Assembly: GCF_001447785.1 (NCBI RefSeq)
Contig: NW_015173766.1
Span: 33,324 to 97,323, forward strand
Length of the DNA stretch: 64,000 nt
From: Gekko japonicus
Lineage: Eukaryota
Direction of reading: 5' to 3'
In this document: one piece after another, positions 1 through 64,000 of the stretch
How positions within the stretch are numbered: the first letter of the stretch is position 1
How the letters are laid out: each line of letters starts with the position of its first letter
Made by a program: the position numbers and the translations under genes
The notes under the pieces: model-generated
Seen by the model: the letters and a program-made list of their open reading frames with translations, nothing else
The model's database searches: none
Told to the model about the DNA's origin: nothing

Positions 1-583
1 CATTGCAAAAAAATCAAGCCCACTTTGCTGGAGGGGGTGTAAGGAAATAGGCAGTTACATACACTGCTGGTACGATTGCCTGGAGGTAGCATCCTTCTGG
101 GATAAAATAATAGAAGAAATAACGATCATAACCAAAATCAAGATAGACAAATCCCCGGAAGCTCTGCTTTTAAATCTCAGAGAGGAAAATGCTCTATCTA
201 ATACACAAAGGAAAAGAATCTCTCTATTACTATTTGCAGCCTAAACCACATTAGCACATTAGGCTAAATGTAAACCACTGGTACAAAAAGCTATGGAAAC
301 CTTTATATAATGGAGAAAATCTCAGATACTCTGAAACAAAATCTATCTAGAGGTGGTCAGAATGACATTGTATGTATATGGTACCCCATACTAGTACATC
401 TATCTACCAAAGAAACAGTACCTGATATAATACACACTCTGCATCTATGGTAATTTTCAAACTGTATAATACCGACAAACTGTACGAAATGTATAAAGCC
501 TTTGAGAGCTGGCTATGCTCATACTTACCTTTGTAAATCTTTGCTGTTTATGAAAAAGAATAAAAATTATCTGTTAAAAAAAA
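1..583 (+). mobile_element. L1 LINE 3' end (ORF2 C-terminal CCHC region, degraded, plus 3'UTR and A-rich tail)
   Basis: Frame +2 from base 2 reads IAKKSSPLCWRGCKEIGSYIHCWYDCLEVASFWDKII, matching the L1 ORF2 C-terminal motif CWRGCxxxGTxxHCWWxC; stops follow; AATAAA near 559 and A-run near 576-583. Confidence 0.85.
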
Positions 584-775
584 GAACTACCATTTCCAGC
601 TGTAATCCATAAATGTAGTTGCTACGGAACTTTCCATGAAACAAAAGCATAATAGGGAAAGTTGTAGTGTCTTTTACCACCACCTGCTCCATCTCTCCAT
701 CTCTGTTGCAGAAAAGCACCAACTTTAAATCACTTATGTACCAAATAAATAACTGAGTCTGTTTGATGAGTAGGC

Positions 776-1281
776 TGATGTAAAGCAATATAGAAAATTG
801 TGCCTTCAGGGGGGTTTATTGGGGGGATTCTGGGAAATCATTTAGTAGCTCAGCTACATCCTCAACAACAGTGTGAGAACACCTTAGGATAATCCAACCT
901 TAAGAAAGAAAGTTGGGTATGATCACCGCCTGATCGTCTCCAAGATAGGAACAGGATGAGAGTGCACTGTGTATATGGCAGGGGTAACAGTGCTGGCAAC
1001 CAGTTATGTGGCTAGGAGGCAGATATAAAACTCAACAAGCCGTTGGGGGTGGAGAAATAAGACACAATGAACCCTGACTTGTTGGTGGGCAGGAGTGGGG
1101 CTATGCCGCAGTACAAAGATTGTCAGGGGGCTTGGCAGAAGAGGAGACAGAATTCAAGCTTCAGACTGTGGTTTATAGCTCTGAGAAGGTCCTCCCCTTT
1201 AGTGCAGCCATTTCTTTTTCACTTCATGGGACAAGCTATGCAGGAAACTGACTCAGTAAACCCCAAAGGTCATTTACCACA
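776..1281 (+). mobile_element. Possible degraded solo LTR
   Basis: TG..CA-like ends (tgatgtaaa / tttaccaca), TATAAAA near 1026, AGTAAA near 1255; no target-site duplication found. Confidence 0.25.
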
Positions 1282-2906
1282 ATCTCCAATGTATCCTTTT
1301 TTTGTGTGTGTACAGAAAAAGGCCATTTTTTTCTTACAGTGATTTTATATATATACAAATTTTAAAAAAGGTAAAAGAGGGTGAGCAGTATCAAATGTGT
1401 GCTTTTTTTAAAAAAAAAGATCAAACTGTGGAAGGAAAAGAAATAAATTTAGAGTGAATGTAGTTGGAGATGTTAAACACTGAGAAGCTTTCCTAGGAAC
1501 GGAAGAGGAGGATCAGCGAGGGATGAAAAGAGTCCATTTAAGAACAGAATGAGAAATACAGCCACAGAGGATGGTAAAATAATTCAAGCATTAAATGAAT
1601 ACTTAGATGTTTACAACAGAGATGACTCAAAACATGTCAGCACACGTGGGTCATGTAGATCAGAAAGAATTCAGGAGGAGTTCAGAAGGCTTTGAGAGAG
1701 AGAACACAGCTGAAGTAAAGGACAAGATTGCTCCAACAATCGAAGGACTTGGACGTTGTTGAATAACCTGACTACAACTACAATGATGCTGAATGTACCA
1801 GGTAAATTATAATTTTTATTTGAACCGACATAGTATGTCCTGTTCAAGGGCCATTCGAGTGATAACATCAACACAAATTAATGTTCAGGGAATTTGTACA
1901 TGTGGAAATCATCCTGTAGATCTCTGGTAAGGCGGTGTATAAATATGTTTTGTATACAATTGAATTTCACATCCAAAGTATCTTAGGAAGAGCATTCTCC
2001 CATGAGAGACTCATTCCCCTTTCACACAAGAATTAAAGTGTGCTGAAAGGACCCTCCTCAAGACACCATCCCTTGCAGAAGCACAGTTGGGGCCTATAAT
2101 CCTCTTTTCATTTTTGTTATGTAGCCAGTTAAGATATATTTATTTATTCCTCCATGATTATTTTTTTCCTCCTCAGTTTACAGCTGAATAGCTCCTTCTA
2201 GATCTGTTTCTCTGTCTTCACTGTACTGTTGATTTTGAAACACAACAGGTTTTTAATTTTGTTCTGCTGTATAAGTAATCATCTCTTTTTTTACTTTGAA
2301 AATTGTATGCCACTTGGGAAGCAAAGGTTTCAGTGATGTATATAAATATATTCACTTCAAATAATGAGAAAAGACATGATTGTAAATGGACTGAACCCAG
2401 ATGCTTTCACTTTCAACTCGGATAAAACGTTTACCTGACCTGTGCCATCCTGCAAAGAAAAGTCAATTTGTGTTAAAAATCAGGACTCCAGAAATGCCAT
2501 TTTAGGAGTCTTAATTTGTTTTAAATTGTCCCTATTTGCCTTTGGTGATGTCATAACAAAGCCAAATCTCATCAATTCTGTCAGCCCATGTGATTTCAAT
2601 AATAAGAGCACATTTACAGAGTAATACTACAGAGTTACTCCAGTCTAAAGGTGATTGAAATAAATGGATTTAGACAGGAGTAACTTTTCATAGGATTATA
2701 CTGTTAGTGCCTGGGGTTCAGAACACAGTATCTTGTTGCAATTGTTGTTACAACAGTGTTTGGTATCTCAAAATTGCATATGGGTGGCTAACAGAGGTTA
2801 ACACTTGAGGTCACCTAGTGACTTCACGGTAAAGGCAGAATTTGATCCAGGTACCTTCTCAGCCACTACATGACACCAGCTCCTTGAAATTATTTACAGA
2901 TGTCAC

Positions 2907-3287
2907 CAGGGCTATTTTGGGGCAGGAACACCCAGGAATGGAGTTCTGGCTGGCTTCAAAGTTGGCCACGCCCACTACAGTCAAAACCTCTGTGTGCGTG
3001 GCTACAGAGGGAAGGCCTGGAGAGCAACACACACACCCCCGCGACTCCAAGGCGGGCGAGCCGGGGGGGGCATGGAAGAATTGTGGAGGCATTTAAATGT
3101 CTCTCTGTGCCTTTCCTGGTCTGTTTAAGGGCCAGCTTGTCCAGGTTCCCCGCAGCCGCAGGGCACCCAGGCAAGCCAAGGAAAGGCATGGAGTGTGGCC
3201 TAATATGCTAATAAGCTGCACTGTCAGGGGTGTGGCCTAATATGCTAATGAGTTCCTGCTGGGGTTTTTTCTACAAAAAAAGCCCTG
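2907..3287. mobile_element. hAT MITE (CAGGGCT termini) with subterminal repeats
   Basis: Termini cagggct...agccctg; perfect 8-bp TSD gatgtcac at 2899-2906 and 3288-3295. Confidence 0.92.
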
Positions 3288-4639
3288 GATGTCACATTAA
3301 TGTCACCATATCACACACAGCATTGTGACATCCATCCATGTGGTATGAAAACCTTGACTGGGTAGAATCACACACATGTGACTAGTTCAGAAACGAGGAA
3401 AAATTAGCCCCAGGCTACTTTTTGTGCACAATATGAAAGGGACTTTGATGGGGGGGATTATACTTTTTCAAAGTTATTGGAATAGTTTTGATGGAAATTT
3501 GGTGCTATCCTAATAACAAGCTACTAGCTACACCTGCTGTTCCAAATGCTTTTATGAGGTTTCCTGGAATGGACAGGGCAATTCATGCTGTTTCAAGGAC
3601 CATACAGCATACCAAAAAAATACAGAGTTTTCCAGAGGAAGATTAAAAGGTTAATTCCTGTAAACCTCAGGTTTGGAGGGCAAATAAACATTTTTATTCC
3701 CATTGTAAAACAGTTGAGTAGGAACAAAAGATCCTTCAAAGAGGATATTATAACCACATTCATTATATCTGATGCATGCTACTCACTTGGAATTCTGGTC
3801 ATGTCTGAGAATGCTATAGCTGCACAGGCACCTGCTAGCCCTTGCCTTATTTTTCATTCCCACTGATGCTTTATGCCAGCACTGAGTTTGCCCATTATGG
3901 AAAGATCTTCTCCTGCAATTCTACCTGTTATAGCATTACACCAAAAAGATTTTGCAGCTACCCCAGTATATAAGCTTGATGTCAGCTGCTATTCCTCTAA
4001 ATTACATCATGCTTTGCCAAACACCTAGAAGAAGCCTCTCAGCTGATCATGTTTTAAACAAGACTGGCTCCATTTTAAACAAATCCCTGGAAAGCCTATA
4101 TCAGAGTTATTTAAAGTAGATTGTGTTTTATTGTCTCAGGAATATGGTATAGTGCAACTGCTCAGAAAGACAAGAAACCACCATCTGCCCCACTAAACAA
4201 TTATCATTCTACCATCTGTTATCAAGTGTGTGTGTGTTTTGTTTTTCCCCTCATTGGTTAATAGCCGATTGAAAATGGATACAGAAAAAAATGCCATTAA
4301 AGGATGCTAATAATCCCAATTGCTCTTTTATCTGTAAAACCATCTCCTTCCAACTGGAGCCTTGCAAGTCGAGGCCTAACTACATGTTACTCTTTCCCCC
4401 AAGGATGTCCCCAGGTCAGATCAAGAGTCATGTTTTGGAGTTCTGTTCTTCCCAAGCACATGCAGGTTTGATCTGAACTGGAGCCAGGATTACAGGCTTA
4501 ATCATTCCCCCTGTACTGGTTCTCCAACCTGGAACAGCCCAGGGACTGTTATTTTTCCCACTGGGGGAACCATGTGAACTGATATACTACACATAATGTT
4601 TCCTACACAGGGGAAGCAGCAGTTTGGTAGGGCTGTGTC

Positions 4640-4845
4640 CAGTGTTCCCTCTAAGCTGAGTTAGTGTGAGCTAGCTCACAGTTTTTTAGCCTCTGGCTCA
4701 CACATTTTTGTCTTAGCTCAGGAAGGAGGGCTCCAGAGCAAACCGATTTATGCAGTAGCCAAATCGCTTGCTCACAAGTTTAATGCCAGGAGCTCACAAA
4801 GTAAAATTTTTGCTCACTAGACTCCATGGCTTAGAGGGAGCATTG
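4640..4845. mobile_element. hAT MITE (CAGTGTTCCCTCTAAG termini), copy 1
   Basis: TIR cagtgttccctctaag / cttagagggagcattg; 8-bp TSD gctgtgtc / gctatgtc (one mismatch). Confidence 0.9.
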
Positions 4846-4881
4846 GCTATGTCATGTCATGTCAGGAAAATGGCATGGAGT

Positions 4882-5166
4882 GGAAGAAGAAGAGGAGGAG
4901 AGATTGGATTTATACCCCGCCCTTCACTACCCAAAGGAGTCTCAGAGCAGTTTACAAACTCCTTTCCCTTCCCCTCCCCACAACAGACACCCTGTGAGGT
5001 AGGTGGGGCTGAGAGAGCTCTGACAGAAACTGCTCTTTTTCAAGAACAGCTGTGCCAGAACTATGGCTTGCCCAAGGTCATCCAGCAGGTGCAAGTGGAG
5101 GAGTGGGGAATCAAACCCAGTTCTCCCAGATTAGGGTCCACACACTTAACCTCTACACCAAACTGG
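4882..5166 (-). mobile_element. Squam3-like tRNA-derived SINE
   Basis: Minus strand starts ccagtttggtgtagaggttaag (A box), has a B-box-like ctgggtttgattccccactcc and ends gggcggggtataaatccaa plus a (TTC/TCC) tail. Confidence 0.85.
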
Positions 5167-5177
5167 AAGGTCCAAGC

Positions 5178-5382
5178 CAGTGTTCCCTCTAAGTTGAGTT
5201 AGTGTGAGCTAGCTCACAGATTTTTAGCTTCCAGCTACACATTTTTCTCTTAGCTCAGGAAGGAGGGCTCCAGAGCAAACCGATTTATGCAGTAGCCAAA
5301 ATGCTTGCTCACAGCCTTAATACCAGTAGCTCACAAAGTAGAATATTTGCTCACAAGACTCCACAGCTTAGAGGGAGCATTG
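5178..5382. mobile_element. hAT MITE (CAGTGTTCCCTCTAAG termini), copy 2
   Basis: Closely similar to 4640-4845 with both TIRs; flanks gtccaagc / gctccttc do not form a TSD. Confidence 0.88.
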
Positions 5383-5799
5383 GCTCCTTCTCTGTGCACT
5401 GTGGTTCCAATTTGTGCCTAGGAAGCACAACATTTCAGAATATGATTCTCAACTCAACCTAGGCATATCCCCAGGAAATATGTTATTAGTCTCTAACACA
5501 GAAAAAAAATAGAATGAATGGTGGACTGCCAAATAATCCTAATTTCTTTTTGCTATTTATACATAGCTGCTCTTACATTTATGCATTCACCAGCAGAAGA
5601 ACCATTTTTATCATACAAATGTGTCTGTCATATAAAGCAAATACTGTTTATGTGACCACTTCTGTAAGCCTGATTAATCGTTCTGTAAGCCTGATTAATT
5701 GTTGATTATCAGTTTCTTTCCCCCATCATTGATCACTAGTGGCTGAAAGGTATTTCTTCAGGTAGCTACCACCAGCCAACTAGGATTGGGTTTAGACCT

Positions 5800-6346
5800 T
5801 GATGACAATCATCTTCATGTACTTGAAGGGCTGTCATATAGAGGATGGTGTGGAGTTATTTTCTGCTGCCCCAGAAGGTTGGACCAGAACCAACAGTTTG
5901 AGATTAGAAGAGTATTCAGCTAAACATTAGGAAGAACTTCCTGACAATTAGAGCAGTTCCTCAGGGGAACAGGCTTCCTCTGGAGGTGGTGGGCTCTCCT
6001 CCTTTGGAGGTTTTCAAACAGAGGCTAGATGGCCATCTGTCAGCAGAGCTGATTCTGTGAACTTAGGTAGTTCATGAGAGGGAGGGCAAGAAGGGTTGCA
6101 TCAGTGCTTAGTTTTTGTGGCCCTTTCTTACACTCCCGGCGAAATGCTGATCATCCCTTTGGGGGTCAGGAAGGAATTTTTCTCCAGGCCAGTTTGGCTG
6201 GAGATCCTGGAGGGTTTCTGTCATCTTCTGGGCATGGAACAGCAGTCACTGGGGGTGTGGGGGGGAGGTATTTGTGAATCTCTTGCATTGTGCAGAGGGT
6301 TGGACTAGATACCCCTGGAGGTACCTTCCAACTCTGATTCTATGAT
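5800..6346 (+). mobile_element. CR1 LINE 3' fragment
   Basis: Degraded CR1 ORF2 C-terminus (LKGCHIEDGVELFS..., NIRKNFLT) and 3' terminus ...ccttccaactctgattctatgat. Confidence 0.88.
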
Positions 6347-6427
6347 CTGTGTGGCAAAAGAAAAATGGTTTGCAGGAGATGTCAGCAGAGAAAGAAACTG
6401 GTCTAGCTGCAAGAAGGAGCTTTCACC

Positions 6428-6971
6428 TTAGAATCATAGAATGTTAGAGTTGGAAGGGATCTTGCAGGTCATCTAGTCCAACCCCCTGCACTCTGCAGGA
6501 GTATACTGAAAGATAGCCCTACATCCCTACAACATATCCGAAAGATGGTCATCCAGCCTCCGCTTGAAAACGTCCAGCGAAGGAGCATCCACAACCTCCC
6601 AAGGCAGACTGTTCCACTGCTCAACCATTCTTACAGTTAGGAAGTTTCTCCTGATATTTAGCTGGTAACGACTCCCTTGTAATTTCCACCCATTAGATCT
6701 AGTCTTGCAATCCGGAGCAAGAGAGAATAGATCTGCTCCATCTTCTACATGACAGCCCTTCACATACTTGAAGACTGCAATCATGTCCCCTCTAAGCCTT
6801 CTCTTTCCCAGGCTAAACATACCCAACTCTTTCAGCCTTTCCTCATAAGACTTGGATTCCAACCCTCTCACCATCCTGGTTGCCCTCTTCTGGACACGCT
6901 CCAGTTTGTCAACATCTTTCCTAAAATGTGGTGCCCAAATCTGGACACAGTACTCCAGGTGAGGCCTGACC
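6428..6971 (-). mobile_element. CR1 LINE 3' fragment (ORF2 C-terminus open 6527-6874)
   Basis: ORF MVRGLESKSYEERLKELGMFSLGKRRLRGDMIAVFKYVKG...NIRRNFLTVR...WNSLP is the typical CR1 ORF2 end; attctatgattct tail at 6429-6442. Confidence 0.95.
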
Positions 6972-7014
6972 TTGGGGTGATGGGGTCTGTGATTAAAGTT
7001 AATAACCTCATGGT

Positions 7015-7185
7015 GGGGCCTGAATTTCTCTCAGGATTACCACTGACTACAGAAATCCATTCCTCTGGAGAAAAAATGACAGCATCAGAGGGCAAATTCT
7101 ATGGCTTGCCATCCCTGCTGAGTTCTGTCCCTTCCCCATACTCGGCCCTCCAGTCCCCAGGAATTTCCCAAAATGGACTTGGCCA
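7015..7185 (+). mobile_element. Degraded copy of TAGGGTTGCC-type hAT MITE
   Basis: Shares the internal core (tcctctggagaaaaaatgac..., ccaggaatttccca) with 10809-11032. Confidence 0.6.
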
Positions 7186-8139
7186 GACTATGATACAGGC
7201 TGCTCTCTGATTGTCTATTGCTTCATGCTCAGCAAGTATAGATGAAAATAAACAGGTGTCACAAACACCATAAGTCTTCAGTGCTCTCTCAGCCTGAAGG
7301 GAAAACTAAACCCTGCATCTCTGCCCCTCGAACTTACCACATCTAAAAGAAGTGCAGAGCAGAAAGCAGCCATCAGTTAAAGCCATAAAAAGCAAATTCA
7401 TTTTAAAATTTCACATTGCAGCTAGTTATTAAAATAAGAAGTGGGAATGATGGCTGTTTTTTGCCTTTTGTCAAGCCCTCTATGCAAATTAACACAAATC
7501 GATAGTGCTGGGCTGTTTGGTTTTTTTAAAAAAAAAAATGTAAGAGCTGCAAGTCATTTCTAATGCTGCATGCAGTACAACCAGGATATTCCACCTACAC
7601 ATCCTGTGTTAATTCCTAGCTGGCTTCCAATATGCACAAGTTCCTCCAGGCAATAACCTATCACTTCTCTCCTTTCTGATTCCCCCCCCCCAATCACTGA
7701 ATTAGGCAATGCAAAATGGAAGCATTTATGCAAATGTGCCCTGTTCTGTCGCTTCTCCAAGTGAAATCCTGCGGGCTCCAAATCTCCTCCCCTGCACACC
7801 TTCCAAACATATGTATTCAAAAGGCACTAATCTCACCATACCATAAGCAAGCATGCTGCCTGGTAGCAGATAAAACTCTAAGAGGATTAGGAAATCTTTA
7901 CATTTTTGTCTCTGGCAGAAATAAAAGTGTCACCAAAGTTCCTTGCAAAGTTCCAATGAAGTCATCATCACACTGTCCTCCAACTTGCTGATACCCATCC
8001 TGGAACATCTGAAGCTGCCCTGTACTAATTAATTAATTATCGTACGGCAGTGGGTGTAGTCTAACCAAGAGATCCAGAGACTGTGTGGCAGCCTGAAACT
8101 CTAGCTCTTTTTCTGGCGAGATAGGTTTGTTTTGGGGGC

Positions 8140-8255
8140 TGAGAGGACTGTGACTGACCCAAGGTCACCCAGCTGGCTTCATGTGGAGGAGTGGGGAATC
8201 AAACCCCGTTCTCTAGATTAGAGTCCACTGCTCTTAACCACTTCACCAAACTGGC
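8140..8255 (-). mobile_element. Squam3-like SINE 5' half
   Basis: gactgacccaaggtcacccagc...ggaatcaaacc...ttaaccacttcaccaaactggc. Confidence 0.8.
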
Positions 8256-9274
8256 CTCCTTCTGCCCTGTACTGACTCAGATCATTGGGCATCCAGCCCT
8301 GCATTGAATATTGCACATCTCTCCAAGTCCTTGGGGGACAAGCTCTTTCCAAACTCTGCTATGAGAGAGATGCCTGAACTAGGCCAGGGATGATAAGTGT
8401 TGGTACACTAAGCCAATGTTTCCCAACCAGTGTGTTGCAAAGCCTCTGCAGGTGGGTCGTGGGCCAGCTCTCCCTAATGGCCACCCCTGTATTTTCCATT
8501 GTTCCCTTCTGTATCTTGGAAACCGAGATCTGAACCTGGCAACAGTATCTTCCATGTCATACATTAGTTGCTATTTTTTCTTCACTGCATCTACGTGTTG
8601 ATCAAGTAAAATGTGACCTGATGGTCAGTAGAATGAGAATCTTAGGGGGGATTAGAGGGAGTAAGGGAGAAAGAGAAGGTGGTCAAAGGCTGGAATGTAA
8701 CTTCCATATGAAAGGCTGTGGATGTCGGAATGCCACTTGCATGGGCTTCATAGTGTGTCAGCTGTGCCGTTCGTGCAATGTTTGTTGATTTCTCAAAAAA
8801 AACAGCTGGCTAGCCTCTGGAGAAAATGGAAGGCTGAACTAGATGGGTGTCACACTTTGCCTAGGGTGCCAAAAAACCTTGGGCCAATCCTGTATTGGTC
8901 ATCCCACCAACTAAATTTGACCTGTGGATCACCATACTGAAAAGTCTCGGAACCGTAAGCTATGGCTGAATCCATCTTACTTTAACCATTACCCAAATCC
9001 TCCCCTTTTTAATTTTTAGTTTAGAAATGCTCAGCTATATCAGATGAAGAAATATTTAGGGACCCTATGTGGATGGGGAGGCAGTATAAATAAACAATAA
9101 ATATGGGAAATAGCAGTAAAAAAATTTCCCCAAGAGAGGCAGTGGGAAGTTTTCCTGGGAAGTCTTAAAATCCTACTCTTTAACCCCAATATGTAGTGTG
9201 TTGAGAATGCACACTGTGATGGCAATGTACTTTGCACATGTTCAGAGGACCTAATAAATCACAGAGCTAAACTG

Positions 9275-9508
9275 TAGCACCCTCCAGGTAAGACCTGGAG
9301 ATCCTCTGGAATTACAGCTCATTTCCAGACTACAGAGATCAATTCTGCAGGAGAAAATTGATGCTTTGGAGGGTGGAGTCTATGATGATGTACCTTACTG
9401 AGGTCCCTGTCTTCCATAGGTTCCACCACCAAATCTCCAGGAGTCTCCCAACCTGGAGCTGGCAGCCTATCCCCCCATCTCCTACTGGTTGCCAGGGAGG
9501 ACCTGGCA
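9275..9508 (+). mobile_element. TAGGGTTGCC-type hAT MITE, degraded
   Basis: Core cctggagatcc...gaattacagctcat...ggagaaaa...ctggcagccta, followed by a second ctggcaa end. Confidence 0.75.
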
Positions 9509-10356
9509 ATGCTATTTGCATATTATGCAAACTGTCTGCAAATTATGCAAATCAGACATGTTCATTGTATTATCTATCAGTTGATCAGCATCTCTTCCTG
9601 TTCACTACCACAAAAATATCATAGAACACATATCATCACCTGACCCTTTGTTTATGGCAGGATTTGCCAGGATTTGCTCAGGCTCTCTTATGAGCACAGC
9701 ATACACAGAAGAGAAAAATGGAACAAGGCATTGTGGCCCAAGGCCTCTGACTAATATGCAGTAGACCTTCCCATGGAGGAAGTTCTTGATTGCTTTTCTC
9801 CCAAGTCTTGAACTTTTGATAGCTAAAAACCAAACACATCCACACACATACACCCTTAGCCTGTAGTGTTAAGCCTAAGTAAAAACAGATTGTCCCCATG
9901 AGGAGCTGAAATAAGGGTTGGGATGATGCTCAATGCACACCTGTGTTCTCTTGATATCCAGTACTGCAGCCTTTAACATTTTGAAAAATTCTCAACAACA
10001 CACCATAACGTTAAGTCTAAAAGTTTCTCTGCACAATTAAAAGCTTCAGCACAAAACTCAAGATGCTATATCAGTCTGTAACCCCAGCCAGCCAACTGAG
10101 CCTAAAGACGTGCTGTCACAGATTCTGTGCCAACAGCCAGTTATACTGCTGCTCCACCCCCATCTCAATTCTGCAGAACCCTCAAAAACCATATGCTGAT
10201 GGTCATTATATGGAAGATCATCAAGTAACGGGAATGATACTCTTCCTTCAGAGTATACAACTGAAAGAGAGGATTACTGCGGAGAAAAATTAATCAGCAT
10301 AATTAAGAGACCTTTCAGAAGCCAGTTCCAGCCAAAGAAGCAGAAAACATTACTCG

Positions 10357-10733
10357 GGCCCCGGTCACATGGGCCAGATAACGCGGGGGGAGGCGTGGCT
10401 TTTCGCGCCGGTGCAATTTAACATGCCAGAATGCAATCAGATGGTATGGCAGCAAAGTGGGGTTTTGTTTGTCGGCGTGTGTTTTCAGCGTGTGTCAACA
10501 CGGCGAGAGGAGCGAGCTTGAGCAATCACACGTATGTATTCTGTTGACGGCTCATAGCAAACCGTTTGCTAGTAGGATTTCCCGGGTATTTTTTAACTCC
10601 GGATCTTTGGGTGGATGCTACGGGTCGGCGATGGGTGTGCTACGCTTGCTAGATGTGTCCTTGTGATCATGCCCGTATACTCCGCCCAACATTTGTGCCT
10701 CTCCCGCCGCAAATTCCACGTGTGAACAGGGCC
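10357..10733. mobile_element. CpG-rich MITE, probably PIF/Harbinger-like
   Basis: Imperfect TIR ggccccggtcacatg / cacgtgtgaacagggcc; unusually CpG-rich interior; candidate 3-bp flanks tcg / tgg. Confidence 0.6.
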
Positions 10734-10808
10734 TGGGGCTAGCAATTGCTGCTGCAGGCCCAGTCCATCACTGTACTCATGTTTTGCCTTCCAGCTCTCA
10801 ATCTAGAA

Positions 10809-11032
10809 TAGGGTTGCCAGCCCCCAGGTGTGGCCTGGAGATCCCCTGCTTTTACAACTGTATCTCCAGCTGACAGAGATCAGCACCCCTGGAGAAAATG
10901 GTTGCTTTGAAGGGTGCACTCAATGGCATTGTATCATGCTGAGGCTCCTCCCTCCCCTCCCCAAACCCCGCCCTCTCCTAGATCCATCCCCAAAGTGTCC
11001 AGGTATTTTCCAAGCCAAACCTGGCAGCCCTA
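10809..11032 (+). mobile_element. hAT MITE (TAGGGTTGCC termini, Blackjack-like)
   Basis: TIR tagggttgccag / ctggcagcccta; perfect 8-bp TSD atctagaa (10801-10808, 11033-11040). Confidence 0.93.
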
Positions 11033-11402
11033 ATCTAGAAGGCCTAGAGACTTCCCCCCCCCAAAAAAATGAAAGCTGGGAATCTAGGTCAGCTAATAGG
11101 CCAAACTGGCACAGGTAGGATACTCACATAGTGGAGAAAACCTGGCCAACTGGGCAATATGGCAACCAGCCAAAGCTTAGAGAAAAGAAAGCAAACCATA
11201 GTTGGGTTCTAATGCAACCAAGCCTGCTTGTCAGGCAAGGCGGGGTAGAAATACAAACAATAAATAAATAAATATAAATAACTAAGGTTTGCTGTAAAGG
11301 TCTTCAGCACAGGGAAGGGAGGGAATATGAGAGCATGAGGCTTTCCCAGATCATTCATGTGAAGAGGAGCCTTGATTTGTCATATTTGAGACAGGAGGAA
11401 AC

Positions 11403-12110
11403 TTATTTATTTAAAACATTTCTGTGCCACCTTTTTACCTAACGAGTGTCGCCAGGGTAGTGAACATTAAAACATTTAAGATATTCAAACAGCATTTAAA
11501 ATAAATTAAAATATTTAAACAATTCAATAAAAAATACGCACATGTGAACACAGATAACACAACCAAGGAGGAGGACTAGTATGAGTTTATTGCAAAAGAC
11601 AAGAACAGAGGGAGACAGAGGAATCTCCCTGGAGAGGGAATTCCAAGGTCTAGCCTCAGGTGGTGGGGGCATCCGAAGCAGGGACTTTGAAGATGGGTAT
11701 GGGTAGATTGAGTGCGTAGGGAGAAGGTGGTCCTTCATGTATGCTGGCCCCAAGCCATATATGACTTTAAAGATCAATACCAGTGCCCTGAGATGAGCCC
11801 AGAAGCAAAACTGAGAGTCAGTGCAGATGGAACAAGAGTAGAATGATATGGTCTCTATCACCCACTCCAGTCAACACTCTGGCTGCAACATGCTGTACCA
11901 ACTGTACCTTCCAGACAATCTTTAAGGGCAGCCCCAAGTAGCAATGCACTGCAGTAATCTAATCTAGATGTTACCAGAGCATGACCACAGTAGCAAGATT
12001 TTTCCTGCCCCGGAAAGGGCTGCAGCTGGCTCACCAGCCAAAGTTGGTGAAAGGCAGACCTGGCCACCACTGCCACTTGTTTATCCAACAGGAGGCCCAG
12101 GTCCAACATG
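11403..12110 (-). mobile_element. L2-clade LINE 3' fragment
   Basis: Minus-strand translation VARSAFHQLWLVSQLQP...HALVTSRLDYCSALL and LVLIFKVIYGLGPAYMKDHL; (AAAT)n-type tail at the 11403 end. Confidence 0.88.
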
Positions 12111-12449
12111 AATTTGAGTGCTGAGGGGACAGAAAACAAAATGAAGCTTTAAACCACTGTTTGGAAGCTGGTTCATGTAATCCAAGGTCTACTCTGATGT
12201 CTGTACAGTGTTCAGCTAATTAAAATTATAGTCCTTTAACACCTCAACTCAGACAAAACTCCCAAAGTGGGAACCAAGCAGACTCTTCCATGAATAAGTT
12301 CTTTGGGGAAATTTAGATGTTACATTTTTCCAGCTAAGAGATGATGCCCTATTATACAACAGTGTCTTACAAAGTAATACACAGCACTGATGCCATTTCA
12401 TTTTTTAAAAATAAAATATTTGAATCCTCCTTTTAGATCCCAAGGGATA

Positions 12450-12472
12450 CTCCTCCTCCTCCTCCTCCTCCT
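12450..12472. repeat. (TCC)n microsatellite
   Basis: Direct reading. Confidence 0.9.
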
Positions 12473-12762
12473 CTGCAAGCTAATAATAACTAGTTAAAAT
12501 ACATCAGATCACAGGGGGAAAAACCACATTTCAAAGACATTTTAAACTACTGTAAAATTAGTTTTAAAACATCGAGTCACCAAAAAAAATCCCAACCCAT
12601 TTTAAATGACCACACACATACACATAGTGCAAACAGCAGAGCATGCATTATATCAAGGTACCAACAGGTAAAAGAAACAGGACAGCAAACAAACTAAACT
12701 CAAAGCCTGCTTGAAGGTTTTTGAAGGTTATTGAAGGTCTCCTGGAAGATTAATCAACACAT

Positions 12763-13348
12763 CATCATCAGCTACATATTGGCATCACAACAAAACATAG
12801 ATCATCAAGGGATAAAGGGTACAAACTTCATTGCTGGAGTTAAAACATTCCTCTCCTCTTAATGGCACAACATAGACATTTAGCCACCAAATCAGTGATC
12901 TCAGAGTTATGGGAAGATAGTAGAAAAACCGTCTTGCAAACATCAGATTGACCCTTGCGAATTTGTAGCAGAGGTTCTAGATATATGGCACGAATATCAC
13001 AGTAAAATATACAGTGCAGGAGAACATGTTCAGTACTTTCTATCTCCCCCAGACCGCAAGAACAAAGCCTAGAGGAGTATGGCATTTCTTTTAAACCTCC
13101 CGTACAGTACCACAGAGGGAAGAACATTAAAACGAGCTAACATAAATGCCCTCCAATGCTCAGAAATAGTCAAGCTGGAGAAGTACTCAGCCAAAACACC
13201 ATTAGTGGACATCCCCCACCACAAAGGGGAACATCTACCAGAGGCAAGACTTCTAAGTTCTTGCATCTCAATATCAATAAGTCTTTGCTTGATTAAAGCA
13301 AAAACACACCTCTCGGAAAGGTACGCAAGGTCGTCCAAACTGAACCCA
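12763..13348 (-). mobile_element. 5'-truncated non-LTR retrotransposon (RTE-X-like C-terminal CCHC region)
   Basis: Frameshifted translation FMLARFNVLPSVVLYGRF / RLCSCGLGEIESTEHVLLHCIFY; (GAT)n tail; 14-bp TSD attaatcaacacat at 12749-12762 and 13349-13362. Clade assignment is inference. Confidence 0.8.
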
Positions 13349-14859
13349 ATTAATCAACACATTGCAAGATTCATGGGAAAGGAGGAAGCCCTCTATTTTG
13401 GGGCAACCACAGAAAAGGCCCTATTTCATTTAACTACCCAGTCAAACTTCAGAATACTGGGTAATGCAAAGCTGGGTCTCCTGAGCTGGTTAGTTTATGC
13501 TGGAGAATGCATCCATTAGGTGGCCTGGTTCCAATTCATTTGGGGCTTTAAGTGTGAAAAACAGCACTTTTACTTGGGCCCGGAAACTATAGATGACATG
13601 AGAGCAAAGACATAACACGCTCAAACTACTAGCCACAATCAAAAGCTAAGCAGTCACAGCTGGGATGATCTGAAATTTCCGAGAACTCTTCCAATGTAAT
13701 GTAGAGTGGCAAAAGATAACTTTGCCATTATCTTCTTACAGCTTTATAAATATTGTCTATCTAATTTTTCCTCCCTAGAAAACCTTGTATTAGAACATTC
13801 AAGTGTGTGATTTTTTGAATACCCTATCAGAAAGGAAGCATGGCGCATGGGTCACAAACATATACATTGAGATAGTTCACAGCTACTGCCATGCAATGGT
13901 TTGGCATCTGAGTTCTATCCATGTGACTTATGCCATCTGCCCTCCTTCATTTGCCCCAGTTCACTCTGGCACTGTTGTTTTGTGACAAACCATAGTTTGT
14001 CATTTTCTCCAAACCAGCAAACTATGGTTTGTGCTGCCCTCCAAATATGCTTTTAAATCCAGGTTTAGAGGGAAAGCGTAAATCATAGGTGGCCATTTCA
14101 AATAAAATAAGAAATGATGGTTTGCTGTGAAACGTGAGGGAATCAGAGTGGACACTGGAAGGAAGAGCACACAAGTATGATGCACACTCATGTGAACCCA
14201 TATGGCTATCCAGACAAAAGAATTACTTGTGGGCTGTGGAAGTTTACCTTCTCAGTCCTAAGTCTTCAGATTCTCTATGTAAGTCAGTTGACCATGTGCT
14301 GTTTTCTTTGCAACAGAAAACACAATAGTTCAAGGTTCAAACCTCCAGGAACAGTGAAGTTCCACAATCATAGATTGAAAGGACTGCTGGGTTTTAACCT
14401 CAAAAAGTGCCCCTGTACTTTAAAGGCATAGCTGTATATTCACAATGGGAGCATGCAGGGCAGCACTCTTCAGCCTCTGCTGAGCAGCAATCAAGGAGGA
14501 AGCACGGCAGCACAGGAAACAGAAGAATCCCATCTGCATCTTTTGAAAGTCTGCAACAGTGCAGAGGCACCCAGTGGCCTGCTCCAGGGATAAATGGCAA
14601 AGCCAGTGCAATGGAGAGTTGTATCTTGAATTGAATGAAAACCAATTACATTTCTTTTCCTTGCTCCTTCCACCCATCTGTCTACCTATTCATTTACAGA
14701 AATAGCATTCCAGCAGTGTTGGTGGAGAAGCCCTGGTAACGAAGTACAGCAGACAGTGAGGTTGAAGGATGCGGCATAAGTTATTTCTGCACATTTTGGT
14801 AACAGCTAAGTTTTGTGCCCAGACGATTAAAGTGCAAAGCAAAGAATAGACCTGTTTTT

Positions 14860-15078
14860 AAGGACTTCTCCTCTCTTGTTTTGAGTTTATGGTTGTTGTT
14901 TTTAGATTTAATGCACAATATTTTTTTTATTCTTGAAATGTGACGATTGCTATATTTTATCCTTGTAATGTGATGTCTTGTATATTTTAATGATGTCATA
15001 CTTTTTAGCTATTATATCTAAATATGTTTTTATTCTGCTGTATTTTTGAATATGGTCGTTTACCGTAACTAAACTAAC
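14860..15078 (+). mobile_element. AT-rich LINE 3'UTR fragment with (TAAC)-type tail
   Basis: T-rich 3'UTR ending gtaactaaactaact; a variant tail occurs at 18431-18456. Confidence 0.5.
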
Positions 15079-16339
15079 TTGTACAGTGGGCAGTGAGGTT
15101 GAAGGATGGGCCGTAAGTCATTTCTTCATATTTTGTCTAAAGATTTTTTTCATACAACAACCAACGGATATCAATGAAATCACAAGGATTCTTGCAATAA
15201 TGAGTTGCGGCTTTCGTTGCTTATTTCCCCAGTAATACCATTTTTTAAAAATACATGCTTCTGTTTTCCTGCTTATGCTTTCCTCCTTCCACCAGGCCAT
15301 CCACAAATACTGAGCAGGTTGTATTGGGGGGGGGGGGGCTCTAGAAATTATTCACCCAAAAACAGGTGGTGAAGAAGAAGCTGCTATCCTTTTGTATTCA
15401 CATGAAGAGCTCACTTCTCCATCTCTCCCTCAAGAGTTTTCCTTCCTCAAGAGAAAAAAGCATTTGTCCATTTGGAGTTCAGGGCTTTTCCTGCACAGAC
15501 ACAAAGAAAATGTATGCAGTCCCTCTAAAAATCAGTCATGCATGGCTTGCTATCCAATAAACTGAAAATTATGCACCAAAAACAGTTACGGATGATGACC
15601 CAAAACAACTTAAATGGTTTTGGTGTCTATATGGAGTTGTATAAACCAAAAGTCAAAGTGCTAAAAAAATATATTCCGATTTATCTTTGACACTATACCT
15701 ATACAATGCAATGAAAATGAAGTAAGCAATTCAAGAGAAACAAAGCAGGGGGGAATACTCATTGGTTTCTGTGCAAAAGATTTTTAGACTCCATATGGAA
15801 GAAATGTTTATTCCCACCTGCCACTCCCTCCCTTTGTGCAACACATCTGTTTTCATGCTGCTGAAGAGACTGATGGCTCATACCTCACACAGCAGAGCTT
15901 CGCATATACAAACAACATTCTGGTCCATGCCCTGTTATGTCGCTTTGGGAGTGTGTCCATTACCTGCTCAGGCACATGCAGCCCACTAAGAAAGTATTGT
16001 GGCCTGACAGGCATTTATTAACTATAATTATAGACTCAGCCACAACAGCTCCCTTGGTGGCTTGCATTTAAAATAAATAAAAAGAATTCATAATTAAAAC
16101 AATAAAGTACTTGTGGTGGCAGGAGAGAACACTGGGTACCCCACAGGATACAAGATGTTCCATTCTATGCAGTCTTCTAGATCTCTAGCACCTGCTGTTT
16201 CTTTATATACATGGAACATATAAATCCACATTATATCAAGGCACTATGGTTAGTGATTTGTGTCAAACTAGGATGACACCCAGGTTCGAATCTCCACTCA
16301 CCGTCACTGCGTCATTCTCTCTCAACCTAATCTATAGAC

Positions 16340-16500
16340 CAGAAGTGTCAAACTCATTTGTTACAAGGGCCAGATCTGACATAAATGTGACTTTGTCGGG
16401 CTGGGCCATGTGTGCCCTAAAACGTAATGCCGGGTACCAGAGGAATAAACTTTATAAACTTTATAATTGGGCAAACCCAATTAACTATATTATTTTTACT
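16340..16500 (+). mobile_element. hAT/Charlie-like MITE 5' portion
   Basis: Begins cagaagtgtcaaactc...agggcc (CAGGGGTGTCAAAC-type terminus); a related copy starts at 19730. Confidence 0.6.
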
Positions 16501-17756
16501 CAAAATACAAACTGGAGGAGGAGGAGTTGGATTTGTACCCTGCCCTTCAAACACATTGCAAGATTCATGGGAAAGGAGGAAGCCCTCTATTTTGGGGCAA
16601 CCACAGAAAAGGCCCTATTTCATTTAACTACCCAGTCAAACTTCAGAATACTGGGTAATGCAAAGCTGGGTCTCCTGAGCTGGTTAGTTTATGCTGGAGA
16701 ATGCATCCATTAGGTGGCCTGGTTCCAATTCATTTGGGGCTTTAAGTGTGAAAAACAGCACTTTTACTTGGGCCCGGAAACTATAGATGACATGAGAGCA
16801 AAGACATAACACGCTCAAACTACTAGCCACAATCAAAAGCTAAGCAGTCACAGCTGGGATGATCTGAAATTTCCGAGAACTCTTCCAATGTAATGTAGAG
16901 TGGCAAAAGATAACTTTGCCATTATCTTCTTACAGCTTTATAAATATTGTCTATCTAATTTTTCCTCCCTAGAAAACATTGTATTAGAACATTCAAGTGT
17001 GTGATTTTTTGAATACCCTATCAGAAAGGAAGCATGGCGCATGGGTCACAAACATATACATTGAGATAGTTCACAGCTACTGCCATGCAATGGTTTGGCA
17101 TCTGAGTTCTATCCATGTGACTTATGCCATCTGCCCTCCTTCATTTGCCCCAGTTCACTCTGGCACTGTTGTTTTGTGACAAACCATAGTTTGTCATTTT
17201 CTCCAAACCAGCAAACTATGGTTTGTGCTGCCCTCCAAATATGCTTTTAAATCCAGGTTTAGAGGGAAAGTGTAAATCATAGGTGGCCATTTCAAATAAA
17301 ATAAGAAATGATGGTTTGCTGTGAAACGTGAGGGAATCAGAGTGGACACTGGAAGGAAGAGCGCACAAGTATGATGCACACTCATGTGAACCCATATGGC
17401 TATCCAGACAAAAGAATTACTTGGGGGCTGTGGAAGTTTACCTTCTCAGTCCTAAATCTTCAGATTCTCTATGTAAGTCAGTTGACCATGTGCTGTTTTC
17501 TTTGCAACAGAAAACACAATAGTTCAAGGTTCAAACCTCCAGGAACAGTGAAGTTCCACAATCATAGATTGAAAGGACTGCTGGGTTTTAACCTCAAAAA
17601 CTGCCCCTGTACTTTAAAGGCATAGCTGTATATTCACAATGGGAGCATGCAGGGCAGCACTCTTCAGCCTCTGCTGAGCAGCAATCAAGGAGGAAGCACG
17701 GCAGCACAGGAAACAGAAGAATCCCGTCTGCATCTTTTGAAAGTCTGCAACAGTGC

Positions 17757-18113
17757 AGAGGCACCCAGTGGCCTGCTCCAGGGATAAATGGCAAAGCCAG
17801 TGCAATGGAGAGTTGTATCTTGAATTGAATGAAAACCAATTACATTTCTTTTCCTTGCTCCTTCCACCCATCTGTCTACCTATTCATTTACAGAAATAGC
17901 ATTCCAGCAGTGTTGGTGGAGAAGCCCTGGTAACTAGAGGCACCCAGTGGCCTGCTCCAGGGATAAATGGCAAAGCCAGTGCAATGGAGAGTTGTATCTT
18001 GAATTGAATGAAAACCAATTACATTTCTTTTCCTTGCTTCTTCCACCCATATGTCTACCTATTCATTTACAGAAATAGCATTCCAGCAGTGTTGGTGGAG
18101 AAGCCCTGGTAAC
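17757..18113 (+). repeat. 179-bp tandem duplication within unit 2
   Basis: 17757-17934 repeated at 17936-18113 with 2 mismatches and one spacer base; single copy in unit 1. Confidence 0.93.
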
Positions 18114-18504
18114 GAAGTACAGCAGACAGTGAGGTTGAAGGATGCGGCATAAGTTATTTCTGCACATTTTGGTAACAGCTAAGTTTTGTGCCCAGACGAT
18201 TAAAGTGCAAAGCAAAGAATAGACCTGTTTTTAAGGACTTCTCCTCTCTTGTTTTGAGTTTATGGTTGTTGTTTTTAGATTTAATGCACAATATTTTTTT
18301 TATTCTTGAAATGTGACGATTGCTATATTTTATCCTTGTAATGTGATGTCTTGTATATTTTAATGATGTCATACTTTTTAGCTATTGTATCTAAATATGT
18401 TTTTATTCTGCTGTATTTTTGAATATGGTCATTGACTGTAAATACATTAACTAACTAGCATCACCTGCAACAGATGGCTAGCAGAGCTCTGGCCTAATTC
18501 ATTT

Positions 18505-18672
18505 AGATTTGAGTCCAGTATTCCCTTAGGGACCATGAAGTGTTTTGGGATATAAGCTTTTGGGAGCCAAAGCTCCTGAACGCTTACACCCTGAAAGTCT
18601 TGCAGTCTATACGGTGCTACCGGACTAAAAAATCTAACCGTTTTATTGTAGACTGGCACGGCTACACTCTGA
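18505..18672. mobile_element. Penelope-like terminal fragments in inverted arrangement
   Basis: gagtccagta...taagcttt on one side and ggtgctaccggact...gactggcacggctac on the other, resembling 34071-34200. Confidence 0.5.
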
Positions 18673-18988
18673 AACTCCCCTAATTCGCCTTTCTGTTTGT
18701 GGTGAAACCAGAGCTGCCTCAATACCTGAGGCACAGCTTAGGTCAGGGTCATTTCAGGTATGCTCAGATGGTGTTTCTGCTACTTGCCGAGACAAATAAT
18801 TCTACATGAACTCTACTCTGGTCCAGATTCAGCTTGTTTAAAAAGAGAAATCTCCAAACACAAAAGAAAACCCACTGAATTCCTCCTGATTTGCTCCCGC
18901 CCACCGCGGACCCTCCCCCATGCTGTTCCCCAAAGGTCCACCAACCTCCAGGACTGGGACTCGGGGGGGGGGGGGGGGGGGGGGGCAG

Positions 18989-19583
18989 NNNNNNNNNNNN
19001 NNNNNNNNNNNNNNNNNNNNNNNNNNNNNNNNNNNNNNNNNNNNNNNNNNNNNNNNNNNNNNNNNNNNNNNNNNNNNNNNNNNNNNNNNNNNNNNNNNNN
19101 NNNNNNNNNNNNNNNNNNNNNNNNNNNNNNNNNNNNNNNNNNNNNNNNNNNNNNNNNNNNNNNNNNNNNNNNNNNNNNNNNNNNNNNNNNNNNNNNNNNN
19201 NNNNNNNNNNNNNNNNNNNNNNNNNNNNNNNNNNNNNNNNNNNNNNNNNNNNNNNNNNNNNNNNNNNNNNNNNNNNNNNNNNNNNNNNNNNNNNNNNNNN
19301 NNNNNNNNNNNNNNNNNNNNNNNNNNNNNNNNNNNNNNNNNNNNNNNNNNNNNNNNNNNNNNNNNNNNNNNNNNNNNNNNNNNNNNNNNNNNNNNNNNNN
19401 NNNNNNNNNNNNNNNNNNNNNNNNNNNNNNNNNNNNNNNNNNNNNNNNNNNNNNNNNNNNNNNNNNNNNNNNNNNNNNNNNNNNNNNNNNNNNNNNNNNN
19501 NNNNNNNNNNNNNNNNNNNNNNNNNNNNNNNNNNNNNNNNNNNNNNNNNNNNNNNNNNNNNNNNNNNNNNNNNNNNNNNNNNN
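18989..19583. other. Assembly gap (595 N) after a 23-base G run
   Basis: Direct reading. Confidence 1.
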
Positions 19584-19729
19584 CACAACAGTTCTCTGCA
19601 TGCTTCAGCAGATGCTATATATTCAGACTCAGTGGAAGACAAAGTTACTGTAGTTTGCTTTCTACTGGCCCAGGAGATTGGTCCACCTCCATACAGGAAT
19701 AAGTACCCACATGTGGATTTATAGTCTAC
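19584..19729 (-). mobile_element. Ty1/copia LTR retrotransposon RNase H fragment
   Basis: DYKSTCGYLFLYGGGPISWASRKQTTVTLSSTESEYIASAEACRELL matches the copia RNase H motif KSTSGY..ISW.SKKQ..VALSSTEAEY. Confidence 0.9.
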
Positions 19730-19899
19730 CAGAGGTGTCAAACTTATTTGTTATGAGGGCCGGGGTCTGACATAAATGTGACTTTGTCGGGCTGGGCCAT
19801 GTGTGCCCTAAAACGTAATGCCGGGTACCAGAGGAATAAACTTTATAAAGGACACAGGCAAACCCAATTAACTATATTATTTTTACTCAAAATACAAAC

Positions 19900-20169
19900 T
19901 GGAGGAGGAGGAGTTGGATTTGTACCCTGCCCTTCACTTGGAGTCTCAGAGCAGCTTACAATCTTCTTCCCTTCCTCTTCCCACAACAGACACCCTGTGA
20001 GGTAGGTGGGGCTGAGAGAGCTCTGAGACAACTGCTTTTGATAGAAGAGCTCTGAGAGAACTGTGACTGACCCAACGTCACCCAGCTGACTTCATGTAGA
20101 GGAGTGGGGAATCAAACCTGGTTCTCCAGATTAGAGTCTGCTGCTCTTAACCACTACACCAAACTGGCT
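19900..20169 (-). mobile_element. Squam3-like SINE
   Basis: Full-length; gccagtttggtgtagtggttaag head on the minus strand, (TCC)n tail. Confidence 0.9.
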
Positions 20170-20435
20170 CTTATGGTATTAACACTCTTACAGTATTTCC
20201 TTAAACTATCTCCCTGATGCCCACCCTCCAACTTCTAACGCCCATTACTCATCACTTCTAACGCCCATTACTCATTAGCACTGGGGCAGTATACAGGGAC
20301 ATAATGTACAACCTCTGTCATCTCACAATAAAGGTAATGACCAGTTGCTTGAGGCTGGATTAAGAGCCCTGGATGGGTCAGTTCTTGCGCCTGGGCCATA
20401 TGTTTGACACCCATGCTATAGATGCTTTAAGCTGC

Positions 20436-21064
20436 TGTCGGGAGGTGGCACTCATGCCCTCAACCCCGAAGGATCCCAGAAAGGAAACTAGACAAAACAA
20501 CCTCTCCGTCGCGAGCGGAGGCAGATCAGGAACTGACCGAGAGTCTTTCTCCAAGCAAAGGAGCGAAACAGAACAAGATACAACACGACCCGTCAGAGGA
20601 TCCCCAGCAAACCAAGAAGCCAAAATGGGATGGATCCAGCTGTGGCCATTATGAGGGGGAGAACGGGATAGAGCAGGCTGGAATCCCGGAAGAGGTTGAT
20701 TGGCCGGCTGCTATAGGGTGGAGCGGGAGGTAGTGAGGAATAAAAAGGAGGGCGTGATTCACTCCCGGGGATGTAATGGTAGGAGTGAAGGTGGAACAAG
20801 GAAGGAAGCTGTGACGTGATGAGGCGAAAGGTCTGGGTTCTAGGTGGTCTCTGAGAGAGAGAAAGACCCCTATAGGAACAACGGTGAGACCACAGAGACT
20901 CATCCTAACACTTACCCTAACCTTTGCTCCTAACCGGGAAGTCGTTGTGAAGAAGCGACGACTCTACCCACAACTGAGGGAGTGTTACGTCCAGCCTCGA
21001 AATTCTGACCTACAACATCGCTCTCTACCCTACCCAACGACGCGGTGAGAGTGCCTTCATGACA
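20436..21064. mobile_element. Solo LTR, CpG-rich, 629 bp
   Basis: Termini TGTC...GACA with perfect 5-bp TSD gctgc (20431-20435, 21065-21069). Confidence 0.85.
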
Positions 21065-21135
21065 GCTGCTTTGGGTCCTCATTGGGGAGAACAGTCCAGT
21101 ACTGCCTCCTCTGATGGAGCAGCAGCTCTCCAGGG

Positions 21136-21402
21136 TAAGGTTACCAGTTTGCCCACCTGTGGCAAGCAACCTCCCACCCCCATGTTCTATCCCACACACT
21201 TGCTTGATGGAGCAGTGGGAGAAACAAAAGGAGGGGTCCTTTCCATTAAAAAAAATGGAGATTCCTAGTGCACTATGTATGCTGCAATGTGATTTCTGGG
21301 AGCTCACCCAGAAGTGATGTCATGGCATCAGCGATGCTCCCCCTCCCCAGGCTCTCCCCCTGAATTCTCCCAAGAGTTGCCAGTGTAGGGCTGGCAACCC
21401 TA
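21136..21402 (+). mobile_element. TAGGGTTGCC-type hAT MITE variant
   Basis: taaggttaccag / ctggcaacccta; TSD ctccaggg / ttctaggg (two C>T differences). Confidence 0.75.
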
Positions 21403-22639
21403 TTCTAGGGTCTTAGGGCTTTTCAACACCAGGTACCAAGATCCTTCAACAACAGATGCCAGAGGTTTTCTGCATAGAAAAATGGAGGGGGGGTGCTCTA
21501 CCTCTGAGACATTGCTTTTCCTTCTTCACAGGATCCATGCAAAAGTCAGGAGAAAGATCTTTCCCTTTAGAAAAACGGTGTAGACCAGAACACTGAATGC
21601 CAGTCTTCCATAGGAAAGGGAGCACCTCCTAACATAGTCCCAAATGACAGTGTGGCCCTGTCTATTTTTAGCAGCAGAAGCCCTGGGGTACATATGATGT
21701 TCAGCCCTTCTTCCCGAGAGCTTCTAGCAAGGCAAGTGTTTATCTTCCCCACAGACCATACACCATGTCCCTGGTGCTACCTCACAGCTTGAAACCCCCT
21801 CCCCCTCTATAAAGTCCAAGGCAGGAAGTGGGGGGGGGGAAGGGCTATACCAATTTCCTTTTGGGTCACCATACACAGCTGGTGGTCTTTGTTCAGTGGG
21901 TTAGGTCACAAAGTGTGCTGTCTTGACCTATTATTCCTCATTTTGTGTAGAGGCAAGCTGAATATTACTGATGTGAAATGAAGGTGAGATTTTATCTAGA
22001 AGTATAGATTTGTACACACTCCTAATTAGAGCCTGAGTACCAACTTGCTCATTTGACATTGGGCAAAACTACTAATTTTGTCCTGCTAATCCCCCAAAGA
22101 AGCAGTTCAGTAAGGTTCACTGAAAAGATTTTTAAGACTTCAAAGGATCCTTAACAAACCTGGGCTGAATTCCAAGTCTGTAATAAAAGCCAAAGCCAGA
22201 TTATTTTTCACATAGTTGCAGGTTTCATACTAAGAGTTTCATAAAGCTATAGAGCACCAACTTCTTAGAGAAGGCAAAGTACAAATTACAAAATTGCCAA
22301 CCTATTATGTACATAATTTTAATCCACAACCCTTTATAATAGAAAGCAAAGAACATTGATCCAAGTGCATCAGCTCTGAGCATTTGTTTTAATAGCTTAC
22401 TGAGTTCATAGGAACATTTACTTTTGCCCCAAGACTTAAAAACAGTTTTTGTAATATTCCAATATATTTTGCCAGAATTTGATAAATAGGTATAAATGGG
22501 AAGGTGAAATAAGTATAAATTGGGCAGCTAGCCAGTTCCTGCTGTATTCTTCTGCAAAGAGACAGATGTGATGACCTGGTTAGGCCATGGAACCTACACA
22601 ATATTAACAGAGAAACTGTGCATAAGTACATGTTACAGT

Positions 22640-23496
22640 TAGGGGTGTGCATTCAGCATAAGCCAAACTGAGTATATATCCGAAAAATACCTTCATGGTA
22701 TTTTTCGGGTATTTATTAAGCGAAATCAGATTCTCTAATCTGATTCAGCTACTAATAAAGTGATCCCGAATAAAAGCTGATCTCATTTGGCTTTTATTCA
22801 GAGTCCCTGATCGGTTTTCTCTTTCCCAGGTGGGCCAGCTGGAAAAGGGGATGGAGAGTGGGTCAGTTTCAGTTCCTTCTGCTTTCTAGGGAAGGGGACT
22901 GAAGCTGACCATTGCCTTCCCTCCCCGAGCTGCCCCAACTTGGGGAGGGAAGGCAAGGCATCCCTCACCAATCTGTCTTCCCAGCTCTGGAGCCAGGGAG
23001 AGCAAAACTGAGGGGTTGAATGCCTCCCTCCTGCTGCATGGATCCTTTTAAATGGGAGGAAGTCATTAAACCCCTCCATTTGGCTTCCCCCCCCCAAGGA
23101 GTGGGAAGCTAAATGGAGGGATAATGGCATTTTAAGCCTTTTCCCTCCCCTCTCTGAGGCATGCTGCCTCTGTGGGCACAACTCCAGGAAGGAAGGAATT
23201 CAAACTTCTTGAGTTGCTCCACAGTGGCGACATGCTTCAGCACAGAAAGGAAGGTATTTAAAGTGACATACCTTCCCTTCCCTCGCTGAGGCATGCTGAG
23301 GCTGCCGCTGCAGTGCAACTTGGGGAAAAAATGGGCTATGGAGCCGAATAATTTCAGCAATACCAATTTCCCTCGAATCCCAATATCATACCGGTACTGG
23401 GATTCGGGAATACCAGTATATACTGATATTTTTCAGGTTTAGTATTTCTGAACCCAGAAAATACTGATTTTTTGTGTGTTTGTGTGCACACCCCTA
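22640..23496. mobile_element. Non-autonomous hAT element (TAGGGGTGTGCA termini), 857 bp
   Basis: TIR taggggtgtgca / tgcacaccccta; perfect 8-bp TSD gttacagt; CCGAA/TTCGG-type subterminal motifs. Confidence 0.92.
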
Positions 23497-23559
23497 GTTA
23501 CAGTTTAAAAAGGGGCCTTTAGGGTTTGTTCACATGGACACATGAAGCTGCTTCTGCTG

Positions 23560-23758
23560 AAGCTCCCTTATATTGAATCAGGATTTTGGTTCATCAAGAT
23601 CAGTATTCTTTACTCAGTTTGGAAGTAGCTCTCCAGAGTCTCAGGTAGAGGTCTTTCACATCACCTACTAATGGATTGTTTTAACTGGGGATAGAACCTG
23701 GAATACATAGAGAGTATGCATGCCAAGCAGATGCTCTATCACTGAGCATGGCTCCTCC
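23560..23758 (-). mobile_element. Squam2-like tRNA-derived SINE
   Basis: Minus strand head gctcagtgatagagcatctgcttggcatgca..., body gtgaaagacctc, CR1-type tail ctgattcaatataaggg; similar degraded copies at 8258-8398, 24113-24290 and 48145-48298. Confidence 0.7.
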
Positions 23759-24872
23759 CCCTTATGTAATTCTTCCTGTCTTCCAAACCATAGTTCCTGA
23801 CAGTGTCTTTTTTTAAAAAAAAATTCTATGGGTTAGTGAATAAAGTTCTGGAAAAGAAATAAAGGAAACATCAGTTTAAGATATGAAGTCCCTGACAAAA
23901 CCATCCATACAGCATCCATTGAGATGCTGCATTGCTCCAACTGCTTTCTCCCTTTCCACTACTTCTTAAACACCATCACAATTGCCTGGCAACTGCATGG
24001 CAAACAAACCCAACTTCTCAATTATATCTAGATATAAGAGATAGATAATAGATGAGAAGAAATACAATGGAATGACCTTAACTGAGAACAGATGTGTTCA
24101 GAATAGGAGAGCTTTCTGACAGTGAGTCAGACTAGCTACCTTAGAATTGTGTATGCTGTCTGGCAGTAGATCTCCAAGGTTCCAGGCAGAGAAAACTCTC
24201 TCCCGGTTCCTGCCTCCTTAGCTTCTTTAACTGGAGATGACAGGGCACGAACCTTGAACTTGTGCTCTACCTCTGAGCCACAGCCCCATCCCAAGCAGAA
24301 TCAGACTCTATCCAAAGCAGCACTTGCAGCAGCATTTGTCTCTAAATCCAAGAGGTGATTTTCCTCTTACAATGCAAACAAAACTAAGTTGAAAAGTATT
24401 GCAGGAAGCACAGAAATAGCATTCCAGCCCACTATCTAGTCTATACCAGAAAACATTAAAAAAACAACAACACACAGCTCTGCAACAATAGCCTCCTTAA
24501 AAAAAAATGTGTGTGTAAATAGATGATTGTAGAGCGTTACTGGCTGGGATACCTGTAAAGAAGAGAGAGATTTTCTCTAAAATTATCACAGCAGGGGGAA
24601 CATTTCTTCTGAATTTTCCACAACATGTAACAAAGAAAAATAAACACTTCTATGAGGAAGAACAAGGAATTGCCCTGGCTGTTTTGAAAAGATAACTTTT
24701 GACCTACTTAAATCTGCAGAATACTACTGCTTAGTATTTATGTATTGCTTTGCCTAAGTGTTCAGACTTCAGAGCATTTCACATATATTGCCCCAATCAG
24801 TATTACAATGACTTTGAAAAGGCCAGTATGCATTATTGCAATACTGCAGGTGGGGCAGGAAGCTGTAGCCAA

Positions 24873-25660
24873 AATTTATTTATTTATCTAATTTCTACCC
24901 TGCCCTCCCAACCTGAGCCGGGTCAGGGAGGCTTACATATAAACAAATAGATTACATTAAAACATAAATTACAATTAAAAACCAGTCTAAAACCAGTCTA
25001 AAACCGTAATAAAGTGCTAGTGATTGTTGTCATTCGTTTGATGGTGGCAGCCATAATTTGGTATTCTTGACTCCCAGTCAACTCGCAGTGTTCATTTTGA
25101 TTGTTCTTACAGTGATTGATGTCCTTTAGGCTGTGTTATGTATTTGCTTATGTGTTATGCTATGTAACCTAAACTGGAGCTTCAGGCACAAGCTCCATAG
25201 ACTCTATAGTATTCTAAACCCTGCAGTCAGATTGGTGGTTGTTGCGTAACAGACCAATCAGGAAAGACTCTGACCTTTGGCGGGAACTAATCCCATTGGT
25301 CCTAAATTCTCAATTGTAATTGGTCATCACTGTGCTATGGAGTGTGGCCCCACTAGTTCAAAATGTATATAGTTGTATTGTTCTCTGGGTTTTGTTGCTG
25401 TGTTCTGAGTTGAAACAAAGAAATCACTTGTTCTGAAATGCTGCCTCAATCTCAGTACATAATAGGCTGTTGGTGGCAGTTTCCAGGATTCAGGGCCCTC
25501 TCACGTTCAGCCATCCGTTGTTCATTATTGGTGGTGGTGGCAGCTCCCAAAAGCCTGAGGGAAGAGCTCTATTTTACAGGCCCTGCGGAACTGTAGGAGG
25601 TTCCGCAGGGCCCTGATCTCGTCCGGGAGCTCATTCCACCAGGATGGGGCTGCCACCAAG
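24873..25660 (-). mobile_element. L2 LINE 3' fragment interrupted by a solo LTR
   Basis: Tail atttatttatttat...ccctgccctcc at 24873; coding end (agggccctgatctc...gagctcattccacc) at 25545-25660. Confidence 0.75.
25134..25464 (+). mobile_element. Solo LTR, 331 bp
   Basis: Terminal inverted tgttatgta / tacataata (CA mutated to TA), 5-bp TSD ggctg, CCAAT boxes and TATATA near 25365. Confidence 0.8.
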
Positions 25661-25703
25661 AAAAGCTATTTCCTCTCTGCAAACTGGCCCAAATATTCTC
25701 AAA

Positions 25704-25980
25704 TAGAGATGCCAGCCTCCAGGTGATACCTGGTTTGCAAAAATCCCCCAGAATTACAACTCATGCCCCAGAATTACAGCTCATCTCCAGACTACAATCA
25801 GTTCCCCTGAGAAAATGGATGCCTTGGAAAGTAGACTCTATAGCATTGTACTCCACACACACACTGAAGTCCCTGTCCTCCCCAGGCTTCATCTCCAAAT
25901 CTCCAGGTATTTTCCAACCTAGCTTTGGCAACACTACCCCCTCCTCCTCTGCCTATAGCCAGGGGGGAACTGGCAACCTT
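25704..25980 (+). mobile_element. TAGGGTTGCC-type hAT MITE
   Basis: Core similar to 10809-11032, with internal duplication of ccccagaattaca. Confidence 0.75.
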
Positions 25981-26051
25981 GATCCCAGAAGGGAGCCACT
26001 CAAATGATTCATTCACAAAACATTGTTCATTTTATTTGTTTTGTTTGTTGC

Positions 26052-27160
26052 TAGGGATGGGCATGAACTGTGGTTCATGGTGTGCCCAGTTCGTGAGCCA
26101 TGAACTGTCACAAACTTTTAGGAGCTAAATGAACTGGTTTGGTTTGTGAAGTTTGTGACATGGTAGAATGCTAGAGACATCAAACTTGCAGGGGATCTCT
26201 GGCTGACTCTCCTTTACCTGCCCACCAAGGTTTGTGAGGACTGGATTTATGGGGTCCGAGTTACAACCCTCCAAAGCAGGTGCCCCCATCCTCCATTGTT
26301 TCCAATGGAGAGGGGAAAACAGCAAAAAAAAAAAAATCAACGGCAATAGAACCCCAGCAGAAGGGAATCAAAGCCCCAGAGAATCTCTGTAATAAAAACT
26401 GAATGTCTGGGAATTTGTGCAAGCTCTGCAGAATCCAGTGGCAATGTGGCAATGCCACCTCAATCACAATCCAAGTGGGGATAGGCATTTTGCAAGCCCA
26501 GCAGTACCAGTGCAATCACAGAGTACTCAGCAGAACTGAGTGCCAATGTGGCAATGCCAGCTCAACAGGACTGATATCAAGCATAGAATCACAATCCAAG
26601 CAAGGGGGAGGGCTTGGAAGTCTGGCTGAATCAGTGCAATGTACTAGTTCTCAGCAGAACCCAGTGCCAGTGTGGTAATGCCAGCTCAATCACAATCCAA
26701 ACAAGGGATTGCAAGCCCAGTAGAACCAGTACAATGTACAGAGTTCCCAGTGGTACAAGTGCAATCACAGAGTGCTCAGCAGAACTCAGTGTCACTGTCA
26801 CTGCAAGCTTAAAAGGACTGATCTCAAAGCACAGAGTCATAAATCCAAGCAAGAGGGGTGGGATTTTGCAAGTTCTGTGCAGGTAAATGGGAAGTGAACA
26901 CAGAGCAACACTGGCAAAGGGGGGGGGACCCTCTTGAAACTGACATGACTAGTTTGAAACTGATAACAGTGTTTCCAAGGCTGATGAATCCCCCCCTTCC
27001 TCTGAAGTTTGGTAAACATTTTGTTTGAACAGAGACAGTCTGGAAATCTACCTATTCATGAACCAGCACAAACCTCCACGAACTTCTTGAAAATTTGTGC
27101 CAGTTGACCTGCCACAATCTTCAGTTCGCGAACTTTAGTCCATGAGCCTGTTCATGGTTT
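26052..27160. mobile_element. hAT-like element (TAGGGATGGGCA terminus) with internal degenerate tandem repeats
   Basis: tagggatgggcatgaac start; GAAC/GTTC subterminal motifs at both ends; repeated units gcaatgtggcaatgcca..tcaatcacaatccaa at 26435-26850; right TIR not seen. Confidence 0.6.
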
Positions 27161-28371
27161 GTGAGTTATTTGTTGCATACTTTATGTTCATAAGCTATTT
27201 GTTACATACACCATTCTGTCAAACTGTTCCACTCACTTTGTAACCCTGTTCTATTCCACCGTACACATTCTACAGTTTGATTGTATAGAGTACACTGAAT
27301 AAACCTCTGATCTGATTTCTTAATCTCATTGTATTGCATTGTTAATGTTATGTGTACTGCTCCAATTGCATTGCTTTTAATTACATTTAACAATCCGCTG
27401 ACCTAGCACTCTCAAATAGATTGCTTTTAATTGTGTCATCCACCTTGAGTCTCCTTGAGAAAGGTGGACTATAAATAAAGAAACAAAGAACAATTGCCTC
27501 ACTGATTATGTTAGAACTTCCCAGGTTTGCTTCAGGTGGGCACCCTGAAAACTTACATTGATTGTTTCAATAAACTAAAGCCTAGTCTTGGGTAGTTCTC
27601 TACCTTTAAGGAATACTGACCCAACATTTATATTCCTGCATATTTATTAACATTATTTGTAGTCCGCCTTTCTCAAAGAGACTCAAGGCAGATTACACAA
27701 CGCAAGTCAATGAAATCACTAGTACAGGGCATCCAACAAGCAATGTTATAAGATTAGGACTGTGAAAATTAAGAGCAAGTAAAAAGCTGAAACAAAGCTG
27801 GAACAGCATTAGCATATTAAATGATGCAGAAATTACATAATAGGATAATACATACAACAACAAATAGTACAATAGTACTACAGTCCACGATCCCTTTCCC
27901 TTTATTACAGCATCTTCCATTATAATGAAGCCCTATTATCTTTGTAAAATGCTCTCCTGAATAATTCAGTTTTGCATAGTTTGCAGAATGCCTTCATCAG
28001 GCAGTCCGTCAGGCAGCTTAGAGGGAACACTGGTCACAACAGAGGATGAACACGTATGGGGAGGTGTTGAGCTTGTCCACTTGCAGGGTAGTACCTACTA
28101 AAGGTACCACTCAGATTATCAAAGCTGTTGTGGTGGAGCATAGAGGGAGAGGCAGTCCAGCAGATATTAGGGGCCAAGGTGATTAATATGATAGTCACTA
28201 CCTTGAATTGAACTCAGTAACTGATGGGTAGCCACTGGTGTGACTGCAGAATAGGAGTAATATGCATGCTCCACCTAGACAATAACTAAGGTGCAGCATT
28301 GTGCATCAACTGGAGTCTCCATGTTAACTCTGAGGGGAGACCTATGTAGAATGCATTACAATAGTAAAGTC

Positions 28372-28446
28372 TAAGTCCAGGGGCACTTTTAAGACCAACA
28401 AAGTTTTATTCAAAGTGTAAGCTTTCATATGCATGCACACTTCTTA
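28372..28446 (-). mobile_element. Penelope terminal fragment
   Basis: Reverse complement of the 34080-34155 motif (gtgtgcatgca..gaaagctta..aaactttgttggtctt). Confidence 0.75.
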
Positions 28447-28447
28447 A

Positions 28448-29545
28448 TGTTATTGTGTTAACCAAATTGCCACAAATTATTAATGATTTTTGGGGAATTA
28501 TGGTTTTACACGAGGCAATGGGCAAATAAGGGAGCAAGCACCTATGTATACAGGGGTCCCGCTTCTTCCCGAATCACCAGAAATAGACTCAAAGACTGGC
28601 TTCAGTATAAAATGGTTTCGTTTACTGAAGAAATCTCACAAGCATACAGTAATTCAAACACACTCCAATTCCAATTCCAATAACCTTTACAAACACACTC
28701 ACAATTACACAGATCTAGGAAAATTAGATAGAAGGGGATAGCCACAATTGCATTAGCAGGATGTTATATTGAGGGGTAATACTTTACCTGTCCTCGGCAG
28801 GATGAAGTGATCCTTGGGGGGAAAATGATGGAGACTATGGAGTATTGGGGCTGTGTCCTGAACCAGCAGAAACACGTGGAGACTCTGGCTGTGCTAACCA
28901 AGAGTCATGGAGGTAGGGTAGGTGTAGAGGTCAGGAGAGAGAGAGAGCACATGGCTGGGTGCACCTCTTTTATGAGGTGCTTGGGGGTAGGATAAGCTGG
29001 CCACATCCCCTGGCACACCTCCTATTAGACCGTCCCAAAATATGCTACTGGAGCTGGGTACAGCAGGAGGGTATTAAAGGAGTGGACAATGTTGAGATCT
29101 AGTAATCCTGGGCAGGTCAGTGGCACCTGGAGGAATGATGACTCATGCGGCCAGAGTCATTGTCATTGATATTCCTTTATTGTCTCATGGCTGTAGCTTC
29201 AGCTCGGTGAGGCTATGTGGGGGAAGGGAAATTATGCCTGCGCATGCAAGGAAGAAGCTCCACATGGCATTTGGATTCCATGTCTCTGGTCTTCTGCCTT
29301 GGTTTTCAGTGCTACATGTGGCTAGGGAGCTGGTCCATCTTTCAGCAGGTAAGAGGGCAGGTAACCGTAAGAACCATTGGCACATCATCTCAAAGGAAAG
29401 CTTCCTTCTTCTGGGTGTGTCTGTAGTTGACATCATTTTTGGGTCACCACACAGTTCAGTCCCCTTTGCACACTACTTGCACAGTCCAGTTTTTATCACT
29501 TATGAACTATGTCCATAAGAGCACTATAAGCGCCTTGCAGGGCAA
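28448..29545 (-). mobile_element. Probable solo LTR (~1.1 kb)
   Basis: Ends ...caataaCA on the minus strand at 28448; AGTAAA near 28625 and CATAAAA near 28970 on minus; interrupts Penelope/L2; far boundary and TSD uncertain. Confidence 0.55.
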
Positions 29546-32500
29546 CAATTGTGGCATGAATCCAAGTAGCCAGATTGGCCTTGACAAGGTAGGGGCCATC
29601 TTCCAAGGCTAAACTAAATTGGAACAAAATTTTCTGCAGCTGCATTAACTTTCTTCTTCAGTACTAATGTTGGATCCAGTATAGCCCCTTAAGATCTAGA
29701 CTTAGTCAGCAAGGGACAGCTATCCTCATCCGATCATTAACAAGAACAAATGTTACTGTCTACAATTAAGCTATTTACAAAACATATTCTTAAAGGGCTC
29801 TGCTATACAGGTTCAACAATCTCAGTTAGTAGGCCTCCCCCCCATGCACCCCCAGTTCTTTGTAAAGAAGGTTGGAGGGGGGTTATATACTTTTCAATTA
29901 ATTTTAAAATATACTAAAAGATGTTTTGTTCAAACAATTGACAGAATGAAAAACAAATTAAACAATGAAGGATTTCCACCACCCTTCTCTGCCAGTTACC
30001 TTATCTCAGGGGAAGAGCAGTAACTGGCAGTGGGGATGCAGCAAGCCACTAAGTGTGTGCTGCTCCTCTCATCCAGGCTCTGGTTCTCTGATTCTGGGGG
30101 AGGCTCTGGGGTCTTGGGGGAAGCTCTAAAGGCAGGCAGGTCCCTCCATTGTTCCCATTCTGCCCATTCCATTGGATCTTGAATGGGAGCCTGCTGCTGT
30201 AGAGTAGGCAGAACATTTCCCCTGGAGATCATAGGAAGCATGGTGGCTCAAGCATATTGGGATGGTGGGGGGCTCCTGAGGAGTATTCCTTTCCCTCTGA
30301 GGAGTCTTCCTCCCATGCTGAGGCTGGGCTACGGCAGGTCCCAACAGCATTTTACCACAGATCTATGGGTTACCACTGGTCTGCATTACCAGATAGGAAG
30401 GATAATGCAGTGCAGGGGAAAGTACCTGGGAGATGGAATTATCTCTCAGCGCTGTGGGGTTTTGCAGGGATCAAAAGAAAGGTTAAGCTGTGGAAAATCA
30501 TACTAAGTCTTGTAAATACTACTGAGCTTAACTCATTTTCGTTTTCTTCTCCACTGAAACCGCTGCAGAATGAACCTGAAATCCATCCATTAAACAGAGC
30601 AAATAGAATTAACAGGGGTGATGATAGGTCTGTGAAAATGTTGTGCCCTTTACAAAGAAATATAGACAGGATACGGGTCAATGAGCATGTTAATATATGA
30701 AGAGCTGTCTTCAAAGGGCATGCATGGGTGGAAAACTCAGCTGCAAACATAGAGGGCTTAATAATTGTTATTATTGCAATAATAAATAAGCATTTGTACA
30801 GTGCTTCTGAGTATTCAAAGCACTGCACAAATATTATTTCAGTAATCATTACGACAAGTACGTTCATTAGTTTGTCAGTATTATCCCCAAATTGTTCATC
30901 TAGTTCTAACACTGAGAGGCAGTGGTTTGCAGAAGGCCCCCTACTGAGTTTATAGTAGGGGCAAGAATCATCCCAGAGCCATCCTGATTTATAGCTCATT
31001 CTTATTCACCACACCATGCTGAATGGCTAACTATATGTTGCTATGCTATTTATAATAGTACACATGACACACCTTCCTTGAAAAGTGAGATTTGGTTACA
31101 GTTCTCTCTCCAATTAAAAGATGTCAGTCTACCCACTTTCCAGAAAGTAGCAAATGGCTTTCTACTTTCTGTCTGATTTTTGAAGTTCTACATTTAGCTA
31201 GCCACTTATGAGAACACTGTTCTGGACTAGACAGACTCTTGCCTGAGCAACCAAGGGCAGTTTTATGTACTTTCAATACTCACATTCCATGCCTAAAAAC
31301 CAGATTGTGCTGAAGTATGGTGGACGATCGACAATGAAAAGATCCATGGCACTGTTTTATTTAAGTCTGTACTGGGCCTTACAGTGTAGATCAAAAATCC
31401 ACGCAATGAGGCCAGGGACTGATGAGGGGGCCTACAAACCTGAGGGAAGCCCCAGAATTGCAGAAACATTTGAAACCTAACAAAAATACATAAGAGGGTT
31501 TTTAATAGCCCAAAATAATATAAGGAACATCTGTAGCTTTAAGAGATGAATTCCTGCTCAAGTCTCACAATACTACGTTCTGATACCTTGGTGGTCATAG
31601 ACAGCTACAACAATATTGCTAAGCCTTCTGAACTTTGGTTTCTGTTAGTCAATAGTGCAGAGAGGAGACTTTAAAAGGTAAAAGATGAAAGGGAAGAAGG
31701 AAATGGGAAAGGGGTGGAGAGATGAAGAAGCATCTAAAGGAGGCAGAAATAAGTAGTTAGGTGGGTAGGAGGAAAAAATGGGCAAGGCTACCAAGGAAAA
31801 GAAAACTGAAGACTGGGGAATGTAAAAAAAGGTCAGTGGGTAAGCAGGAGAAACAGCAGCATGGAAAGAGGCTGTGAGGGGAAGAAAAAATAAATAGTGT
31901 GGGGAGGGGAATACAGAGGGGGGAAAAGAAGTATCCTCATGGGCCCTCTGCTTTAACATAGCTAAAGGTCTTTTTAGACTGTGGCCTAAATATGCATTTT
32001 AGAACACTACTTGCACAGAGCTATGTTGGCTCATATAGAATAGAGACAGTATCAGCCATTTAATCAATCAAATATTATGAAATTTAGGTTGAGTAGCCTT
32101 AACTAAATTAGAACAAAACATATTTTAATTAGAAGGTTAATACTTACGTTAGTTACAACCAGGATTAAAGGGTGGGCATACAGTATGTAATTAAGAAGCA
32201 AATGTAATTAAGAACAACTGTGTAGGCAGCAGCACACAAATTCTTCCTGCCCAGATGCCTTCAACTGTTGCAAGTGGGCAATAAGACAGGTTTTGCTATG
32301 CAGCTCATTCTGGCCTTAAGTGCCCCTGGGCTAGGCAGCACTGCCCTCACAGCTGTTCTGGACAGCAAATGACATGATAATGAAAGACAGTCAGCTCCCA
32401 TACGCAGTGGAAGTCTTAGCTTCATGAAATATTTGACAACATTTGACCACAGTCAAACGGGCAGCCCGGTGACCAGACAACTGACAATATTTGACCAGTC

Positions 32501-33568
32501 AATTGACCAGCATGACTACCCCAGTTCAGATCATTAACATTCAAGTACTGTAGCTAGCTAATTCCTGGAGCAGATGGGGAGATAATTTTTTCCCCCTTTC
32601 TGTTCAGGCTTCGGGATATATTTTCCCCTACCAGCCAAAAACGTGGTCTCCAACTGACTTGGAGATAGGAGAAGCAGCTGAGATGTCAGCTACCTGTCTG
32701 TATAATTTTTATTAAAGAGTTTTGTATTTGTCTTCAGGTCATAGCGGGGAGAAGTTTTGGTTTCCTTCTTCGCCTTTTTATAGTTGGAGTTTAAAAAAAA
32801 AAAAAAAAACTGATGCAAGCTTATATACCCTGTGGATGTTGGAACTGTAGCAGAAAGCAGATGCAGCATTGATTTAATTCAGCAGCGAATTCTCACTTGA
32901 TGTTGAAGCAACATCAAAGAGCCCGAGAATATAGAATTAAAACCATCCATCATGGGCTTATTGCACTGCACTGTCCACAGAGGTCTCCAGAAACCAGTAA
33001 GAATTTTAACTATCAAAAGGGAAAAGACTCCTGAGTTCTAAAAATTGTTGTTCAATTGACCAAAATTAAATGAGTGAACAAAGAAAGAGGGCGCAGGGTG
33101 AGACCCCTGCCAAGCACTGCCTCCATTGCACCGATGTCAGCTGCAGCATTAATTTTCAACAAGTGACACTATCACATTTATCAGGATTCTGTGTCTTTTA
33201 CATGGTGCTGTAAGGCTGTTTTATTTACTAGAGCTTTTAATGGAGTGTAAATTGCAGGCTTCTTATGGGGGGGATAGTATTTTATTGTTATTTGAGGTTT
33301 TTAATTATGTATTATAAACCACCTTGAGTCATGGGGCAAGGTGGGGTGTTTTTAATTCATAAATAAATGTTTCTGAGGTTGCTAAGGGATTTCTTTAGAA
33401 AGTTCTGAACTTTATCAACAATGACGTGAGAAATGGGTCAGATTTAATTTGGGAAACCAATTTAATTAAATTAAAATCGAGAGACCAATTAAATCTGACC
33501 CACTGGTCTGTACACCTAATATGGCAGGTGAACATCCCAAATACTGAATCTATAGAACTACTTACTAC

Positions 33569-33778
33569 CAGGGGTCATTTGGGGGGGGGACACGGGGGGA
33601 CGCCATCCCCCCGGGTGAGGTGCGGGAGGGCGGAGCCTGGAGCTCCCTGCTGGTGCCCGCTGGAGGTCGCCACCGGCTGTGGGGAGGACACACTTCCGGT
33701 GATGTCAGGGGGTGTGGCATATGCTAATGAGTTATGCTAATGAGTCCCCCTAGTTCTTTTTCTACGAAATGACCCCTG
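33569..33778. mobile_element. hAT MITE (CAGGGGTCATTT termini)
   Basis: Perfect 12-bp TIR and perfect 8-bp TSD cttactac; CpG-rich interior. Confidence 0.93.
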
Positions 33779-34070
33779 CTTACTACTGTTAGTAAATTAA
33801 CCATACAGTGTTGAGGCTTGGTGGGGAGGGATTAGATTAGGAAATCCACTGTGGAGCAAGAACGGTAACTGAAGTTCCTGCTCACCTAGCCTTGAACCTC
33901 CGTAGCCTGATGTAACTGTCCTGACTACTGAGGCAGAAGGCTGCTACTCAACTAGACCAGAATCTGAGCATCACAATGTGCAGGGGGGGGGGTTACTTCT
34001 GCCTTCTCAGGTTTTAGTGGGGTCAAGAGAACTGGGGGTGAGAGGAATCTCCAATCCCAACTTGACCCTC

Positions 34071-34200
34071 CATATCTGAAGACGTGTGCATGCACATGAA
34101 AGCTTACACACCTTGACTAAAACTTTGTTGGTCTTAAAGGTATCACGGGACTCAAACTTTGTTCTGCCGCTTCAGACCAACACGGCTACCCCACCTGAAT
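34071..34200 (+). mobile_element. Penelope-like element terminal repeat with hammerhead-like core
   Basis: ctgaaga-cgtgtgcatgcacat-gaaagctta...ttgttggtcttaaaggt...cagaccaacacggctac. Confidence 0.75.
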
Positions 34201-34738
34201 CTATATACAAGCTATTATATTAGAGAATCTGCCTCTTCACAAATCGAAGCCCTTGTGAAGGAGTGATAACTTATGTATTGGAGGAAGCACATCTCCTCCA
34301 AGCCTAATCAATTTACCCCGCTAGTACCAAAGTTATCAGAATGCTTATGCATCAGAGTTATGAGAACACTCAAGATAATTGTATCTTAGTCTGAAGTGGG
34401 GATGATTAGGGTTTGAGAATGCATGCTTTGTAACATGTATCCCCCCTGCCCTTATCTTCCTTTCTAAGTTAATATGAACTTTTAGGGACTCCAGCAGACC
34501 AATTTCCCCTCCCACTGCATTTTCCCTTTTTCTTCTTCTTTACTTGTCTGACACTTAATTGGCCTCAGCATTCAGTGGCTCCTGCAGAGCAATGAGCACG
34601 CTTTGTGCTCATCAAGCCACTGGGGTGAAGTAGTTAAATCTGCTGAGTATACAAATATCCTGCCTGTCGGTGCCCCAGTTTTGCTGCACTACAGAAAGCC
34701 ATGGGACCACTAGATGGAGAGATGAGTTTTGGTTAAGT

Positions 34739-35349
34739 GGTGGTGGAAAGTGTCATCACGTCTCAGCCGACATATGGTGACCCCCAGGGCTATTTTTGGG
34801 CAGGAACGCACAGGAACGGAGTTCCGGCTGGCTCCCGAGTTGGCCACGCCCAGCAGGAACTCATTAGCATAACAGGCCACACCCAACAGCAGAAACTCAT
34901 TAGGATTGGCTACATTAGGGGTGTGTGGCCTAACATGCAAAGGAGTTCCTGCTACAAAAAAAGGCCCTGGGTTTTGACAACAAACAAGGTAAACAGAATA
35001 ACAAGCAAAAGCTGGATAACCACACTTCTGGTAACATGTGGGTGTGGCCTAATGTGCTAATGAGCTGTGCTGTCAGGGGTGTGGCCCAATATGCTAATGA
35101 GTTCCTGCTGTTAGGTGTGGCCTATTATGCTAATGAGTTCCTGCTGGGCTTTTTCTACAAAAAGAGCCCTGGTGACCCCGTAGGTTTTTCAAGGCAAGAA
35201 ACAATCAGAGGTAGTTTTGCCATTGCCTGCCTCCACGTCATGACCCTGGTATTCAATGGAGGTCTCCCATCCAAGTAATAGCCAGGGCCAACACTGCTTA
35301 GCGTCTAAGATCTGATGAGACTGGACTAGCCTGGATTATTCAGGTCAGG
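34739..35349 (-). mobile_element. 5S rRNA-derived SINE (5S-Sauria-like) interrupted by a hAT MITE
   Basis: Minus strand tctcatcagatcttagacgctaagcag...tacttggatgggagacc..gaatacc matches the 5S internal control region; 11-bp TSD tttggttaagt. Confidence 0.85.
34785..35171. mobile_element. hAT MITE, same family as 2907-3287
   Basis: cagggct...agccctg termini; perfect 8-bp TSD gtgacccc. Confidence 0.92.
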
Positions 35350-36567
35350 TTTGGTTAAGTACATCTGCTTTATCTATACATTTATACAAATAACACCTCA
35401 GGGGGAAGGGGGCACATTCTTATTTATTTTGTATTTATTGTCAGGATTTATACCCACTTCCTACTGAAGGGATTACTCAAGATAGTTTTTAGATGAGGTA
35501 TGCTTATATCATGTCAGGCACCATCTTAGAAGATGAATATTCCTTCCTGCATGAAGGGAAGGGATGCCTCTGCTACAATACGATTTTTGTATATACCTAT
35601 ATATTTTTAATAAATGTAAAAATCTATTATCTGGTTATTGGTTAAATGACTTTTTAAATTGGTAAAGCTCTTTTTAACCTATCTGTGTAGTAGAGTAAAT
35701 ACTTTAGCCCTAATAATTACTTCTGTTTTTAGGACAGGAGAGGGGGGAACAAATGTCACTCTAAAACCTCCGATCTCCATACTTGAATATGGCTGTCTGC
35801 CTACATTAATTAATTATTTCACTACAAGGAAAGTGGAGGGGGGGAAGAAGCATTTAACTAACTCTGAAATCACAGCACTCCAAATGCGTGAAATCACATT
35901 ACGGATACAGCTCATCCCCCATAAATATGACATATAAGGCAATCTGCAACTGTGAAAGCCATTCAAATACATATTTATTGCAATCAGGAATAGAGACTTG
36001 ACTGCATTTTTATTCTCCTCCAAAAATCAGCTGAAGGTTTTATAGCTAATGCATCCCATTACCAGCAATCTGTGTCAGGGTCTTTGTAGCCTGACCTCCT
36101 AAGGCTGCAGTAGAATTTCGACTTTGAGAAACTGCTGCTCCTAATGGCCAGAATACAACCACCACACTTCTTTCCACAGCTCGGACAATCCAAGGTTGTG
36201 CCGAGTTATCCACGGAAGAAGTCCACATTGAATATGTAGTGGTATCTTTGAAGCATGGAGCCCTTCAGACCTCTGTGACTAATCAACCACCAAAAATGCA
36301 TATGGAAGACTTGCATGACTTGCAGCCTACCAAGCCAAGCATAACCCAACAGCTGTGTTAGGTGCTCAGTGGGCTCCAGCGTTTGCAGGAGGGAGGGAAT
36401 CCAGGGCTATTAAGCCTTGGCAGGCTGCCCACATTGTATGTGCCAGACTGTGTTTGGCAGGCTGCAAGTTTTACTCCTTAAAAACACAAAGGGCTATGCA
36501 AGAGCTTGCTTGCTTTTTAACTGGCTGCGCTGTATTTTGCAAAATGTGGAAGAAGCTTTGCATCTCG

Positions 36568-36784
36568 TAGGGCTGCCAACCTCAAGATGGGCCTGGAGAT
36601 CTCCCAGAATTACAACTGATCTCCAGATGACAGAGATCAGTTCTGCAGAAGAACATGTCTACTTTGGAGGGTGCACTCTATGGCGTTATACCCTGCTGAG
36701 GACCGCCCCTCCCTAAACCCCACCCTCCCCAGGCTCCACCCACAAATATCCAGGGATTTCCTAACCTGGAGCTGGCAAACCCTG
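36568..36784 (+). mobile_element. TAGGGTTGCC-type hAT MITE
   Basis: tagggctgccaac...ctggcaaaccctg with the family core. Confidence 0.82.
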
Positions 36785-38482
36785 CTTGAATGGTTTGTGA
36801 TTGATGGACTCAGGGGCTTTTTCCAAGTCTATGCTGGGACTAGCATCAACTAGCATTTCCAGGTTCCCCTTGTGGTATGAGAATAATGGCTTCCAAAGTA
36901 CACCTTTTCCAGTTTCTGCTCCCAGTCCCTGCTTCTAAGGGCACACGCAAAAGCAATAATGTTTTTTCCTCCCCTCAGAAGGAAAGCAGGAATTCTCAGG
37001 AGTCTAAACCGTGATGCTTATATGATGGTTGTTTCTGCGGGAAATTGCCGCATTTTACAGCCACTGTGCTCACATAAATCGCCACTGAAAACTGGCAGCC
37101 ACATTCAGGGATGTTTCAAGTCATGCATTACTCCCTCTATGTGGTTCCATCCCCAAGGGCAGATACAGGACTCTATGAACTCCAGTTTCAAGCTGAATAT
37201 TCGGAAAAATAATTAATTTTGGCAGTGGCCCTGCTCTCTGATCACACACTCACACTACTGTTCCACAACATCCTTTCAGTCTGTATAGTTTCATGGTAAT
37301 TTGCTTTTTTGTAGCAAAATCTCCCCCCCCTCTTGGGCCAATCTTTGATTTAGTAGTTAGCTCCAAAATGTCCTTCTGAGTCACAGGGTAGCAGCCTTCC
37401 CTGCAGTCTGGAGATATACAGCTATTACTTCAGTCAGCCCTGCTCTTGGGTTTATAGTAGTTCTTTTAAAAGCTTCATATTTTATTCCTTCAGGGGCTGC
37501 TGAGATTTTTATGAAGAAGGGGCATGCAGCCCAGCCCACTCTTCTATTTTGGCACACACATTTGAAAGCTGCTGCTGCCCTTCAAGTAACCAAAAAAAAA
37601 AAAAGTATTTGGATTCCATCCAGAGATTGGGTCCAAGATTTTTTCTAAAAAAATGGCTAATGTGGGTTGCAAATGGGGATGACAAACAGGTACCTCAACT
37701 TTTTGATGTGACTAGAACTTGAATAAATTTATATCCCATCTTTTCCCCCATTCCCCGAGTTCAGGACAGAACACATTGGTCTCCATTTTATCTTCAGAAC
37801 AACCCTGGACAGGCAGACAGTGACCAGACCAAGCTCACCCTGTGACCCTCATAGCCAAGTGAGGATTTAAACCCAGATTGTCCAAGTCCTGTGCTCTAAC
37901 TACTATGCAAGAAGTATGGCTGATTCACTACTAAAATTCCCTGTATTAAGGATAACTCTGCTGATTCCTACAGCATTATCCCAAGTAGTATGAGCCTTGA
38001 TCCATATGTTCAGTTGAAAGTTGTGCAGAAATGATTTCCGGTCTGTGGATCAGCAATGGTGGTCGTTCTCCCCGGACCTCGGGGGAGCGGCTCGCACACC
38101 AGCGGTATGGAGGGGTGCTACCTCAAGTAGCACTCACACAGAGCCTTTGCGATAGGCTCCAGGCCAGAGGGCTTTTGAGGGGCAGCCTCTTCGACAGCTC
38201 AATGCCAGAGAATTGAGGCTTCCCTCCACCCTGACGGTCCTGCTGCTGTGTGGCCCTCGGGCACAAGCTGATTCTACTGGGACAAGCGCTGGAGATCTAG
38301 CAGAAAAGCGATTACTGCGAGCGAGGTCAGAGAAATGACCAACAATGGACGTGAGTTCAAAATAAGCGGAATAATTTAAAAGTGAACTAACACACCCCCC
38401 CGTGGGAAAAGCGGAGTGCAAAGAGGGACACCTCTTATGCGAATGGACAGACAAGTGAAACGAAGGGGCGGGGGGGGGGGGA

Positions 38483-38639
38483 NNNNNNNNNNNNNNNNNN
38501 NNNNNNNNNNNNNNNNNNNNNNNNNNNNNNNNNNNNNNNNNNNNNNNNNNNNNNNNNNNNNNNNNNNNNNNNNNNNNNNNNNNNNNNNNNNNNNNNNNNN
38601 NNNNNNNNNNNNNNNNNNNNNNNNNNNNNNNNNNNNNNN
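38483..38639. other. Assembly gap (157 N) after a G run
   Basis: Direct reading. Confidence 1.
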
Positions 38640-38641
38640 GC

Positions 38642-39400
38642 AGCATCAACTGTCAGACGAAGAAGAAGGTGGCGCATGCGACTGAGAGAATTAAAGAGAT
38701 AGACACCACAAATAAGAAAATGAAGAAAAGAATGGGGGAAGTTGAAGCAAAACAAAACTTCCAAGAAAACCATTTGCTACAGCTACAAATGGAAAAAGGC
38801 AATATGATTCTCAGATTCCAGGGAGTGCCTGAATCGGAAAAGGAGGATCTGAGGAAGCTTCTCAGTGAGATCATTGCCCCAGCAATAGGCTCAACAGCGG
38901 ATGAACTAGTAAAAGAGATGGACACTGCCTATAGGGCATACTCCAATTATATTTTAAAAAATAGCCTGCCTGGAGAAATTGCGGTCTGATTCTCAAGAAG
39001 ACAGACCAAAGATGCTATTTTAAAAGTGACTTCAGCAACTCCACTGAAACTGGGGAATACAAACATTAAAACTTTAAAAGACATTCCATTTGAAATTCGC
39101 CAAAAGAGGAAATGCTATAAGGACTTAATTTCTTTTCTTCAAACCAATGGAATTTCGTACAGGTGGGCGATCTCAGAGGGTGTCATCTTTAAAATCAATG
39201 ACAAAAGAGAAAAGATTGACTCCATTTTTAAAGCCAACTAATTTTTGAGACGTCAGTTGGGATCGGAGGAAGAATCCAAAGAGGAAGAATCGAAAACAAG
39301 CCACTCCGCTACCTCTGGAACGGATGAAGACTCTGCTGTAGAAACGGGTGCAGGCGCAATGAAAGCTACATATGATTTCAGAGACAGAAAACCGAAGTAA
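38642..39400 (+). pseudogene. L1 ORF1p-like coding region (coiled coil, RRM, CTD, acidic tail) with two in-frame stops
   Basis: One frame: ...ERIKEIDTTNKKMKKRMGEVE...NMILRFQGVPESEKEDL...MDTAYR...PGEIAV*FSRRQTKDAILK...LKDIPFEIRQKRK...ISYRW...; stops at 38987 and 39239; the start lies in or before the gap. Confidence 0.85.
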
Positions 39401-39577
39401 AGGCAGAAGGACTCTGAAATTTGCCTTTTGAAGCAAATAACAAGAAGATGCTCAGAAAGTTCTCTCACAATAACTAATATACTAACATTGAAGCCGAGAC
39501 AAACAAGAACTCTACAAGTATATTGTTGGTTCGAAAGCAAAACGTAACACACACTGCGAGTAGATAAATGGGTACCT

Positions 39578-40123
39578 ACCCTTAGAAGGGTAGGGGGCAC
39601 CCTCCTCTCATGAGGTGTGTGGTGTGCGGCGGATGAACAGTGGCAATGGCGGCGAGATGGCAGTTGCAGTGGAGTCCTGGCAGCGGAGACGGTATGGCAC
39701 GGCGGCGACAAGAGCCAGAAGAGTGATCCCTGGTGGCCAGCGGTGGAACATCGAAGCAGCCGTCATCATCAGTAGTGGAAGAGGCACGCAATGACAGCAA
39801 TTCCAGGTGCAGCGGAGCCCAAGGGACACAGCCGGGGCCAAGGAAAGCAGATTCGCACGTCATGGAAGCTACCCGCCTGAAAAGGCGCCAAAGGAGACGT
39901 CCCGCCAGAGAAAGAGGACTGGAAAAATCCGAGCCGAAGCCGGAAAGATCAGCCACCACCTGGGTGCTGGTAGGCTGTCCCACCCCCCATCCCCTCGTAT
40001 AATGTGGCCGTAGTTAGGGAAGCAATGTGTGATTAGCACCCCCTATGTAACCCACCCAGAGACCTCCACGGGGGTTAGGGCGGTATAACAAATCGAATAA
40101 ATAAATAAATAAATAAATAAATA
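39578..40123 (+). mobile_element. GC-rich element with an L2-type 3' end, nested in the HAL1-like 3'UTR
   Basis: Ends tgtaacccacccagagacc...gggcggtata...(AAAT)n; abrupt compositional shift from the AT-rich flanks. Confidence 0.65.
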
Positions 40124-40610
40124 ACAGATCAACACGGATATGGTCTCCTCCTCTTGGGTTTTTAGTGTGGTTATCTTTCCTTTATCCTTAGTCCCCTTCC
40201 CTCATATTTTCTTTGTAGTTTGGTAGTCTAATATAAAAATAATAAAAATATCCCTCCGGGGATTTCAAAAAAAAAGAAAGTTGTGCAGAAATGTGTTGAA
40301 ATGCCTCCCCAACACAGACAGCACCTCCAGTTTACACTGGAGGCTATCAGATTTTGCAATCACACTGCATTGACTCAGACACCAGTTTCTCCCATGGGTG
40401 CAATTTACATGCAAGCCTTTATTTCTGAGCCATTTTTTGTTCCCTGGTGATGAACATTTCCCATTAAATGTATGCAACGCTTAACAATGTGGCCCAAAAA
40501 GAAACAGACTAATCTAGAGCAATGCCAATAGGCCAAACCCCAAAAAAAAATCATAAAGGGGGGGATGAAAACAAGGTGATATCAAAAAGAGCAGAGTCAT
40601 ATATACTTGG

Positions 40611-40737
40611 TAGAATTGCCAACACCAGGTTAGGAAATTCCTGGAGATTTGGGGGTGGGGCCTGGGGAGGGAGCTCAGCAGGGATATGACTCCAAAGCTG
40701 CCATTTCTTTCTAGGGGAACAGACCCCTGTAGCCTGG
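40611..40737 (-). mobile_element. TAGGGTTGCC-type hAT MITE fragment
   Basis: ggaaattcctggagatttggg...gccatttc...aggggaac is the reverse complement of the family core. Confidence 0.65.
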
Positions 40738-40754
40738 ATATCATTTCATTTATC

Positions 40755-40972
40755 CGCTCCATTTATCTACTCCATTTATCCCCTGCCTTTCTCCCCAAAG
40801 AGGACCCACAGCCTCTTACACTGTTCTCTTCTCCATTTTATCTTCACAACAGCCCTGTGAGGGAGGTTAGGCCAAGTGCGTATGACTGGCCCAAGGTCAC
40901 CCAGTGGCAGAGTGGGAATCTGAACCTGGGTCTCCCCGATTCTAGTTTGACACTAACCACTATGCCACAGTA
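40755..40972 (-). mobile_element. Older MIR/Squam3-like SINE
   Basis: ccattttatcttcacaacagccctgtgagggaggttagg...cccaaggtcaccc...tgaacctgggtc...aaccactatgcc; a similar copy at 37735-37907. Confidence 0.7.
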
Positions 40973-41194
40973 CTCCAGGCCCCACCTGGAGGTTTGTACT
41001 CCTGGCACCTGCTGTGAACTGAACCCTGAGACTGAGTATGTCATTCTATGGAGACCAATTATGCATGATTGTATTTATTCAGAAAATTTATATGCTGCCT
41101 CTCCAGAGACCCACTGTTTAAAGAGAGAAGAATCATCCAAACCAGGCCTCTGTGTATTTCGGTGCCCATACAGAGAGCTTAGATCACTCTGGAG

Positions 41195-41518
41195 TAGGGT
41201 TGCCAAGTGTATCTTCGCCGGGCATGGGGGGCTCCTGGCCGATGTCTTGCACGTACGCGCGCCACACGCACGTCACCCGGAAGTGACGGGAGGATGCCAG
41301 GCACGCTGGGGGCGGGGCCACAGCCATACAAGGGAAAACCATAGAGTTTTCCCTTGTATGGCCGTGGCCCCGCCCCCAGCATGCCCGGCGTGCCCACGTC
41401 ACTTCCTGGTGATGCGCACGCAGGGATGGGGTTCCCCCGGGGCCCAATTCTGCACCGTCGGAAATCGGGCCTCGAAAGCGGGGGTTTGCCCGCCCCCCGC
41501 CCCCACTTGGCAGCCCTA
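41195..41518. mobile_element. Young CpG-rich hAT MITE with a long internal palindrome
   Basis: TIR tagggttgccaagtg / cacttggcagcccta; perfect 8-bp TSD ctctggag. Confidence 0.93.
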
Positions 41519-42634
41519 CTCTGGAGGGAGGGGGCTTGCCTTCTTCTTTGCCTTGCTGTTGCAGAACCGTTCTCTCCTATTTGAATGCCTACACTGGGCC
41601 TCCATTTCTGACAAGAACCTGGGGCCCCATTTCCAGTTTTTATAATGAGATATTTCAGAGGCAAAATTCACAGAAACAAGGCAAAAGCCTGCTTTAAAAT
41701 GCGATTGAGATAGTACCCTCCCCCAAACGAACTCTGTAGTATTCATAATAACGAGAAAGATGCACACTCCTGGGTGATAAATCAAGTATCATCTCCAAAT
41801 GTTGCCTGTGTGCACTACTTCCACCTCAGTGAAACTGCAGAGCTCAAGCCAGGGGGTGGGGGAGAGAATTATTTAGCATCCTTAATTTGAGCAACTGATA
41901 GTCCTGAGCTTGGGCAGCTGCAAAACAGTTATTCATTTTTTTACACATCATGACCACCAACACTGCTTAACCTGGCAGAGGCCTCAAAGCCTGTGCAGAG
42001 TTTATAAGCACCTGTGCAAACAGGTAGTTATTTTTGCCTGCAGAAGCTCTTGCAGCTGCTATCATGTTGAGAACTTGGGTAGTGATGCCGCTTCTTACAC
42101 AACTATCCTGTTCTAACCAGGTTGTGAGACTCTGAGGTGCCAAACAAAGCCTAGAGAAGACTGGACTATGCTTGGTGGCCAATGGTATGCAACAGTTATC
42201 AAGGTTCCAGACAGTCAATGCTGAGTCAGCCTATGCAGCAGGAAGCAAGACAGCTATCAGGAAAGAAAGAAGTTACTTTGACTTGGATCGGAACTTGGAT
42301 CTGCATAGAAATTCAGGCCAAAGCTCCACTCTTTAACAGAGCTGGCAAGCATTTAAAGGGACAGAACTCTGCCTTACAGTCTTCCATTTCAGCATTACTG
42401 TGGTGTCAAATTTGCTTTGTCCTCACTAGTACAGCTTATGGGAGCACCAAGGGCCTTAAGCAGCTGTAGAATCTTCTGGCTCCACACCTGAAGAGTCTGA
42501 ACTTAGCCTTGGGGGGCTCCTTTGATAGTCTCCTGACCTCCTCACACCTTTTGGCTCATATACAGTGACATTATCTATAGTCCACATTTCTCACTGAGAC
42601 TCAAGGCAAATTACTTTTCTCCCTTTCTCACAAT

Positions 42635-43056
42635 ATAAGAACTCATGGGCACTCAATGAAATTGCTGAGCAGTCAAGTTTGAACGGATAAAAGGAAGTAC
42701 TTCTTTACCCAGAGAGTGATTAACACATGGAATTTACTGCCACAGGAGGTGGTGGTGGCTACAAGCACGAACGGCTTCAAGAGGGAACTGGATAAACATA
42801 CGGAGCAGAAGTCCATCAGTGGCTATTAGCCACAAAGTATAGATAGGAAGTCACAGTCGGGGGGCAAGTTATGCTCTGTATTCTTGGTGATTGGGGGGGC
42901 ATCAGTGGGAGGGCTTCTAGCGTCCTTGCCCCACTGGTGGGCCTCCTGATGGCACCTGGTATTTTTGGCCACTGTGTGACAGAGTGTTGGACTGGATGGG
43001 CCATTGGCCTGATCCAACATTGGCTTCTCTTATGTTCTTACGTTCTTATGTTCTTA
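42635..43056 (+). mobile_element. CR1 LINE 3' fragment
   Basis: RTHGHSMKLL...DKRKYFFTQRVINTWNLLPQEVV; (TTCTTATG)n tail. Confidence 0.9.
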
Positions 43057-43249
43057 CACAGTATAAGTCAATACAATCAATAGGATGGGACATCCATTAA
43101 GCAACACAATAGGGTTTGGATTGCAGATATCTTGAAACAAAGCTCACTGATCACAAGCTGCTAAATTATGACCTCTTTTTAATGTAATGTCCAACTGTTA
43201 ACATTCTAGGATGAGCCAAGAGTAATTCTGCATTAGTAGTTCCAACTGA

Positions 43250-43797
43250 GCCCTGACCTGGATAGCCCAGGTTGAGATTAGGGCCCTGCGGGATTTATTA
43301 CAATTCCTCAGGGCCTGCAAAATGGAGCTGTTCCGCCAGGCTTTTGGCTGAGGTGGCACATACCCAAATGAAATCGCCCTTTCCTGCTAACTCAATCAAC
43401 CTGCCCAATCTGTCTCCTCTGCCTAGGGCACTGCTATATCAACATGACATTGTTATCAGTTGACTCATGTTAACTTGAGAAAATGTGCCCTCCCTGACAT
43501 TGCTGCAGCATGCGCTGGAGTTCGGAAATGTCTAGCTGCCATCAGAGATTATTTTAACCAATTAATTTACCTATATGAAATGTTTGATGTTTTTATGGAT
43601 TGTTATTTATTGTTTTGTCGTATGTTGTGAGCTGCCCTGAGCCTGCTTGAGGGAGAGGGCAGGATATAAACTGTATAAATAAATAAATAAATCTCATCAG
43701 ATCTCGGAAGCTAAGCATGGTCGGCCCTGTCTAATGTTTGGATGATAGACCACCAAGGGATACCAGGGTTGTGACATGGAGGCAGGCAATGGCAAAC
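43250..43797 (+). mobile_element. 5S-derived SINE interrupted by an L2 3' fragment (43273-43692)
   Basis: gccctgacctggatagcccagg | L2 with (AAAT)n tail | ctcatcagatctcggaagctaagca..ggtcggcc matches 5S rRNA. Confidence 0.82.
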
Positions 43798-44859
43798 TGA
43801 ATGGTAGTCCATAGGATTCCCTAAGCAGACTTTCACTGAGCCACATCAATTAGGTTCCCCTCAGCATTATCAGCTGACATGTTTGGGACAAAGACTCTAC
43901 AGAAATCAGATCCGTGGTTTCCAGCAAGGCTCAGCTATCACTATGTCCTTTATAAAGAGCAAATTATTTCAAAAAATACGCTCTTTTAAAGGTACATCAA
44001 AATTAAAGCATGGAGGAATTTGACACATTTGACTCTCCAAGTCACTGTAAACTTGTATTTGCCATAATGCTGCAAGCAAAGCTGGGCAACTGACCTTCAG
44101 CTTCTATATGACCCATCTTTAAACAAATCTATGTTATTTACATAGGGGAGAGGAGGGTTAACTTTATTAAATTTAAACGATTTGCTGCTTCTTGTACATT
44201 GTGTTCAGTCTGGGTCTCGTCAAGCATTTTTTAACAAGTGTTGCCAAAAAAAATGTAACAGTTGTTTAGGGATTGAGGTTTTATTTTTAAGAGATGGTTC
44301 TGCAATATTTTTTTTCTTTTTACACTTAGTTGATGGATTTGTCAAAATAGCTCTGTAATTAAAATTGAATGTAAGTAAAAGAATACATTACTGCCATAAT
44401 TACATGGTGCTATTTTGGCTTGTAATTGAACTCAGAAAGATGACAAAATTAAAGACAGGCCTCCTCTGCCCCAATTTCCATGGAAACAAGAACATTTTCA
44501 CTACATCATAGTTGGCCTTTTATGATATAATCGCTTGATCTAAATGGACTCGAAATTTCTCCAAACTCACAAATGGACCTAAAAAAAATTCATTTTTGTT
44601 TAGTAAATAGGAAGGCCTGGACCCGATTCCCTCCTTCCCAGGTACACAAAGCGTGGGGGGGGCCTTCTGCAGATTCCACTAAATTCCTTTCTCTCTCCTC
44701 TTCCTTGGCTCTGAGTGAGGTGCATCTGTAACATAAGGCACATTGGCAATTCAACTGCCTATCAGCATGAATCTAAGGTCCTCTTGCACTGATAGTAGTA
44801 TCCAGTAGCTGCATACTTGAAGCCTGGAGCAGAGTGCTATGCAGAAGGAGATGGAAGGA

Positions 44860-45159
44860 AGTGGTGGGTGCTACAAGCATGGACGGCTTCAAAAGGGAAT
44901 TAGATAAGCATATGGAGCAGAGGTCCATCAGTGGCTATTAGCCACAAGGTATAGCTAGGGGCTCTGGGGCAAGTGATGCTCTGTCTTCTTGGTGCTTGGG
45001 GGGGGGTCAACAGTGGGAGGGCTTCTAATGTCCTGGCCCCACTGCTGGACCTCCTGATGGCACTGGTATTTCTGGCCACTGTGTGACACAGAGTGTTGGA
45101 CTGGATGGGCCTTTGGCATACTCCAACCCTGGCGTCTCTTATGTTCTTATGTTCTTATG
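44860..45159 (+). mobile_element. CR1 LINE 3' fragment, same subfamily as 42635-43056
   Basis: Colinear similarity and (TTCTTATG)n tail. Confidence 0.88.
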
Positions 45160-45867
45160 AAGGTGCTGGTCATGTCTAGACTAGGCTGCTAAAGAGGAGG
45201 CTTCCAACTTCAATTCAACATGATATGAATCCAAGAGTCAACACTGATCCAAGCCCCCAAAGGCAAAGTAGGAAGCAAGCATGCTGTTGTTAACTTAAAA
45301 TGTGAGCCCCACCTCTCACAGCTTACGTTTGCTGTGATACAGTGGTAGCAAATTCAAAAGAATCTACCATTTAACACCACACAAAAATATTCATTTACAG
45401 GAAAACAGCAAACAGAGCAACATGGTAGCCGGAACAAGCCCCAACACCAGTTACAGGCCACCAAGTGCCTGGCAAATAGGTACATCTTTATCACCTTCCT
45501 AAAAATCAGACAGAATCAGCATCAAGCAGATGTCTTTTGGCAGGACATGCTACTAAAAATAAAAATTCTGCTCAGTACCCCCAGTACATCTGACCTTTTA
45601 TGTGTAGGGAACACTTCCCAAACACTGCACAGGGTAAAGGCTGGAGGCTCCACATAAGGAGCTACTATACTTGAAAAGCAGCCAACATGGACAATTTCCA
45701 TGGAACTAGTATTTGAAAAGCTGGCATTATGTTACCTCTTGGTCACTTCTATCTACCCTGCAAGTTGAATTAGATATTGGGCAGCAGACCTGGGCCCAGA
45801 AACTCAAGTCTCTGCTGAACAGCTGCAAAGCAGAATGGAATAACTTGTAGCACAGAAGCATTAATTG

Positions 45868-46204
45868 GACAGGGGTTTAAGACGCTGAACTGCAGGCTAT
45901 GGAAGGTCGGTAGTTCAGCAGTTCAAGACCCAGGTGCCGCATGACGGAGTGAGCTCCCGTCTCTAGTTCCAGCTCCTGCCAACCTAGCAGTTCGAAAGCA
46001 ATACATTGCAAGTAGATAGATACCACTTTGGTGGGAAGGTAACAGCGTTCCGTGCGCCTTGGTGTTTAGTCATGCCAGCCACATGACCACAGAAACGTCT
46101 TCAGACAGCGCTGGCTCTTCGGCTTGGAAACGGAGATGAGCACCACAACCCTAGAGTCGGATTCGACTGGCTTTCGAGCAAGGGAATCTTTACCTTTTAC
46201 CTTC
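45868..46204 (+). mobile_element. Sauria SINE (Squam1)
   Basis: gagtgagctcccg...ctgccaacctagcagttcgaaagca...ggaaggtaac...cacatgacc...gagatgagcacc and (ACCTTT)-type tail. Confidence 0.9.
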
Positions 46205-47815
46205 TCCCCTGCAATCTCTTTTCTCCTGGTATAAATATGCTGCAGTGCAAGAAAAACAAACAGCCAAGGCAGTCTTGAGTTGCATGGGCTTGCATTTCTG
46301 AAGGTGTTGAGGTATCATTCGTTCTGACAAGTCCAACACAAGATAAAGGGTCCTGTCTCATACCACATTACTTTAACCAACAGTGATGTAGGCCAATCCA
46401 CTGCAAGCCCACTCCTGACAGGATGAGGGAGTACAGCTCCCTCTGACACAGCCATATTGGTGGTCACATCCATCTGCAGGGCTGGACATTTATCTGATAT
46501 TTTCTTTAGTGTACCTGCAATGTTTCTACTGCATGTCAGTGCATACACAGAGTGACACATGGATTTGTCCTGGTGCAGACACAGTGGGCAGGCAGGGCTA
46601 ATCTTACCATGAAGCAAGAGCTTCTGCTTGCAGATTCTAGGGTACCATGCATTGAGTGCCTAATAGGCTCTGTGTTCCTGAAAACTGTGCCGAGAAGCAT
46701 AAAAGGCTGGCACCACAGAGCAGTAGTCCAATTTGTGACCCAACAACCCACATAGGGGGTCAATGAAACCTTCCCATTTTTGCTGCCTGTCTCAGGGTAG
46801 AATGTGTGTAATTCTGTGATCTTGTTTACATGTTTTGTTTTTATTTACCAAATCAAGCTACAGGAGTTCCAGTTTCAAGGGAGAGAGGCTTTTTTACTCT
46901 TTCGCCTTGGGCTGTACCCCTCCCCCAAACCCACCACCTCCAGAGTGCCTTTACCTAGTCTGGGGAAAAATCACACAGGCACCTATAAGCAAGAGGGAGA
47001 CACTCTGTCAGGAATGAGGCAGGTTACTATATGTGGCTGGCCAGTCACAAGTTATGCAGACCAGAGATAGGTGGAAAGGTCAACCAGGATGCTAACAAAA
47101 TGGCAGCCTTCTCATCTCAGCTGAAGTCATGGAACTCTTTTGAGAGAGATCCAGAATGGGGAAACCTTCATTTCCTGCTTCTCTTTGCTCCTAAGCTTCT
47201 GCTGTTGAACGTCATTTGAAACTTAATGATCTTCTCCCCCACCCCGCATCACCAAAAACATGTTGCCTACAATTACAGCTACCCGAACAACTCCATTTGA
47301 TGGTTTCCTGACACACTGCTGAGATGCTCTATATTATTATTTTCAAATCAATGCTTAAATGGATAATTTATATGCGCCAGCGAGCTTTAGTCAAAAAATT
47401 CACAATGTGCCTAAAAATAACTATTGTGCCAATGGGTAAATCCTGGCAAGTCACTGAATCAAAAGGAGCGTGACAGAGGTGATTGGAGGATGTAATGGGA
47501 ATAATTAAGCTGTTTTCTGTTTTCATTGTAGGAGAGGGAAAAGATGTTTTTTGCCTAAATCTAAAAGCCCGACGAAAAACCTGAACCTTGTTCAGCTTTC
47601 ATTTCCTCAATAACTAATTAATTCTGACACCCAAAGCAACAAATCATAAAACTCTGAATATTCAATGAGTGATTTGTACCTGATTTGCAACAGCCTCCGG
47701 TTTTGCTCTGTTGTTTAAAATTCTGCATTCAGAAGAGTCTGAAATGTAAAAGGCACATTCAAACACCTTGAAACCACCCTGATGATTCTGTACAATTGAC
47801 TGGAAGCACAATACG

Positions 47816-48032
47816 TAGGATTGCCAACCCCCAGGTGGTACCTGGAGATCTCCCGGTATTACAATTGCGCTCCAGACGATCAAGATCAGTTCCCCTGGAG
47901 AAAATGGCTGCTTTGGAGGATAGACTCTATGGCATTATAGCCTGCTGAGGTCTCCCCTCCCCATACCCCACATTCCCCAGGCTCCATCCCCAAAGTCTCC
48001 AAGTATTTCCCAACCCAGAGCTGGCAACCCTA
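47816..48032 (+). mobile_element. TAGGGTTGCC-type hAT MITE
   Basis: taggattgccaac / ctggcaacccta with the family core. Confidence 0.85.
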
Positions 48033-48631
48033 ACAAGTTTCAAAGCTATGACCATCAGAGACCATTCATCGAAGCTTGAACATGGGGCCAAAGAAGCAAA
48101 ATTGCATGACTAGAATGGTCCCAAGAATACACACACATACACAAAATCTGCCTTACACTGAGTCAGACTGCTGGTCTAGCATGGTCAATATCATCTACTC
48201 TGTCTGGCAGTGGCTCTCCAGTGTCCTAGATCAAGGACTTCCACCTACAGCCAGCTCCTTTCCACTGAAAGTGCCAGAGATCGAACCTGGACCTCCAGCA
48301 TCAAGACCATTTTCCTAGCCCAACATGGTGCAGCTCTGTTGGGTGGTACCATTACAGAACTGGTGAGGAAGATGTCATTTCTTTGAACACTCCTCATATA
48401 ACCCAAAAAGCCTCTTTATCCTTATAAAATTAACATGTAAGGTAGACAATTCAAGCTCAGCCTTCTCCAAGATGCAGTAGATTTGCACGTGAGTGAAGGA
48501 ATCCTTATATGGGAGAGCATTCCAGTATTTATCTACCCACCTGCAGTCTGGAACGGTACAAGTCAGCAACATTTGAATCTGCTGATTGTGTAGCTTGTGT
48601 GACAGTCAAGAATTCTTCAGCTTTAGGGGAG

Positions 48632-48832
48632 GGGGAGTGGTTGAATGGAAGATCCTCTGCTTTGCATGCAGAAGGTCCTGGGTTCAATGCCCAGTATCTC
48701 CAGTTGAAAGGAGCAGCATCTCCAGTTAAAAGTGGGTAATGTGAAAGACCTCTGCCTGAGATCCTGGAAGGCCACTGCCAGTTTGATTCAACAATATTGA
48801 TGGACCAAAGGTCTGATTCAGCATAAGGCACA
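48632..48832 (+). mobile_element. Squam2-like SINE
   Basis: ctgctttgcatgcagaaggtcctgggttcaatgccc head; gtgaaagacctctgcctgag body; gatggaccaaaggtctgattcagcataaggca tail. Confidence 0.78.
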
Positions 48833-49329
48833 CAGCAGCTAAGAGAGGCTCTGATCGGCACAGGATGCTCAGTTCTCTGGCGTTTGTGCCACTGTTGCAG
48901 CTGTCCTGATGGGGGATGCAATGAGGCCAAGGGAAATAGCCCACTCCAGGAAGTGTGGTGCTCAGCTGGCAATCTCATTGTCGTAGGTGCAGCTTCTCAC
49001 CCAGGCCTGATGGAACAAGACTTGAAGTTTCTCAGCAGGGAAGCAGCTATTAGAGACGTTGTATGCATGTGAGGATGAAGTTTGTCCCCAGCTCTCTGAT
49101 GTTCCTGCTGTTATTGGTGCTGTCATTATTGGTCCCCTAGCAAAGCCAGGGGAAACACCCCCCTCCTGCATTTATGTACTGTGTGACAAACAATATTCTT
49201 TTGTCTGCCCTAAACCAACTGCCAATTTCACTGTTTGACCCCAAGTTGTACTATGAAACTGGGAGAAATGTTCTGTCAAAGTCTTTTTCATTTCATAGGC
49301 TCCCCCCGCAACAATGCTCTGCTGCCCTG

Positions 49330-49331
<2 letters not shown>

Positions 49332-49365
<34 letters not shown>
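49332..49365. repeat. (AC)n microsatellite
   Basis: Direct reading. Confidence 0.95.
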
Positions 49366-49368
<3 letters not shown>

Positions 49369-49936
49369 TATATATATAACAAATTCTTAGTATGCACTGA
49401 ATTTTACACATATAGGAAAATATATAGTTTGGTATATATTTACACTGGCAGGAAGGGATTTATAAGTCAACCCCGAGTGATACGCATTCATCAGTGCTAT
49501 GGAGCAGCCATGCTTATTTCTTTGGAATATCAAATTAAGATGCAGCAGTGACCTTTTCTGTCTCATGTGCAATTGCATGTAAACTATACGATTATTTCAG
49601 AATGCCTAACCATCCCTTCTGGGCTCTGGTGGTATCCACAAAGACAAGCCACATTATGTTCCAAAAGAAATTTTTTAAAACTAGAAAGGTCAAACCGAAG
49701 ACACGGCTAGCTGCAAAATCACCAGGGTGCTGACACTGGCTACTGTCTAGTTTGCGTAGTAAGTAGACACAAAGCTATGCTAGAAGAGGTATTGGGAAAA
49801 CTGCTTCTCTCAGTAAACCACCTGAAATGCTGCCTGTATGTTAGCAGTTGGCTGGTAATGGCCAAGGTCAGAGAAGCTGATAGAAATCCTTGTAGATTAT
49901 GGACCAGGCCATGGTGGAGTGATGGAGGGCCAAAAC

Positions 49937-50210
49937 GAAGAAGAGAAGAAGAGATTGGATTTATACTCTGGCCCTTCAGTACCCAAAGGAGTCTCAGAGC
50001 ACTACAATCTCCTTTCCCTTCCCCTCCTCACAACAGACACCCTGTGAGGGGCTGAGAGAGCTCTTTCAAGGGCTTCTCATGAGAGAACAGCTCTGAGAGA
50101 ACTTGTGACTGCACCAAGGTCATGCCAGCAGCTACATGTGAAGGAGTGGGGAATCAAACCTGGTTCTCCCAGATTAGAGTCCACACTCCTAACCACTACA
50201 CCAAACTGGC
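49937..50210 (-). mobile_element. Squam3-like SINE
   Basis: Same head and tail as 19900-20169. Confidence 0.88.
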
Positions 50211-50834
50211 TCTCTCAGGGTAGGAGCAATAGCAAACCAAAGTTTGTATCAAAGGAAGGGATTCAATTAGGATGCCAAGCATTGGAAGAAATGGAGCAAA
50301 AACCTGGAGTAGCAAGGTAAACAGGCTGAACCTAGCAAAACCCAAGGCTCACATGTAAGGTGGCACACTATCTAGCAAGGAAGGCTGTCCATGGACCCAC
50401 ATGTGGACCCACATGTGTTATGAAGACCTTGCACATGGGGAAGCTTGAGAAACTTAAACATTACTGATAGGCAAGAAGAATTCAGCCAGATAATGCTGCG
50501 CACATTTGGCACCTTGTTGAAACTGGGATGCTACACACGCTAGCTTGCTATATATGCAACACCAGGATAATGCTAACCTTGACTATGGACCTCCAGAAGG
50601 CTAACGTAGTTTGCATAGTAGCTTAGGGCTTATTTTAGGCAAGAGGCTGGTACATTCCAAAGTTGCACAGGTAAGTTCATGCCTACTATCACCACCATTA
50701 AAAGCTTAGAAGTCCAATTTGTGAGATTCCGTCTTCTCATAAAAAAGGACAAGAGAGGTTGTGCAAATTGGACTAACACAGAGAAGAACCTCTGAGTGAT
50801 GTGCTATTATTGCTCACCTAATTATGTGTATTTG

Positions 50835-51171
50835 AGGCTGCACTGGCTCAGGGGTGCAGACCAGCAAATCTATAATTCAGCAATTTGCGACCCTAGAGCC
50901 ACGGGACAGAGCCTGGCCCCAGCTCCTCTGGCCCCAGCTCCTGCCAACCTAGCCGCTCGAAAGCAAGAATTTGCAAGTAGATAAACAGGCACTGTTTCAG
51001 TGGGAAGGTAACAGCATTCCGTGCACCTCGGCATTTAGTCATGCCGACCACATGACCAAGGAAACATCTTTGGACAGCACTGGCTCTTCGGCTTGGAAAC
51101 AGAGATGAGCACCCCCCCTAGAGTTGGATTCGACTAGCTTTCGAGCAAGGGAAACCTTCACCGTTACCTTT
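50835..51171 (+). mobile_element. Sauria SINE (Squam1)
   Basis: Colinear with 45868-46204; accgttaccttt tail. Confidence 0.85.
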
Positions 51172-51305
51172 TAATTATGTGTAAGATGAGGGGGAGGCAC
51201 TGCTTTATCTTTCAGCAGGGGAAATCCAGTCCCATGTGCAAATCTGGGCCCCAGTACTCCAGCTCAGGAGCTGCAAGTGGAGCTGGAAAAATGAGAGCCA
51301 GCACC

Positions 51306-51842
51306 CAGGGCCGGCCCCAGCTTATTTTGCACCCTAGGCGAGGATCCCTTCTGCCCCCCCCCATGTGCCCACCATGGCTCGGACCCGTTAATTGGATCTG
51401 TACCCCGGACGTCCCGTTCCCCTGGCACCCATGCTCTTAACACTCACTTTTGCTTTTGTAACTTTGCCTGCTTTGCACATCTGGCTTCCATCAAGGAAGA
51501 CTCTGCAAAGAAAGGCACTCGTCGCAAACAATCTCTGCTTCTCACTTGCCTTGACAGTTCCTTGCTGGGGTTGCCATAAGTCAGTTGCAACTTGAGTGTC
51601 CTTATGTAATAGCCCTCCTACTTAGATTCTTCTTTGACTCAGCTAAGTGACCCTTCTGTGCGCAGAGGGCTAAGTTCTTTGGTGGAATTGGTGTTTGTAT
51701 CATCAGAAAGATCATAACATGTTTAAAACTCAGTAGTGTTTGCAGCTGAACCAGGACAGTGGGGGGGTGTCAGTTTGGTGCCCCTAAGGGCCGGCGCGCT
51801 CTAGGCAAGCGCCTAGTTCGCCTAGTGAGTGAGCCAGCCCTG
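51306..51842. mobile_element. hAT (Tip100-like, CAGGGCCGGC termini) non-autonomous element
   Basis: cagggccggc / gccagccctg; perfect 8-bp TSD ccagcacc; contains a SINE-tail-like segment near 51520-51595. Confidence 0.9.
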
Positions 51843-53184
51843 CCAGCACCATCTGTTGACCAGATAAAAACAGAAGGCCAGGCACTTGCTACTTACACCA
51901 GCACCTGTCTTCATACCGCCTGCCAGTGGCAGCACCTGATCTTGTTCACCAGGATGCCCCTCTGTACCAAAAGAGAGGGTACAGTGTCTGCAGTGTCTCA
52001 GTAGGATGCATCCCAGCTTCAGACGGAGAAGTTCCCAGCTATATCTCAGGCTCGCCCACTGGCCACAAAATGCTTGGATCCTGTGCCTTTGTTCCACATG
52101 CTCCCCTCTTCAGTGATTGCTGAGGCTGCTGTGGTGCATGCTTCCTCTGGTGCCTGGCATTTCTGCTAGCTCAAGACCAGTGTTGTTCAAGGAGGCCCCA
52201 GATGCCTAAAATAAGAGGAATGCACCCCGCAGCAGAGAACAGCTTTCGCAACAGCAGAAGGGAAGCACAGGCAGAACAAAGGTGTCTGATCCACGCCTAT
52301 ATTTTCAGAGTACTTAAACACACTGAATTCAATGCTGGGTTGTTGCACAAGGTCTTCAAAATGAGTAAAGGTACCCTCTGATTATTTGAGCACCTTTGAG
52401 GGGAGCGTGCATGAGTTCATTAGCTGCTGAACCAAAATGTATAACAAAGCAAACTCAGTCACAACTCAACATAATCAATTCCGTTCCTTCACATAACACA
52501 CCAATATAGTACAAAACACCACACTAATCAGACCTGTTGTGACATTACACAGATGTGCACCTCTTATGTGCAAGCCGGTAGAAGAAGTAAAACTGCTGGG
52601 TGTGTCCTCATGCATTGAAATTAATTACTGACCTCTAGTTAATATTGCCAGTAAACATTGTCTTGTTTCAGAAGCTGGGGAAAACAGCCCATTACAAAAA
52701 GGCACCTGCTGCATTATTCAGGGACTCAGAGCATGCAAGCAAGGCATTATGCTCTGTGAGGGCAACATGATTGCGGTACAAGGCTCTCTCCAGCTTTTCC
52801 GCCATCTGCTTGACACCAGTTCAAGTCCATCATGCATTGTACCCACTGCAAATAATTTCTTTGTGAAGCATTTGTCAGAAATGAAATGAGTTGAAGTCAA
52901 AAGCCCCCACAGCACTGTGGAAGAGATGACTAGAACGCTGGTGACTGGCAATCGCCGACTAAGAAATGTCACTTTTAAAAGTTGCCCTTGAAAGCCTTGT
53001 CATCCTCAATCAAAGCTTCAGCTTGGTGACAGGGAAATTAGGAAGGCGCCTGCCAGAGCCTCAACTCAACCCAAAAGTTTACAAATCAGAGGCTAAGTTC
53101 CACCAAATGCATTGTCTGCCCTGCAACACTGACTTTGGAATCCTGCACACCAGCAGCTGGAACCCCAGGCACTTCTTAGTGACC

Positions 53185-53812
53185 TGTGAGCAAGACTGCA
53201 ATCTTTAACTCTTAAAATGGTTATCTATTAAAGAATGTTTAGACAGTTATTTGCATCTGAACTAATTAAGCTAAATAGAAATACATTTGCGTGGTATAGG
53301 TGCCCTTTAAAGGACAGAAGGAAGTGTTGGAAGTTCCAGATGCGATGTCCCCTGTCTTTGATCTCCAGACTGAGTGGCAAGAGAGACTAGATAGCTTGAC
53401 AGGTAAATTGACCTTTCTTCCTGTATCTACTCTTCTGCCGCTGTCCTCTTTGATATGCAGATAGTGATCTCAGGGACAAATTTCCCTTTCCTGCTTCTCT
53501 CACACTCTGAATGAAGACTTGCTCTCTACCTGCATGCACCAAGAGAGGGACATGCGGTCCTCTCTTGGCACCATGAGGCAGATGGGCCTCTCGCCATCCG
53601 CCTCCATCCTTTAGCTAATATGTTAGTTGTCCATCAATCTCTCCTCTTTCCTATCCAAAGTGTACTTCTCAAATAAAGAGAGAAGTATTTCTCTTCTAAA
53701 CTTGCAATGTGGCTCTGGGTAGCTTTGTAAGCTGAGTAACCTGGTAAAGTGACACTCCTGCATTTGTAGCTTTATTTAAGCACTCTTCCAACTAATGGTG
53801 ACTGGACTAACC
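53185..53812 (+). mobile_element. Possible solo LTR
   Basis: TTTAAA promoter-like element near 53305, AATAAA near 53672, candidate TG...CA ends with flanks gacc / cacc; boundaries uncertain. Confidence 0.4.
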
Positions 53813-54324
53813 ACACCAGTTAAACCTCAATAGGAAGCATGTTACATTTAACAAGCAAAAACTGATATTCACTGGAAGACAGAAAGGCAACCTTCGGTGT
53901 TTCCCTTTTTATTCTCAATTGTGAATATACCAGAACTGAACGAACCTTAAAAATTAAATAGGCATGCCTAATTCTTAGACCCAAACTGGCCCTCAACAGT
54001 AAAGTTGTGCAGCCTGTAGTCTTATGAATAGTCAGTAAGACTTGGGATCCCCACTGGGGAGACAGGCAGGGTATAAATGAAGTAAGCAAATGAGTTTGCA
54101 TAAGTCTAGTACACTGGCGAATTTTGTGTTAATAAAAGCAGAGTGTCCCCAACAGACTTCGTCTTAACAGGACCCTTAGAACTGATGATCCGACACCATC
54201 AAACGCATAAAACCATACAGAACTAAAGGCAGGGACTGCAGCTGGGCACCACCCTTCCAACTCTGGCAGGACCCTTTTCTGCAACAAGACTAGCTACACC
54301 TAGCAGGGCAATCCAATTGCAAGT

Positions 54325-54464
54325 GGGCACTTTCACACATACTAAATAATGCAGTTTCAATCAACTTCAGCAACCGTTTGCAAGTGGATTTTGCCATTTC
54401 ACATAGTAAAATCCAGTTGCAAAGTGCATTGAAAGTATGTTATTTAGTGCATGTGAAATTGCCC
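54325..54464. mobile_element. Palindromic MITE (Harbinger-like)
   Basis: gggcactttcacacatactaaataat / ttatttagtgcatgtgaaattgccc plus inner ttgcaagtggatttt / aaaatccagttgcaa. Confidence 0.75.
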
Positions 54465-55607
54465 TTGTCAAGTCAAATGGTACTCCCAAATCTTTATAAA
54501 AGATTTTGAATTGGACTTCACTTGCTATTCTGGGCAACTAGAGTGGCTCTTGCCTTGTGCCTTTCATTTTTCCCCCTGTTCCCCAATCCTCAAGGTCTTT
54601 TCTTCACCCACCTTCACACAGAGAAGCCAGGTCTAACAGACATTGAGGTGGATTTCTTTATGTCAAGGTTAGCGGCAAGATCAGTAACAAAAAGATTCTA
54701 ATTCCACTTCTACAAATATCCAGCTTAGTGCCTAACCGTAACAAGAAATAAACACAGAATTAACACTAAAAGACTAGAATAGAATCATACTTAACACAAT
54801 TAAAGTGAATCAAATGTGTGCTGCATATAAAAAGCAGGAATCTACATATTAAAAGGGACAAACTCCAATATAATCTAATCAAGTAATAAAAGAAGCTGTT
54901 TTCTACTTTCTCTTTAATTTGCAGATATTTCCAGTTCACTTATTCTCTTAATTTACTTTCTAGTGCATTAGGGAGGTAATTTTTTTTTGTTAAAATAATG
55001 AAATATAGAAACACATTTTTCCTTAAAATTGCACAACCTTCTGCTAGGTGTAAAACTAATTTGACAAAGTGATAAACAAAAAAATAAGTAGCAATTAAAT
55101 CCCAGTGGTGAAGTACTTCCATTTATCACTTATTATTTTATATTTTTGCAAATTTCACTGCTAGCTTGCTGTTTTGAAGCTCCTGCTTAATTAAAAAGGT
55201 GTATTTAGTCCAACTGTTGCTCGACTTACAGTCTTGCAATGTGCATTAAACTTCTGACATAAAACCATTAAAAGTCATAAATATTACATTCCAATGGAAT
55301 AAAATTAGATCTCTCTTCCCTTAGGTGGGACTTGTCAGCATTAAAATAACCACATCCATCGCCATTAAGTTCAATTTAAATAAACAAATCTGCCTCCTTC
55401 CTAAATAGAGAGGTCCTTTGAGATGATTTCCAAAGGAACAGAACACCATCTACATCAAAAGGAGCTTCTGCAGAGACTTCAAATCTAAGTTTGCCAATGA
55501 AAGATATGAAAAGTAGTCTCAGGCTTTACCAGTAGGGAAGACAGAAAGATACAGAATCACAGCTGAATGATTTAAGGAACATATGGTCTCTCCAGAGGGG
55601 AGGTGGG

Positions 55608-56430
55608 TGATAACCTTAGGTGGCATTCAGGATTTTAGACAGCCCCTTGCCCCCTCCAGTCAGAATAAAGAGGCAGACACAAGCATTGGGATTAACTAAG
55701 GGCCACTTTATTAATTATTTACAACTACTGCAGCAAGGGCAAACCCTGAGTGCGGACTCAGGCAAGGCTGGTGTCAGTCCTCTGACTACCTCCTTGATTT
55801 ATGCTGGGCGAGCACCCCTGGCTGGAGTCTCCTAGGAGGACCCCAACCCCCCTGAGCCACGTGGCCCACAAGGGTGAGGCCCTGCCAGAGTGGTTCCGAA
55901 GGCAGTGCCCATTTCCCGCCCTGGGCCATGAAACCCACAAGCAGATCCTGATGGACCCCTTTCCCCCAATCAGGGTAGGTGCTCTCTGGTGCTCACCTTT
56001 ACCTATTTCTGCACCAATCTTCCCCCCCACTCGTAAAGTGACCGACCTAAACAATGACTCCACCACCTCCAAAACAATCGTTCCACTGCAAACAGCGCAA
56101 GATAGGCGAAAAAACACACCCCATGCCATGCCAATCACAAAGAGGGTGCAAAACAATTTCTACCTGGCACAGACCAGCATAGCCTACACTGCATATAGGG
56201 CGGGAGGGTGGGCTGACCATGAGACAGCCAGAGGAAGTTGGAGGGAGGAGCCAGCCACTATATCACTGCCAAATCCTCCCCCACCCAAGGCCTGACACAG
56301 GGATGCCTGCATCCCCCATCACTGCCTCCTCCCTTTCCAGGTGAGGCAAAGGCAGCCCCCACCCGCAGGTGCAGTTCAGCTCCACAGGTCGGGGAGCCAT
56401 GTCCTCCCCATTTCCAATTACTTCTCACAG
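55608..56430 (-). mobile_element. Probable solo LTR
   Basis: AATAAA on minus near 55706, CATAAAT near 55800, several CCAAT boxes, GC shift; no TSD confirmed. Confidence 0.45.
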
Positions 56431-57605
56431 TCAGCAGATGAGAGTTGTTTTATACTGTCTACGGCACTGATGCTAAAATCTCAGATAATAGGTTTCTCCT
56501 CCAGATCCTTAAAAATGGCACCTTGCGAACAGAAATCAAAACTAACATTAGGGAGTTGGTGAGTTGGCTAATGGCCATCAGACACAAAAGTCTTACTGAA
56601 TGTACACCTGAGATTTGTGTACCATACACACATATATATACTGTGCCTACATAAATCAAGTTGCCTTGCCCAGAGAGCTGATTTTGTGTTCTCATTTGCC
56701 AGTTTCTCCCTTTCACATAACTCAACAGGAATCACTGAGAACCAAAACTGTTCTTATTTGTATAGCTCTGTCTCTTTCATCTCAGTTTGTTTCCAAGTCA
56801 CACTGAAGTTTCATAAAATGTTGGGAGAATAGCGAAACTTTGGGAACTAGCTTCTAACAGAAAGATCCAGACTAGATCTTTATGCAAACGTATGGATTTC
56901 TGCCAAGGAATGCAATTTTCCCACCATCCCCCCTCCTGAGCCAGCATGGAGCTGCCAGCGCTGGGTTGGGATATTGCTGGAGAATTTGGGGCTGGAGCCT
57001 GGAGAGGGCAGAGTTTGGAGAGGAGAGTGACCCAAAATACTCCCCAAAATACTGTTCTTGGGGGAGAGGAACAAGACTGCAAGGGGTGCTTTGGGCTGCC
57101 ATGAGAGGGGGAAGTTGGGGAAAGGGTTAAGACTTCATGGGTGGAAAACCTTGTGTGTTCACAGAGATGTCTAATCTGGATCCAACCCTGCCTCTAAAAT
57201 TATTTGCATAGACTCATTTCAACAGCAGGATTTTATAAGACACATTCAAAGCACATCCGTTCCAATTAACCATTGGTTCAGATATGCATAGTTATCAAAA
57301 CTAACTAGATGAAACTTGTAAATGACTTGCACTTGTAAATGACAAAGGCCAATCACTATGAAATATATTACCTTATATTGCCTCAAAAACTAGAAGTATG
57401 AAGTCAATCGCTTCACACATTCAGCTGTCAATCACTACCAAGTGCCAGGTAGGCAAGCAATAAGAAATCAAGGGTTGGAAGTACTGGTGTGAACCAACTG
57501 TAACTACTTTCCCCTTAAGACGCCCATTTTATTGTGGATGTTTTAATTTGTTAGCCACCTTGATAGTCCTCAGGAAGAGAGAAAGGTGGGATAGAAATTT
57601 TGTAA

Positions 57606-58041
57606 ATAGCCCAGACTAGCCCAATCTCATCAGAGTTCATAACCTAAACAGGGTCAGTACATGGAGGGGAAGCTACCAAAGGAAGGCTAAGGTTGCTACA
57701 TGGAGGAAGAAGAAGAAGAAGAGGAGGAGGAGGAGACTGAATTTATACCCTGCCCTTCAATACCCGAAGGAGTCTCAGAACAGTTTACAATCCCTTTCCC
57801 TTCCCCTCCCCACAACAGACACCCTGTGAGGTAGATGGGGCCGAGAGAGCTCTCTCGAGAACTGCCTTTGAGAGAACCACTCTGAAAGACTTTATGACTG
57901 ACCCAAGGTCACACCAGCTGCTGCATGTGGAGGAATGGGGAATCAAATCTTGTTCTCCCAGATTAGAGTCTGTGCTCTTAACCACTGCACCAAACTGGCT
58001 CTCTACCCCTACACCAAACTGGAAGGAAATGGCAAACCACC
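57606..58041 (+). mobile_element. Degraded 5S-derived SINE interrupted by a Squam3-like SINE (57705-57999, minus strand)
   Basis: atagcccagactagcccaatctcatcag head; resumes gaaggaaatggcaaaccac after the inserted SINE. Confidence 0.75.
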
Positions 58042-60289
58042 ATATTAAACACAGTATATCACACACACACACACACACAAGCCTGAAAAACCAGTAGCAA
58101 AAATAGAGAACCAAAACAGCCAACAAAAATATAAAAGAATATAAAAATAAACAAAATAAGGAACATTTGCTTATCCCTACTAGGGCCATGCAAGTAAAGC
58201 TTTTCCACTTGGCAAAGATGGATGACAAATTGGCCAGGCTTTATTAGCTGTGTAACCTACCACCGAAAGTTGCCTTACAAATTCCAAAACTTTGGGGGTG
58301 GGGATTAAAACTTCAGGAACATCTAACTGCTTTGAAACCATTCTGTTCTTCTCCCCCCTCCCCCTGGATTAGAAATAATGCAGGTGATCACAGCAGAGAT
58401 AGAATTGCTTGATTCATTCAGCACACTCCCCAGGAAATAAAAATTAGCAGATGTCCCATCAACAAACACCAGCTATTTTGTCATTTACAGCACTCCCTGA
58501 GTGCCTGAAGATATTCAGAATTAATCTCTAAATTTACCAGATGTCATGGGAGCAAATTCTTGATCCACTTATCGCCTTCATTGCCATGGGTTATATTCTT
58601 ATACATGTACTTAGTATTTGCTCAATGGCTTTTATGCTGATTATCCTCTCATTGTCATAAATAAGAGACCGGCATCCATGAAAGATGTCATTTTGAATAA
58701 ATAACATCAAATGTTGAGGGAGGAAGACCACACTGAATATCACTGTAGCTTTGAAACTGATATTGACCTGACAATACCTTTTTATATGTCACACACTAAT
58801 TTTTTTTCACAAACAGCCATATATGTTCCTATATCTCTTACAGGCAGGAGCATTTTTTTATCAGGTCCATGTTGTAAAAAGGCTCCACATTTTCCCACCA
58901 AAAATATCTTAAATTGTATTTTATTTAGAAAATGCAAGATGAATAGTGAAATAGGAGTATTTTATATTTAGCGCTCTACAAACAAAAATACTTTCATCTT
59001 TTGCCAGCAAATGGAACCTTCTATATAAACATGCACAGAGGTGCTAGATCGACATTGTCTACAGTAGCCCAGCATTCCATCACACTGGTATTTCCCACCA
59101 GAATCCAGAGCAAGACTGTACAAATAGGAATTCCACTGGCTATCACCAAGTTTTATGGAACAAACTATCAGTCTAGATCACCCATGATGGATGAGGAAGA
59201 TTGGGGAGGGAAGTAGGGATGAGTAGGTCAATGGAACTCTGCAGGCCCCCTGTTCCCTAGACATCAAACGTACAGGCTTGCACTTTTAACTAATCAGGTA
59301 AGCCGCCATCTTACAATCAGCATCTTTTCACATGGATCCTTCACCATGACAGACCAGTTTGCTTTATCAATGTGCTTATATGTCTTTTCTCAGTCAGAAA
59401 CAGGACTAGTAATTGACACATGATAGGTCAAACAATGTAGAAAATGGTAATACAAAGACAGTAAGCAATGCAGTAAGAGCAGAGTAAGTACGCACAGCAA
59501 ACAGATGAGACATAACATGCAGTGATATAGTCCACAGTCCTGTTCCTTTTATAAAAAGCTCCTCCCTGAATCATCCCATTATCATATAGCCCTATTACAT
59601 TTATAAAAATGCTCTCTTGAACATTCTGTTTAACATAGTCTGCAGAATGACAAAAGTGAAGGAGCTTTCCTAACTTCTTCAGAAAGGCCATTTCATAAGA
59701 TGGGAGCCACGACGCAAAAATGTATGTGGAGGGGGCAGTTGTTGATCTTCCCCATTTGTTAGGTGGCATCATTAGAAGTCTTGAGCTAGTGATTTAGTTC
59801 AATTTGCAAATCATTTAAAAAAGTTTTGTAACTGTGACTTGCATATGTGGCATCGATTTAATAATCTAATCTTGTACGAAAATGGACAGGTTCATAGCTA
59901 GGACCCAACAATTGCTCAGTTTCAAGCACAGAACTGCAAGAGAGACTGAGAGTTTTTAATTTGTCCTTCAGACCTAGATACTGAAAATCATAACCTCAGC
60001 TTGTTTACCCAGAAACAAAATAAGAACACCGAGCAAAGTTATAACTACAGATGTTCTGATAGGCATTCTTGGTCTGAAAGCTCTGTTTTGAGTGACAGAG
60101 GTTTCTGCTTCCCTTGCAGAAAATATACAGAGAAAAGAAGGTGGTATTTACAGTTTCAGGTTTCAATAACGGGAAGAAAGGCTCCCACACTTCTTTAATT
60201 CTAAAAACTATGTAAAACAGTTGTTTGGGATGGCATTTTTATAAAGCCAATAAAGAACATGGCTGTAGTTTGTGCCATGGTGTATGCTG

Positions 60290-60575
60290 TATATTATCTA
60301 TTTGTTGTGTGTTCTATTATGCCCTTACAGCACTGTTTTCATTTTTTTTTATATTCCATTTTCTGAATTGTTTGACATAGTATGTTTAATACCTTTTGTG
60401 CTTTTGTAATTTTTGTAATCCTAGTCCTAATCAGCAATGCAACAGGACTAGGATTACAAAAATTAGAAAAGCACAAAAGCTTTTCTCGTGCTTCCTGATT
60501 ACATTGTCTTATACCAGGTAATCCATGTTGAGTCTCAAGTGGAAAATTGGTCTATAAATTTAGTAAATAAATAAT
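60290..60575 (+). mobile_element. L2 3'UTR fragment containing a fold-back inversion
   Basis: Ends gtaatccatgttgagtctcaagtggaaaattggtctataaat...aaataaataa, like the other L2 tails in this window. Confidence 0.6.
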
Positions 60576-61245
60576 GATGGGCTGACCACCGCTACACTCA
60601 TTTTTTTGGGGGAAACCAATTAAAAATTCATGGCTAGGGATCTGCTCAGTACCTGCTACTGTAACATAAGTACCTCCCTGACTCCATGAAAAAGCATCAG
60701 AATAAAACTATGTCTTACCAATTCTGGGGCCTTGAGCAAAAATCAAGGATCAATGGGTGCAGCAAGGCAACAGCTGACCATCACCCATTAGAACCCCTCC
60801 TGGTAGCTCTTCTAGGGCAGACAAGATTCATGACTGGCTGTGCAGGTGAGGAGGGAGGTGGATGGATGATTGCCCGTCCTTCTCTGCCACCAGATGCACC
60901 TTGTAGCAACTCCCCCTGGAGGATGGTGGAACAGTGACAGGGAGGTGAGCCCAGGCAGAACTGAGATGATCCAGGCTGGCCTTGGAGCTGAGGGGAGATG
61001 CAGCTGCTACTCCACAAGCTCCCTCCCTGCTGTGCACGGCAGAGAGCCAAGGATGAGACAGGCTGCTACTGCCACAATTCAAAGGGTGGAGCAGCAGCCT
61101 CTATCCTTCTTCCTTCCCTCCCATGCCTGCCCTGAGGACCCAGCTCCTGTCCTGTCTGCCCTAGAAGAGCCACTGGGGTGGCAAGCAATAATAAGGCAGC
61201 AGGAAGTGCCATTTGGAGGGGCCACTGCAGCCCCCAGCTCAGGGC

Positions 61246-61575
61246 TAGTGTTGCCAATCTCCCTGTGGCATATCAAAATGAGAGTTCACGGGAGGAATTG
61301 TTTTGCACAATATAATCTTTCTGCTTTTGTTCGTGATTCATTCTTGGAGTGTCTTTATATTGAAACAATCTACTGGTGGTGGCTGGAGATCTTCCGGTAT
61401 TTCAACTGATCTCCAGGCAACAGAGATCAGTTCCCCTGGAGAAAATGGCTGCTTTAGAAGGTGGACTCCATGGCATTTTACCCTGCTGAAGTCCCTCCCC
61501 TCCCCAAAACCTGCCCTTCCCAGACTCCACTCCCAAAATCTCCAGGAATTTCCCAACCCAGAGCTGGCAACTCTA
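61246..61575 (+). mobile_element. TAGGGTTGCC-type hAT MITE with ~110-bp internal insert
   Basis: tagtgttgccaa / ctggcaactcta; flanks ctcagggc / cccggggc. Confidence 0.78.
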
Positions 61576-61829
61576 CCCGGGGCCCATGGCAGCTGCTCCA
61601 CCTGCCCTGCTCCTAAGACTGCCCCTGTGCACCAAGATGGGTCAATGGACACTATGCTAACCATGAGAACTATATTTAATCCCTGCTTCAATTTTACTGG
61701 GAAGCCGCTCAAAGTCCCCCTTCCCTGTTTGCAAAACAAGAATGATGCCAGCTTGCCTTGCAAGGGTAATCCATGCTACACAGCATATTGCTGCCAGCTC
61801 TGGAACTGATCTCTGTTACCTGGGGACTA

Positions 61830-64000
61830 GTTTGTTTGTTTATTTAACTTTTACCCCGCCGAAGCAGGCTCAGGGCGGCTCACATAAAACCAATAAAACA
61901 ATATACATTTCAATATAAAATCCATAATAAACATTTTAAAACAGTTGATATAATGATGGCGGTGCAATATACTAAAGTGCATTTAAGAACACATTCAGCG
62001 GTGCTACCACTCTAGGTAACTTCTAGCTCTAGGTCGACACAGGGCATGGCTGATGCACCTCCTATCGGAATGCCTGCTGGAAAAGCTTCATTTTCATGCC
62101 CTGCGGGACTGTGACAGGTCTCGCAGGGCCCTAATCTCACCAGGGAGTTCATTCCAATAGGTCAGAGTCACCAAAGAGAATGTCCTGGTCCTCGTCAATG
62201 TCAGCCTGGCGTCCTTCAGCCCAGGGAGAGCCAAGCAGTTTTGTGAACCTCTCTGGGAAATATGAGGGGAAAGGCAGTCCCTCGGGTAGGCAGGTCCCTG
62301 ACCATAAAGGGCTTTAAAGGTCAGAACCAGCACCTTGAAGTGAATCCAGTATGCTATTGGCAGCCAGTGAAATGACTTTAGGGCAGGCCAGATGTGCTCC
62401 CGCACAGGGAGCCCCATCAGCAGCCTGGCTGCCGCATTTTGCACCAGCTGCAGCTTCCGGAGTTGCACCAAGGGCAGCCCCATGTAGAGAGCGTTGCAGT
62501 AGTCCAAGTTTGAGGTTACCATTGCGTGGATCACTGAAGCCAGATCATTGTGTTCGAGGAAGGGAACCAACTGCCTAATCAGCCGGAGGTGTTAAAAGGC
62601 TGCCTTGGCAGTGGCTGCTACCTGGGCCTCCATTGTCAGGGAGGCATCCAGGAACACTCCCAAGCTCCTGACCCTTGGTACTGGCACCAACGGCACCCCA
62701 TCAAAGGCTGGTAGTGGGATCCCTAGTCCTGAACTGCTCCGATTCAGGCACAGGACCTCCGTCTTCATCTGATTCAATTTCAATCGGCTCAGTCTAAGCC
62801 ATCCAGCCATGTCCTGTAGCGCCTGGTCCAGATCTTCCGGGCTAGAGTCAGACTGACCGCCCAACAACAGATAGAGCTGGGTGTCATCCATGTATTGGTG
62901 ACACCCTAGCCCATGCCTCTGGGCAAGGGGGCGCATATAGATGTTGAAAAGCATCAGGGAAAGCACCACCCCTTGAGGCACTCTACAAGTTAGTGGGTGC
63001 CTTCGGGACAGCTGCTCCCCAATCGCCACCCTTTGTCCCCTACCTTGTAGAAAGGAGACAAGACATTGCAAGGTAAGCCCCTGAATCCCCATGTTGGTGA
63101 GGCAGTGGGCGAGTAACTGGTGATCAACCATGTCGAACGCTGTCAACAGGTCCAACAACAACAGCACCACTGTCCCGCCCCAATCCAGATGCCTCCGGAG
63201 GTCATCTGGGAGGGTGACCAGCGATGTCTCCATCCCATAGCCTCGGTGGAAGCCGGACTGGAAGGGATCTATATCACCATCACCCTCTCTATTAATTTGC
63301 CCAAATAGGGCAAATTGGAAACCAGCCAATAGTTAGCCAATTCAGCCGGATCCAGAGATGGTTTTTTTCAGGAGAGGACGAACCATCACTTCCTTGAGAA
63401 CCCCCGGGAACAGCCCCTCAGAGAGGGACTTGTGGATAATATCCCTAATAGCACCTCGACACCCCTCGCGGCCAGCTTTAATTAGCCAAGAAGGGCACAG
63501 GTCAAGACTGCATGTGGTTGGGCATACAGTTGAGATCAGTCTGTCAACTTCCTCTAGGCTGAGTGAACTGAAATAATCCAGAATGGGACTGGAAGATGTG
63601 CATGGAGCCTCGAGTTCACTCACTGTCTCAACTGTGGTGGGAAGGTTGCAGCGGAGTGACAAGACTTTATCTGCAAAATAGCTCGCGAAGGCCTCACAGC
63701 CAATATCCAGTTCCCTAGTGTTTTGTCTGTCCTGTGGCAAGACTGTTAAAGACCGAATTGTTTTATACAATTGTGCAGATGCAATCATGGCTACATAGAA
63801 CTCCCTCTTCACAGTTTTGACTGCCATCTCATAGGATGCTCTTGTTGCTTTGTCGCGAGTACACCACCATTGTCTCTCTAGCTGTCTGAGCCTTTGCGTC
63901 ATCAGCCTCAGCTCCTGGGTATACCAGGGAGCCAGCCTAGAGCGAGGGCGCAGAGGGCGTCTGGGAGCGATCTTGTCGATGGCCGTCACGAGTCGGGCAT
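61830..64000 (-). mobile_element. L2-clade LINE, reverse transcriptase region (degraded, runs off the window)
   Basis: FQSGF..GYGMETSLV, LLLLDLLTAFDMVDH, VPQGVVLSLMLFNIYM, QYMDDTQLY, HAMVTSNLDYCNALYMGLP across frameshifted ORFs 62094-63989; (AAAC/AAAT) tail at 61830. Confidence 0.95.

Follow-up and report, generated by a model that had tools for sequence, protein, structure and literature searches.

The element at positions 38016..40293 of the window, the whole stretch of 64,000 nucleotides of Gekko japonicus DNA that was analysed, is a dead copy of an approximately 1.8-kb L1 derivative that contains ORF1 only. We consider that it belongs to a large and old gecko family of ORF1-only L1 retrotransposons of about 1.8 kb, which likely use ORF2p in trans, and we give this reading a probability of about 0.86. 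Half-L1 (HAL1) elements of mammals were reportedly described by Smit in 1999 and by Bao and Jurka in 2010. This design, which for LINE-1 we found described in mammals only, likely arose separately in lizards. No report of an ORF1-only L1 in reptiles was found in the literature searched, and an entry in Repbase or Dfam is possible.

Structure and state of the window element

The window copy is damaged by a frameshift, two stops, a nested foreign repeat of about 590 bp and a sequence gap; all its features except the gap are given on the plus strand. It is bracketed by a target site duplication (TSD) of 18 bp, GAAAGTTGTGCAGAAATG, whose left copy (38016..38033) is preceded by TT and matches the right copy (40276..40293) at 18 of 18 positions, which confirms the L1-type TT|GAAA insertion site proposed in the initial annotation. 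The visible part of the 5'UTR (38034..38483) starts at the same base as in sibling copies and is CpG-rich, as had been claimed, with 22 CpG in 450 bp (observed/expected 0.63) vs 16 in 2000 bp of flank (0.16); by analogy, it is likely to be an internal promoter. The TCCGGT motif, which we take to be ETS-like, opens ORF1-only and autonomous elements alike (38034-38045 in the window; L179, L197, L204). An assembly gap of 156 N (38484..38639) falls where the 5'UTR ends and ORF1 starts, and this region measures about 170 bp in the window vs about 290 bp at the same place in siblings.

The ORF1 remnant (38640..39400) comprises a coiled coil, an RRM, a CTD and an acidic tail, and closes with a TAA (39398-39400). 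The L1 ORF1 with an acidic C-terminal extension described earlier is indeed present, but its frame is broken by two premature stops (TGA 38987-38989 and TAA 39239-39241) and by a 2-bp deletion near 38656 relative to siblings, of which one (L002:976-1911) has an intact ORF1 of 311 aa. The acidic tail cannot be regarded as special to this element, since autonomous lizard L1 ORF1p also have one. No ORF2 similarity was found inside the element, where the initial annotation had seen no room for ORF2, and the sole ORF2 match of the whole window lies at 26-178.

Comparison with sibling copies delimits a first part of the 3'UTR, with ACTAAY motifs (39401..39528), and a second part (40117..40249) that includes AATAAA at 40241-40246. 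A terminal hairpin with a 5-bp stem and a UCCG loop (40250..40263) lies between AATAAA and the tail of nine A (40267..40275) and is kept across subfamilies; polyadenylation signal and tail had already been recognised. Between the two parts of the 3'UTR sits a member of a different repeat family, truncated at its 5' end and tailed by (TAAA)n, which is foreign to the element and absent from siblings. A separate insertion after ORF1 had thus been rightly noticed, but it extends over about 39529..40116 and not over 39576-40123, with a start about 47 bp further upstream. This nested repeat has no TSD, and its arrival deleted about 16 bp of the 3'UTR. Its family is abundant (40 other matches at 75-90%), and none of the four copies examined has a tRNA head. 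The front part of the repeat, in the window and in L032-L038, is similar to a SINE in L006, while the body differs and ends in the (TAAA)n tail. The SINE in L006 terminates in ACCTTT repeats, which are the tail of Sauria SINEs according to the accessible part of PMC13295347. Judged by its sequence, the nested repeat is possibly a chimeric SINE. The same 3'UTR nucleotide (39528 in the window) was hit independently by different elements in the window copy and in L006.

Copies, insertion marks and abundance

The initial annotation had left two readings, a family or a single internally deleted L1, and had proposed a genome-wide search for the ORF1-3'UTR structure. When the gecko's own genome was searched with the 3' half of ORF1 joined to the 3'UTR, all 39 other matches listed were 94-96% identical, with 3,466 candidates, and ORF1 passes into the same 3'UTR, free of the insertion, in the 29 copies fetched. 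Flanked by TSDs of their own, full copies are 1.75-1.81 kb long, or about 1.78 kb. A protein search of the same genome gave 150 matches at 75-90%, the query excluded, and 40 of its loci, taken with 9 kb, had the same build at DNA identities of 75-93%. Altogether, 152 loci were examined, 12 of them second fetches of the same copy, and 136 show the C-terminal half of ORF1. Not one of these 136 has an ORF2 start after ORF1; downstream, the family 3'UTR motif was found in 115, a gap or short flank in 13 and neither in eight. Mid-ORF2 pieces lie near five of the 136 loci, and we read them as a host LINE. Similarly, none of 20 copies picked by the 5'UTR alone runs on into ORF2. The family reading is therefore upheld and the single internally deleted L1 is refuted. 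The sequence is also present in raw DNA and RNA runs.

The 61 TSDs determined for family copies have a median length of 17 bp (range 11-21), with C or T at position -1 in 49 and A at position +1 in 48, and a boundary that is pyrimidine|purine, mostly Y|AA. They resemble those of young autonomous L1s, whose TSDs were found in five of seven cases. More distant ORF1-only copies (40-56% identical in protein) likewise have TSDs and tails of their own. In the DNA tree, at least ten subfamilies run in parallel, and their terminal branches are about 0.03-0.05 long. Seven further ORF1-only copies were met by chance in about 0.75 Mb of flank (one weak 31% match excluded, both L091 copies counted). Scaled from the flank, the family comprises on the order of 10^4 copies, a rough estimate because five of these seven copies sit in or beside L1s. 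ORF1-only copies were also seen in or beside four of 20 autonomous L1 loci (L083, L091, L096 and L098), mostly in the same orientation.

Phylogeny and origin

The ORF1 phylogeny against autonomous L1s, which the initial annotation had suggested, bore out the family as a separate lineage. The ORF1-only copies form one clade in a protein tree of 30 rows (support 100/100, stem 1.1), where it holds nine ORF1-only rows and two proteins without genomic context (P0002 and P0018) and none of the 11 autonomous rows. The same single clade is recovered with 54 rows (SH-aLRT 99); both trees are unrooted, and their rows exclude mammalian HAL1. The clade spans subfamilies down to about 45% protein identity. 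P0002 and P0018 come from public runs, and since the best match of P0002 in the gecko's own genome reaches only 65%, the clade may occur in another species.

Sensitive blastn with two subfamilies against the sample of about 50 autonomous L1 loci detected no parent L1, and the UTRs are not common to any of them; only a short 5' terminal motif is shared by ORF1-only and autonomous elements. Subfamilies at 45% protein identity share 3'UTR blocks and the terminal hairpin, which indicates one loss of ORF2, and we infer one origin of the clade in the lizard lineage. This origin appears to be separate from that of mammalian HAL1, because the family ORF1p is 27-37% identical to ORF1p of lizard L1s and 16-17% identical to the human protein. 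Two autonomous-type L1s (L214 and L202) have ORF1 and large, in-frame-looking ORF2 deletions and are either other non-autonomous derivatives or single deletions. At L080:1325-4860, the 5'UTR and ORF1 are tandemly duplicated before one ORF2.

Selection on ORF1

The proposed comparison of dN/dS among subfamilies revealed purifying selection. It was calculated pairwise on 67 real copies, nine of the 76 having been dropped as gapped or misaligned, and 53 copies fell into 12 groups. The mean net dN/dS between subfamilies (66 pairs) is 0.20, or 0.13 with CpG codons masked, and the net value for the CTD between groups is 0.07. Within the window's subfamily it reaches 0.68; in subfamilies B-K and the young set, chosen by protein score in a way that favours intact copies, within-group values are 0.26-0.66. 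Fixed changes amount to 75.5 synonymous and 36.5 nonsynonymous vs 136.5 and 289.5 among singletons (p 1e-11), and an ORF of at least 295 aa is found in 16 of 76 elements. ORF1 is under purifying selection along the source lineages. Constraint between subfamilies together with decay within them means that selection acted on source elements without ORF2, as one would predict for an element whose mobility depends on its own ORF1p. A parallel argument on selection is made for guinea-pig HAL1 in the available text of PMC3627910.

Terminal hairpin and 3'UTR motifs

In 74 of 80 copies, the stretch between AATAAA and the A tail can be parsed into two arms, the first C-rich and the second G-rich, around a short loop that is mostly of the UNCG type. 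One pair of the stem is T-A, T-G or C-G according to the subfamily, and one group lengthens both arms. The stem has 3-6 bp, the arms are mostly invariant C/G runs, and the hairpin of the young subfamily folds at -3.9 kcal/mol. The median folding energy of the last 30 nt is -7.1 kcal/mol for 13 ORF1-only ends vs 0.0 for 16 autonomous ends, two ORF1-only and three autonomous ends being left out as unparsable. The hairpin is missing at that place in 15 of the 16 autonomous L1s. L083 is a true autonomous exception with a strong hairpin (L083:2034, minus strand) between AATAAA and the A tail, and autonomous L214 folds at -6.3 further upstream. The L083 hairpin provides a lead on the origin of the family 3' end. 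Among ORF1-only copies, the most distant one, L091, has a different loop and L096 has no hairpin. The young copy L190 was polyadenylated early, without the hairpin, so that this structure is not strictly required.

According to the accessible part of PMC10830416, human ORF2p binds a stem-loop before poly(A) that anchors the template, and the authors propose that this stem-loop lets Alu outcompete the L1 3'UTR. By analogy, the terminal hairpin of the gecko family may help to capture ORF2p. ACTAAY motifs occur 2-4 times per 3'UTR in 10 of 11 tested vs about 0.3 times in shuffled sequences. As a motif, ACTAAY resembles a branch point or the Quaking element, the latter as given in the portion of PMC6847458 at hand.

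A young subfamily and its candidate helpers

A young distant subfamily was first seen in the search with P0002, as 28 places with one identical score. With its 308-aa ORF1p as query, 48 of 128 scored matches shared the highest score, and the others descended stepwise to 74%. The 20 copies fetched encode 20 identical proteins, 18 of them from identical ORF DNAs and two with one silent change each; perfect TSDs of 13-21 bp flank 13 of the 20, and ORF2 is found in none. The young 3'UTR gave 18 top-score matches including the query's own place, with all 40 matches listed at 99% or more, and in an independent DNA run 2729 of 2817 contigs were at least 99% identical to the young element. RNA reads at least 98% alike cover it in all three RNA runs, but they fall on either strand and mark no clear start; for the window's subfamily, no matching RNA run was listed. 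The young subfamily is likely still active, and only likely because the set was picked by score and the assembly may smooth repeats; its youth may be overstated, as short-read assembly can homogenise near-identical repeats.

The same genome contains young autonomous L1s, with five copies 99.8-99.98% identical and an open endonuclease and reverse transcriptase frame of 1261 codons, and a second family of young autonomous L1s as well; intact young L1s of 6.2 kb are assembled. None of the sampled candidate helpers has sequence in common with the ORF1-only family. Several young copies differ in detail. In L179, L181, L184 and L192, the TSD is separated from the first base of the element by 2-33 extra bases that vary from copy to copy and are possible 5' transductions or untemplated additions. 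L179 is inserted within another repeat, L181 and L192 have internal 3'UTR deletions that retain the hairpin, and the 3' end of L187 is inverted.

The ORF1p protein and its relatives

By sequence, the best PDB match of the family protein is human L1 ORF1p (E 1.5e-4), which is also the top hit of a profile of 98 relatives (E 7e-16). The model of the young-subfamily ORF1p (mean pLDDT 86) has an 87-residue helix, an RRM, a CTD and disordered ends, and the human L1 ORF1p trimer came first in a fold search with it (E 8e-11). The family ORF1p is thus predicted to have the L1 fold. Its identity to autonomous lizard L1 ORF1p is 27-37%, and to the human protein 16-17% by structural alignment. Pfam Transposase_22 scores 16.7 bits on P0001, under the cut-off of 22.4, the Pfam CTD family gave one weak match only in the gecko's own genome, and a word-indexed protein search returned no homologue, while the full HMMER search did find homologues. 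The relatives that have names belong to gecko, snakes, lacertids and a fence lizard. The nearest of them, P0003, listed by NCBI from a gecko, is encoded at 100% in the gecko's own genome; it is followed by ORF2 and proved to be an autonomous L1 ORF1. The L1 ORF1p relatives P0003, P0007, P0012 and P0036 are listed as apolipoprotein A-IV-like, myosin-6-like or trichohyalin-like.

Discussion

The family encodes ORF1p only, this ORF1p belongs to the L1 clade, the copies amplified with L1 marks and the coding capacity was kept for long. An ORF2 with endonuclease and reverse transcriptase, as autonomous L1s have, is lacking, and we found many dispersed, decaying copies, not a single conserved host locus such as a domesticated ORF1 gene of the L1TD1 type. 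We propose that the CpG-rich 5'UTR would drive a full-length transcript and that ORF1p would coat its own RNA. Such action in cis would account for the decay of inserted copies despite selection along the source lineages. The enzyme, ORF2p with its endonuclease and reverse transcriptase, would be borrowed from one or more autonomous L1 families, target-primed reverse transcription would start on the A tail, and the short hairpin ahead of this tail might help the RNA to win ORF2p, as has been proposed for the Alu stem-loop. A bolder version is tentative, and we regard it as rather doubtful: the half-L1 clade of the gecko would go back to one ancient loss of ORF2, would now be as numerous as its hosts or more so (on the order of 10^4 copies), would still be transposing, and would obtain ORF2p from several unrelated L1 families by means of its own ORF1p and a specialised 3' hairpin. 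Were this true, the gecko would offer a living and clonable pair of parasite and helper in a non-mammalian host, and experiments could separate what ORF1p is for in cis from the RNA signal by which ORF2p is captured.

The ORF1-only copies could also be repeated by-products of hidden autonomous L1s, arising by deletion, splicing or early polyadenylation, with the selection belonging to the parents. The sampling of autonomous L1s is incomplete, long young repeats are under-assembled and a gap lies downstream at 13 of the 136 loci, yet no ORF2 start was found in the 136 loci or in the 20 copies picked by 5'UTR, subfamilies only 45% identical have 3'UTR blocks and the hairpin in common, and young L1s of 6.2 kb are assembled intact, which leaves this origin very improbable. 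We think it equally improbable that ORF1 was retained not for mobility but as a domesticated protein that serves the host or as a dominant-negative one that suppresses L1 in trans; domesticated ORF1p derivatives and trans-acting ones do exist in mammals, according to the accessible parts of PMC11925450 and PMC5605252. Against this, inserted copies decay with stops and frameshifts (16 of 76 with an ORF of at least 295 aa; dN/dS 0.68 within the subfamily), while the branches between subfamilies are constrained, which is how selection acting through transposition would look.

Another candidate in place of L1 ORF2p is a LINE of another clade that would recognise the hairpin and mobilise the family. 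In its favour, 3' stem-loops are used by stringent LINE clades, and the hairpin is mostly missing from the sampled autonomous L1s. TSD length, Y|AA target and A tail are nevertheless those of the genome's L1s, and no non-L1 element with the same 3' end was present among 29 loci fetched, so that we give this mobilisation hardly any weight. The least probable reading by far is a single internally deleted or misassembled L1: the window copy does have a gap and a nested insertion, but the structure recurs in more than 100 separate copies with TSDs of their own, and the sequence is found in raw DNA and RNA runs as well.

The reading that we retain, a gecko family of ORF1-only L1 retrotransposons likely mobilised by ORF2p in trans, brings the half-L1 life style to a non-mammalian host, where it was likely invented anew. 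This suggests that dropping ORF2 and keeping ORF1 is a stable way of life that recurs. With intact copies that are almost identical and with intact helpers, the genome supplies natural reagents for studying the role of ORF1p on its own RNA and the way in which an RNA other than L1's own gets past the cis preference of L1. As the family is barely detected by similarity to mammalian L1, it matters for the annotation of lizard repeats, where related L1 ORF1p are carried as apolipoprotein-like genes.

Among known systems, autonomous lizard L1s, in the accessible text of PMC5381506, share with the gecko family an ORF1p with coiled coil, RRM, CTD and acidic tail, a CpG-rich 5'UTR with a TCCGGT start and many families active side by side. 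In contrast, the gecko family has no ORF2, a 3'UTR of about 300-350 vs about 60-250 bp and a separate ORF1 clade; the words HAL1 and non-autonomous are absent from the main text of that article (Boissinot and Sookdeo 2016), as far as it was available. HeT-A (Jockey clade) and Ag-Sponge (CR1 clade), bipartite non-autonomous LINEs that retain ORF1, also have a single ORF1-type protein and obtain the enzyme in trans but belong to different LINE clades and insect hosts, as presented in the available part of PMC5786205. Alu resembles the family by a stem-loop before the A tract that is missing from the autonomous L1 3' end, but it is non-coding and its stem is far longer, the gecko hairpin having 3-6 bp and a putative role (PMC10830416, in part). 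The closest parallel is mammalian HAL1, a non-autonomous, ORF1p-only L1 derivative in the accessible sections of PMC5753468, PMC5786205, PMC3627910 and PMC13756887. HAL1 denotes a structural grade that arose several times among mammals (PMC5753468, in part), and very young families are reported from guinea pig and marmoset (PMC3183009, in part), so that youth alone is not unique to the gecko family. The gecko hairpin and ACTAAY-rich 3'UTR find no mention in the portions of the HAL1 texts examined. Unlike mammalian HAL1, the gecko family lives in a lizard host, has a lizard-L1-like ORF1p and comprises many parallel subfamilies (about 45% protein identity) with one apparent origin. Like mammalian HAL1 as portrayed in these partial texts, it has ORF1p only, long-kept coding capacity and L1 insertion marks, and in these testable defining features the gecko family works like mammalian HAL1.
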